NCBI RefSeq assembly: GCF_036971445.1
Contig: NC_091470.1
Span: forward strand, 333,374,001 to 333,438,000
Reading direction: 5' to 3'
DNA from: Narcine bancroftii
Taxonomy: Eukaryota
Length of the DNA stretch: 64,000 nucleotides
The position numbers were made by a program, and so were the translations under genes. The notes below the pieces were generated by a model, which saw nothing but the letters and a program-made list of their open reading frames with translations, did no database searches and was not told the DNA's origin. Below are positions 1 through 64,000 of this stretch, one piece after another; the first letter of the stretch is position 1, and each line of letters opens with the position of its first letter.

Positions 1-1690
1 GGCAGTAGTCCTGGAGGCTGGTTATTGTTGCCCTCTTGAGTACCGGGATGATGGTGGCTGTTTTGAACCCTATTGAAATGATGAACTGCTACAGTGAGGT
101 GTTGAAGATGTCTGAGAAGACCTCCATCAATTGGTCTACACAGTCCTTTAGTACCTGACCAGGTATGTTGTCTGGTCCTGCAGTTTTGTGTGGGTTGATA
201 TTGGAAAGGGTTCTTCACACTTCATCTGTGGCTGTGCAGGGGGGCAGTTTATTAAAGGGATAAGGAGCTTTCTTGGACATCATCTTATTCTTCTCAGCAA
301 ACCATTCATGGAAGGGAGACATCATTGTCCTCAATTCACAAGGTTAACTTGTTGTCTGTAATATTCTTGATCCCTTTCCATGGGTGCCTCATGTCACTGG
401 TGTTGTACAGCTCTCTGTGGATCTAGTGTGCATAGCCACGGTTTGCCTTGCTGATCTTAGTGCCATTCTATAACCTGCCTTGAAGGCAGCATCATGAGCT
501 CTGAGAAGGACCCTGCATCCAACTATGCTTTCTGGTTAGCCCTGGGTGTGAAGCATTTGATCTTGGTGACATTGTCAGTGCACTTATACCCAGTTATTGA
601 GCTCGTGTGCTCCTCGATGTTTACATGACCATTGTAGGTGGCCGCGTCCCTGAAACAGCTCCAGTCCATGGTCTCAATGCAGTGCTGCTGGGCCCTTCTC
701 CCTATTAGCTGAAGGCAGCATATTGCCTGTGGTAATCAGTGTGGGGGAGAATTCACTGGGCAGATAGAAAGGTCTGCTATCTCTGTAACTCTATCTCTGC
801 TGAGCAGATACCTTGCTTAATATCTTGCCTCATGGGTCTTGTGTCACCAGTGTCGCAGTTGTCCACGGATATTCTGTGCATACCCCCGCTTTGCATTATA
901 GATGGCCTGGGAGAGTTCGGCCCTTCCTGTTCTCATTAGCTTCTTATGGCCTGACCCAAAAGCAGTGTCTCAAGCTCTGAGTAGTACACAGACCTCTGCA
1001 TCTAGCCATAGGTTTTGATTCACCCTGACTGTGTAGTGTTTGCTCACCATCACATCCTCTATACATGTACCTACGTAGCTGCTCACTGTAGGCGTTGACT
1101 CATTGATGTTGATGTGACCATTGTAGGTAGCTGCCTCCCTGAACCTCCTCCAGTCTGTGGATTCAAAGCAGTCCTGCAGCTCTGCTGTGGCTTCCCCCGG
1201 CCAAGTTCTGATCTCGCTGCAAACTTGGTTTGACTTTTCTCACCAATGGTCTATTTACAGGGATTAGCAGTATTGAAATGTGGTCTGAGTTTCCGAGGTG
1301 GGTGCGGGGTACAGCCATATACGCTCCAGGAAGGTGTGTACACACCCTATCTAAGGTGTTCTCTCCTCTGGTTGATCTCAGTGACATGCTGTTGGAACTT
1401 CGGCAGGACTTTTTTCAGGTTAGCGTAGTTGAAGTCACCAGCAATGATCATTCAGTTGCGTTGCTTCAGTTTCACAGATGGCTCTGTAAAGCTCTTTCAT
1501 TACTTCTCCCTCATAAACAGCTATGATCAGGGTGGCTATGAATTCCCTGGGTAAGAAGACGAGCCTGCACCTCTACTAATAAGTGGGCCTTTACTATGGA
1601 GACATGGATTACAACACTGCAGTCACAACTACCTGTATTTTACGCATGCTTGATAGCGTGATTTTTTTTAACAGAAAAATTTGGCCTGGG
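1..1690 (-). mobile_element. Degenerate non-LTR retrotransposon fragments (Rex1/Babar-like LINE; endonuclease to RT region, two partly overlapping copies)
   Basis: Minus-strand ORF 1163-1387 contains TLDRVCTHLPGAY...HLGNSDHISILLIP, an APE endonuclease C-terminal SDH motif. Similar sequence (tgaccattgtaggt..gc..c.tccctgaa) occurs at about 625-655 and 1115-1145. Boundaries are approximate. Confidence 0.6.
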
Positions 1691-2559
1691 ATGCACTGGC
1701 TGAAAGGTGGTGAATCGAGACGGTGCAAACAGTGGCTATGGAATCAGATAAACAGTGAAAGATATTCACTGAGCTACTGGGATTGGGATATAGAAAACCC
1801 ACAGAAAAGAGGCCATTTGGCCCCTCCAGTCCATGCTGAAACATCATTCCTCTAGCTACACCCAAGAGCAAGAGGTAGCTAGTTGGTGACTGTTAGGAGA
1901 TCAGTACACAGCACCCCTTGTGGCTGCTTCCCTCAACAGCAAATATACTGTTTTGGATCCTGACATAGCGTATTGACAAGCCGACATGAAATGGTTTTGA
2001 CCAGAGACAAGGGACAGGAACACAGCCACTTTTTACATCTGATAGGGAAAGCAGCAGAGGGACAGGTTCATGTAGTTTATGAGAAGGTATGGAACTTCAT
2101 TTCTTTGAGGCAGAAGAGATTCTATTGATTTGCTGAATGGTTTTGAAAGAGCAAGTTAGAAGAAACTGTTTCCAATTACAGGGAGATTTCAGTAAAAGCA
2201 CAAAGAATTGTTTTTTTTTAACTACAATCACAGCGCCTGCAATCTCTTGTGCTTCACTCCAAAGGGCAGATGGTGGGTGAAAAGTTTCTGCTTGATTGTC
2301 AAGAAACAAGCAAGGTCCAAACTGAGAAATACAAGAAGTAATAGATGAAGAAAGAGATGCGAGAGGGACTAAGCAGGCAGGCTCATCATCCATGGTCAGG
2401 CAACATGCCCGGCCGGTCGCCTTTGTCAAGACTGCACTTGCTTTCATAAGGAAATGGTTTAAAGTAGATGGCACTGGCATTAATAACAGAGGATCTCGTC
2501 CCTTCACCGCTCTTTCACACGTTGCAAAGAACCTTCAGATCGAATGAAGAGGGGGCGCC

Positions 2560-2580
2560 GATTTCACTTTCACTTTCACC
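2560..2580 (-). promoter_or_regulatory. ISRE/IRF-binding element (triple GAAA)
   Basis: gatttcactttcactttcacc reads GGTGAAAGTGAAAGTGAAATC on the minus strand. It matches the GAAANNGAAA consensus and lies about 100 bp upstream of the ATG. Confidence 0.8.
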
Positions 2581-2679
2581 TTCCTCCAGTACAGAGAGGC
2601 GACGATCTCAGCCGGGAGGCTGGCGATTAGATCTGGGAAGGTGACCATTTCGTCTGGGAAGGCGAAAGAACGTGAAGCC

Positions 2680-2699
2680 ATGCTGGGGAGAGAGTGCAG
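2680..2699 (+). CDS. rbm43: RBM43-like gene, coding exon 1 (MLGREC+AG)
   Basis: gccATG start and donor GTGAGG. The phase-2 end joins in frame with the acceptor at 7903/7904 (AG+A = Arg). Confidence 0.6.
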
Positions 2700-3067
2700 G
2701 TGAGGTTCCCCCCCCCCCCCACCTCCACGTCCCTCCAACCCTTTGCCGGCCAATTCAAGCCAGTTGGAGGGACGGAGGAAAGAAAGTTGGATCAGATACC
2801 CCCCCCACCCACATACCCCCCCCACCCACCCCCAGTGATTTCAGCAATAAGAAGGGAAGTAAAAGTCGACCCCGGCGTCGTTTGGGGCGGGTTGAAATGT
2901 CACTGAGCTTTCCGCCAGGGCAGGGTGGGGTGAGATCAGGTGGCCACTCGTGTGGGACCCCCACCTCCCCGGCCGGAGATCTGGGCTAGGAAGGCAGGGG
3001 CGTCCGATCAAGGCAGAGAGTCGACGGTAAAGGGAAAGGGCTGCGCCGACCCCGTTGCAACAGGATT

Positions 3068-3086
3068 GAAAAAGTGAAAGTGAAAC
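3068..3086 (+). promoter_or_regulatory. ISRE/IRF-E element in intron 1
   Basis: gaaaaagtgaaagtgaaac is a near-perfect IRF-E/ISRE. A weaker third copy, gaaaagtgaaag, is at 3825-3836. Confidence 0.75.
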
Positions 3087-4869
3087 GCACCCGTCGGCAG
3101 TGGGAATAGTTATTGGGTCCCGTCAAAGAACTGGCCCGGGCGGAATGGGCTGGACAAGCGCCCCGGGGCTGGTGGACTGAAGAACCCTTGACTTGCAGGG
3201 GCTTGGGTGGGGGAATGAAGTTCCCATCAGATCGGCAATTGGCCCCAGAATCCCAACATGCACGGAATGTTTTCGCGGCATGAGAGTCCGTGGGCGTCAA
3301 TATTGACTTAGAGGCACACATGAAGAAAGGGTGTGCATGCCATCTATGAAGCCATTCAGCCAGTCATGTTGACTCAGTGACAAAGCTGCCAAATTGGAGC
3401 TCAACAGTGCAGCCAGTAATGGTGCAGAAATTCCTCGCAAATGCTAATAATTCCAGACAAAATTCCAGACATTTTCTCACATAAATGGCATCAAGTTCAG
3501 GTATATATTTAGTTCCTTGACTTTTTTTTCACTATACCCAATAGTGCCACACTCTTGCAAATGTTCACACTGAATCATTTATGAAATTTCACTTAAAGAA
3601 ATGTTTTCCAAGAACAAACCCCCACGTTTCATGAATTGGGGGATTGCTGGGCTTTGCAAGTGCATGGTAATCATCTAAAGCTTAAGCTTTCTGGCTGATG
3701 TTCAGTATTTTTCAGTCTCCGTTCCAACTTGAACCTGGTCGTGTGAGCCTTGTGGCACTTATGCCTGCTGCCATCAGGAAAGAGGTGTAGGTGTCGCAGA
3801 CCGCCAGGTTCAAGCAGGATATGTGAAAAGTGAAAGGGGGTTTCAGGTCTGAGAGCTACTCAACAGAAAAAAAGAAATGCAAAACCTGTAGAAGCTGGAA
3901 TCTTGAGCAAACAATGAGGTGATGGATTGAGGTGATGGGTTGAGGCAGTATCTATGGGTAGAAAGGGTCAGTTAACGTTTCCGTTTGGGTGGCTTTATGG
4001 TAGACTAGAAAGGCCCACCAGGCTTCTAGCCTTACATGCCTTGGCCCATTAATGGCAATATTTTCAAGTCAAAGGCAGGTCTGTAAGAAACACATCTTTA
4101 TCTAATTCAAAGTATTTTATTTAACATTTTAAAGACCCACATGGAAATCTACTCCGCACGACTGCTAGCTGATCTCCTGAGTCCCTCCAGCAGCTCATTG
4201 CAGTTTAATTGATGTAAATGTTTGTAAGTCTATTAGTTTTTAGGCTTTACTGATTTTTAAAAAGTTTTGAGTATTTTAATAGTGTTAATGATTTGTGTAT
4301 TTTAATAGTTTTTGCAACTTTCTGCATGTCAGACCTTGCATATTCGATCTGTGGCAATGGTGGGGTGTGGGTGGCTGAGACATGCAGGAGGGTTTTATAT
4401 CCAGCAAAGCCTGTGGTGTGGTGCCCCATAATAGGATTAGGCAACAGTTGATCCAGTTGCTGTTCAGGGTCTTGCTTCTTGTATTGTTGGCCTTAGAATA
4501 TCTGCATGAAGCATCTGGGTATCTACTCATCAACTTCTGAGGTCACACCTCAACTGACGGCTATGACTTTTGTGATATCCAATGCAATGGTAATGAGATT
4601 ACCAGAAGGACAGAGGGAAAGGTTTACCTATGTTCTTAAAGCCTCCTTGAAAAATAGACATCTTTGCCACTGACTCCTGGGACTCACAGCTGTTACTTCA
4701 ACTGCCTAAGTGGAATTATGATAGGACAATAAATTAATTTCTGCAGATTGTGCAATAGTCTTGACTTGGAATTTTATCTAAATAATAAAAGAATCTGTGC
4801 GAAGTGGCTTTTCTTGAATTTAAGAGATTACAGCAATGGTTTTCCAGTGACTGATCAAGTTGCTTTCCC

Positions 4870-5655
4870 CCTGACAACAAAAAAAGCAAAGTTCTGTAGG
4901 AGCTCAGTGAGTGACATAGTATCTGTGCCAACAAGCCTATGGTTGACGTTCCAGGTTAAGACCCAGCATTGGGATTGAGAGTGTAGAGTGAAGAGGTGAG
5001 AGAAGTGAGGTGGGGCAAGAGTTGGTAGGGAATGGTGGAAGCAGGCGAGATGAGGGACAATGAACAGGAGCCAGATGGGGAGGGGGTACTGGCAGTACTG
5101 AGAGACAGAGGCTGGTAGAAGGTGCAGACGGAGCCAAGTGAGAGAAGAGGACAGGAAAGGTAGAGGAAGAAGCTGGAAGGTGATTTGTGCAATTTGATAA
5201 GGGGGGGGGGGAATAATGGGTAGATGAATCCAGATGGGGAGGGTATAGGAAGGGTAGGCAAAGGAAGTAGAAACCCAGGCGTGTGTGATGTGAGCAATTG
5301 GCGGAGATAAGAAATCAAAGTAATAGGAGGGAAATGGAATAGGTGAACAAAAGGAGAAATAACTGAGCACAAGGAGTGCAGATTCCAGAAAACTGGAAAA
5401 CACCTTGGTTGCATCATTGGGTTCCAAATGGAATATGAGGTGTCCTTGTAAATTGCCCTTGGCCTCACTGTGGCAGTGGAAATGACCAAAGACAGACAGG
5501 ATCGTGTGGGAATGGGAGGGAAGTTGAAGTGACATGTAACCAGAAGTACAGGACTGCCATGGTGGACCAAAAATGGTCACTTGGTCTACACTGGGTCTTC
5601 CCATGTACAAGAAGCCACATCATGAGAAATGAATGCAGTAGTTGAGGTTGAATGA
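4870..5655 (-). mobile_element. Penelope-like element 3' fragment (GIY-YIG endonuclease remnant)
   Basis: The minus strand near 5590-5650 encodes a degenerate YCI...CGFLYMGR (consensus IYCIxCxxCGxLYIGET), followed by the typical pyrimidine-rich tail. Confidence 0.6.
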
Positions 5656-5751
5656 TCGTTGTGCTTTAGACGCTATAAGGTAAATATCCACAGCCATAGA
5701 AACTGTACTTCCACTTTGATTGAAGCCTGTGTTTTTCATTCCTTCACTCCT

Positions 5752-5837
5752 AAGGCCTAAACAAACAAGACTTCATTTCCCCTTTCTTTTCCTGTTTGGA
5801 AAAGGCCTAAACAAACAAGACTTCATTTCCCCTTTCT
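5752..5837. repeat. 36-bp direct duplication, period 50
   Basis: aaggcctaaacaaacaagacttcatttcccctttct occurs at 5752-5787 and 5802-5837. Confidence 0.9.
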
Positions 5838-7903
5838 GTGTATTCTCTTTGATGCAATGTTTCAGGTTGCAAAGTAATAACTTGAATTGTATTTTGGGTG
5901 ATTGTACACAACTTCATGTCACGGTCAGTGGGAGTAGACTTTAGGCCAGAAAGATTTTGAGTGTGAAGGAGTTTGAGAAAATCACACAATTACAAAATTT
6001 CATGTTTATTCTTGGTAATTAAAAAGATTCCCAGCACCAGTTCTCTGCTGTCAAAAAAAAGCTGATCCCATGTCCTGCAGAAATATGGATTCCCAGGAAC
6101 TTGAAGACTTGAACCCCTTCAACTTCACCCCATCAACGTGGACAAGTGTGTGGACCCTTGTCTCCTTCCAAATTATCAGTAAGCTTATTGTTGTTGGTGA
6201 CATTGCAAACAAGATTGTTGTTCTGGCACCATCCATACTTTCCACATTCTGACACATTTCAAGTTATTTAGCCAACAATGGCGGTGTTGTCAGCGGATTT
6301 GTAGATTGAAGTACTGCTAAATGGGATATGTAGATGGGTACTTGACAGTCAGCAGGAATCTGACAATTGGGGCCTGTTTCCATGCTATATCATTCCATGA
6401 CCAAATAATTACTAGCAGCTTTACTCAACTTTTCTTTGTATAAAACTCAAGTCATTTTGCCCACATTTCATAGAACACAGGAGGTCAGATAGGTGTCTGA
6501 CTCCGTGTGTGTGTGTCTCTGTTTCTTACCCTCTCTCCCCCTTTCTCTCTCTCTGTTTCTCTCTTTCTCCGTCTCTTTCAATTTTTGATTTTGTCACTGT
6601 TTGCGTAACTTGTACATCCGCTGAATCTTAGTTCTCTCAGCGCACAGATATACATTCAATCAATTTCTGGTATTGTGGAGCACAGTCCTCTGTTAGTGTG
6701 CATGTGAGGAAATTTAATGATTGTCCCTGATAAAGTAGGCACAAATAAACTCTCTTCTTGTACCAACACTGATAGTTCAAGTGGAGCCTTTTGGAATCTG
6801 GGTCCAGAAACACATCATGGGGTGCATCATAAACTTCAGAAAGGATGAACAACCTTCTGAACTATCCACCCACTAATTCCATTACATACTTTGTGCCCCA
6901 CATTAACCTCATTGGTAATTTCAGAACCCGTAGAATTGAGGTGAAAGCAGGTTAATTCCTAATCTTAAGGGATTGGCTGTGAAGAACAAGAATGATGACA
7001 AGTGGTACCTCCTCTAAGAGGATTCAGCCAGGCTTTAAACTATGTCAACCAGCCTCATTTGATAGGCAATAATTATGGGTAGCTTTGCCAGAGAAATGGA
7101 GACATTATGATAAGCAGGCATAATAAATTCTTGCATTGCATCCGCCAGTCTGAATTGACACGGGACAATTGGATCCCATGATCCTTTTCAGCCCTGTCCT
7201 TTGCATTTAGAACTGTGCAAATCTAACAGTGACCCCTGTGCCAAGGACCGCTATCATTTTTTTTCCAGCTACTTTATGAAAATCTGACAGAAATGCTCCT
7301 TTTACACTCCTGCCTGTCTGGATTTGACTCCAGATTCAACTATGAATATTTGCAATCGTTGTCTTCCAAAATGTAGGATTCCTTCAGAAGTTGAACATCT
7401 GGCATCAGAAAGATGTTTTCACATCTCCTTCCCAAGGAGAAAGCAGACGTTAACCAGTTTTTGAGAATAAGAATGTTTTTCCCAGTAAAGTTTTTAAGGA
7501 CCTTTGCATTGAGTTGAGACCACCAGCTGCAATGAGATCTTGGGTCCTGGCTGAAGTTTGAGCAAATGATCAACTCCAGAGTATTCCTGAAAGGCATAAT
7601 CATGTGTCAAATTATATAGAGCTAAATTAATAATTTGGGAATGGAAAGTTGGTTTCAGGGAAAATATTGTTGAATGTTTTCAAAGACTTTTTTTTGAGTC
7701 ATTTGTGGAAAAGGATGAAGCAATGACACCTAGTGGCTAAAGTTTTAAGCTACTCTGTGCTCTGCAAGTGGCAGGACCTTCCAATTTCAAATATTCAGGT
7801 AGGTATAATCTCCTCTTGCCTGCTTTATTTGAGTTTTATTGTGACAGAAGGAGAGAATTCTGAATAAAAATCAATTTAATAAATAAAATGTTATTTTTCA
7901 CAG

Positions 7904-8106
7904 ATCCCAGCAATCAGAAGTGAAGTCTCAACATCCGAAGAAAATTCAGGTGCAAAATATTCCCAAGCTCAAATCTGTGCAGCAGACATTGGATAAACTG
8001 ACCATTCATTTCCAGACACAAAGCAATGGAGGAGGTGAAGTGCAGATGGTGGAATATCCAACTTGTGTTAAAGACTGTGCATTCATCACCTTTGTGACAG
8101 AGAAAG
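7904..8106 (+). CDS. rbm43: RBM43-like gene, exon 2 (RRM/NID-like domain of the RBM43/NMI/IFI35/PARP14 type)
   Basis: Acceptor ttatttttcacag. Translation KKIQVQNIP...LDKLTIHFQTQSNGGGEVQMVEYPTCVKDCAFITFVTEK matches the HFQ..NxGG(D/E)V..V.YP...AY/F.F motif recalled for RBM43. Donor GTACAT, phase 1. Confidence 0.8.
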
Positions 8107-8679
8107 GTACATGAGCTGATATCTGAATTGAAGGACTCTTTTATCGTTTTGCTTTGTTAGCACTTAGCATTTTAAAGATCTTTGAAATTCATGACCCAAG
8201 ACCACATACTATTTAAGTATCCGCAACTTGATGGCTCAATGTGGTGACACTGCTGTAAGGTGCTTCAAGGGTGCTGGAAGTGGGACAGGATCGGGTAGGG
8301 ATGATCATAACAGGAATGAATATACTGGGAGAGTGGGTTATTATCAATGATTAACAAGAAGAGCAGAGCTGAGACAGAACTGAACTGAAATGTGCAGAGG
8401 ACCAGAGCTGGGAGACCAAGTGGTAGGATCCGAGAAAGAGTGTGATTTTATGACGGATACAAGAACAAAGTAGTTTCCATATGCATATTTTGACTTTGGT
8501 CTTAATAGGTGGACTCTGAACAATGCTGGCTCAGAAAAATTTAAACTTAAAATCTTACCCTAAGTCCTGCAGACTTTCTGCAAGCAGAAAACTCTTACGC
8601 AATTGGGTATGTTCATTACTGAGATAATGCTATCCAGAAGTCCCTAGAATCTGTTTCTGTAATATTTTCTTTCTTACAG

Positions 8680-8789
8680 ATGCAAATAATGTCCTCAAAC
8701 ATGAACAAATACTGAAATTAGATAAAAAGAAATACAAACTGGAAGTATGCAGGGCTGGAGAAGGAGAGAGCACTACTGATGATGTACAG
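8680..8789 (+). CDS. rbm43: RBM43-like gene, exon 3
   Basis: Acceptor ttttctttcttacag. Phase-1 join gives DANNVLKHEQILKLDKKKYKLEVCRAGEGESTTDDVQ, completing the RRM-like fold. Donor GTATAC, phase 0. Confidence 0.75.
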
Positions 8790-8799
8790 GTATACATTT

Positions 8800-11700
8800 T
8801 GTGAGAAATACAAGCTTCCACTTTATTAGACCCAGAGAGAAATAACAGACACCAGTGTTTTCCCAAATTCAAAGAAGGAACCCTTTTATTTACAATTAGA
8901 GAACTATTTATAGTATTTACAATGCCCTTGGTCCTGAGGAAACTATTGCGAGCCCTTTCCCACACGTGACTAGATTAGTTGATTGATGGCTCAAGTCCTA
9001 AGAACTAGTAACACCCACTCCTGGTGACGGTGAGGTTGCTCTGTTTAAGGCGTCCTAGCACCCTCCCCCTTTGAGCTGGATACTCATATGAGTGGAGTCT
9101 GGGATCAACTTGGAAGGCTTCATTGGTCTCTGAACTCATTGAGACTTCCTTATGGGTTCCAGTGCTGTAGAGGGTATAGGCTTGTTTCCGTGTGATGGGT
9201 GTGATTGGTGGTTCAGTGGCTTCTGAAGTACAAATGTGTCCAACAGGGCCTCCAGGCTGAGTTGCACAGGTGTAATTTCAGCAAGTTTGCATTCAGTTGG
9301 TCGCAACTGGTTGGCATTTCTGGTCCATCGCTCTGGTCCAACTTGTATGTAGTAGAGAACATCTCCAATTTTTCTTAGGATTCTCCCAAACTGCTGTACA
9401 TCTGACTTATCTCTATTTCCACACCAACACACATCGACCATCATGAAATGTGCTTTCTTTGGATCCATGCCAGCAATTGTTCTGTTGTTCCATCTCATAA
9501 TCTCTCGGTCCAGATTCTGATCTTTGTGGAAATAAGACATCATATTGGTGTTCGTACTTTTCCTACTAAAGAACTTTTCAGCAGGCGAAGTGGCAACTGG
9601 AGTTCATGGGCTTGGAGTGATCCTGTAATTTAACAAGAATGTCTGCAGGATCTCCATTCGACCCTCCCCCTTGGCCTTGTTCAAAACTCGTTTGAACGAG
9701 TCCACAAAATGTTCTGCTTGATCATTGGACTGATGATGATGTGGAGGTGAATGAATATGCCTGATATCGTATTTCTTGCAAAAAAAAAATCAAAGCTGGC
9801 TGCAGTGAATTGTGTCCCATTGTCTGAAACTAATGTTACAGGAGAAACAATGTGATTGAATATGGACGAGTTCCATGATAGTAGCTGATGCATTTGGTTG
9901 GGCTACTTTGATGATCTCAGGCCATTTGGAGAATGCGTCCACTACGATTAGATAGTACTCGCCATTAATTGGTCCTACATAGTCAATATTAAGACGATTC
10001 CATGGCTTGCTTGGTTGAGACCAGGAGTGTAGATTAACAGAATTTTGCAATCAAGGCACATCGGACTGTGTCAATTGTTCAATTTGGTCATCCATCAGAG
10101 GCCAATAAATATAGCTTTGTGCAAGTGCTTTCTTTTGATTCATTCCAGGATATCAACTGTGAAACTGTTTGCGGATTGTAGATTGCAGAGTTTTGGACAT
10201 CAAAATCTTCCTTCAAACAAATTAGTGATTCCCAATGATTCTCATCCTTTGAAGAATGGCTGGATTCTCATTCGTGGGCAAGTTTTTAGTTGCTCTGAAT
10301 TGCTTATCTGACTCTGCTGTGACCAGCAGTGAATTAATACCATCTTCGAATACCTGGTTGACCTCTGCCTCTACAGAGAAAGTTCTGTGACAAAAGTATC
10401 TTGCGGCTCTGTTTCCTGCTCACTATCGAATTGTGACAATGCCTCAGCTTGCCCGATACTTGTGGTTGGAAGGTATTAAATTTTGAAGTCATAACCAAAT
10501 AGCACAGTTGCCCATCTTTGCAGATGGTTTGCTGTGTAAATCGGAATTCCTTTCTTTGAACCAAACACTGCTAGGAGTGGCTTATGATCTACAAGGAGAG
10601 TGAATTGCCATCCCAAAACCATTTTATGGAATTTCTTCACCGCAAAAATAACTGCTAGAGGTTCCTTTTCAATTTGTCCATAGCTTTGCTGTTGTTAGAG
10701 AGTGTGCTGCATGTGCTATGACCTTTTGATTCCCAACTGGGAATATGTGAAAAATGACTGCACCCACTCCAGGCTGTGATGCATCTGAAACTTCGACAAG
10801 TTTTGATCGTAATGCTTCAAAAGAAGGTTTGAGTTTAGATCGACTTAACTTGATTGAACTACTCTTGACATTTTGATGTCCATTTCCATTTGCCTTCCAT
10901 GGTAAGGAGCTTGTTGAGTGGATCTTGGAGTTTATGCATCTCCGGCAGAAATGAACTGTAGTGACTGATAAGACTCAGGAATGAACATAGCGTGGTCACA
11001 TCTGCGGGTGCAGGCATGTGCAGGATAACGTCAGTGTTTTGTGGATCTGGCTGTCGTCCATGTTCGTTAATGACAAAACCAAGATATTTCAATGAATTCA
11101 TGAAAAATGTGCAGTTTCTGGACACACTCGAAAACCGTAATCTTTGATGCGGGCAGAACATAATCAAGTCAATCAAACAATTCTTGAGCATGTGCTCCCA
11201 TTCCCAGATGTCATCTAGGTACACTGCAATTCCTGGAACATCATTCAGCATTGTGGCCATGATCTGTTGAAAGATAGCTGGAGCAGTCTTCACTCCAAAT
11301 GATAGACAGGTGTATCTGAACAGTCCATGGTATGTGTGAAGGTTAACAATTCCTTGGATTCATCATCAACCTCCACCTGTAGATAAGCCTCTGCTAAGTT
11401 GATCTTCTCAAAACTTAGCGAAGAGGCCATCAGGCAATGGCAGTGGGTATTGATGAGTTTCCAAAGCTGCATTCAGACCAGTTAAGACATATGGAGCCAT
11501 TCGATATTTTTTTTTCACCACCACGATAGGTTCAGCCCATGATGAGTAGCTGACTTGTTCAATTAGTCCTTCATGTTGCAGCCGTTCAAATTCTTGCTCC
11601 ACCTCTTGAAGAGCTGCATATGGGATAGATCATTTTGGCTTGAAAGTTGGTTTCACGTTTGGCAGAAGACAGAGTTTCACCTTTGTTTTAGTGCACCATC

Positions 11701-13290
11701 CGGGTCCTTTGAAAAATACTGTTGCATGGTGTGGCTTTAGGTGTCCCCGCAACTTTTATGGGGTATGTGCCACTTGCAACTTGTGGCAAATATTGTTGAG
11801 TGGTTGGTCCAGTAGGTTCAACCTTTCAATTCATTCAAGACCCATGAAATCGAGGTTAGAACATTTTACCAGTTAACATGTTCTATTTTCTTCTATGCTG
11901 TTTAAGCTGACGGAACAGTCAACTGAACTTAACATCTCCAGGATCCATCCCGGAAGTGTTCCATGCCATGCTTTCATCGGAGTCACCTCTGGCTGACCAA
12001 TCAGTTCCACACTTTCTTTGATATTAGAGTAATGTCAGACCCTGTATTAATTTGAAGCCTCACTGGGATGCCGCTAATGTGCACTTTCACATATTTCTTG
12101 CATTTGGCCTTAGCCACCTTGAAAGTCATTGTGATAGGTTTCATTTTTGAAGGTGAAGCGAACTTATCAGGTGTTTTCCGTCTTCCAGCACTACAGCATT
12201 ATGCTTTATGCCTCTGGCACTTAACATTTACTGCAGCGTTAACATCTGTACAGGCAGTCACGAGGGTAGTGCCACTCATTGCATTTCCAACAGATGCTGG
12301 GTGGTTTGGCTGATTGGGCCACACTTTTGTTTTGTCCAGCAGGGTCTGTTGATGACTGTCTGGGCACAACCATTTGAAGATGGGGTGTCGTGTTTTAGAT
12401 TAATTAAGCGTTGACGTTCGGCTGTTAATCTTTGAAGAGTCAAATCTAACTCCTGCTCAATCTTCGCTAGCAAACATGTTCTGAGGTTGGCATCTTGGTA
12501 TGACTGCATTCCCACTACACAGACTAGACACTTAAACTGGTCTTCAGTCAGTGTAGGGAGTTTAAAACGCTCACTTAATTATTTTGAGGCACTGATACTG
12601 TATGTTGAACAGTGATGTTTGCTCACTGAATATCTCTGCCAACATGTTAAATGTTTCCCTGAAGCTGAGGTCGTGGGGAAATTTTGGCAGAATGAAGTTT
12701 GTGTAGCGCTTGAGTGCCTAACTTCTGAAACAACAGCCTAATTGAACTTGGCAAAGTCGACTATAAATGAGTCTTCATACTTTTTGAACCATGTTTCAAA
12801 TGTGCTTGACTCTGGGACAAATGAGATAGAGTGATAGAGCTCATTAAAGCATCTGTCCAATTTGAATTAACTTCAGGCTCACCTTCTACAATGGCTGGAG
12901 TCCCAACGCACATTTAATCTGCCAGCTAGTCAATTAGCCTTACTTGTTTTTCTGCTGCTGCTAAAGAACTGCCTGCAGATGTTCCATTGTGACTGACCTT
13001 GTCACCTCATAGCCAAAATGTTGTAAATATGCTGAATGTGTGTGCTGTGCACAGGTTGTGTGGAATACAAGCTTCCACCTTGTTAGACCCAGAGAGAAAT
13101 GACAGACACCAGTGTTTCCCAAATCCAAAGAATGAATCCTTTTATTTACAATGCATTTGGTCCCAAGGGAACTCTTGCGAGCCCTCTCACAAACATGTGA
13201 CTGGATTAGTTGATGATAGCTCAGATCCCAAGAACTGTTAACGTCACCTCCTGGTGATGGTGCAGTCACTCTGACCAACCATGTCAATCT
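8800..13290 (-). mobile_element. Gypsy LTR retrotransposon 1 (degenerate, both LTRs), antisense in intron 3 of the RBM43-like gene
   Basis: Diverged direct LTRs at about 8800-9060 and 13020-13290. Polypurine tract at 9061-9072. RT (TAPAIFQQIM...VYLDDI), integrase (PWNRLNIDYVGP...VVDAFSKWPE, VSDNGTQF) and gag remnants. PBS-like TGGCTATGAG near 13006-13015 (minus). Many frameshifts. Confidence 0.9.
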
Positions 13291-13324
13291 AAGCTAAATA
13301 TCAATAAGGTGAACAGCCATAGTC

Positions 13325-13563
13325 TGTAGTGGTTGCATACTTACCTGCGTCAGGAAGAGAGTGAGAGTGTCAGGATCACCCATTGTGGCAGTGAGCCAGT
13401 GAGAAGGTCAGAGGAGTTTAGTTCGCTGGTGTTTGGGGAGTTGAAGAATGCAATGTTGTGTCTAGTGTATAATAAAAGAAAGTCAACTTTATGGTGTGCT
13501 GAAAGAAACGAGTGAGTGTAGTCTTTATTTGTTTGTTAGCAGTGGTAAATCAGTGCTGTTACA
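13325..13563 (+). mobile_element. Probable solo LTR
   Basis: TGTA...TACA termini, with an internal AATAAA followed by a GT-rich U5-like tract. Confidence 0.4.
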
Positions 13564-13844
13564 AGCCTTTTCACAAGGTAGGGGAGTCTAAACAAGATGG
13601 CATAGATATAAATTGAGAGGAGAATGATTTAAAAATGGCTTGAGGGGAAATTTTTCACCCTGAGGGTAATGAATATATGAAATAAGCTACCTGGAGGAAA
13701 AACTCTGTCTACCCAATCTATACCTTTCATAGTTTTATATTCTTCTATCAGATTGCCCCTCAGCCTCCAATGTTTTTGCAAAAACAATCCAAGTTTGCCT
13801 GACCTATTTGGATAGCTAATACACTCCAATCCTGGAAACTGAGA

Positions 13845-14610
13845 GAAATGTACAGTTGTACATTTTGACAGTGGAAACAAACAGGCAGAATACTATTTGG
13901 ATGGGGTGAAAATTCAGACCTCAGAAGCGCAAAGGGACCTGAGTGTCTTCATGCAAGGAAACCTAAAAGTTAATGACCAGGTGAAATTGGTAGAGAAGAA
14001 AGCGAATACTATGTTGGCATTCATTTCAAGAGAAAAGAGGTGTTGATGAGGCTCTATGGGGTACTGGTGAGACCTCATTTGGAGTACTGTGTGCAGTTTT
14101 GCCCCCCCCCCCATCTTAGAAAGGATGTGATGTTATTGGAGAGGGTGCAGAGGAGATTTTCTAGGATGATTCCCAGAATTCAAGGGCTAATGTATGAGAA
14201 GCGTTTGGTAGCTCTTGGGTTGTATTCATTGGAGCATTGGAGAATGAGATGAGATCTCATAGAGGCATTTCATATTTTGAAAGATTTAGATAGGGTGGAT
14301 GCAGGTGAGTGAATTGAGGACAAGGGGTCGTAGTCTGAAAATTAGAGGTTATCCACATAAAACAGAGATTAGGAAGAACTTATTTAGCCAGAGGTTTGTG
14401 GATCTTTTGAACTCGCTGCCGCATACAGCAGTGGAAGCCAGATCACTGGGAGTATTTAAACAAGAAATAGACAAGTATCTCATTAGTGAGGGCATCAAGG
14501 GATATGGGGAAAAGGCCGGAAATTGGAACTAGTGTAGAGTAGCTTAGTGTAGATTTTCGGAACAGACTTGATGGGCCTAGTGGCCGCCTTCTGTTTCTTT
14601 GTCTTGTGAC
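13845..14610 (+). mobile_element. CR1 LINE 3' fragment
   Basis: LYGVLVRPHLEYCVQF...LERVQRRFSRMIP and RTRGRSLKI...FSQRFVDLLNSLP are CR1 ORF2 C-terminal motifs. Flanked by opposite-strand CR1 pieces. Confidence 0.85.
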
Positions 14611-15536
14611 CTTGTGAATCTCTTCTGCACCCTCTCCAAAGCCTCCACATCCTTCCTATAATAGGGTGATCAGAACTACACCAAATACCCAAATATGGCT
14701 TAACTAAATTGATTTTACAGCTGCAAAAATAAATTCCCAACTTTTATAGTGTCTAAAATGAAGGCAAACCCATCCACTTTTGTAGCCCTCTTTCAGGGAG
14801 TTATGGGTTTATACCTCAAAATCACTCTCCACACAAGCCTTTTTCCTCATTTGACCTCGCAAAATGCACCACCTCACACTTGTCCAGATTAAACTCTGCC
14901 ATTTCTCTGCTCAAATTTCCAGCTGATTTATGATCTGCTCTCTACTTTGACTACTTTCCACAACTCCACCAAATTTCATGTCATCTGCAAACTTTCGAAT
15001 CGGTTAACATGCATTTTACTCCAGATCATTTATATAATGTCGCAAGCAACAGGGATCCAGAAATAATCCTTGTTGTTATAGATCTCCAGTCAGAGAAACA
15101 CCCCTCTCCCCCCACCCCCCCCCCCCCCCCCGCTCACCATCAGTACCCTCTGTTTTCTAAGACAAGCCAGTGTGGTATTCAACTTTACCAGCACAATACA
15201 ATTGTTCTGGTTACTGGGCTACTATGAGGTACCTTGTCAAATGCTTTATTAAAGCCATGGAGACACCATTCACTGTTTTGCATTAATAAATATTCTTTTG
15301 TCACTACCTCAAAAAATTAGATCACATTTGTGGGACAGTACCACCTCTGAACAAAACCATGCTAACTGGAAAGGTTAATACTTTTCCAAATGTGAGTAAA
15401 TTCTGCGCCCATAAATCTACTCCAAAACCTTTCTTCCCACTGATGTAAGACCATCAAAGGTTCTTAACTTGTCAAGAGAAGAAATGTCAGATTCTTTGCT
15501 CTAAATGGTAAAACAGTTCTTTGAGTTTTGGAGGGT

Positions 15537-15782
15537 CGTACAGTTGGCATAGCAGTTAGCACAGCGCCTTTACAGTGCCAGCAATCGGGATCAGGATTCA
15601 AATCCCGCAACTCCCGTAAGGAGTTTGTATGATCTTCCTCTGTCTGCGAGGATTTTTCTTGGGGTTCTGGTTTCCTCCCACTGTTCAAAACATATCGGGG
15701 GTGTAGGTTAATTGGGTGTAAATTGAGTGGCATGGACTCTTGGGTCGAAATGGCTGGTTAGCATGCAATATGTCTAAATAAA
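15537..15782 (+). mobile_element. tRNA-derived SINE
   Basis: A box (tggcatagcagttagc) and B box (ggattcaaatccc), followed by the conserved ggagtttgta...ggtttcctccca core. Confidence 0.75.
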
Positions 15783-16429
15783 TCCCTCATTCAAAATTTC
15801 CCAGGCAAAGGGAAACATCTTTCCTCCAACTATCTGTGAAGCCTCTTCAGAGTGTTATATTTAAAATTTGCAGAACATTGGCCTGTTCTATTCAGTCTCA
15901 CCTTGTTCACCAGCCCCATCAATCCAGCAAATAGTTTGTACTCCCTTAAACCTTGCTTGGGTGGAAAACTTAAAATGCATTGAAAACTCAAATTGTGATC
16001 ATGCCAAGTACCTGTTTAAATACCGTTAGTCTTCTTAATCCTTCTTGGTGAATCTCTATACCAAGGGCTGACATTCAATGGCTTTCTTAACTACTATAAT
16101 TCTTGTGCAATACCACAAGCTCCCTCTGAATACTGTTTTTTCCAGTTTCTTCTCAAATTCACCAATGCTTTACTATTTTAGTAAGGTAGATAATTTTGGT
16201 TTTCTTTAATTGAGAACAGCACCACGTGTAGCTCCCTCTTCCAGTCGTGCACCGACACAGCTTGGAAATGTATCACTATTCGTACATTACGGCTGGTTGT
16301 AAAACTCTGCATGAACACTGACCTCCAAAGAACTGCAGCATTTTGGGGAACCTATTCCCTACAACCTTCTCTGGCACAGTTATAGACACAGGCCTTGCCA
16401 TCTTCACATATTTTTAGATAAGTAAAGTT

Positions 16430-16660
16430 CACAGTCTCACCGTGTTCATCTCTTGCCACGATCCTACTGTGCTCATCTCTCCCCACAATCCCACCATATC
16501 CATCTCTCACTGTGATCCCACCATGCCCATCTCACACAGCGATCCCACCACAACCATCTCTCACCAACATCCCACTGTGCTCACCACTTACCATGATCCC
16601 ACAGTTCCCATCTCTCATCATGATCCCACTGTGCCCATTCTCTCACCACAATCCCATTGT
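16430..16660. repeat. Minisatellite, about 9 degenerate units of about 24 bp
   Basis: Recurrent catctctcacc(a/g)cgatcccactgtgcc unit, which produces the repetitive ISHHDPTV pseudo-ORF. Confidence 0.85.
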
Positions 16661-17705
16661 GTCTGGCCAGCCCCATCACTGACCAGAGCCAATGTGCTAT
16701 CAGAGTAGGTCACAGGTTTGGTGTCATTGCAGCAATTTGGGTGGCTGGGGACTTCATTTTGGAGCAGGGGTGGAATAGGCAGTTACCATATTTAGTGCTT
16801 AAATAGAATCTGACTTGCTGCAGTTTCCTAGTTACACGAAGCACACTAACATAGATTAAGTATAATAAAGATGATACAAAGACAAAAAAATATAAATATA
16901 ACAAGAGAGCATGAAACAGAATGATGTTGTGCCGATCTATATCAACCTACTCCATGATAAACCTAACCATTCCCTCCAGTTTTCTTTCATCATTGTGTCA
17001 ATCCAAGAGCCTGTTAATGTCCCTGCTGTACCAGCCTCCTCCACCAATGCATTCCGGACACCCACCATTACCTGTGTTTTAAAAAATAGCTACCCCTGAT
17101 ATCTCCCTTCTACCTTCCTCCACTCACCTAGATGTCCTCTGCTATTGGCCAATGCTCCTCTTGATGTAAGGTGCTTGCTGTCCACTTTATCTAATCCTCT
17201 CATAATCTTATTATCAGGTACCCTCTCATCTTCCATCACTCCAAAGAGAAAAGCCCAAGCTCACTCGATTTTTCTCATAAAATTGCATTACTAATCCAGC
17301 CAGCATCCTAGTAAATCTCCTCTGCAACCTCTCCAATCCTTCCACATCCTTCCATTAATGAGGCGACCAGAACTTAAAACCATACTCTGTGTGGTCTAAC
17401 CAGAAAAGAAATAATAAATATTCACAGTTGGTTGGGTGCCAATGCATAGAATATATCTGCCAGTGTCACAGACAGATCTTTGATAATCTAGTAATAGTGT
17501 TATGGTTCAAGTGATACAGGAAAGGGAATCGGCTAGTTTGCATATTTTCACTGCATTGTAGAGAAGAGTTTACGAATTTGGTAATGACAGAAATTAATAT
17601 CCTTTGGATGTGCTGGGAGTCCTGGGGCCATTTGGCAGGAAGAAGGGAAGTGGGGAAGAGGCAAATATGGAGGTTGCACATTAAATGTTCTTTTTGGTTG
17701 ACCAG

Positions 17706-17963
17706 GTGATTGAGTTTGTGTGTGCACAACTGGACACGAGCAATTTTACCACTGAGATGGTTCATCAATTAATTCAGAAATACAATTTTGAAATTTTAAG
17801 TCACCAAGGCTCTATTGTCAAGATCAAAGGCTCTTTCTCTTCATTGAAGCAGCTTCGGAATAAACTTATGGACTTGATTATCAGTCGCCCTATGCCATTG
17901 ACCAACAACCAGAGGCACAACGGAATTGCTGCATCTCTTCCACCTGGATTTTTTGAAATTTGA
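17706..17963 (+). CDS. rbm43: RBM43-like gene, exon 4 (to TGA, possibly premature)
   Basis: Acceptor tttttggttgaccag, phase 0. VIEFVCAQLDTSNF...IVKIKGSFSSLKQLRNKL resembles the post-RRM GSF..L..LR segment of RBM43. The four exons total 591 nt, giving 196 aa plus stop. Confidence 0.7.
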   Translation: MIEFVCAQLDTSNFTTEMVHQLIQKYNFEILSHQGSIVKIKGSFSSLKQLRNKLMDLIISRPMPLTNNQRHNGIAASLPPGFFEI

Positions 17964-18533
17964 GACAACAGTTATCTCTAGTAGAAGCATAGATTCATGA
18001 ACACCCAATGAGGCTTCTGATAACTGCATTGGCCAACCTGTCTGGGATGTAAAATCAAGGAATTCTATGGTGGGTATTCTTTTTGCAAAGAGCAATAATT
18101 TTCCTTTTATCCTCATCTTCTTAAATCTGTAACTAATGCCACCAACACTGGAAATGTATCTCCCAGGGCATGAGCACGATGAAGCTGATTGTTTGACGTA
18201 AGAACAGTGCGTATTAAAATGAACAATGGAAGCAAATTCTTAATTTAGCCCAGTACCTGGAAGTTATGGCATGTTTGGTTTCATAATTCCTTTCAGGACT
18301 TCTCTGGACTCACTTAAAACCTTATTTTGTGAATCATTTGTACCCAAAGTGAACAGTGGCTAGTTGCCCTTGATGCAGGGCCCATGTTGATTGCCTATTT
18401 GCACATACCATAAGTCATTTGAAAAAGCATTGGCATCATCACATCCAAGTATAAAGGAATCAAAGTGATGCCAATAATCTACATGTTTAGATTATTTAAA
18501 TTTTATTTTCTGGTAGTCTATACACTCAGTCTT

Positions 18534-19508
18534 TATTTTTAATTTAAAAAAAAATCACACTATGAACCATATTAATCAAAATACACACAAACATTTCCCT
18601 CTTGAATATACACAGTGTCATTTTCTCCCCTTTTTCCCCCTTTCCTTCCCTCCCTCCTTCCCACACCCCCCCTCCAAACCCATTAAACGTTCAACATATA
18701 GAATACAATAAACCCATTGAACAATGTCACCACACAATGAAAATAAACAAGAAAATTGTGTCATCTACTTTTACACACTGGGTCAGTTCATTTAATCTTC
18801 TTCTCATTCTATCATTTTAGGGGGTGGAGGTCCACGGTAGGCCCTCTCTGTTGTGTTCCATGTACGATTCCCAAATTTGTTCAAATAATGTGACTTTATT
18901 TTTTAAATTATATGTTATTTTTTCCAATGGAATACATTTATTCATTTCCATGTACCATTGCTGTACTCTCAGGCTCTCTTCTGATTTCCAAGTTGACATT
19001 ATACATTTTTTTTGCTACAGCTAAGGCTATCATAATAAATCTTTTTTGTGCTTCATCCAAATTGAGGCCTAGTTCTTTACTTCTTATATTACTTTGAAGA
19101 AAGATCTCTGGATTTTTTGGTATGTTGCTTTTTGTGATTTTATTTAATACCTGATTTAGATCTTCCCAAAACTTTTCCACTTTCTCACATGCCCAAATTG
19201 CATGTACTGTTGTTCCCGTTTCCTTCTTACAGCAAAAACATCTATCTAATACTGTTGGGTCCCATTTATTTAACTTTTGGGGCGTGGTGTATAGCCTGTC
19301 TAACCAATTATATTGTATCATGTGTAACCTCATATTTATTATATTTCTCATAGTTCCGGAGCATAGGCTTTTCCCATATTTCATTTTTTATCTTTATGTT
19401 TAGATCTTGTTCCCACTTTTGTTTGGGTTTACGGCTTATTTCATCGTTCTCTTTCTCTTGCAGCTTGATGTACATGTTTGTTATAAATCTTTTAATTATC
19501 ATTGTGTC
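18534..19508 (-). mobile_element. 5'-truncated L1/Tx1-type LINE with 13-bp TSD
   Basis: TSD tacactcagtctt at 18521-18533 and 19509-19521. ORF2 C-terminal zinc knuckle (CFCCKKETGTTVHAIWAC). T-rich tail at the left end. Confidence 0.9.
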
Positions 19509-21124
19509 TACACTCAGTCTTGATGTATGGTCTCAACCAGAAATGTAAACTATCACTGCCTCCACAGATGCTGCTTGGCCTGCTGAAGTTTTGCTCCTGT
19601 AGTGGCAGGAGAAGTCTTTAGAAAATAAGTTGCAGTGTGGAGATTGGAATACAAGTTGGATGGTTTGCCTTTTGAAGACTACGTGTCTTCTGCATAGATA
19701 ACCTTCTGCCAACAGTCAGGCAAGATGGTTTAAATTTTAGATTCAACAAGGAAAAGTAATGGGCTACTGTCTTTACTTCTTTGGCTACTTATGTGCTCTG
19801 TGATTTCAATAACATACATCACAAAATACTTTCCAAAGCAATGCTATTGAACCAAGCCTTTGATGTGGTTACATATTCATAAGCTTTAGGCAAGCTGGAA
19901 GGAGCCTAAAGAGGAAGCAATAATGACCACGGGGCTAGTTTGTGTTGATACCTCCTGCTACATGATGGTATCCTTAATCAATCATGTCTTTAAATAATTG
20001 TGCAAATCTATCACTATCTATTAATAATAAAAAAGATGCAAATAAAGATACTTGGAAAGACTCATTTTGCTTGAAGCAATTAGAGCCACTCTCATGAACC
20101 ACTGCACTCCTGGTAACTGGTAATGGTAATCCCTAACACTGCTGACCAGAGAATTCCAGGATTAGACACAGTGATGATAAAGGACCTATTTACTATCAGA
20201 AAGTTGTACAGTGTGGATGGGAACCTGCAGCTGAAGGTGCTCCCATGCATCATTGCCTTTCTTGGTGGCAGAGCTGGTAGTTGGGAAGGAGCTGTTGGTG
20301 TATCCTGCTGTGCAATTTGTAGCCATTATGTGTCTACAGTGGAAGGAATGACTGTTACAGTGGTGGAGAGGGTACCAATCAAGTGGGCTGCCTTGCTCTA
20401 CATAGTACAGTAAAACTCCAGGCATCCAGCACCTATGGAGATTGGTAGATACCGGATCAGTGTATTTTCCGGTTGCTTGAGGCTTACTCTTACAAGACCT
20501 AACTAATATACCTGCATTAAGAATGAACAATTTAAAAGACAAAAATACTCTACTTCATTCTGGGTGAAAACATTGCTGTTTCGCGCAACTTTATTTAAAC
20601 AACAGCTCCACTGGCTTACTATTTGTTCCCATCTTCACCAAAGTTTATATGTCACTTTAGAGAACTTTTACTTTTACAATTTTAAACTTACATCTTTTTT
20701 ATCTATTATTTTATTCTTATTTTTTTCTTCATTGTTTTTTTCTGGTGTTGAGGCTGTTGGTTGCTTGAATTCCAGATACCAGAGGTTTTACTGTATTCCA
20801 CTCAAAAGCTGACAATCAATGTGATACTATCGTTAGAACCAGCACCTCACAAAAGAAAGTCCCATCATGTTATGTTTTGCTGAGGTCAGATTCTCCCACA
20901 GGGCAGTATGTTGACTATTGATCACGGAGCAATTCCACTAAGTTGTCTTCAATTCTGTGAACTAATATAAATGCAACTTTGAAAGCTGTGCTGGGGAATT
21001 GAGGTCATGATTTTGTAAATATGTTCTCTTTTTTAATAATATATAAAGGTGGGATTTCCCATAGCACACGTGGAATGTCCAATTCCATGATCATGTCTGC
21101 TTCTAATGTTAGAGTTTATAATTT

Positions 21125-21350
21125 AATTTTAAATTTAGAAATACAGGCCATTTTGGCCCACAAGTCCGTGCCACCCAATTTACACCCAATTATCCTACAA
21201 CTCCGATACATTTCGAATGGTAGGAGGAAACCAGAACACCCGGGGAAAACCCACACAGACATGGGGAGAATGTACAAACTCCTTGCAGACAGTGCGGGAT
21301 TCGAACCTCAATCCTGATCGTTGTTGCTGTAAAGGCAAACCATGCAGCCC
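21125..21350 (-). mobile_element. tRNA-derived SINE (reverse)
   Basis: Reverse complement of the SINE family at 15537 and 39005 (ggttcgaatcccgcactgtctgcaaggagtttgtac). Confidence 0.75.
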
Positions 21351-22284
21351 TAGTCATCGTTCTCGAGTGAGAAGAGCACTGATGGATGATGGAGTGGCAG
21401 AAATGCAATTGACTGTGGGACAGAAAGAAAGGAGAAATCCATAAAACTGATCTATTGGGTCATCTTTGTCTGCAGCTGGCCATATTCCAACAAAAGTCAT
21501 CTGTTCAGAGTGGCTTTAGAGTGCTACATCTCTGGTAAGCTAATACATAATTAAACAGCACTAAGTAACCGTTTTATTAGAACATTGGGTTCATTGGCTT
21601 TGTTTCTTCTTGCAGAACTCAATTGAAATCCTGGCTAACCCAGTAATGCCAAGTTTCTGGAGGTCTTGGCAGACAGTTAAAATGGTCCATCTGGGAGCTG
21701 TGCAATCCAGTTCCAGATCTTTCAAATGGACAACACACCTGCTATGAATGAACAGATTTTTTCCTCCTGCCTACTTCTTTAAAGCAGCACACACAATTAA
21801 CTAAAATGAAGAAAACTGAAATATTAAAAGGATAATGTACCTTGCTCATCCTGTTCCCCAGTCAGTCCATCTGCATGTAAACTCTAGGTTTGTGTTGGAG
21901 ATAATGATTAGACTATATAGCTCTTCAAGTCAGCTCCGCCTCATAAAAATCATGACTTATCTTCAACCTCATTGCTCTTTTCCTGCTCTATCACAAAATC
22001 AATTGATTTACTTCGTACCTTGAAATCTGTCAATCTTCATTTCGAATGAACGTAAAGACTAACCTTCCACAACCATTCAGGTCTAAAGGTTCATCACTCG
22101 CTGAATGAAAAAAATATTCTCCTTATCTCAATCCTAGGGTCTCTCTCCCTGATTTGGGCTATGATATTTGCCCTTGAGGCCCTGCCTCAACTATTATGGA
22201 TGGAGTATTCCCTCCCATGATTTTGAATGCTCGTTTAGTTCAACATAGCTTCAAATTCAAAGATCAGTGTTAGACTTGTTAGAC

Positions 22285-22802
22285 AATTTCAGATTTATTG
22301 TCAGAGTACGTACATGACATCACATACAACCTTGAGATTCTTTTTTCTGCGGACAAGGCAGAATTACCACTTATTGGTAGTGCAAAAAAAATTGTACACA
22401 GTGTATATATGTAAACAAATAAAGAACTGTAAACAGATAATGAATTTAAACAAACCGACTGTGCAATACAGAGAGAATTTTAAAAAATCAATAAAGTGCA
22501 CAAGTAAGAGTCCTGATTAAATTTGTTGTTGAAGAATTTGATGGTGGAGGGGTAGCAGCTGTTCCCGAACCTGGTGGTGCGAGTGTTGTGACTCCTGTAC
22601 CTCTTTCCTGATGGCAGCAGTGAGAACAGAGCATGTGGTGTGAATCCTTGATGATTGCTGCTGCTGTCCGCTCGCAGTAGATGTACTCAATAGTGGGGAG
22701 GGTTTTGCCTGTGATGTCCTGGGCTGTGTCCACTACCCTTTGCAGGAATTTACATTCAGGGGCACTGGTGTCCCCATACCAGACTGTGATGCAGCCAGTC
22801 AT
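22285..22802 (-). mobile_element. Rex1/Babar-like LINE 3' end
   Basis: TGCITVWYG...LQRVVDTAQDITG..LPTIE is a C-terminal ORF2 motif, followed by a 3' tail (aataaatctga...). Confidence 0.75.
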
Positions 22803-24149
22803 GGTCAGGATTATTTGTGTGAGGTAGGGAAAAAAAAATTAGATGGTGGTGGAGTAGGTTTACATAAGGTTGACACCACCGTGGGATGAATGACCTATAA
22901 TGTTCTATGTTCTATTATTTGTGAAACTTATTGTTGAGATTTCAATAACCATATTCAGATAACCAGATGTGCTGTCTGTGTTTATGCAAATAGGAGTGGA
23001 ACTGAAAGGAGGGCATATTGCAGAGACCCTGGCCTCCGATTTAGGGATGTTGTCTCAGGATTGAAAACTGTAAATATTGCCCCATTGTTCAAAGAAAAGG
23101 GTGCAAGAATGAATTCAATTAAAAAAAAATTAACCTAAGTGATAGGGGAATGTTCCAGAAACATTCAGGGAGATGATTAAAAGAAGCCATTTGGACAAGT
23201 GCAGATTGATTAGAGACAGCTAACATGGATTTGTTAAAACCAAACTGTCTTCCAACTAATAGTGGGTTGATTATTTTTATTCTCTTTGGGATGTAGGCAT
23301 TACTGTCAACATTACAATTTAAAGTTCCTTCATAAAGCAGGTGAGTATTGGAGACAGTTTCATTTGTAGTGTTCAAAAGGGAGTTGAAGGAAAGGAATTG
23401 GCAAAAAAAATGGAGATTGGACTAAAGTGGCGTGATGAAGATCTGGACCGGGTTCCACAGATTGAAGTCTCCTGCATGCTGAAATCTTTCTGTGACTCCA
23501 TGATTTGCAATATGCTTACAGTAGGTCCTCCCACCTCACTGACAAAAGGCAAAGGAGGAAAAACCCAACACCCAACCCCAACCAACCAATTTTCCCCTGC
23601 AGCCGCTGAAACCGTGTCGGCCTGTCCCGCATCGGACTTGTCATCCACAAACGAGCCTGCAGCTGACGTGGACTTTTACCCCCTCCATAAATCTTCGTCC
23701 GCGAAGCCAAGCCAAAGACAGTAGGTCCTGCAGAGTTTGCACACAGATTAACTCTGTGCCACTTTCTGAGAGACACATAATGGTTTAGATGCAACACACA
23801 CCCATGATGGCACAATATTGATTGTCTACAGACGTGTCAATTTACAAAACCCCAGTAAACCTACTAGTCAGTAACCATCTCTACCCTCATAAAATTGTCC
23901 CAGCATTGGACTTGTACGTTAGGTGCAGAGTTGTGCTTCTTCCACTTTGTCCCATCAGACACTTAAAGTCAGATAGAATGTATGTTTTATATCAGACAAA
24001 TCTTCTATAAAGTTCCACTAAACATATATTTGTATTTCCAGTAGAAGACAAAAAAAAATTGCCAGAAATTTTCAGGAATCAAACATATAGTGAGAATGAG
24101 AAACTGTAGGAAATATGTAGTCAAAAAATGTTTACTGGAGAAATTGAAG

Positions 24150-24860
24150 AACTTGAAAACCAACAAATCCTAGATTGATGAGTTTTGAAATAAGTGGCTA
24201 TGTAGATGAGAGATTCTCTAGTTAGCATCTTCCAAAATTCTACAGTACATGCCTGTGGATCGGACAACAAAAATGTGATCCCTCAGTTTCAGAAAGGAGA
24301 GGTGGGGGGGGGGGGGGTGGGGGGGGTGAGGTGCAGAAAACAAAGAAACCAATCAGTCAGCCTGACGTCAAAAGTTGCCTGTAATCCATTAATCCATTGT
24401 GGTGTAATCTACATAACATCTTGAAACAGAAGCCAATCAGCCTGACATCAGAAGTAGTGCTGTTATCTATAATGCTGTTATCTACAGAATATCTTGAAAA
24501 CAACAATAGGATTGAGCAGATTCAGCATGGATTCTGAAAGTGGCATCCTATTTGACAAATTTGCCAATGTTTTTTGAGCAGGTGAAAAGTAGAATAGATC
24601 AAGTGGATGTGGAGTATTTGAATATTCTCAAGGCTTTTGATGGGATCCCACATAGGAGGCTGATCAAAAAGGTTAGTGCACATGGGATTGGGGATAATGA
24701 CACGGATTGAGAAATGCTTGTTGGACAGAGAGCAAACAGTAAGAAGATAGAATCTTCCAAAGGTTGGCAACAAGTGAGGTAACTCAGTAATCAGTGATTG
24801 GGCTCAGTTATTCCTGATTTATGATAATTTGGCTGAGGCGACCAAGTTTGCTGATGTTCC
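24150..24860 (+). mobile_element. Degenerate CR1 RT region (host of the nested insertions; resumes after 36074)
   Basis: CR1 motifs: cagcatggatt (QHGF), aaggcttttgat (KAFD), aagtttgctgat (KFAD) directly before the LTR start. Confidence 0.7.
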
Positions 24861-25381
24861 TGTTGTGTGTGAAAGAAACGTGGCCTCCCTGCCTCTGGAA
24901 TGTGGTCACATGTCCTCCTTGTCTGAAACTTATTTGGAAGTCACATCTTCTGTCAATCAAGGTTGGACTCTGGCCATTGGCTAATTTATATCTCCTAGGG
25001 TCATTATTGGCTAGAAGTAGTGATTTGAATTGTATAAAACATCGATGCATAGCACTTTTCTCTCTCTCTGCCTTGTGGTCTAAGCCCTAGATATTACTGT
25101 GGACATGGCTGGAAGTGTTGCAGGTAAGGTGTGCACTACACTGAACCGGAGCTGTAGTTTTGCGATGGATTAATACTTGCAGAGAGCTGCACCCCCATTG
25201 GTAAGGCTACAAGGTGTGTGTAAGAGTCCCCATTTGGAGAGGTCTCTTGCTGGCACTAGATGGAGTAAGACGATGAGAGCATCGCTATGACCATTTAAAA
25301 AAAATTCCCTTTTTCTAACAGCCACCAAAGTTAAATTAGACTGGCTCTCTTTGTAACAGTATTTCATTTTATTTTCAATGG

Positions 25382-28300
25382 TGTAATGGTATGTATTGTA
25401 TATGCTAATGAGCTCAGGCTGGCCCACCCCCTGATGACATTCTTACCTGGACTCCTCTCCTGGGACTCAGGCCATAAAGGTCAGGCCGCCTTTCCCTTCC
25501 CTGCACTTCCCTAGTTTAGATCTGGGCCAGCTCAAGCCTTCTGTGCAATAAAATCTATCGTTCCCCTCAAGTCTTTGTCATTGCAATTGTTGGGGCAACT
25601 GATAGTGCCCAACAATTTATTGCACAAAAATTTTAATGTCTCTGGTAATGGAGAAGTTGCTGCACCCCAATTGGCTAGAAGTGGATCCCCAAGTTCCAGG
25701 TGCATCGGAACTCTGAGCAGTGTGTCAATTCCTTTAACAACTTCCTGAAGGCCGCTGCTGGAGTGGTCGATTTGGACGAAAAGAGGCTGAAGTTCCTACA
25801 GGCAAGAGTTGGCCAGAGAGCTTTCCAGGCCATTAGAAGTTGCACAACCTACTCAGAGGTGATGGCTGAACTACGGACACTATACAAGCCCAAGATCAAC
25901 AAGGTCTACTCCTGTTACCTCCTGGCATCCAGAAAGCAGCAGCCTGGTGAGTCAGTTGAAGATTTCGTTCGAGCCCTGATCACACTGGGAAAAGACTGTT
26001 TTGGGAACCCCACTGTTTTGGTGCCAGGGGCCAAGTGCATGGAAGACCTGGTCTGGGACGCTTGCGTGTCAGGGTTGAGGTCGGATTATATCCGACAACG
26101 TCTCCTTGAGGCCGAACTGGCCTGTTCTGTGCTGTAAGTGGATATATGGATAAACTCCTGCTGAAATGGGCAATCCAACTGGCCAGAACCTTAGACTTGG
26201 CCCAGCGCCACGTGGAGTCGATCGCAGGCAGAAGCAGGCCTACCCAGTACGTGCCACCATGAGGGCTGCCATCCTGGGAGTTGGCTTCGGGGATGGCCGA
26301 CCAGACTGTGGCTGCAGTAGCACCGGGATTGTCGAAGTGCAACTTCGGTGAGCAGGCAAGACATCCACAATGTCTCTCTCTCCTGTGAAAGGAGCTACCT
26401 GCACGTGCTGTGGGAAAAAGGGCCACTACCAACGTGTCTGCAGGTCCAGAGCCCCATCTCAGAGCAGCATGGCGTGTATGGCTGAGGAGCTTCCGGTGCT
26501 GTCCGCGTGTGCAGTAAGGCGAGCGCCATTTTACCCACTCCCACTGCCATCCTCTGCGCAGCAACAGCCCTCACCAGCGACATCACTTCCACCCCCATTG
26601 ATGTCACTTCTGCCTTCTTCACCGGCGTTGGTAGCATGGTCAACATGGAGGCCACCATCTTGGGCATTGGGCCTCCCCACCGACGACAAAGACGACACAC
26701 CTATCTTGGCATCGATCACCTTGGACCAAGCTAGCCCTCACCCGATTACGAACTCCATGATGCAGATTGAGGTGAATGGGCACAAACCGAACGCCTCTTC
26801 GACAGTGGCAGTACTGAAAGTTTTATCCAACCCGAGGTGGCCCATACACTCTCGATCTCCATTTGGCCGATGACCGGGTCCGTGTTGATGGCAGTGGAAG
26901 ACCAGCGGACCGGGGGTACTGTGTAGCATCTCTGTTGGTGGGGGGGGAGGGGGGTGGGGGAGTGTTATAAGGACTTCTTATTGTTGGTCATGCCCCAGCT
27001 CTGCACGCTGATCCTCCTGGGCCTTGATTTCCAGAGTTAGTTCAGGAATGTGACGATGGCGTTTGGGGAGGCCCCAACTTCTGCTCACCATTTATAACCC
27101 ACTGCTTACGGACCACCCCCCCCCCCCAATTGAGCACCCAGCATTCGACACTGTCCTGCAGTCTCACCACCCTGCAGGTGGCCCCTCCATCACTATTTGC
27201 AAACCTCACCCCGGACTGTAAACCAATTGTCACCAAGAGCAGGAGCTACAGCACTGAGGATATGGCATTCATCCAGTCCGAGGTTCAGTGACTCTTGGTG
27301 CCCCTGGAGAGCACAGGTACTTGTGGTTAGAGGGGCAGGCAAGCCCCGGATGGTGATTGATTATAGCCAAACCATCAACCGCTTCATCCAGTTGGATGCA
27401 TAATCCCGGATAGCCAACTTGGTCAATAAGGTCGCACAATACAGAGTCTTCTCGACCATTGATCTCAAGTCAGCTTATCATCAACTCCCACTTCGCCCGA
27501 GTGACCGGCTCTATATGGGTTTTGAGGCTGATGGCAGACTTTTTACACTTCCTATGGGTGCCTTTTGGTGTTACTAACGGTGTCTCTGCTTTTCAGAGGG
27601 TCATGGATTGGATGTTGGAGGAGCACAAGCTGGCGGTGACGTTCCCGTATCACGACAATGTCACCATCTGTGGCCACAACCAACGGGACCATAACATGAA
27701 CCTCGCTAAGTTCTTGCGTACGGCCAAGTCTCTCAACTTGATGTACAATAAGGACAAGTGTGTGTTCAACACAGACCTTCTGGCCCTTCTCAGTTGTCCC
27801 GTGGCACATGGTGTCATAGCCCCGGACCCCGACCGCATGCGACCCCTTATGGAGCTCCCAGTCCCAAACACCCTAAAGTCCCTGAAAAGATGTCTGGGGC
27901 TGTTTTCCTATTATGCACAATGGGTGCCCAATTACGCTGATAAAGCCCTCCCCCTTTAAGTCCACAACTTTCCCGTTATCGGCGGAAGCCCAAGCTGCAT
28001 TCTTCCAGATCCGAGGAGACATCGCAAAGGCCATGATGCATGCCGTAGATGAGTTAATTCCATTTCAAGGTGGAGAGCAATGCCTCTGATTTCGCACTGG
28101 CCGCCACTCTTAACCAGGTAGGCAGGCCAGTAGCATTTTTCTCCCGCACCCTACACAGTCCTGAGGTGCGTCACTCCTTGGTCGAGAAGGAGGCCCAAGC
28201 GATCGTTGAGGCGTTGTGCCACTGGCGTCATTACCTGGCCGTTAAACATTTTACCTTGCTGACAGACCAGAGGGCCGTGGCCTTCATGTTTAATACTAAA

Positions 28301-29889
28301 CAGCGAGGTAAAATCAAGAACAACAAGATTCTTAGGTGGAGGATCGACATTTTGTACCAACCAAGTAAACTCAACGATCCCCCAGATGCCCTATCCTGGG
28401 GGACGTGCGGCAGTGTGCATCTTGACTGTCTCCAGACCCTCCATGACAGTTTGTGCCACCCCGGAGTCACAAGGTTATACCACTTCGTCAAGATTCGGAA
28501 CCTTCCGAACTCCGTTGAGGACTTCCGGTCCATGACCAGGTGCTGCCAGATCTGCGCTGAATGTAAGCCGCAGTTCTACCAGCCCATAAAGGCACACCTC
28601 ATCAAGGTCACATGCCCTTTTGAACAACTCAGTATCAATTTCAAGGGCCTCTACCCACTACAAATAGGAATGTCAACTTCGTGATGGTTGTGGATGAGTT
28701 CTCCAGGTTCCCCTTTGCTATTCCCTTCCTGGATATGACCTCGGCCAAGGTCATCAAGGCGCTGCACAGTATCTTCACCCTATTTGGGTACCCCGAGTAC
28801 ATCTGCGATCGTGGGACCTCGTTCGTGAGTGAGGAACTGCGACAGTACTTCCTGGCCAGAGGCATAACCACCAGCAGGACCTTCAGCTATAACCTCAGGG
28901 ATAATGGCCAAGTGGAAAGGGAGAACGCCACCATCTGGAAAGGAGTGCTCCTGGCCCTTAGGTCCAAAAACATGCTGGTATCCCGCTGGCAGGATGTCTT
29001 GCCCGAGGCGCTTCACGCCATCTGATCACTCCTGTGCACCACGACTAACACCACCCCGCATGAACGTTTGTTTGCTTTCCCAAGGAGATCGGTGAATGGT
29101 GCCTCCATTCCTCCTTGGCTGGCAACCCTAGGGCTGGACCTGCTACGGAGACACGCGAGGGGCCATAAGACGGATCCACTGGTGGAATCGGTACACCTCA
29201 TACATGCCAACCCTCAATATGCATTTGTGAGATACCCCAATGGCCACCCCACTGTGCCTATCTGAGACCTGGTCAGGGCCAGGGATCCCGAAACTGCCCT
29301 GCCTGGCACAGCCCATCCCACGGAGCAGACCACACCACACAGGAACGCAATACTGGAGGCTGAGCCACCCAGCTCTCCTCTAGGAGTCGGTCCCCTGGGA
29401 AGCATCAGATCCCCCTTCCTCCCAGGAGCCCTCAAGCATTCCCCTGGCCCTGACTGCTCCTTCCCCTGCCCTCCTAGGACTGCTTCCCCTCCTAAATAGC
29501 TGAGCTCAGACACGCCTGCCCTCCGGCGGTCCAGCAGAAGGAGAAAGTCACCTGTGCGGCTAAACCTCTAGCAATTTCTTTTTCTCCTCTCTCTCTTCCA
29601 TCCCTCTAGTTGTGTAAAAGGGAGTGGGGGGGTTTCTGTTTAAAAAGAGGGTGTGAATGTAATAGTATGGATTGTATATGCTAATTGGCTTGGGCTGGCC
29701 TGCCCCCTGATGACACTCTTACCTGGACTCCTTCCCTGGGATCCAGGCCATAAAGGTCGGACCAACTTTCCCTTCCCTGCACTTCCCTAGTTTGGATCCG
29801 GGCCAGCTCAAATCTTCTGTGTAATAAAGTCCATTGTTCCCCTCCGTTTTAGTCATTGCAATTATTGAGGCAACTGATAGTGTCCAACA
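25382..29889 (+). mobile_element. Gypsy LTR retrotransposon 2, complete with LTRs and TSD, coding regions decayed
   Basis: LTRs at 25382-25614 and 29658-29889 (TG...CA). 5-bp TSD aatgg. PPT at 29642-29657. gag with zinc knuckle (CTCCGKKGHYQRVC), RT (PFGVTNGVSAFQR, YHDN), RNase H (ASDFALAATL...EKEAQAIV), integrase (HPG..CQIC, VVDEFSRFPFA, DRG, NGQVER). Confidence 0.95.
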
Positions 29890-32800
29890 AATGGCATCGG
29901 TCAGAAGTGGAAAAACTTGTCTGGAAGCTAAAAATGTGAAAAACAGAAAAAAAGATGGAAACCCTCAGGAAGATCCTAAAGAAACTCCGTAAACAGTGGA
30001 AATAGTTACTGAACTTTTCGAGAAGATGTATTTTAAACTGGATGAAAGATTGTTAAGTCGAGAATCTATGCTTAAAGGTTTTGAAAGCAAACTAGGTTCC
30101 CTGAATTTGAACTTAGAGACTCATAATGAACTGATCTTTACTCTGGAGCAGGTTGCAGTCAAGTGTGATCAAATGTTAGATTCTTTGGAACAGACTTTAA
30201 CTTCCACTACCACAGCAACTTGACAAGTTTAAAAAGAAAGTGACTGATTTGGAAGGTCACAGTCACAGAGTGAATGTATGTTTTATTGGTATCCCTGAAG
30301 ATACAGAATCTGGTATCTTAATTAAATTCTTTTCAAATTATTTGTTTGAGTTATTTGGGGAGTTGTACTACAGAATCCTCCTATCTTGGAAAGGGTGCAT
30401 CAGGCATTAAGAATGAAACATTCCCCAGAGTTAAAGCCATGACCAGTGATTCTGAGTCTGCATTGCTTTCAGACCAAGAAAATTATAATTCGTGAAGCAG
30501 AATAAAAGAAGAAACTTAAATACAAGGAATTTGAATTCCATATTGTGGAGGATATCTGCCCTGAAATTCTTACTGAGAGTGCATAGTATAAACCAGTGAT
30601 GGCTGAACTGTATAAATAAGAGTTTCACCCTCCCTATTGTTTCCTGCACGGTTAAGAATTACGCCAGAATATGTCCTCGTAAATGGTTTCGTTCAGTGGA
30701 TGGTGCTTGGAAATTCTTGGATCAGCAGCCTTCTACTTTACAATTAATATGAAATAGTTTAATTTGACTGTGGGTGTTTTATCTCTGATGGATTTATTGG
30801 TGTCCTGAGAGGAACATCCTGTTACGTTTGGATGATGTGGACTGGTTAATTTGATTTAAAGCATTTTCTCTTGGTCACTCTATAATTTGGTTGTTTTAAT
30901 AATTGCATTTTTTCTTGAGGGTATCCTATTGTTTTTCAGCTCTATGTTACTTTTCAAGTTAAAATGAACAATGTATGTTAACTGGTTCTGTTTGACCTTG
31001 TGGTTTTCAGACAGACGTCTTTTTGGTTTGTCATTTGATGTTGGATAATTCCTGCTTATTTTGACTACATTATATTAGGGAATTGATTTTTTTTTGTATT
31101 CTGGAGCTTAGCCAGTGAGAAGCAATGGGGGTTGGGGCGTTAGTTAGCTTACTATCCTTCTATAGGATAGTTTTTGGATCTTGGGGGGGAGAGGGGAGGG
31201 ATATATAGATTAGGTTTTTCTCTGGACTGCCTTGGAATTCTAACCTTATCAGTTTAACTGCATTGTTCCTGTTTTTTTCCATGGTCTCCCAACCTCCCTT
31301 TGGATGTGGCTTTCTCTTGCTCAATATACATTGTTCTGTTTAGACTTGTGCTGTATTCAGGCATGATGGATAACAAGGTTTTTAATCCTGTATAATAGAC
31401 TTTGAATGGCCTAAACCATCTAATTAAACAATTTTTTAAAATGTGTGTAGAAGGCTTCAGGCTAACATTACATTTGCACAGGAGATGCATATTTGAGGAG
31501 AGGGTAGTCAGCTTTTTATTAAATTTTGGAAGAGCTAGCAATTTCATTCTTAATCCCAAGATAAAATTAAAGGAATTTTAATTTTTATTGATTCTTTTAC
31601 TCCATTTATACATTTTGATACTTTGCAAACTCCAGTGGTAGATTTCTAATTATATCCAATTCCCTATGTAAAAAGGTAATGTGGGTGAACATTTAATGCT
31701 TCTAATTTTGACACCCAGCATTTTTTAAATGTATGTTTTCATTACTGCCAAATTTGAATGAGTATATGTTGCTTATGGGGGGTGGGGGGAGGGGGGGGAA
31801 ACTTTATGTGCTATCTCAGTCCTTTGATAGATCAGCCTCCAATCAGATACTCCCAAATAAATTGGCTACTTTTATTAATTATTTTTTCTGGGACTCAGGC
31901 TTCTGGATATTTGGAGGTTTTTGCATCCAGATGATAAAGAATTTTCATTTTTTCTCATGTTCACCATATATATTCTAATATAGACTATTTCTTTATTGAT
32001 TCTTGGCTAGCACTGTCTGTTACTGCATGTGATTATGAAGCAATTGTAATATCTGATTATGTACCATTGAAGCTTTCATTTAAACTAGCTATGTAGGTTC
32101 CTGTTCCAGGCAATGGCGATTTAATTCTACTTTGTTAAAGTTCATTAACTTTATTAAAGAACAGATAGCTTTCTTTTTTGCAATGAATTCAGGGAAAGAA
32201 TGTCTAGCTTAATATTATGGGATACTTTTAAGGTCTATCTTCAAGATCAAATTATTTAATATTCAGTAGGGCTGAGAAAGTGAACGAATGAGGAAAGAAT
32301 ATTGTTAGTTAATAAGATTGAAGAAATTGATAGATTACACTCAGTCGCTCCTAATTCTAACCTTTATAAAGACAGAGTGGAATTCCAAATGCACCATGAT
32401 TTGCTTTTAACTTGCGTGAAAGCCATCTTTTAAAATCCAAAAGCATGGGGGAAAATCTGGTAAGTCAATTGAAAGCTGCCATTGTTAAAAGACAGATTAA
32501 GAAGATTTGTAAGAAAGATGGGAGTGTGACTTTTGATCATAATGAAATAAATAAGACATTCCATGAGTTTTATTCCAATTTATATAAATCTGATTTTCCA
32601 GAGAATTCAAGTTCACTGGATAATTTCCTGGGTCAATTAAATGTTCCTAAATTCTCCCAGCATGATTATGTATCATTACTTCTCTCTAGTTGGATAAGCA
32701 CCTTGTCCAGATAGATACACGGTTAAGTTTTTCAAATCATTTGCTAACCTACTTGTTCCTTAGTTATGTAAAGTGTTTAAGGACTCCACCGTGCCTCATT

Positions 32801-33956
32801 TTTTTTTTTACAAGGTATCAATTTCTTTAATTCTAAAAAGAATAAAGAATCTACTGATTGTGCTTCTTATAGACCAATATTATTATTAAATGTTGATTCA
32901 AAATTCTTTTCAAAAACTAGCTAGTAGGTTGGATAAGGTTCTTCCCTGTATTATTTCTAATGATCATTAAAAATCATTATTCATATTCAAATATTTGCAG
33001 ATTAATATAATGTATTCTCCCTCAGCTAGGATTCTGATGTGTCATTTCATTGGATACTGAGAAGGCATTTGACAGGGTGGAATGGCCTTGAGGTTTTATA
33101 GAAATTTAATTTTGGCCCTGATTTTATTTCTATCATACTCATTCTGTATTTGTTTTTACTAACAATCAAAGGTCTTTCCTGTTTAGGCTCCAATACGGAA
33201 CTAGACAGGGCTGTCCTCTTAGTCCTTTACTGTTTGATTTAGCTTTGGAACCCTTAGCAGATGCGATTCAAGATTCTAATGATACTTGTGGTAATTACTG
33301 GGGGGTTAAAATTCATTAAATATCTTTATATGTGGATGGTTTGTTGTTATATGTTTCAGACCCAGAGAAATCTATTCCTTCTATTTTACCTTTGCTGTCA
33401 CAATTTAGTTTTTTTTCCTGGCCATGAATTAAATCTTAACAAGAGTAAATTACTTCCCCTGAATATTCAGGTACCTGTTTATGAGCATATACCATTTAAG
33501 GTTGTTAAGGATTATTTTACCTATCTAGATGTTAAAATTCCTAAAAATTTGAAGATTTATATAAACTAAATTTCTTTCCTTTGATTGATGATGTGAAACA
33601 ATCCCTCTCAGTATGGTCGCCTTTATCATTATCATTAGTAGGTTATATCAATGCAATCAAGATTATGATTTTACTTAAATTTTTGTATTTATTACAAGCC
33701 ATTCCAGTTTTTATTCTGAAATTTTTATTTTGATATTATTGATTCCAAGATATCTTCCTATATTTGGCAGAATAAAAATGCAAGGTTAAATAAAGCACAA
33801 ATACAGAAGTTGAAAAAGGATGGGGTCTTGGTTCACCTAACTTTAGATTTTAATATTTGGCAATTAATATTAGATATGTCATATTCTGGATTTTTTTTAT
33901 TTTGATATATTTGAATGTGTGTCATGGATAAATCTGGAATTGAAATTGGTTCAGAA

Positions 33957-34441
33957 TTTTTTTTAAATTTTTTTTAAATTTTTCGCACTATGAACCATGC
34001 TAACCAAAATTCACACAAACATTTCCTTCTTGAATATACACAGTGTCATTTTCTCCCCTTTTCCCCCCTCCCTTCCCTCCCTCCTTCACCCTCCCCACCC
34101 ACTCAAATTTCAATCTATATGATACATTAAACCCATTAAACAGTATCATCACACAATGAAAATAAACATGAAATTTGTGTCTTCTACTTTTACATTCTGG
34201 GTCAGTTCATTTTGTCTTCTCCTTCTGTAAAAAAGATTTATTATGATAGTCTTAGCTGTAGCAAAAAAATGTATTATGTCAACCTGGAAATTAGAAGATA
34301 GCCTGAGAATACAGCAATGGTACATAGAAATGAATAAATGTATTCCATTGGAAAAAATAACATATAATTGAAGAAATAACATCACAGTATTCGAACAAAT
34401 TTGGGAACCGTACATGGAACACAACAGAGAAGCCCTACCGC
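33957..34441 (-). mobile_element. 5'-inverted (twin-primed) L1 3' fragment of the same family as 18534-19508
   Basis: TSD ggttcagaa at 33948-33956 and 34442-34450. Segment 33957-34227 is colinear with about 18534-18812. Segment 34229-34441 is the reverse complement of about 18835-19048. Confidence 0.85.
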
Positions 34442-34769
34442 GGTTCAGAAATTTTTGATAGTTTCTATATTGAGAGCTGCTCTTCCTTTTGTACTTACCA
34501 AGTTTAGTAAATTGATAATCAATCCTATACCCAAACACATATTATGGATATGGTTTCAGTTCTGGAGGTTCTTTGATTTAAAAAAAATAACTCTATCTGG
34601 TTTTATTCTATCTAATTATTTTTTTCAACCATCCGTGAATGACCAAGCTTTATCTTTTTGTAAGGCTAAGGGTATTCTTTGTTTTTGGGATTTGTTAATG
34701 GAATAATATCTTATATCCTTTAAGCAACTTTCAAACAAGTATGGTCTGTTTAATTTGCATCTGTTTAAT

Positions 34770-35008
34770 GTGACAGAGTATATAGATATGTTTTTGGGAG
34801 ATAAATTGGGAAAGGTTTGTTAGAGTAGGTCACATACAAACACTTTAAAACAGACCTTATTTGAAATACTGGAACTCTGCTAATGCTAGACATATTGGGG
34901 CCTCACAGCTTTTGTAAGAGCTTTGAAGAGTGTTTAAGACACTTCATTAATGGATTGTTGTTTACAAAAGGCAACAGATGAAGGAGTTCATTGGAGCTGC
35001 AAAAGTCC
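34770..35008 (+). mobile_element. LTR 5' fragment related to the element at 56415
   Basis: Begins TGTGAC and shares ggagataaattg...gtaggtcaca...acaaacactt.aaaacaga.cttattt.aaatac with 56415-56660. Confidence 0.6.
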
Positions 35009-36809
35009 AATGGTTAATACCTCATCAATGTGTGCTCAACACTCCCTTATTCAATTTAAGGTAGTACATAGGGTGCACATGTCCAAGGACAAGCTTGCCT
35101 GTTTTTTTTTAATTTCAATCCATTCTGCAATGGGTGTAATTCACAAGTGGCTTCATTGACCTATATGTTTTGGTCCTGTCCAGTTTTGGAAAGATATTTT
35201 TGGTCTTCTTTCAGTAATTCTTGCAATTGATTTACAGCCAAATCCCTTTGGCTGCTCCTTTTTGGAGCAGATATAGGTCACTCTCTGCTTCTGCTCATCA
35301 GATGATAGTTTTCACTACCCCTAATGGCTAGGAGAACAATTCTTTTTAGAAGAAAGGACCCCACTCCACCTACTATAGTCCAATGGTTTTCTCAAGCCAT
35401 GGCCTGTTTGAATTTAGAAAAAATTATGTGCCACTTTTGATTCTTCTATTAAATTTGAAGAAACTTGGCACCCATTCATACAATATTTCTGCATGATATA
35501 AGTTCTAATGTTTTTCTTTTGGAGTCGTTGTCCTTTCCTGATGCCATCAAATTTCTCTTGTGGGTGAGGACCAGGCTTCTTATGTCTGATGAATGCTGTT
35601 CCAAGGCTTTCCAGTTGTTTTTGTTTTTCAAACTTAATTTTATTAATTAGTATGGGGGGGGAATTTTAGTATAATGTCAATTCTTTTTTTTTCTTTGTAT
35701 GGGGAAATGAAGACTATTATTTTTAATTGGATGTTGTATGTTATAATCTTGTCAACATATATCCTTATTTTCTCCATGCATTGTCTATTGTATGTTGCAT
35801 ATTATATTAAAATTGAATAAAAAAATTAAAGAAGAAAGAAAGAGTCCCTGTTTGTAGTGTGTGAGCAGGTTGAGTATAGGCTTATTCGTTGTTGGAGTCC
35901 AACCGAAGTCTGAGATGAACGTCTATATCATCGCTTAAGTGAAATAGTGATCGAGTACCATTTAACATTCTCCCGTTTGTTTCTCACGTGTTAATAAAAA
36001 TTACGTGTGATTGTAACACTTGTGTCCAGATTAATCTCCCTGTTAATCCACCAAACCTGATACTCTTCTCAACACGACAGATGTTAAACAAGGTGAAATT
36101 GAGAGTAGGGAGAGGATGGAAGGACCATATGGATGCACATCAGTGTATTAAACAAAATATAGAATTTGTTAAATGGTGAGGGACTCAGTGGTGTTAATAA
36201 TCAAAAGGGAGTTAAACATTGGCAGAAAATATGCAGTGAATGACAGGTGTGTGGGAAGTGTAGAAGAGAGACTGAGGAGTACATTCATTGTTCCCTCAAA
36301 GTGACAACACAGGTAGACAAGGTAGTGAAAAGGACACTTGACATGAATGCTTGGAACTCATTGATCTTTCTATTAATTTTAATGTAAATTGTAGTGTTTA
36401 AGTGGGTGTTATGAATGTTAGAGCAAACCAGTTAGACTGCTTGCAGAAGAAACATTCTAACTAAATTAGGGATGTGATGAATAAACTTGGGTTAATCAAA
36501 AGATACATTGAATATGAGTTGGAGTAGGGAACACAGAACAATGCCCAGCTCAATGCCATTTGGTCTCAGATGTTTCTGGTGACCATGATGCCAATTTATA
36601 CTAATTCCATATATCTGCACTTGGTTGATATCACTCCATCCCCGGCTTGTTCATGTGCCTGTCTAAATGCCTCTCAAATTTTGTTAACATATCTACTTCC
36701 ACTACCCACCATTGTCAGCACATTCTCTGTTTTAAAAAAAAATCTTGCCTCGCAAATCTCCTTTTGCTTTCATATTGTAATATTTCAACATACATAACAT
36801 TGAGTAGCT

Positions 36810-37080
36810 GGGGCTGTACAGTGAGCGGAGTGGTCAGTCCAACACTATTACAACATCAGCCACCCAGATTCAAATCTGGCACTGTCTGCAAGGAGTTTGT
36901 ACATCCTCTCTGTGTCCACATGGATTTGCTCTAAATACTCTGGTTTTCTCCTACATTCCAAAGATATATGGAGTTAATAGATTCATTAGTCACCTGGGTG
37001 CATTTGGGTGGCAGGGATTCATGGGCTGGAAGGGCCTGTTACTGTGCTGTATATCTAAATTAAAAATTATTAAAATTAAA
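36810..37080 (+). mobile_element. tRNA-derived SINE
   Basis: A/B-box head, ggagtttgtacat core and (aaatt)n tail. Confidence 0.65.
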
Positions 37081-37647
37081 ATATTGGTTCCTCTATCTCC
37101 CACAACAAAGGGAAGCTGAAAGAATAATAGTCTAACTCCATCTCAGTGACTATTCCTTTCTTTTACCAGGACTTCATCTATATTGCCTCACCAGTCAGAT
37201 GCCCTCTCTAAGTACAAATGCAACATCCTCTGATTAGTCATGCAACTCCCCCACCTCTTTTGGATTCCTGCTTCACCATTCACCTTGATTTCCTCAATTT
37301 CCAGAACTGCACACAATGTTTCTGGTACGGTCTGGAAGTTAAGGGAATCAAGGATAGAAAAGATCAGCTATAATTTAGGTGAATAGTGAAGCAGACTTGA
37401 GGGGATCAGAAAATGTACTCCTGCTGCTATTTCATACCTTAATATTCTTTTGTTATGTTCAGTGCAAAATAAAGTTGCCTCCATACAGTGCGACCAGAGG
37501 TACCAACTCTAGTTTAATCTTTTAGCCACAATTTCTATAAAAAAAATGTTGCATCATTAAGTGAACTTCCACTGTGTTAAAATGTAAACAGGATATTCTG
37601 CTGCATCACCAACAATATCTTATTTTTAATTCAAATGCTTGCAAACG

Positions 37648-37882
37648 GAAGCAATTCTGAAAGGAAGTATGCCCTCCGTGAGTGCTGTTCTTAACAATAC
37701 TGATGCTAGGTTAAAAAAAAACTTTAATTATTTTTGAGAAAAGCAGGAGAAATATGGGTAATATTTTGGAAAATTCCGGTGTGCATTTCAAGGATACTCA
37801 TTCATATGTCTGGGGAAGCAGTTCTCAGGTATTGCTGAGAGCACAGGAAGTTAGGCTTACATTGCTTCTATCCAGCCTCTAA
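37648..37882 (+). pseudogene. Possible frameshifted C-terminal remnant of the RBM43-like gene
   Basis: The frame 37715-37882 reads KKTLIIFEKSRRNMGNILENSGVHFKDTHSYVWGSSSQVLLRAQEVRL...*. This resembles the recalled RBM43 C-terminus (LRKETFILE...THIDIIGSSSD). It needs a frameshift in the A-run at 37713-37721. Confidence 0.35.
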
Positions 37883-39004
37883 AGCACCCATTGCTTCACC
37901 ATGACCTCTTCCAAATGGGCACAGCCAGCTAATAAGACAGTTTATTAATCCATCAATTTCAACAATGTAGCTTTCTCCATTTGTTATACATATCAGGATC
38001 AACTGATAATATCCCTTTATTCAATGAACCTTTCACACAGAGAGTGGTCAGTAAATTGAATGATCAGCCGGTAAGAAGAGTAAAAATGCAACAGTTAAAA
38101 GACGTTTAGATAGTTATGGGAATAAGAAGGGTGTGGAGGGATATGGGACGAATGCAAGTAAATTGGACTAGCTTGAGTAGACAACATGATTGGCGTGGAC
38201 AAGTTGGAACGAAGGGCCTGATGACTGGGTGATCAAACTCTGGGATTCGAGACTCTGTTCATCCCTCCGGAACTGGATCCTCGACTTCCTCATCGGCAAA
38301 CCCCACTCAGTGTGGATAGGCAACATCACCTCCTCCTTGCTGATCATCAGCACAGGGGCACCTCGGGGCTGTGCACTTCGTCCCCTCCTCTATTCCCTCT
38401 AAACTCATGATTGTGCAGCCCAGATCAGCTCCACTTCAATCAATAAATTCAGAGACAGCACTGGATTGTGGGCCATATATTAATATAAATGATGAATCAG
38501 AATGTTGGATGGGGATCGAGAAACTGGTTGGGTGGAGATGGAACAACAATCTTGCTCTTAACATCAGCATGACCAAGGAGCTTGTTGTAGATGTTTCAGG
38601 ATGCTTTCGCAAGGCTGTTCTGCATTGATGGTTATTAGCCAACAGCATCCCTCCTGCTCCTTTTAAATGTATACCTCTGAAAGGGAATGTGTTATTAATA
38701 GTTGGTGGTATTGAAAAAAATTATGGTACTTTCATGCATTTATTCACATTCTTAGCTCAGCCTGTCTGCTGAGATTTTTCAGCATTTTCTATTTTAGTTG
38801 GGATAAACCAAATTCTTCCACACACTACAGAAAGATGTGAATCTACCTGGATATACCCCATTTTTGCTGTTACAGTGTAGTTCAGCTCAGCTGATTTGAA
38901 AATCTCTGCAGTCTTTCCATCAGGTATCCTGGGAGAATGTGCTGATAGTGCAGTATTTTCTGAAAGTCATCAAGCACACAATTAAATTTCCAATGACTCT
39001 CAAG

Positions 39005-39255
39005 TGGCACAGTTAGTGTAGCAGTCAACGCAACACCTTTACAGCACCAGCAATCAGGACTGGGGTTCGAATCCTGCACTGAATGTAAGGAGTTTGCTAT
39101 GTCTTCCGTGAGTCTGCCTGGGTTTTCCCCGGGGGCTATGGTTTCCTCCCTCCATTCAAAAAGTACCGGTGGGGGGGGGGTTTGTAGGTTAAATTGGGTG
39201 TAATTGTGTGGTCTGTTACCAAGCTGTATGTCTACATTTTTTCCTAATTAAAATT
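39005..39255 (+). mobile_element. tRNA-derived SINE
   Basis: ggcacagttagtgtagcagtc...ggggttcgaatcc A/B boxes and the family core. Confidence 0.75.
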
Positions 39256-42200
39256 TAGAAAAATTTTATGTTTTTAGAAAGATTAAAATTTAAAAATGTG
39301 AATTTATAAATTTAAACCCACCTTAATATTCTTCAGAGTCTAAGCAAAGGAAGGGTCCCCCGAAGCAATCACTTCCTTATTTTACATATAGCATCAATTC
39401 TTCATTACCGTAAGTATACCTAGTCATGATTTGTGACTAAAAAGGTAAAATAAAATGATTACATTAAACTAATGATGTTCATGTTTCACAGTCTTGTTCA
39501 TTTTGCAGCTTACAGATTGATACTCAAAAGCCCGCTAGAACAATGTAAAGCGAACCTACTCAAGACCTCTGACCTCTGTTACAGTATTTCTGATTTCAGA
39601 CATCACCACACTTTTCTTGAATAACAGGCTGAGTTTTTCAATAAACAGGATCTAAAGGACAGCATAGCACTATTGGTGTTGCTGGTTGAGTAGGTAGACT
39701 GGACTTGGATTGAGTCAGTGATATTGGAAACCCAAGATGATATACTTGTCTTCTAAGGGTTAAAAAGAGGTCCCACTCTTTGAAGATAAATTCTCAAGAA
39801 CAGAGCAGACCTAACACAAGCTGATTCCCAAGTTATGCTTGGCCAATGGAACCTCTGAGGAAAATGTTGATTCCTTGAGTGATTTGATGAGATCCAGAAT
39901 GCTTTTGGAGGATTAAGAATCACAAGATGTTATATCCTGCATTACCGAGTAGGCTTATTCACCTACCTGATCTGTTATGTGTCACTTGAATATGCAGTAC
40001 ATGGCATATTTCACATCCCTTAAAATTCTAAAACATTTTAGAGAGTGAGGCAATTTAAATCTGAGTACTGTCTTATTTTTATAATCAATTATCCATGCCC
40101 TTTCGGTCAGGAGTGCCAGCTCTTAAAGATGGGTCTGCCATTCAGAACAGAATATTCCTCTCTGTTCAGGAGGTGAGTGGAACTTAGTTGCTGAATATAC
40201 TCTTGGCATCTTTGGATAATAAATGATACCAGGGATGAAAACAGGAGAGGGCAGATCAGCCTCAATTTTAATGAATAGAGGAGCAGCCATTATTAAAATG
40301 TATTACTCATCTACTATTTCTTATGCTTTTTAAAAAATTTTATATTTATTGGATAATACCGTAATCTCAAAGAAGCAACATTCTCAGTTTTGAGAAGTGA
40401 ATATTCCCCTGGAAGAGATGAAAAGTCTGGTAAACCTCTCATCCAATAAAGAAAAAATAATTTGAAAATTCCTCCCTGCTTCCTTTAGCTGATTGCAAAT
40501 TTCCTCGATGTGAAGAATACTGTCTGATCTCTCCTGAACTATTCCCATAGTTTTTTGTTGATCTTTTTTTGTCTATAAATTGGATGCTAAAACTCGATCG
40601 TGGCGGCCTTTCAAAATGAATTCATCAGCAAGGACACCCTCAGACATGCTAAGGTTATAACGGACATACAGGTACATGAATGTAATCATTTGCAGCGATA
40701 TGGAGAATGAGATAAATGAGAGAGCTTTCTCAAATGGCTGGTCAACTGCTTCCATTAGTAAAGTAAAGTTGATTTTGCAACTACTTTTCAGGATTTCACA
40801 TGCAAAAAATAGGCCTTTTCACACACCCAAATGGAAGAATGTTAACCTCTTATGTTCCTGTAGGGTACTGACACCCATTGCACTTCTCCCTTACATTTTG
40901 TCCTTTGGGTGAGTATGACAAGATAAGTTAGACCACAGAATATTTTTGTGCAGTTGAGTTAAATTGAAATATTTTAAAATACCATGCGGCTACACCACAT
41001 TGCTTCCTGAGGAAGAGAATGACCTTTTCAGATAAAACATTTTTGACACTATTTAAGGAATGGCCACAATCATCAAGGATTTTTTTTTCTGAATTTGTAA
41101 TTAATTAGTGAATCTCAATCTTACCTCCAGTCCATGGACAGTGACAATGCTGGCATTACATAATTGATAAATGCTTAATGACATGGCACTAAGATTGATG
41201 GAGTTGTGAGCAGTGTAGAAGTCTATCAAACAAAATAAGGATATGGATCAGTGGCAGACATGGACAATGAAATAGCTGGTGGAGTTTAATCCAGATAATA
41301 GAGTTGTACTTTGGGAGGTCAAATGTAAGGAGAACATATATAGTTAAGGGCAGGACACTTAAAAAGCATTGATGTGGAGAGGGATCCAGGTCCATAACCT
41401 TTTGAAAGAGATGATGCAATTAAATAGGGCAGTAAATAAGGCATATAATATGCTTACCTTCAATAGGTGGGCATTGAGTACAAAAATAAAGAAGTCATGT
41501 CGTAATGATTTAAAACTTTGGTATAGGCTGCATTTTGACGACAGTATACAATTCTGGTCACCCCATTTGTGGTACGTTTGAGAGGATATTATCACAAGAG
41601 CCAGCCCCTCAGTGTCCATGGTGGGAGGGCTCTAAACACAAGAAGATTAAAAACATCCTTCAGCACAAACTTCTTCTCTCTGGAATGTGCTAATTTGCAC
41701 CATTCCGTTGCAGAGAACTCCTTGCTCTGGAGCATCAGAGAGATGCAGCCAGACTAAACCATATCTTTTATCCAAACTGGTAATCATCCAGGAACATAAG
41801 TTGCATAAATCCCACCATCTGCTTATGGGCACCAGATTCCTTCTCCCTCAGGGCTTTGAGGATATTTCTTGCAAATCACAGGAAGCAAAAATCAGAGATT
41901 AACATTTGCTGGAAATCTGACAATGTATCAAAAATTGTTGTCAACTCAGGCAGCAGGTGTATAATGAGAAGCGGAGTTAATGTTTCAGATCAAAGACCCT
42001 TTGATGTAACCGGAAAGAGAGAAAACAACTGAGTTTTAAGTTGCAGTGAAAGTAGGAGAGGGATAGGTTGGACAATTGGAAAAACTTTTATTGGGTGAGT
42101 TCAGGGTTGTTGTGACAGTATTTCCTTTGCCATCCATTCCTTCCTCATCACCCCAACCCCCGCAGCTAAAAGCTAACTTTTTTTTTCACTCTCATGTCTG

Positions 42201-43154
42201 ATGGAGATTTGAATTATTAATTCTCTTGCTTTGTCCACAAATGGATGTTTTCAGAATGCTTTCTTTTTTATTTCTACAGACCACTGCCTGATTAACAAAT
42301 GGTTAACTAGAATAGTGAAACTTGCTGCTCCATCAGTAACATTAGATAATATTTGAGTGGGTGGTGCACATCTGAACATTTTACCTCAAGTCCATAGGAG
42401 GGCAGGTGCTAAATGGTTGAAAGGAAGGTAAAGTGGCAAGGAGAAAGGAAGGGAGCAAAATCAGAAGGGAAAGGAGATAGTAGGGGTTAGGGTTAGCTCC
42501 TGAGGGGACTTGCGGGGTGGGGTGGGAGGGGGTGTCAGGCTGCAATTGTGGAGGCAGAGAGGTGGTCAATGTTTCAGGTTGAGACCTGCATCAGGACTGA
42601 GATTGTAAAGGGGAGATAGGTAGGAGCTGGCAAGATGAGGAAGGGGTTGATGGGCACATGGAAGCAGGTGAAGGTGTAAAAGGTGGAGATAGCGATAGAG
42701 AATGGGAGGTGATGAGTGGAGATGGCAAAGCTATGCAGAATATGGAATCTAATACGAGAAGAAGGTGATGAGTGGAACCTGAGAAGGGAGGAGTGGTGGG
42801 TAGATGGGAATAGTAGGGGGAGGGAGTAGGGAACCTAATGAGTTGAGTGTGTAGATGGAGCCAGGTGGGGTAGGGAGGAAAACTGGTTTACAAAGATCTG
42901 TAAGGGAGGGATTTGGATTCCTCTGATCTCCATAATATCAATATGAGATTTTTTAATATATCTACCGGTGTGGGGATGGGTCCTCAGTTCAACATTTTAT
43001 CTGGAAGAGAGCATCTTCCACAGTATACAGATTCTCCTGCAGAGCCACACATTCTTAGCACCACCCCTTCCACAATGCAGCAGTTCTTCAGCAATGGCTC
43101 TCCATGAGTGTAATACTGCCTCAGTAATGCTCTGTCACAGTGCAGTCCAACACA

Positions 43155-43365
43155 CAGTAAATAACACAAGAGGCTGGAGATTGAGTCACTGATCTACAGA
43201 CTTTTATTCACAAGGACAAGGACCTCATCCTGTGTGAGACCTGGGCTTTCTCAGGAAGGGTCAAGGTGATAGAGGCTTTATACAAGGTCAAAAGTGGGAG
43301 GGGCCACAAGTACAGTCACAGGATGGGACGGAACCTGGTAATCAGAAATACAGCAGTTCACCACA
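43155..43365 (-). mobile_element. Probable short solo LTR upstream of the myosin start
   Basis: The minus strand starts TGTGGTGAA and has TATAAA then AATAAA in LTR order. The left boundary is uncertain. Confidence 0.5.
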
Positions 43366-43748
43366 CAGTTGTCAGCTTATATTGTGTAGTCAGAACTAAC
43401 AGTTGGTTCAGAAGAAATAGTGACAGGGAAGAAGCAAAAAAATTGAAGGGGGAAATAAAAAACTGAAACTACAAAAATAAAATGAAACCTTTTAATTTAG
43501 CATTGCTTTAACAACCCCAAGTTCCTGATTCAATAAGTTTAATGTATGTCAAACAACATTGGCTTGAGGTGTTTGAGGGGAAATTGAACTAACCACATAC
43601 GGTGACTTGGTGAGTAGCCTCCCACTGATTGGAAACTCAGTGTCTTCCGGATGATTGTAACATTTACCACTGCATTTAGAGGAAGAAGACAGGGCTGAGC
43701 TCATACCACTTCCTAAGGAGGACGCTCACGCCCTGCTTTTCAAAGAGA

Positions 43749-43843
43749 ATGGCTGAGCAAGAGAGTTTGGAGTACGGCAAAGCTGATTTCGTCTTATTGG
43801 ACAATCTTACCACAGAGGAATTCCTGGTAAATTTGAAAGTGAG
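43749..43843 (+). CDS. myo1g: Unconventional myosin I (MYO1D/G subclass, probably MYO1G), coding exon 1
   Basis: [31 protein letters not shown]+AG, 95 nt, donor GTAAGA. Not in the ORF track. Paralogue assignment (1G vs 1D) is uncertain. Confidence 0.9.
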
Positions 43844-46800
43844 GTAAGAGCCGAGATGGGGAGGAAACCAATGGGCGAAGCAAAGGGGAATGGAAAGGAG
43901 TTCAAATTCTGCTTTCCTCCCAATGAAAGCATACAAAGACAAAAAACAAAGGACATGAGATATGTAAGAAGAGCATTGACGTGGTCCAGTCAGGCTAGGT
44001 AGAGGGCACCATATTTTGAGTCTGATCCAGAAGAGAATGTGACAAGATATTGCTGATCAGGGTAGGAGATCAAAGGCTCAGAGGATCTACATTTGTTCTT
44101 AAATATCTATCTGGGGAAATTAGTTTTAAAAGGGTCAAATGACCTTTTAATTGTCAACCATGGCTCATAGTTGCTGTTTCTGTGTAAAAATGCAGTTCCA
44201 AACTCTGCTCCAGAAACATGTGTGTGCACACTCCACACATGGGTTGTGGGGAATTAGTGGTTGAGTTACCAGACTGTCAGTTAGAGTTCTACACTCTTGA
44301 TCCAAAGGCATATAATCCTAACATAGCAGCGGAGGAATGTGACCCAAGCTGGGCATCAGTGAACAGGTTGCTTATAAATAACTGGCACCATTGTTGATGG
44401 CTCCTTCCATCAATTTGAGAATGGGCTGATTGGGTGGTAATTAACAGGACTGGATGTGCCTGTTTATTTGTGAGTTGAATATACTTAAGCAAATTTCCAC
44501 ATTGGCAGATTAATGCCAGTGCTGTAACTGTACTGAAAAATCCTGGCTGGAGGTACAGATAGTTCAGGTCTTCAGTACTACAGTCGGGATGTTGACTGGA
44601 CCCATTATAATTACCTGATCCGGAGTTGTCAGCCATTGCTTGACATCATGAAACTTGTAGAAAATAAATTTTGTCATGGTACACATACCAGGAGGGAGTC
44701 GAGATAGTTCAAGGTTCATTTTATTGTTGCATAATAATAATATGAGCAATATGTCTTAACCCAATTAACCCCACTCTAAATATCTATAGCAAATATACAG
44801 ATATCAGATATTTATAAACAGTGTGTATGTGGAAAAACCCAGACCATTACAATATGTGCCCAATATTCAAAAAGAAATTTCCCCCCAAAAAAACCCAGAT
44901 CAGTCAGTCAAGTAAGTCAGTCCAAAAGCAGTCCACAGAATTCACTCTCAAAGTTCAATGTCCAAGCTCAGTTCTTTAACTGATAACAAAGCATGTCGTA
45001 TTGGACGTTGGAGAGAGAAATGACTGATGTTGCGTTGTAGTAAACTTATGAATCCTCATTTATGAGGCATGTACATTTGACTCAGCTCTTCAGCTGCCCT
45101 CTGCTGTTCCAACTGCTGGATTCTCCCTTTGTTCTCAAAAGTTCCAAGCAATTGACGAGTAAGCACTCAGCTCTACCACAGGTTGCACAGAGTTCTTTGC
45201 AGAAATCCATCCCTTAGAATGACAGTCCCCAGTCCAAAAAGTCAGTGCATGGTCCATAACAATAAAAATGCAATTTACATGATATACTTGAACTTTTGCC
45301 TGCATTAATGCAGAGTCACCATGAATATTGTCCAGTGTCCCTAACAATTCTGAGAAAGAGAACCAAAACTTTTACTGTAAAAGAGTCCCTTCAGAGGCAC
45401 TGATTCGCCTCTCATGATCCTGCAACCTCTGCAGCCACACAGACTCCTGTTCAATTGATTCATTTGCAACCTGAGCTTCAGGCCCAAACCTCCGTCGCAG
45501 CCAGGAAGTGTTCAGTGCCCGAGGCCCTTTGATGCCCCTTTCTTTCCCTCAGCACCCTCTAGCATCCCAGTTCTGATACCTGGTTTCCACAAGCCAGCCT
45601 CCAGCCTGTCTATTGCCTGTGTGGGTCCTTTGACCACATCGACAACAGCCAGCAGCTGAAAGCACAGTGCTGTCATATAATGATCTGAATAATTCAAAAA
45701 TTGCTCACAATCAGCATGGAACAGCTGTATGAACATTCCACACATGCCCTTGGTATTTCTGCCATCTTAGAGAGGAGTGATCCACTTGCCACGTTTGGCT
45801 GGATATGTTGCAAATGCTTCAGCCTCATCTTTAGGATATGGATGATGCACCCTTCCATTGACAAAGGTATGGGTAATCTTGGACTTTTCCCCTCCTCCTA
45901 TTAATTATTTAATTATCCACCAGGCAGGATTGAAAATATCTGGCCTGATACGCTGGTTGTTGGATAACTCAATTCTATTGTTGTTTCCACTGTTTTTGCT
46001 GCTTTGCTACTTTGTATGTAGTTACATATTGAAGCTTTGCCAGATTACTGTTTTAATTTAATGCATGTCCAGTTTTCTCCTGCATAGTTTCAAGTGAAAG
46101 AAATTAGTTGCGTTCTTTCTGAGGCAATTGAACCATTTTTAAAATGATGCATGCTCGAATGCAAATGTGGTCTCGTGGAAGCCTTACGGAATCACAGCAA
46201 GGACTTCTTCCCCCTTGCAACCCCTGGTCCTGAACCCCACTGGAAATAAAAGCCAACACACCAGCTGCCTTCCCAATTGTATCTTCTTGAAAATTTGCAA
46301 TAGACAAAAATGCTCGAGAAACTCAGCAGGTCACACGGCGTCCAAAGGAAGAAAATGTCTATAACCAATGTTTCAGGACTGAGCCTTCGTCAAGATATCT
46401 TGACAGAGGGCTCAGGCCAAAACGTTGGTTAGATACCTTTTCATTGCTTTGGACGCTGCATGAGCTGCTGAGTTTCTCCAGTACTACAAATACAGCATTT
46501 GCGGAATTTCCTTGCTTAACTTGTAAATTTGCCGTTTCATGAACCACATCACCCAGATGTCTCCAAACTCAATCATTTACTGGCTTCTCATAATTTGAAA
46601 AATCTATGTTTCTTTGTCTTTCTACTGAAATGAAACACCTCATATTTTTTCATCCTTTAGCCTCTTTCTATTTACTTCACTCACCCATCAGTATTCTAAA
46701 GTAGAGTCCTTGTATCCACTTCACAATTCAGTTTCCACTGAGCATTATATAGTTAGCAAAATTGCACACAATATACCCGGTCCCTTCATCAACCTCATTA

Positions 46801-46849
46801 ATGGAGTCAGTAAAAGACAATAGGCCTGAGTAGTCATGCCAAAAATCTT

Positions 46850-47126
46850 TTCTTTGACTTGGCTTCGCGGACGAAGATTTATTTCTTTTGAGGGGGAGGA
46901 CGTGGACCTGTCCTTGGGCCTGTGCAAAGAGGTTTTAGGTGGAGTGCAGTGTGCGCAGTACTGGCCCCACCCTTTACACCCATGGTTCGTGTGCCGTGGC
47001 CAAGCAAGCTGGGACGTGGCAGCGAGGTCCTTGAGTCGTAGGTTTTATATCGGAGTGACCTTCTCCTATGCAGGTTGCTTAACCGGGCTGAAGAGGCCTG
47101 CCTCCCCTTTTAGGTCGAACCATTTC
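46850..47126. mobile_element. CpG-rich LINE fragment (RTE-like)
   Basis: ttggcttcgcggacgaagatttat and gagtgaccttctcctatgcaggttgcttaacc resemble RTE-clade terminal sequences (recalled). Confidence 0.45.
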
Positions 47127-47250
47127 TGGACCAACCCATTCACCGAGCAGTCCAGATTTTAGGATTTTTACTTTTACATTTCAGAAATGCCAAAAATATG
47201 TAAAAGTAAAGATCCTAAAATCTGGACTGCTCGGTGAATGGGTTGGTCCA
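47127..47250. repeat. Near-perfect inverted repeat: 53-bp arms, 1 mismatch, 18-nt spacer
   Basis: 47127-47179 is the reverse complement of 47198-47250. Confidence 0.95.
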
Positions 47251-47673
47251 TATTTTCAGATATACCAGATTTTCGGACAGTACTTTTAAAATTCAAATTT
47301 CAGGAAGAATAAAGAAGAGATGAACAGGTAACTTACTTGTTTATTCACTAGCAAATACAGCTTGCTTCATTTATCAAAACGAGCAGTTTTAAAGAAAAAT
47401 AAAGTCAACACTTGTCAAAAATATAAACATATTTTTTCACTACAAGAAATTATGTTTAAAAATTAAAATTGTAAAAGAAAAATGAATACAAATTAATTTC
47501 TATGTGACAGGATTACCTGTATTAAGCGTAGTCGCTTGTTGTCACTGTGTATCTGTGCCGTTTATGCATGCATTCACACATACACACAAAAGCCCCCTAA
47601 ATTAAAAAAGTTTGAGAGTCCAGATTCTCAAGTGGTCCAGATTTCTGACATCCAGATTTTGGGACTTTTACTG
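47204..47673. mobile_element. MITE (pogo/Tigger-like) with terminal inverted repeats
   Basis: Left end agtaaagatcctaaaatctgga matches right end tccagattttgggacttttactg. Subterminal ccagattt repeats and an AT-rich core. Confidence 0.6.
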
Positions 47674-48204
47674 CACCATGAAAATGATCAGCTCATTCCC
47701 ACACTGATTATTGCCTTCTAATCAATCCTTTATCCTTCATGACCCCAATAGAACAATAGCACAATAAGGACGAGAGGATTTTAATTTTAAACTTGGAAAA
47801 GAGATGCCTGAGAACTGATCCAAGAGAGGGTTTGAGAATATAAATGCTTGGGGCAAAATTAATTTTGTATGTTCTCTAAATTAAATGGTGCAAATTGGTC
47901 AAGAGTTCGCAGGTTAAAATTAGTGAAAGGTGACTTCAGCACATACGAGCTAGCTCTTCATGCAGTGAATAATCAATATTGGGAATGAACTTCTGAAAGA
48001 GTTATGAAAATGATCATTGACTAGAAGCCTGATGGAGGGTTGGATGGATCTATTAAAGTCAACCATGCAGCTTTCCATCCCAAAAGTTTTCTTGATTTTG
48101 CATTCAATGAAGACAGAGACAAGATAAAGGTATACTGTTCAGGTAATAATCAGCTTGAGTATTAAATGCCAGTGGTTTATAAATTTACATGTTTTACTTT
48201 GCTA

Positions 48205-49230
48205 AAGAAGGCTTGCAGATGATATGAAGGTTGGTCGGGTTGAAGGTTGTTTTGTTATCGGTTACAACAGGATGCAGAGTTGGGCAAAAAAGTGGCAGAT
48301 GGAGATCAATCTGGATAAGTGTGGTAGGCCAAACTTAAAGGAGGAGTACATGGTTGATGGTAGAATACTTAACAGTGTTGATGAACAGAAGGACCTTGGG
48401 GTCCAAATCCATATATCTCTTAAGGCTGCCACTCAGGTTGATAGGACAGTTAAGATGGCCTATAGGATGCGAGGCTACATTAATCAGTGGATTATGTTCA
48501 GGAGCCTGAGCTAATGCTGCAATTCTATAAATCTTTGGTGAAACCACACTTAGATTATTGTGTTTAGTTCTGGTCACCTCATTACAGGAAAGATGTGGAA
48601 GCTATGGAAAGGCTACAGAGAATGTTGCTTGGATTGGATTGGAGCAAAGAAGGATGAGAGGTGACTTAACAGGGAATGTAGCACCGCTAAAGGCAGAGCT
48701 GCTGAAAGAAATGCTGCCCACACCAAGCAAGTAAACCAGTACCTGCCATTTAATTAAACCATGCATGTTGGGGAGGCAACAGGCTCGCGGGAGTGATGTC
48801 ATTATGCTGCTGTGAGGCCTGGCCATTCCCCTGGCAACGCGCTCCTGCAGCTTGGAATTTTCGCGCAGTGAGGGGAAAGCCCCTGTGCTCTGCCGCGCTA
48901 GTTGTTTGCTACGGCGATTCAGCCCGTCGTGTGCAGAGTTGACCCAGCCCGATACAAGATCTACAAGATTATGAAAGGCATAAATGTAGCCAGTCAGCAT
49001 CTTTTTCCCAGGGTGAGAGGACATCTGAACAAAGTGAAGGGAGGAAAGTTTAGGGGGTAAGTTTTTTTACCGAGAGTTGTGGGTACCTGGTAGTGGAGGC
49101 TGGAACAATAGGGAGATTTAAGATATGAAAGAAAAATAGAGTAGGGCGGGTTAGTTAATTCTTGTACGTATATGTATGGGTCAGCACAACATTGTGGGCT
49201 GAGGGGGCTATATTGTGCTATAGTGTTCTA
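48205..49230 (+). mobile_element. CR1 3' fragment interrupted by a ~280-bp GC-rich insert (about 48673-48955)
   Basis: MQSWAKKWQMEINLDKC...QKDLGVQIH motifs. The CR1 sequence gaggtgacttaa...ctacaagattatgaa is split by unrelated CpG-rich sequence. Confidence 0.7.
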
Positions 49231-49333
49231 TATTTATAAACAATTTGTATGATTGGGCAAACTTTGAGAAGAATATTTGTTGCCACAAAGCCCATTCAGA
49301 GTCAAATTGCATCATTGTTTTCCTCTCCTATAG

Positions 49334-49542
49334 GTTTGATAAGAATAGAATCTACACCTACATCGGAGAGGTAGTTGTCTCAGTAAATCCATATCAACAG
49401 ATTGATTTATATGGGAGAGACATGATTGAGCACTACAAAGGAAGGGAGCTATATGAAAGACCACCACACCTGTATGCCATTGCTGATGCAGCTTATAAAG
49501 CTATGAAGAGGAGAGCAAAGGACACTTGCATTGTCATATCAG
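49334..49542 (+). CDS. myo1g: Myosin I exon 2 (motor domain)
   Basis: [27 protein letters not shown]...[29 protein letters not shown], 209 nt, canonical AG/GT with matching phases. Confidence 0.95.
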
Positions 49543-51385
49543 GTGAGAGCCAAGGTTGTCGTAACATCAAGTTAATTTACAGGTGATCAAGGACATCCAC
49601 ACTATGCCATCTGTACAGGGAAGAGCTGGTGTGATATATGTGGTAACTCTTGGAATTAATTTGAGCCAAATTTATTGTGAGTGAGATAGTTTTTATTTTG
49701 AATGCGGGAAGGGATAGTAAGGCTAAGGAAGGTTTCAAATAGATTTCCAGAGTACATGCTTTGTGAGACATTCACATTAATTGAAAGTGCCCTCATTACT
49801 GATTCAGTAATTGGATGACTCTCCTGGCATAATGATTGAAATCAATGAGGTACTTGTATTAATGACATGAATTAATTGCCTTTTGGTGTATTTTGTGAGG
49901 CGTTTTGATTACCTTTGTATGTTGGATTTGCAAAGCGACATTCACTGCTTTTTACTTCACTCAGTTTCTCAATATCAGCCATTGTGTATCCAAGACAAAA
50001 TACAAGGGATGGGAGTGCTAGAAAGTTTTGGGGATGAACAGGAGGGTAAAGCAGAAGTAAAACACTGTGGCAATAGAAACAGGACCAGGCCATTGAGCTT
50101 CCCCAGCCTATTCTATTCTTCACTAATATACAGATAATCTGTACCTTAACCTACGTTGCACATGTACCTGAATATTCTCCAGATTTCTTAATTAGATGCT
50201 GGAGTTATACTCACCTTTTAGTTCGATGAAGTTGGACATCGGACTGCAGCGAGTCGTGCGATGCAGGTGAGAGTGGTGAGCAGGAGCCGATTCAGGCAGA
50301 TCCTACGGATTCATGAAGGACTCAATCACTGAAGAAAATGGAGCTCCGGATGTGGCCTAGTGGAAGGGTCGAGCTGCTTGTGTCGTGGTAGTCCGGCAGT
50401 TTTCAGACTTATTCAGGTCATTGCTGGGGTTCCTGGATTGAATGACGAGGACCAAAGGTGGAGCAGCAGGGCCAGTGAGATGTCCGGGTGCAATCGGAAG
50501 CTGTGGAGCCTTGCCAGAATTGAAGGACTCAGAAGCGCTCTTCCCTGGATCTTGTGTCGACTATAGAGGTCTGGAGGTTACTTTGTTCTGGGCCCCTTGA
50601 TGTCCGATGCAGGAGTTCGAGAAGCTCTATGAACTGTGACTGCGTGGTGTATACTCTTCCAATTTCAGTGGACTTTATAACATCTGTTTCACAGGGAGTC
50701 ATTGAACTTGACTTGGGATGGCGGCGCAAATAATCCGCAGCGGCTTCAGAGATTAGGGGAAGTGTTCTCCATCTGAATGGTGGACATTTTAACATCTTAT
50801 TTCAACCTGATTTACTGTACCATTTCTAAACTGATCATGTGATACTGTATTGCTGGGCAGCTTTTGTAACTGTAAACTCATTTTTTTGTGTTTCGTTGGT
50901 TAGTTTTACTAGACCATAACAATAAAGTGAATCATCCTCATCGTCTAGCAAGACTTTATCATTGCATTTTAGAGGAAGTTTCAAATATCTGCTATCTTCG
51001 TATGTGAAAAGAGTTTTCTGATTTCCCTTCTAAATACCCTTCCTCTAATTTTAAGGCCCTTTGTTCTATTTTATCTCACTGGAGGATCTTGATTCTTGGT
51101 GGTACACAAATTCAGCATTTATGGTAATTAATAAGCACTTTCAAATATCTTCTATCATTTCTCCAATTGATGAGAATAGCGGTGAGAATAGTTTAATCTT
51201 GTTTCTTGGAGCTGAACAATTTTTCATGTTGTCCTTCTAAACACCAATAGTTCATGCTCTTCAGAAACAGTTTAGCTAAAGGCCAAGTTACATCTGGCTC
51301 ACACATCATTAGGCATTTCAGCGAGAACGTGTCTGGAGTTCTGGCCCTCACTTCGGCCAGGGTCCTCACTCAATTCTTTCTTTTT

Positions 51386-51553
51386 NNNNNNNNNNNNNNN
51401 NNNNNNNNNNNNNNNNNNNNNNNNNNNNNNNNNNNNNNNNNNNNNNNNNNNNNNNNNNNNNNNNNNNNNNNNNNNNNNNNNNNNNNNNNNNNNNNNNNNN
51501 NNNNNNNNNNNNNNNNNNNNNNNNNNNNNNNNNNNNNNNNNNNNNNNNNNNNN
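51386..51553. other. Assembly gap (168 N)
   Basis: Run of N following a T tract. Confidence 1.
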
Positions 51554-52905
51554 AACTTAGTTCCCTTTCCACTGTAATGGGTAAAAAAAAGCAACTAACA
51601 AAAAACAGCTGAGAAGCTTATCCTGAGGGTTACGTATATTTTGTAGTTTTTGGTTCCTACTTTAAATTTTAAAAAAAGCTAAGACTATATCTCATCTGGA
51701 AGAGTGAGTGCATCTAATCACATTAGAAACATTTACATCTTATGAAAATAAGACATAAAATATCGCCATGTTAACGTGATAATTAATTTGTTCTAAGCTT
51801 AGATAAGACATGAGAAAATAACTGAGAAAATAAGTCTTCCCATTTGAATAAGAAGGCTCTTATAGCCAACAATGTAGAGAAGGCCACAATCTTTTCTACA
51901 GGTACAGAAAAACTCATTATGTCTGGGTCAATAACCCCTAAAAGAACAGTTATTGGATTTGGTCGTAGCTTCACCTGAAGTATAGTTAAAAAGATGTTAA
52001 AAATTTCTTTCCAATAGATTTCTAATGATGAACAAGAAAACATATGTGCACAAATAGGGTTAATATTAGAAAAACGACTAGCCAATTTATCTTTGGACAT
52101 GTTAACACGATGCACGATGAATTGGATAAATGAATGTCGGGAACATAAAGAAAAGGTATTTACCATTTTAAAATCTTGTCCTATAGATCCTCAGATAAGG
52201 GTCTTGCAAGTTCCAGTTCCCAAGCCGTTTTAATCTTATCATGAAATATTGGTCGTAATTTTAATCATCTATCATTTATAATTTCAATGAACCCTTTCTG
52301 AGAGGGAATCAATTGAAAAATTTTATCAACTCAATCTGGTGGATATACAAATGCAAAATTCAATAATATGGTATTTAAGGAATTTCTAATCTGTAAATAT
52401 CTAAAAAAAAGAGTATTTGGAAAGTCATATTTACTTCCAAGCTGTTCAAAAGACGTTAAACCACCTTCCTTAAATACATTTGGAGAAGAGACAATACCTT
52501 TGATTTATATATAAAAAAAGATTGATCATTTATTGATGGTCAAAAAATAATTATGAGAGAGAGCACAAGATAAGACAAAGTGTTTTAAATTTTAAAAACA
52601 TTCCTAAATTGGAATCAGATTCACAATATATGTTTGAGTATTGGATTAGATGTATTCCTATTGATCTTAGAAAAGCTACATGGAAGAGAGGTACCCTATA
52701 AGGAGGCCACTGAACACTGCTGTATAGATTTCAATAATAAATCTGTCCATAATGGACGATCCAATTTGTCAGAATAAAAAAATCAAAAAGTTAGATAATG
52801 AATATTAGCAGCCCAGTAATAAAATCTAAAATTACGTAAGGCCATACCTCCATCTTTTTTCAATTCTTGTTAATGAAATTTACTAATTTTAGAGCTACAC
52901 TCAAT
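51554..52905 (-). mobile_element. L1-clade ORF2 3' fragment
   Basis: GGMALRNFRFYYWAANI and IQFIVHRVNMSKDKLA motifs, similar to the L1 at 35000-35500. Confidence 0.75.
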
Positions 52906-52959
52906 TCTTAACACCACTTTTGTTGAATAAAACAGCTGAAACCTGACTTCATTCCATAA

Positions 52960-53560
52960 GAACATGAGAAGAAGGAGTGGCAATTGGCCATCCAGCTGTC
53001 AAGTCTGCAGCAGCATTTAATAAAGTCTTTGCTGATTTGGCCGTGGAGGCAACTCCACTTACACACCTCTTCCCAAAAACCCTTAATTTCCTTCCTATTC
53101 AAAAATCTATTTCACTGTGTCTTAAATACATTTAATGAGGCAGCCTCTACTGATTCATTGGGTAGATAATTCCATGGATTCAGTAGACTCTGGGAGAAGC
53201 AGTTCCTCCTCATTACTGATTTCAATCTACTCCCCCCTTTCTTGAGACCATGCCCCTTAGTTTGAATATTATCTTCCAGTAGAAACAATCTCCCTGCTTC
53301 TATCTTTCCAATTCTTTTTATAAATTTTACATTTCCCCTACTCATCCTTCTAAACTGTCCAAGGCTACTCAACCTTTCCTCGTAACCTCTTTTCTGGAAT
53401 CAACCAGGTGACCCTCCTCTGCACTGCCATCAAACCCAGTACTGCATATCCTTTCTCCGGTAAGGAGAGCAGTACTTCCCACAGTACTCCAGGTGCGGCC
53501 TCACCAATACACTGTACAGTTGCAGCAAAACCTCCCTGATCTTAAATTCAAACACCTGCC
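52960..53560 (-). mobile_element. CR1 3' fragment
   Basis: TKGHGLK...RRNCFSQSLLNPWNYLPNESVEAASLNVFK. Confidence 0.8.
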
Positions 53561-54659
53561 ACAGTGAGCCAATAATCCACTAACGAATCCTAGCTGAAGA
53601 GAGAAACAAGTTTTGCATTCAGTGCACTATCTTCAGAGACTCTTATATCCTGGAGAGTTTGGATCTGGTCCATTCATAATAAAATCATTTAACTGTACAT
53701 AGAATGATATTTCTGTGACTTCAAACTGATGTATTCTGTGTTGTAATTTCATCAGCTTGGCAGCCTATTTTTGGATATGTCTGGTACTGTTCCTGCTAGC
53801 ATGTTCTTCTACACTCTTCAAGAAACCTTGGTTACATCCTTGGTATAATGCTAGTGGTGGGAAATATGCCATGCCGCACAATTCAATTCAGCTGTTATAA
53901 TTAGCTCTAATACACCCATATGCCAGACAGGAATGAGTCTAGTAAATCTTTGTTGCATTCCCTCCAAGGCAAGAACAATATTTTTTTCATAGAAGACCAA
54001 ATTGAACAGAAATGTGCCTCATGAATATCCTGCAGGTCTATAACGAGTGATCCTTGCTCCTTAACCAGTTGCAGGCCACAATAGCACCATTTCAATACCC
54101 TGGGAATAATTTATCCAAGTACACAAAAATGCTGGAGAAGTTTAGCAGGTCATGCAGCATCTTTAGAAAGCAAAAGGCAGACAACAATTTGGGCTTGAAC
54201 CCTTTCTTCTTCATTTTTATGATGTGGATGAAAAGTTTGCAGATGACACTAAGTTTGTTCAAGCTGTGGATGGCACAGCAGGATACAGATCAGCTTTAGA
54301 TATGGGCAGAGAAATGGTAGATGGTGTTTAATCTGGAGAAGAGTGGGGTGTTGCACTTTGGGAGGTCATTGTAAGGAGAACATACACAGTAGGACTCCAA
54401 AAAGCATTCTGATCTGGCGACCTGTGAGTTCTGGTTCACACATCCATGAAAGTGGCCGCACAAGTAGATAGAGTGGGGAAAAAATCATCCTTGCATTCTT
54501 TGGGTATAAAATTAAGGAAGTCATGTTGCAGCTACATAAAACTTTGGTAGCCCACACATGGGGTATTTCATGTAATTCTGGTTTCCTATTGCAAGAAGGA
54601 TTTGGAAAGGGTACAGAAAGATTTACCAAGATGTTGCCTGGATTAGAGGATTGGAGTCA

Positions 54660-55023
54660 TAAGGAGTTATTAGATAAACTTGGGTTGTTTTCTATGAAGC
54701 TTCGGAGGTGGCTGGGCAGTGAGCAGATAGAAACATAAAATAATGAAAGACATTGATAAGATAGAGAATTAGAAATGTTTACCCAGAGTAAAAAATGTCA
54801 CATACAAGAGGACATGCGTTTAAGGTGAGTGGGAGGGGTGGTAAGGAGTTATTAGATAAACTTGGGTTGTTTTCTATGAAGCTTCGGAGGTGGCTGGGCA
54901 GTGAGCAGATAGAAACATAAAATAATGAAAGACATTGATAAGATAGAGAATTAGAAATGTTTACCCAGAGTAAATAATGTCACATACAAGAGGACATGCG
55001 TTTAAGGTGAGTGGGAGGGGTGG
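54660..55023. repeat. 182-bp tandem duplication (1 mismatch) inside a CR1 fragment (about 54230-55230)
   Basis: 54660-54841 is repeated at 54842-55023. Confidence 0.95.
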
Positions 55024-55237
55024 AAGCTTGGGAAGATTTGCAGTACAAATATTTTAAACAGAGAGTAGGTCCCTGGAAGAGATAGTGGTGGAGGCCAATA
55101 GTAGTATTAATGACATACAGATATACAGAGAAAGAGGCAGACAGTATATATCATATGCAAGCAGCTAAGTTTTACTTTAACTTGGGCATCATGTTTGCTC
55201 CATATTTGTGAGCCAAAGGGCCTGTTCCTGTAGGGTT

Positions 55238-55740
55238 CTGTGCCCTCCATAATGTTTGGAACAAAAACACTTTTTTTTCCCTTTATTTTGCCCTGGGCTC
55301 CGCACTTTTAAATTTGTAATCAAACAATTGAGATATGATTAAAGTGCACGTTCCAGATTATATTTACATAAATATTTGGTTTGACTATGTAGAAATTACA
55401 GCACTTTTATCGAATGGCCAATACTGTTTGTGTCATGTGGCTTCACAGGTGTGTGTGATTACTCATGTATGTTTAATTGCTTCATTGGCATAGGTATAAG
55501 AGAGCTAGGCTGGCTTCTAAGTTTTTGATCACCTTTGGAGTCTGCAGTTGCCATTTTTCAACAGGAGCCAATGAAAGTCAAAGAAGCCAATTAAATTTTC
55601 AACCTTAAAAGGTTGAAAAACAAGAATAAAACAGTAAAAGACATCACCCAAACCTTAGGATGACCAAAATTGACTGTTTTGAATATCATTAAGAAGAAAG
55701 AGCGTACTAGTGAGCTCAGTAATCCCAAAGGGACTGGTGA
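55238..55740 (+). mobile_element. Tc1/mariner DNA transposon 5' fragment
   Basis: TIR-like ctgtgccctccataatgtttggaaca. Degenerate paired-HTH transposase start (MKVKEA...KTVKDITQTLG*PKLTVLNIIKKKERTSELSN). Confidence 0.7.
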
Positions 55741-56414
55741 AAATTCATCAGACAATAGTAAATTCAAAATAATAATTTTTATTAAACTATTACTAACTTA
55801 CTTCACTCTAAACTTAACCCCACTATACACAAATGTAAAATGTATGTATGTGTGGCCAGATCCCAAACTATTACAGTTTAGGCATAATTCTGAAAAGTCC
55901 ATTTTAAATTTCAGCATCAAACATCTCATGTCGAACTTCAAAAATTTTAAATTGCAGTTCAGAAGTAATTATGAAACATTTTGAAACAGCCTCTTTAAAA
56001 CTCAAAACTTTTTTTTTGTCGAGCCATTTTCAGAGCAATGTTTTTTAAAATCTTGCCTAAGAGTTATGGAGTCTGTTTTCCATGACGATTTCTTTCTTAA
56101 TCAAGAGTGACCTTTTTTTTATAGAAATACAAGGCTGCCCTCTTTTCTTAGAGGCAGTCAGAGTGGCTATTTCTTTTAAAATACCCCTTTTAGTGTTCCT
56201 CCTTTTATTAAGGAGAGCACAGACAGCCTTCCTTCTTTTAAAAGAACGGTGGCTGCTTTATTTTCAATCCTATCAATACAGGATGGCTTTCTCTTCTATT
56301 GACCCCCTTTGTTTCTGATTTCGACAACATATTTCTTGCCAATCTCTTACGTCACATGGTATGACATCACAACTGCCTTTGAAGTTTTTTCCAAACCTTT
56401 TAACATTTTCATGC

Positions 56415-57350
56415 TGTGACGGATTATGCTATATTTTATATTTAAAGGAGATAAATTGTGGCAAGTTTTTTTTAGTGTAGGTCACAAACAAATACAAACA
56501 CTTCAAAACAGATCTTATTTAAAATACAGGAGCTCTGCTCAAGCCAGACAGTCCAGGCCTTTGCAAAAACTTTGAAGGATGCCTATTAAGACTTCGCAAG
56601 TAGGTATTAATTGGACATGCTATGGAGTAATGGATTATTGTTTTGGAAAGCAACAGATGAATGAACTCATAAGATTGGGTCCAGTGCTGGAGTCTGAGTG
56701 CAGTTTGATGTTCTAAGAGGAGCAAGTGGTTTTCTCTGATGGAGAGAGAGAGAGAGTGAATTAATTTCTACAGTTCAGCAGCAGCTGGGACTGGAACAGG
56801 ACAAGCTGACAAGCTTGTGGAAAAAAAACCATTTTGAAGATGGGTTGTTCCAAGCCCTTGTGGTCCATACAAGAGGAGATAGCTGGCTGTATAATGTTTC
56901 ACTTGAAATATGGGAAACAAAAAAGAACTCTCTGGTGACGTGAAAGAAAGAGGTTTTCATCTAGAAAATCTTGATGGGGCAAGTTTCTTCGGCAAGACAC
57001 TGAAGTAGCTGATCGGAAGGAATCAGTTGTGGGTGTCCAACGAGCAACAAATCTCTCTCTGAAAACCAACAAGAACCTTCCTGAGTGGCAACCATTTACC
57101 TTTCAAGAACCAAACCCTGGTGAAATTCATAACTGTTAAATTCTGTGCACAGTATAAGAATTGCCCGATACTGGTGGACTTGGAGGAGTGAAAAGTGAGA
57201 TTGGACTGTGAATCAAATAACTTTTCTGAATTTAAATACACATTATGTACACGTGCACTTAGAATTAGAAGGGGGTTAAGTTAGGTTAAGTTATTCCCAT
57301 CAATGGTCTGATTGGTTTTTGACAACTCCCACATCATTCTGTAACTCAGT
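56415..57350 (+). mobile_element. Long LTR-like element
   Basis: Starts TGTGAC, has a second copy fragment at 34770 and an internal (GA)n. The right boundary is uncertain. Confidence 0.5.
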
Positions 57351-57419
57351 TTTTTTCAAACATCTCCTGAACAAGGAGATAGTGTAAGCCTTGATTACAC
57401 ACACACACAACTCAAGAAT

Positions 57420-58350
57420 GAATTAGCTTGTCATGGGGGTGGTGGAAGAATATTTCTCTGTTCAGAGGTTTGTGATCAGTGGTGCTGGGATCTCTGTTTG
57501 TAATATTTTCAAATGATTTGGATGAAAATGTGGATGTTATAGCTAGTAAGTTTGTATGTGACATGAAAATTGGGGGAGTTGCGAATAATAAGGAAGATTG
57601 CCAAAGAATACAGCAAGCTACAAATTAGTTAGAAATGTGGGTTACTGCAGACAAGTGTGAGGTTTTCAACTTTGTGAGGTCAAGTTGAAGAGGAGAATTT
57701 ACAGTCCATGGAGGAATTCTTAGGAATATTGATGTGTTGAAGGATCATGGGGTGGAAATCCAGAGTTCACTCAGAGCTAGCACAAGTGGATAGGGTTTTA
57801 AAAGAAGGGTGTGGTATGCTTGCCTTAATTGATCAGGGCATTGAATTTACAAATCAGGTAGTTATGTTTAGCTGTATAAAGTTTTAGTTAGGCCACATTG
57901 AAGTATGCGCCAGGATGTTGTCAGGATTGGAGAGTATTAACTACCAAGAGAAGTTGGACAAACTTAGATTGTTTCCTTTAGAGCTCAGAGGCTGACAGGC
58001 AATCTGATAGAAGTTTATAAAATCATGTGAGCAATACACAGGATAGTCAAAGTCCTTTTTAACCAGGATGGAAATGTTGAATACTGGAGGTAATAGTTTT
58101 AATAAGAGAGGGAAAAGATATACAAGGCAAGTTTTTTCACTCAGTGATAGAGGCCTGGATCACTTTGCCAGGAAATGTGGCTAAAGTAGGTATGACAGCA
58201 ACATTTAAGTGACTTTTGAAGCAGACATATGAACAGGCAGAGAATAGAGGGGTACAGTCCATGTGCTTGCAGATGGGATCAATAAGATTGACATCATGGT
58301 TGGCATAGAAAGGCAAGTCAAACGTCCTGGTCCTGTGCTGTATGTTCTAT
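57420..58350 (+). mobile_element. Degenerate CR1 RT and 3' region
   Basis: aatgatttggatgaaaatgtgg...agtaagtttg, ttagttaggccaca and typical 3' UTR tgtgctgtatgttctatg. Confidence 0.75.
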
Positions 58351-58711
58351 GAATGAAAAATGATAAACATTGGTGGCCTAGGCGCAATCCCTTTTATGTT
58401 ACTGATCAGTACATGTTCTTGATTGTACACCTGAATGAGTAGGAGGATCCTCACATAGTTACTGCACAGAGATGGCCTGAAGTAGGAGCTTTAGATATAG
58501 AATGGGGCTTAATGAACCCACAACCATCTGAATCAAAAGTGAGCATTTAATTGACTGGTTTAAGGTTGACACAAGCCTGGCTAGGCAGTTATTTATATTT
58601 TGTATTTACTGACTTCTGACCTTTGTTGTTTATTTCAATGAAACAAACTTTTTTATTGGCTCTGCTGTAGACTCTGAACTAAAAAGGATGTTCCTTTGTT
58701 CCGGCTTTCAG

Positions 58712-58805
58712 GTGAGAGCGGTGCTGGCAAGACAGAGGCGAGTAAGTACATCATGCAGTACATTGCTGCTATCACCAACCCCACTCAGAGGGTGGAAGTT
58801 GAAAG
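58712..58805 (+). CDS. myo1g: Myosin I exon 3 (P-loop)
   Basis: [31 protein letters not shown], 94 nt, acceptor ctttcag, donor GTAAGA. Confidence 0.95.
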
Positions 58806-59464
58806 GTAAGAGTATGTCCACATGATCTGTTGCTATGCCAAGGTCTCCTTTTTATAGGAATAATGTGAGGACTCAAGAGAGACAGTCCATTTAAAAAAAA
58901 ATATCAAAATTGTTCTCTGAATGAAATACTGTATAATAAGAGAGTCAGGAACTTTTTTCTTTGCAGAAGAGAAGGTTTGATAGAGGTATAATGAGACAAA
59001 GTAGATTGTTGGAGGCTGTCCCTTTAGTGGAGCAGTCAGGTATAAAATAAATGACAAGAGAATTTAGAGTATCGTGATGAGAACATCATTATATATCCTG
59101 GAATCTGCAGATGTGACATAGTTAGGTTCCACTGTGGCCTTAAAAAATGAATTAGATGAAGGGATGATGAAGAAAAGGCTATGAAGAAGGAGGAACTAAT
59201 GAGTTGCCCTGGTAACTGTAACCACATTCTGCAAAGATACTGGAAATTTAGACAATAAAATACCTAATATTGGAATGAGATTAACATCAGCATTAGTGAC
59301 ATGGAGAGGCTTGGGGAGAAAGTTCCAAAGTTTAGAATCATGACTGATGTGTCGATGAAGGAAGAAATGTGAAACAGAAGTGTAAACAAGGTTCACAGAG
59401 TTGGAAATTCAATTGTGTAATGGAATTGCTGCAAAAAAGAATTCTAGGTGGAACTCTTTGGCTG

Positions 59465-59783
59465 ACTTGTAGATCTCGCTCCCTCCATGACTCTCTCACT
59501 CACTCATCCCTTTCCAGTAATTGCCCTCTTGGTACTTACCCCGTGACTGCAAGAAGTGCTTCACGCATCCAAACTTCCTCCTTCACCTCCATTCTGAGCC
59601 TTAAAGGGTCCTTCCAAGAAAAGCAACACTTGTGAACCTTCAGAGGTCATCTACTGCATTTGGTACTCCCATTGTGGCCTTCTCTACATCGGCGAGACTG
59701 AATACACACTGGAAGGTTGTTTTGTTGAGCACCTTTGCTCTGTCTGCTTCAATAGTGGGGATTTCAGTGACTAACCATTTCAA
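59465..59783 (+). mobile_element. Penelope-like GIY-YIG fragment
   Basis: gtcatctactgcatttggtactcccattgtggccttctctacatcggcgagact translates to VIYCIWYSHCGLLYIGET. Confidence 0.8.
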
Positions 59784-59820
59784 TAACCCTAGCCCTAACC
59801 CTAACCCTAACTCTAACCCT
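59784..59820 (-). repeat. Short interstitial telomeric repeat, (TTAGGG) x about 6
   Basis: taaccc tagccc taaccc taaccc taactc taaccc t. Confidence 0.9.
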
Positions 59821-62071
59821 CTCCAGAGGCTGGTGCTCTGCTCTATGATGCCCTCCTCTAGTAGCCTACGCACCTCTGTCCTAATGAAGGCTCTGTCCCT
59901 CGGGCTGACCTCCTGCTCTTTGTGGCTATTGGTGTGCATTCTGGGGTCAGGTGTGTGAACAGTGGAGGGGGTTCTATGTTCAGGACAGTCAGGATGCAGT
60001 GTTGTTTCTTCGTAAGGCGTAGTGGGGGGATGAGGCCCGTTGTGCACTATTGTAATGCTTTCTAACTGGCACTGAAAATCTAACCCCAATACTACCGGGA
60101 CTCAGAGGTGAGGGAGTACTAGTAAATTGAACCCTTCATATTTTGTGCTCTGGATTTCTAGAGTAACCCTTCAAAACTGTTTTACCTTAGCCGCAAGGCT
60201 GCTGGCTGCTAACAGGATCTGGTGCTCACTCGGGTGTGTGGGGAGGGCAAGGCGGTTGACTAACCCCTGGTCAATAAAACTTTCAGTGCTTCCACTATCT
60301 ATTAAGCAATTTACCCTCACATCATTAATTTTGATGCACACAGTGGCATCAGATAAATTGTGTGGATTCGCCTGATTCATGCGTGGGGAAGCAAGTCTGG
60401 CGTGTCCTTCGTGTCCTTCCATCCTATAGTACTCGGTGTCATATTCACCTCCTGAAGACTGTGTCCTCTGCCCTGTAGCATTTGTCCAAGATGGCCGGCT
60501 GCACATGGCATTCTACTTCTTCCGTTTGTCTGTGGAGAAAGAAGAGCTTTCCTGCCTCTCATTAGCACGAGAATCGGCCTTGGCTGTGGCCTTGGGGCTT
60601 CTGAAGACTTTTGCATAATGCCCACGTTTTCCACAGTTGGAACAGACATTATCTCTGGCAGGGCAGAGGGCTCTGAGGTGCTTTCTTTGTCCACAGAAAA
60701 AAACACTTGGGACCCTCTGCTGCTGCTGTGAATTCCTGTGAGGTAGCGTACTTTTCTTTTCATGGGGCTAGAGAGTCCAGCAGTTTGTCTCAGTACCCCA
60801 GGGTCCTGTGAGTACTCCTTCAATTCTTTCCTGGACTTTCTAAAGCTTCTGCAATAGTCTCTGCCTTATCTAGCTCCACCATTCTTTTCTCCAGCAATCG
60901 ATGTCTTGTCTCAGTGAACCGTATGCCCGCAACAATTCTGTCCCTAATAAGGTCCTCCGCATACTCCTGAGCTGATACTGCTTTAAAGTTGCAGCCTCTC
61001 ACCAGTTCTTTCAGAGAGAGTATAAAGTCTTTGGTGGACTCCCCTACTTGTGGTGACCTGGTCATGAGCCTGTACCGGGAGTGGAGTTCGCTTTTCCCCT
61101 CACTGTAATGCCTCTGTAAAATGCTCATTGCCTCTTGGTAGGACCTGGCATCCTGTATAAGGGAGTAAGGGTGGTCTCCCAGCTGCGCTAACAACAGCAT
61201 AAAGAGCTCCTTATCCGATGCCTCAGCACCCTCCACATAATTCAGAAAGCATCTCTGCCAACAGCTGAAATGCATGCCGGCTCTGGGATTTCTGGGGTTG
61301 AGCTCCAGCCTGTCTGATCGCAGCACATGGCTAAGCCGCTGTCTCTGGTCCCTTAGATGTAGCAAGGGCAGACCCTGGGGTACTGGGAGCTACTGGTAGA
61401 GCTTCTTTGGGACTTGTGTCTGCTGGAGGAGTAACCTGGGTGCTTGGGGCTGTTGGCTGAGTCTCTAGCTTTGGGATGTTTGCAGCGGGCTTAGGGGGGA
61501 TCCCAGTGTAGCGTCAGGTCTCCCTGGTACTGGGAAAACTGCTGCTGGGGGAGTGATGGAAGCGGTGTCTGCTTTCCCTGGCTCTGAAGTGGTCGCGAAT
61601 ACACATATTTGGCGATCGGGAGCACAACTTGTGGAGATCCTTCCATCGGCGCTTGTAGTGGTCCCTTTCTGATCAGACCGAGGTTTAGGGTAGCGGCGAA
61701 CCCACGGGCAGGCATCTTACCTGCCCTATTGTACTTCTGTGTCACCATCTCTGTCCTCGGATGCACGTGTGTGCTGGTCGTCCCCAGATTCCATTCCTCA
61801 GGAAGAGTCTCCAGGTGGTCGGGAATGCACGTTGGAGCAGAAGCAGTTTCTATCCTAGTAGCTATCATATTAGTTTATTAAATTGTACTGACAATAACCA
61901 CACCAGCAGTATGAGTATAAGACAGTTTTAATAAACTAATATGTACACTAAGAGGTCTTGACTCTCTGCAAGATGCACCCAGAAAGCTAGACTGTAGCCC
62001 TGGACTGCTTTATATATGAGGTCACCAGGATGACCCCTGGTGACCTAGTGGTGTAATTACATATCACAACA
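59821..62071 (-). mobile_element. Gypsy LTR retrotransposon 3, 5' half only (LTR, gag, protease, start of RT), antisense in myosin intron 3
   Basis: LTR at 61884-62071 (TG...CA, TATA and ATTAAA on minus). gag LRSDRLELNP...DLIRDRIVAGI, protease CLIDSGSTESFI, RT start FIRTEVRRLLEEGIIEQSTSLWR, then an abrupt end. Confidence 0.9.
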
Positions 62072-62679
62072 CTTATAAAGTAATAATTCCACTAATTAGC
62101 AACATGGAACATGACAGGAACACGAGTTGAGTGAGGGCCGAGTCAGGTCATGTTTGGCATCAAACTCCATCTTTGATAAGCAGATGCCATCTACCAAAAA
62201 AAAAGTATTGGTTTTTGGAAGTTGCCAGTTTTTGAAATCATGGATAAAAGGTTAGGCATCTGTATGATATTATGTTAAATATGCAGCACTCTAGAGGACC
62301 TTTGGCCCACAGCATTTTGCTGACTTAATAATCTACTCTGCCTAGAATTTCTGAACAGTATAACCTTCCATTTTTCTCAGTTCCCTGTACCTATCTAATA
62401 ATCTCATAGAGCAAAGAAATGTGGTTGCCAAGGCAATAGGGCCATGATATCTTCACCTAGACAGTGGGTATGAGTAAAATTAATCAATGGGTAGATCAAT
62501 GAACTGAGAGGCTTTCAACTGCAAAGTGAACCTTTTTTTTAAGGCAAATGAATATCCAAAACTTCATTCTTAGCTTGTGAGGTTATTTTCAATTGATGTT
62601 ATTTGCAAATTTGAAGTAGAACATTTTAATCTGACCATGTGCTCTGTTTATTGCATTGCCCATCTCTGACTATTTCTAG

Positions 62680-62845
62680 TGTGAAAAACATATTGCTGAA
62701 GTCAAACTGCATTCTTGAGGCTTTTGGAAATGCAAAGACAAATCGGAATGATAACTCCAGCCGCTTTGGGAAGTACATGGACATCAACTTTGATTTTAAA
62801 GGAGACCCCACTGGTGGACACATTAACAACTATTTGCTTGAGAAG
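62680..62845 (+). CDS. myo1g: Myosin I exon 4 (switch I); gene continues beyond the window
   Basis: [55 protein letters not shown], 166 nt. Exons 1-4 total 564 nt in frame. Confidence 0.95.
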
Positions 62846-64000
62846 GTTAGCAAAAACTTTAGTTTCCAAAAAGTTACTGCAACTAAACTTGCCCTTCAGT
62901 GTACTCTCACCTCTTAGCCTTCCTTGGTACATGGAAAACAAACCCAAATGATCCTCTCTATCCTAATAACTGGAATGCTCTGTCCCAAGCAAGATTCTTC
63001 TGACTCTCCTTTGTACCCTCTCTAATCACAACCTGATCTCCAGTGATCTTGAACTATTACTGCTGGATAACGTCACAGTAAATAATGTGTGGAATGGCCT
63101 TCTCTGTTTAAATGAGGTTATGTACAGGCAGCCTGAAATTCCCTGTATGAAATTCAGGACAGAGAACTTCAATTCCCTCACAGAAAGCCTCTACAGCACA
63201 AGTTGCTCTTTTAAGACAGCTGGGGAACTCAAGGATTGTCATTGTCCCTTAACTGAGATGTGATGGTCAGGAAATGGCCAGCTCAAAGCAAACAAGGCAG
63301 TGGGTGAAAGGACAAGCTGGAAGATAAACACTGTTCCTATAGATGGGTTTCACAAGTATGAGCTGTGCTGACATCTGATGTACTGCATGCACCCCACCTG
63401 TGGGATATTTTACTCTAATATAGACCCAGCGTGCTACAATCATCAATGCACATGCTCCAATCCTCAGAGCTATCAATAAAAAATGTCTGCTTGAATCTGG
63501 ATTAAAAAGCCTGGCCTATGTCCCAGAGGAGGGGTGGGGGGGGGGGGGTGTGTATTTTTTCCTCCTGGTGATTTCACTGCCAAGTTGGAAAGGATATATT
63601 CTTCTGGAAAGGTGTGATTGGGAAAGAGGAACTATGACAGGACAGCCACAGTAGGCAGTGACCTGAGTTCATTCCTGTCCTCTGATGCTGTCTGTGTGGA
63701 GTTTGCACATTCTCCCCTTGACTGCATGGGTTTCCCCTGATTCTCCCACATCCCAAAATTTGGCAGGTTGTTCAGTTAATTGCCTTCAATAAATTGCCCC
63801 AGAGTGAAAGGGAGGGACATCATTAGGAGACAAGATAAATCAAAGTGGTAGGTGATTTCCCTGCCTGAGAATTCGAGAATCAGGAGTCGCAGTCTCCGAA
63901 TTGGACAATCTCAGTAGATGGCCCCCGAGTTCTTGAGCCGATGGGGGAAAATTATCAGAAACTGCCGAAACATGTGGAAATAGATTGTATAATGATGAAG

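Follow-up and report, generated by a model that had tools for sequence, protein, structure and literature searches.

A Gypsy clade outside the chromoviruses, which lacks a tRNA-type primer-binding site and carries behind its 5' LTR a site that pairs with a 14-nt arm of the same LTR, probably primes reverse transcription with its own RNA, by a cut of the Tf1 kind where the arm ends on its 3' side. This reading draws on sequence patterns within and between families of the element. That the primer is derived from the element in one way or another, with or without such a cut, appears very probable, because synthesis must begin at the LTR end, a tRNA cannot follow the variation of the arm, and RNA of the element itself matches the site exactly. 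Self-priming itself is a known mechanism, that of Tf1. The clade was recognized in a 64,000-nt stretch of the Narcine bancroftii genome (contig NC_091470.1, positions 333,374,001 to 333,438,000), hereafter the window, in which the element Gypsy 2 has the following features:

25377-25381, plus strand: 5' target-site duplication AATGG (identical 5 nt at 29890-29894)
25382-29889, plus strand: Gypsy 2, whole element (LTR pair and target-site duplication)
25382-25614, plus strand: 5' LTR, 233 nt, TG...CA (86% identity to 29658-29889)
25473-25480, plus strand: TATA-like box CATAAAGG, predicted promoter (8-mer in 87 of 120 copies)
25503-25509, plus strand: initiator-like site, predicted start near 25505 (from the spacing to the TATA-like box only)
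25539-25552, plus strand: LTR arm of the 14-bp stem, candidate self-primer (covaries with 25616-25629)
25555-25605, plus strand: predicted inner U5 helix, 25555-25566 with 25592-25605 (RNA fold; 90% of cells paired)
25615, plus strand: 1-nt spacer from LTR end to primer site (a single base in all families examined)
25616-25629, plus strand: primer-binding site, complement of the LTR arm, without TGG (sequence and family pairing)
25648-29571, plus strand: broken gag-pol region (protein matches; stops and frameshifts)
29642-29657, plus strand: polypurine tract ending in GAA, adjoining the 3' LTR (sequence)
29658-29889, plus strand: 3' LTR (86% identity to the 5' LTR)

The limits of the LTR were set independently of the stem, by alignment with the 3' LTR and by AATGG on both flanks. 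Gypsy 2 belongs to an old family, and its decayed interior has numerous stops and frameshifts with matches to RT, RNase H and integrase; the gag-pol remnant comprises two CCHC-type knuckles, protease, RT, RNase H and integrase. The protease-RT-RNase H-integrase order, the TG...CA LTRs, the short target duplication and the polypurine tract place it in Ty3/Gypsy. Its closest named proteins come first from sharks and rays, and then from a coral, a copepod and a butterfly, while its intact relatives have one open frame each of about 1200-1450 aa.

The earlier note had reported an exact 11-nt complement between the LTR and the sequence 1 nt past its end. Rechecking the coordinates bore this out: TGTGCAATAAA occupies 25542-25552, the LTR terminus ...CAACA runs to 25614, an A stands at 25615, and TTTATTGCACA follows at 25616-25626. 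The AATAAA signal (25547-25552) indeed lies within the arm, as its last 6 nt. The pairing was thus exact, but the length of 11 was too short, as in the family the stem spans 14 bp (25539-25552 with 25616-25629), of which the window copy has lost one pair to a C-A mismatch at 25541/25627. The primer site starts with TTT, not TGG, and is no complement of a tRNA 3' end; an Rfam search on it returned no match. Folding of the leader RNA gave a divided answer: of three leaders folded, each had the stem in both its minimum-energy and its centroid structure, but total energy was outstanding for Gypsy 3 only (z of -4.47, against -1.55 and +0.53 in the other two).

Could such a stem be the chance complementarity of AT-rich sequence? 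The window does hold 27 exact inverted repeats of at least 10 bp within 200 nt, 12 of which reach at least 11 bp. At the LTR end, however, a match of this length is rare, because only 5 of 20,000 dinucleotide shuffles of the Gypsy 2 LTR reached at least 11 bp when complements to a site beginning 0-5 nt behind the LTR were counted, and for the 17-bp stem of Gypsy 3 no shuffle out of 5,000 rose above 11 bp. Chance is already refuted by the family data, that is, by the paired changes within the family and the recurrence in unrelated LTRs described below, and we give it practically no weight.

For the covariation analysis, 180 Gypsy 2 loci were examined; the LTR-gag junction was present in 166, and 132 were distinct. 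Twelve of the 132 were excluded for a stem indel or fewer than 8 pairs and 120 were scored, an exclusion that lifts the paired share somewhat. Across these copies, 25539-25552 and 25629-25616 formed Watson-Crick pairs in 1575 of 1680 cells, the others being 25 G-U, 29 A-C and 51 other combinations. Perfect stems occurred in 50 of the 120 copies, with 11 different arms, a variety that no tRNA could follow. The positions flanking the 14 bp were unpaired (earlier set of 72 copies). In a set of 66 copies, mutual information between variable stem positions was maximal on the diagonal, an arm agreed at 7.2 of 8 variable positions with the primer site of its own copy and at 5.4 with that of another copy, and the states of arm and primer site shifted together along the gag tree. 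In 37 copies hand-picked to span the subfamilies, 97.8% of cells were paired, and pairing fell to 28-50% when the strands were slid by 1-3 positions. The inner 11 pairs of these copies held 44 double changes compared with 12 in shuffles (0/500), a test inflated by kinship among the 37 copies.

The inner U5 helix behaved differently in the same 37 rows. It varied by one-sided U-G changes (14 of 37 at one pair) with one double change, and its covariation was not above shuffles despite the high share of paired cells. Since the U5 helix tolerates wobble and the arm helix is strict, the arm behaves as if it needed complementarity at the DNA level. We infer that the arm helix keeps strict Watson-Crick pairing at the level of lineages, as expected if it is both copied and annealed as DNA. 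Simple re-templating in every round is another matter: a C-U mismatch at one distal stem pair was found in 10 of 120 copies, and in three elements whose two LTRs agree. Correction of the primer site therefore does not take place in every round, and the mismatch speaks against that scheme. As to the direction of information flow, a C arm with a T site was seen in 8 of 48 copies and the reverse in 1 of 48, with mixed flanking markers and an ambiguous root. The window's own mismatch pair, sampled by gag, appeared as C-A in 3 and T-G in 2 of 30 copies, numbers inseparable from decay.

Several observations concern the LTRs and breakpoints of single elements. The two LTRs of one element differed at a lineage-diagnostic site, in one direction, in 4 of 26 elements, which is too few for a conclusion. 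In L099, L088, L249 and L250 the 5' and 3' LTRs differ at a lineage-diagnostic arm position (C vs A), with a primer site that matches the 3' LTR; intermolecular plus-strand transfer is a possible cause. Endpoints of deletions and truncations did not cluster at the arm. The L143/L110 pair provides two single cases: a young copy whose start coincides with the first primer-site base, where it is fused to integrase sequence, and an old copy that lacks exactly the spacer and primer site (window-equivalent 25615-25630).

Two further elements of the window served as comparisons:

61884-62071, minus strand: 5' LTR of Gypsy 3, unrelated to the Gypsy 2 LTR (sequence)
61927-61943, minus strand: Gypsy 3 arm, ending in ATTAAA (inverted repeat)
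61866-61882, minus strand: Gypsy 3 primer site, 17-nt complement of the arm, 1 nt past the LTR (inverted repeat and fold)
8799-13273, minus strand: Gypsy 1, with a different gag (negative control)

As proposed earlier, Gypsy 3 shares the geometry of Gypsy 2 on a different primary sequence, and BLAST between the two LTRs gave no hit. Both arms contain a poly(A) hexamer, yet it is AATAAA in Gypsy 2 and ATTAAA in Gypsy 3. The earlier note had read this pair as compensatory conservation; the pair alone amounts to convergent geometry, and true compensation was found inside the Gypsy 2 family. Within 30 of 30 aligned Gypsy 3 copies the stem region was nearly invariant, at 16-17 bp by eye. The N-terminal gag motif said to be common to the two elements is present in both (LHPNWLEVDP and LRSDRLELNP). 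Gypsy 1 was likewise correctly described as having an ordinary site, with TGG at 13015-13013 and no stem. In its family the primer site is TGGCGACGAG-like and lies 5-6 nt behind the LTR; we take it to be of the tRNA-Arg type. The TGG motif was found in 13 of 20 Gypsy 1 loci (one misplaced), with LTR complements of at most 6 nt, and the remaining 7 loci resemble decayed forms. The window copy of Gypsy 3 ends after the RT start, and no 3' LTR was found for it. Its family has about 200 extra low-complexity, proline-rich codons (window 61400-61860, minus strand), which precede the usual gag start motif and follow an ATG just behind the primer site.

The stem also proved to be a clade-wide structural feature and not chance, as had been suggested: besides the paired changes within the family, it recurs in at least 8 LTR families of this genome and in relatives from other hosts. 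The common layout is CA, a single nucleotide, and a stretch of 13-17 nt that pairs with an arm; this arm has TAAA at its end and is followed by GC in nearly every case. In all families and relatives compared, the TAAA end lies 38-63 nt upstream; the base after the arm is G in all families but L124, and every family has a hexamer inside the arm (AATAAA, ATTAAA or AGTAAA). An RT fragment yielded 52,107 first-look candidates in this genome, a figure that is not a copy number. In a young family the stem was exact over at least 14 bp in 20 of 26 loci, and in 8 of 10 whole copies the two LTRs were identical, the 5-bp duplications matched and the frames were open over 1405-1500 aa; these copies share the stem and lack TGG. 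The best copies of the older families L331, L332, L334, L339 and L340, and by eye those of L281, retained 11-13 of 14 pairs, and some decayed copies of old families only 7-9 of 14.

The relatives from other hosts (L123-L128) are retrotransposons of animal type, complete or nearly so, and lie on contigs binned with bacterial genomes, very probably through host contamination. The stem was exact over 14 bp in L123, L127 and L128 and over 13 bp in L124, and had 12 of 14 pairs in L126; L125 is without its 5' end, and the layout was thus seen in five of the six. Their RTs are 44-62% identical to those of this genome's families and are scattered over several branches of an RT tree (midpoint root, no named references). 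A metagenome scan with a decayed query gave two short irrelevant matches, and a search of viral contigs gave no match.

The position of the arm in the RNA depends on where transcription starts. In the window copy CATAAAGG lies 31 nt before the initiator-like A at 25505, and in the young family the same TATA/initiator motifs are separated by 32 nt, and a full YYANWYY match precedes the arm by 38 nt. Among 12 copies of this genome, four have a TATA-like box 63-76 nt before the arm by pattern, and four more have AATAAAG in its place by eye. From the TATA/initiator spacing, the transcript is predicted to start 31-46 nt upstream of the arm. In L331, L332, L336 and L338 the TATA-like box reads AATAAAG, which is itself a poly(A) hexamer upstream of the arm. 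Separately, the young-family gag contains a GTGAGT splice donor (L146:1399-1404, the same site as L148:2056-2061), and contigs from three of three runs of one study leave the element at GTGAGT into differing foreign sequences. These junctions look as those of spliced chimeric transcripts would.

Herein, we describe how priming by an internal cut might proceed. The transcript would start about 31-46 nt upstream of the arm, which would then fold onto the primer site around the 38-63-nt U5 loop and bury the 5' poly(A) hexamer; the hexamer of the 3' LTR, which has no primer site behind it, would stay free. The element's RNase H, acting as in Tf1, would then cut at the arm's 3' edge (TAAA|GC) and free a 3' OH. 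The short minus-strand copy could then jump to the 3' end of the RNA via the roughly 20 nt between the hexamer and the poly(A) site. Finally, copying of the primer during plus-strand synthesis and DNA-DNA annealing in the second jump would keep arm and primer site strictly Watson-Crick. The cut requires a poly(A) site downstream of the arm and would therefore explain the coincidence of arm and hexamer. More tentatively, and as something we hold possible rather than likely, a single 14-bp helix may serve as a two-way switch throughout a widespread non-chromovirus clade of animal Gypsy elements: it would silence the 5' poly(A) signal, and its cut at the conserved TAAA|GC, about 50 nt inside the RNA, would yield a capped self-primer with a long unpaired 5' tail.

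Two other explanations accept the stem and differ on its use. The primer may be the element's RNA without an internal cut: a transcript, either full-length or a short one of the LTR, would be cleaved at the poly(A) site, and its 3' end, trimmed to the duplex, would pair in cis or in trans. All covariation data fit this scheme equally well, the arm lies about 20 nt from the predicted poly(A) site, and the constant ending of the arm on a hexamer is explained. Nevertheless, we judge it unlikely, as it requires a trimming step for which no precedent was found, and the conserved GC behind the arm together with the inner U5 helix resembles a recognised cut site in a cis fold.

Still somewhat less probable is a stem that does no more than cover the 5' poly(A) signal, with priming by a tRNA fragment, another small RNA or a protein. 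The presence of the hexamer within the arm in every family suits this explanation, and structural occlusion is known in retroviruses, the HIV-1 5' poly(A) hairpin being formed by base pairing over the 5' AAUAAA (PMC12789967). In the present clade the hexamer pairs with the primer site, which lies beyond the LTR, and the pairing is therefore confined to the 5' end. Occlusion would, however, call neither for strict Watson-Crick pairs nor for a register fixed at 1 nt from the LTR end, no alternative primer site lies behind the LTR, and Gypsy 1, whose LTR carries AATAAA, manages without such a stem.

Cutting at the arm thus stays our preferred reading, and its closest precedent is Tf1 (bioRxiv 10.1101/2022.12.06.519325; PMC4600332). 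In the literature covered, self-priming in Gypsy elements is confined to the Tf1/sushi chromoviruses, where the primer is the mRNA's 5' end, freed by an RNase H cut, and a three-duplex 'pretzel' surrounds the primer duplex. Tf1 and Tf2 of Schizosaccharomyces pombe, Tj1, Tosmo/Tcry and the Tf1/sushi group also have a primer site directly behind the 5' LTR that is complementary to their own LTR; they too lack a tRNA site, and an inner U5 helix is possible. Unlike them, the present clade has two CCHC-type knuckles and no chromodomain, its stem measures 13-17 bp and always closes on the poly(A) hexamer, and its arm is predicted to lie inside the RNA, while in Tf1 the 5' end of the RNA is the primer. 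At the integrase C-terminus no chromo family was found at E up to 1 in five of five intact relatives scanned, and the clade is therefore not the Tf1/sushi group. For the plant elements Tcn1 (Gypsy) and TAR (Copia; Houba, Osr-1), self-priming was predicted from sequence alone (PMC6317226); these are other lineages in other hosts, and the present clade adds paired changes within one family.

With respect to classification, a search of solved structures gave Ty3 as best match only, and the clade RT as query gave no match to the broken, TGG-primed Gypsy 1 at E 1e-4. The gag has two knuckles, and two gag knuckles are a trait of Mag. Cigr-1 is about 4.2 kb long; its LTRs measure around 245 bp, and it has a single ORF of about 1200 aa and a SURL/Mag-like gag. 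Those traits fit the proteins of the clade's relatives, a likeness by description only. The Cigr-1 clade is recorded from Ciona and also from molluscs (PMC6238403). Identity with Barthez is unlikely given its size of 7.3-8.8 kb (PMC11117352), and the hairpins of bivalve TRIMs (PMC6934838) have a different layout, lying within the internal domain. Our literature search, whose coverage did not extend to GyDB, Repbase reports, supplements or the majority of subscription papers, turned up nothing on the primer site of this clade, so a prior note is quite possible.

If true, the two-way switch would add to self-priming a second form, built independently, whose primer is not taken from the first bases of the RNA. 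A second, abundant self-priming clade in animals would imply that independence from tRNA had arisen, or had lasted, more than once, and annotation based on primer-binding sites would then miss or mislabel such elements. By coupling primer and hexamer, one helix would deal with both priming and 5' read-through, two problems of an LTR. The young family, with its identical LTRs and open frames, makes natural RNA ends and RT intermediates mappable.

The window contains other repeats as well. Long, MITE-like inverted repeats lie at 47127-47250 and 46313-46481 (39-bp perfect arm; 81% over 170 bp), and a 27-nt minisatellite and a 182-nt tandem duplication with 98-99% identity lie at 16430-16645 and 54653-55016.

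Follow-up and report, generated by a model that had tools for sequence, protein, structure and literature searches.

Complementarity between the LTR and the primer-binding-site position suggests self-primed reverse transcription in a chromodomain-less clade of animal Ty3/Gypsy elements

We identified a clade of Ty3/Gypsy retrotransposons, represented by a decayed copy in the genome of the ray Narcine bancroftii, that probably primes reverse transcription with its own RNA and not with a tRNA. We put the probability of this reading, which comes from comparative analysis of LTRs and of the sequences that follow them, at about 80%. Self-priming itself is already known, and what is new here is its signature in a clade of animal Gypsy elements devoid of a chromodomain. 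Until now self-priming has been taken to characterize Tf1/sushi chromoviruses, with one plant Copia lineage predicted to share it. Our literature search returned no report of it in a non-chromovirus animal Gypsy clade, with the texts of Repbase and GyDB and key older papers lying beyond that search.

The DNA that we analyzed (the window) spans 64,000 nucleotides of contig NC_091470.1. The copy that it hosts lies on the minus strand and is composed of the 5' 2.25 kb, or the 5' third, of a decayed element (Table 1). To define the element we relied on related copies in the same genome, where a DNA search returned 2,403 candidates; 40 were scored, 30 loci were aligned and 20 were extended to 9.9 kb. 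All 30 aligned loci share the sharp LTR start, and the LTR's 3' end is set by the 3' LTRs of the sister copies, in which flanking DNA begins after ...GTCAGTACA. Perfect 5-bp target duplications surround 6 of the 11 sister copies inspected, a polypurine tract precedes their 3' LTR, and full-length copies measure approximately 4.9 kb. Stop-free stretches of the sister copies encode protease (PR), reverse transcriptase (RT), RNase H (RH) and integrase (IN) in Gypsy order, and the best solved relative is Ty3 Gag-Pol. With its TG...CA termini, target duplication, polypurine tract and PR-RT-RH-IN order, the element is a Ty3/Gypsy LTR retrotransposon. The window copy is dead. It is 86-87% identical to three sisters from the LTR start to its own end at 59819, and its broken gag region retains the same DNA identity (86-87%) to full-length sisters. 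The pieces of this region have no Pfam match, and no 3' LTR was found between 55001 and 64000. The copy breaks exactly at a TTAGGG-like run, as would fit a break healed with telomeric repeats.

Table 1. Coordinates of the features of the window copy and of its putative priming structure
Feature	Position	Strand	Remarks
5' LTR	61884..62071	-	188 bp, TG...CA
TATA-box-like TATATAAA	62009..62016	-	read from sequence; kept in most of 30 aligned copies
LTR segment complementary to primer site, putative self-primer	61927..61943	-	last six bases ATTAAA (61932-61927)
44-nt loop: LTR remainder, terminal CA, 1-nt spacer	61883..61926	-	predicted template of the first cDNA
Primer-binding-site position, without tRNA match	61866..61882	-	ends in ATG (61868-61866)
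Broken gag region	60820..61874	-	stop at 61491, more frame breaks
Gag-like stop-free stretch, 189 aa	61389-60820	-	
Broken zinc-knuckle/protease region and first RT residues	59819..60819	-	domains known from sister copies
Short TTAGGG-like run where the copy breaks off	59784..59820	-	

On the minus strand of the window, the LTR end ...GTCAGTACA is followed by one A and then by TTTAATAAACTAATATG, which occupies the position of a primer-binding site. This sequence is the exact reverse complement of CATATTAGTTTATTAAA inside the LTR (17 nt, 100%), and 44 nt separate the two arms. In 300 shuffles of the LTR that preserve dinucleotides, the number of paired nucleotides reached 9 at most and never 17. 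The perfect complement located one nucleotide after the 5' LTR, proposed by a sequence-only reading of the window, is therefore confirmed by the arms themselves, by the LTR ends of the sister copies and by the shuffles. The predicted fold, which includes the 17-nt stem, has a z-score of -5.75, to which another hairpin, in U3, contributes. The loop carries a G/T-rich stretch (approximately 61907-61890), and the primer-site arm itself holds a sense AATAAA (61879-61874). Nothing near the gathering score was returned by Rfam over 61700-62200. The U3 hairpin (12 bp, at 62019-62046) lies just upstream of the TATA box and is present in the family.

Any mature tRNA primer requires TGG at the primer site, and TGG is absent from the first 14 nt after the window LTR. 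We compared the primer sites with 27 distinct host tRNA genes, which represent 13 anticodons only, and all 17 clade loci match the 3' ends of these tRNAs over 2 nt at most; the best internal tRNA match of the window site is 6 nt. The same comparison assigned a 14-nt match to tRNA-Ser(GCT) in three of three Mag-like elements, used as a positive control. Moreover, the letters of the site change with each LTR, so that no fixed host RNA could match them all. Within this set of tRNA genes, we thus rejected tRNA priming, in agreement with the initial remark that the element has no TGG-type site.

The exact pattern of the junction between LTR and primer site occurs in 610 genomic copies (at least 610 junctions in the family), while a control pattern has no occurrence. 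Of the 30 aligned copies, 15 have a fully paired stem and the other 15 carry a single mismatch in it. Since these copies were picked for their likeness to the window, retention of the stem indicates inheritance and not selection. Nearby inverted pieces of the family's own LTR accompany several of its loci (L003/L032, L012, L013, L036 and L050). A further locus (L045:5060-8645, G000:C9) has 35.9 tandem copies of a 100-bp unit amplified from the 3' half of its 3' LTR, and the ATTAAA segment recurs in every unit.

The same arrangement is present, with different letters, in other families. A second family of the Narcine genome (L161-L180) has a 240-bp LTR with no DNA match to the window LTR. This family is very young: its LTR pairs are 96.8-100% identical in 16 of 20 regions, its gag-pol frames are open over approximately 1170-1500 codons, and its RT-RH is identical to a protein labelled Narcine bancroftii. 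Here the terminal CA is followed by one A and then by a 15-nt complement of an LTR segment whose last letters are AATAAAA. We also collected 80 metagenome loci and examined 41 that have sequence upstream of the match. For 21 of them we could locate the 5' LTR end (16 with the help of repeat pairs, 5 by eye), and the pairing occurs in all 21 (19 scored; L061 and L126 by eye). The other 20 either are truncated or offer no LTR end that can be placed, including one (L082) where a leader is present and the pairing was not found.

To compare families, we scored 14 of them, 2 from the genome and 12 from metagenomes, each represented by one hand-picked locus; two of these loci (L058 and L059) are closely related. 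The offset from CA is 1 nt in all 14 families, the loop measures 31-66 nt, and 11-14 of the first 14 positions form Watson-Crick pairs. On average, each primer site forms 12.9 of 14 pairs with its own LTR and 8.5 (maximum 13) with those of other families, a gap that is inflated because the register was optimised for own pairs. When only positions 5-14 are considered, the averages are 9.1 and 5.1 out of 10. In two almost identical copies (L063 and L070), the stems are distinguished by one two-sided change. The covariation of LTR and primer site, which the sequence-only reading had proposed as a check, is thus detectable across the 14 families: the letters vary and the complementarity stays. Since the same register recurs with different letters, what is conserved is the pairing. 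Longest perfect runs exceed those of all 300 shuffles in 15 of the 17 clade loci. The remaining two are older mismatched copies, where 64 (L084) and 1 (L123) of 300 shuffles reach the observed value, and which still form 12 and 13 of 14 pairs, respectively. Self-pairing is absent from all seven control elements, which belong to two other lineages of this genome; 137-297 of 300 shuffles reach their values.

The segment was initially described as part of the poly(A)-signal region of the LTR, and it was suggested that the fold may hide the 5' poly(A) signal. Folding predictions agree with this suggestion, since the hexamer is unpaired at 0.01 when the leader is included and at 0.21 (window) or 0.81 (young family) when the LTR is folded alone. 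However, only 6 of the 14 families have AATAAA or ATTAAA at the stem end. The last letters of the stem are ..TAAA in 11 of 14, and most of the families without a canonical hexamer at the stem end have one-off variants of it (GTTAAA, TTTAAA, GATAAA and others), with neither in L090. Two of these eight families (L057 and L059) do have a canonical hexamer, placed in the loop outside the stem. The near-constant ..TAAA/TTTA.. pairing may be the signature of a cut site no less than of a poly(A) signal.

These observations bear on an alternative that we regard as unlikely, namely that the duplex is regulatory only, hiding the 5' poly(A) signal or acting in packaging or translation, and that the primer is a tRNA fragment or another small RNA. 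The frequent coincidence of stem end and hexamer and the predicted occlusion are what such a duplex would produce, and the tRNA genes compared cover a limited number of anticodons. On the other hand, a fixed host RNA could not match primer-site letters that follow the LTR family by family. The constant offset from CA, the two families with the hexamer outside the stem and the short internal tRNA match of the window site also argue against it.

A regulatory role was proposed for the start codon as well, with the ATG of the first long open reading frame placed inside the stem. In the window, the final three letters of the stem are indeed ATG, whose frame in this copy stops after 124 codons, before the gag-like stretch. 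Within the window family, 23 of 30 copies have this ATG as the end of the stem and 7 have lost it; in 25, another ATG in the same frame lies 15 nt further on. The first ATG of the other families lies at or beyond the stem end. We therefore rejected the ATG in the stem as a feature of the clade; it is a property of the window family only.

Under self-priming, the LTR segment at the 5' end of the RNA would fold onto the primer site, and cleavage by the element's own RNase H after ...TAAA, the 3' end of the segment, would leave a 3'-OH; these steps and the following ones are modelled on Tf1. RT would then copy the 44-nt loop to begin minus-strand synthesis. The first strand transfer, to the 3' end of the RNA, would use the short stretch that separates the hexamer from the poly(A) site. 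The pairing begins adjoining the CA of the LTR, where a primer must end. Somewhat more speculatively, the same duplex may hide the 5' hexamer in the six families where the two coincide. Since the complement follows the 5' LTR only, it is the 5' hexamer that would be hidden. Equally tentative is the position of the primer, which might be an internal piece of R lying approximately 45 nt from the cap, and not the first bases of the RNA.

The latter suggestion comes from the TATA box, whose position suggests an RNA start near 61990-61985, approximately 45 nt upstream of the segment. It renders doubtful the earlier expectation that transcription starts at the beginning of the complementary segment. 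A TATA-like motif precedes the segment in only 3 of 15 scanned LTRs. None of the public runs found to contain the sequence is catalogued as RNA. Contigs of four presumed-RNA runs cover the whole LTR and both flanks, as DNA would, and no RNA start, end or poly(A) tail is found among the listed loose ends of these contigs. Two of the runs contain a strand-switch joint (61866/61944), which may stem from inverted genomic copies.

A second alternative, to which we assign a low probability, also has the element prime itself, with the primer supplied by the copy of R at the 3' end of the RNA or by a second packaged RNA; this 3' end would pair with the primer site and be cut after the hexamer. If the hexamer serves as poly(A) signal, LTR anatomy would indeed place the segment in R and hence at both ends of the RNA. 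Nevertheless, a fold in cis over 44 nt is strongly favoured, the loop length is kept within a narrow range, and a cut at the 3' end would lose the stretch needed for the first strand transfer. Very improbable is a third reading, in which the inverted repeat is an inherited by-product with no function, due to template-switch duplication or to a chance match of AT-rich DNA: both arms are AT-rich, TTTA(T/A)TAAA is nearly palindromic and cross-family pairs are already numerous, but the shuffles, the recurrence of one register despite changed letters in families that share only 43-70% of their RT-RH with the reference, and the lack of pairing in the controls together with the lack of any other primer site stand against it, and cross-family covariation has largely refuted it already.

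To place the self-pairing elements among Gypsy lineages, we searched proteins with the PR-RT region and retrieved 464 long relatives (E < 1e-40). The closest are in rays (Narcine and Hypanus, 60-71% identity), and the others share approximately 46-55%. Relatives are named from sea anemone, nematode, tunicate, damselfly and mussel, and a search with gag adds corals, crab, moths, beetle, bug and spider. These other species are known from proteins alone, and the evidence for pairing is composed of the Narcine families and the metagenome loci. No relatives were found in the viral contigs searched. We built an unrooted tree of RT-RNase H with 57 rows, without fungal or plant chromoviruses and after dropping one sequence that was too short (L052). 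Comparison groups were 14 fish chromodomain elements, 3 Mag-like and 3 Gmr1-like elements, labelled from their domains and motifs. The 37 clade members form one group (support 100/100) apart from the fish chromoviruses, Mag-like and Gmr1-like elements. Identity to the reference protein (P0005) is 43-83% within the clade, 30-35% for the chromoviruses and 24-27% for the others. The split between clade plus chromoviruses and Mag-like plus Gmr1-like elements is weak, with a support of 92/71 and long branches, so that self-priming may share its ancestry with that of Tf1/sushi.

The initial reading had judged that the gag does not look sushi-like, and the element as a whole is not sushi-like: it has no chromodomain, shares 30-35% of RT-RH residues with fish chromoviruses and belongs to a separate clade. 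Chromodomain and Tf2-type SH3 are absent from three of three full-length clade proteins, while the control P0139 has a chromodomain, and no chromodomain is present among the precomputed domains of the 120 listed relatives. The clade resembles the Mag/SURL-type control family in its short LTRs, single ORF and weakly similar gag (25%). It differs from it in RT-RH (26-27% identical) and in primer site, since the control has a TGG site with the 14-nt match to tRNA-Ser(GCT). Membership of the Mag lineage was ruled out on RT identity and on the lack of a TGG tRNA site, relative to one Mag-like control family labelled from its motifs. Three sets of loci in the same genome (L211-L214, L224; L215-L226; L227, L282-L287) comprise this young Mag-like family with its tRNA-Ser site, old Gmr1-like elements with integrase before RT and a few decayed elements bearing a chromodomain. 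The sushi-like copies of the genome are too degraded for their primer geometry to be compared.

Cigr-1 of Ciona intestinalis (Simmen and Bird 2000) reportedly has a single ORF of approximately 1200 codons, short LTRs, a capsid like that of echinoderm SURL-type elements and an RT nearer to sushi and gypsy. Members of our clade, compared with it by description only, have single ORFs of approximately 1050-1450 aa and LTRs of approximately 150-240 bp, and include a tunicate protein (P0085). Given its size and its gag and RT affinities, the clade may correspond to the Cigr-1 group. The name of the Cigr-1 clade (RepeatMasker class Gypsy-Cigr) is also applied to mollusc and annelid elements (PMC6238403, PMC8556966).

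Self-priming is described for Tf1/sushi chromoviruses in four reports (PMC7175516, PMC4600332, PMC5341516, bioRxiv 2022.12.06.519325). As in Tf1/Tf2 of Schizosaccharomyces pombe, Tj1 of S. japonicus and the Tf1/sushi group covered there, our clade combines the Gypsy domain order with the absence of a tRNA site and with a complement of the LTR after the LTR (PMC7175516, PMC4600332, PMC5341516, bioRxiv 2022.12.06.519325). Unlike Tf1/sushi, it has neither chromodomain nor Tf2-type SH3 and forms a separate RT clade, and its stem of 11-17 nt ends at ..TAAA, often a poly(A) hexamer. The primer of Tf1 is composed of the first 11 nt of the RNA, with RNase H cutting between bases 11 and 12 (PMC7175516), whereas that of our clade is possibly internal. 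A side helix right after the segment, like the 'pretzel' of Tf1, seemed real by eye and is not above shuffles (272/2000; one helix type). From LTR/primer-site complementarity, self-priming is also predicted for Tcn1 chromoviruses and for plant TAR elements (Houba, Osr-1) of the Ty1/copia group (PMC6317226). TAR elements are Copia and Tcn1 is a chromovirus, both of plants or fungi, while the present clade is composed of animal Gypsy elements without a chromodomain.

If the clade does prime itself, self-priming would be far commoner in animals than assumed, with proteins in rays, corals, mussel, tunicate, nematode and arthropods. This would bear on whether tRNA priming or self-priming is ancestral, and would free the elements from control by tRNA fragments. 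They would be overlooked or given lower scores by annotation tools for which a tRNA site is mandatory. A broader scenario, which we put forward as a tentative possibility, is that tRNA-free priming arose independently of Tf1/sushi in a Gypsy clade distributed across animals, with an internal primer cut from R at the hexamer and one duplex that both primes and silences polyadenylation in the 5' LTR. With an internal primer that ends at the poly(A) signal, short LTRs would have a new joint solution for priming and for suppression of the 5' poly(A) signal.

Elsewhere in the window, we observed a 53-bp inverted repeat (98%, 18-nt spacer) at 47127-47250 and a 182-bp tandem duplication at 54653-55016.
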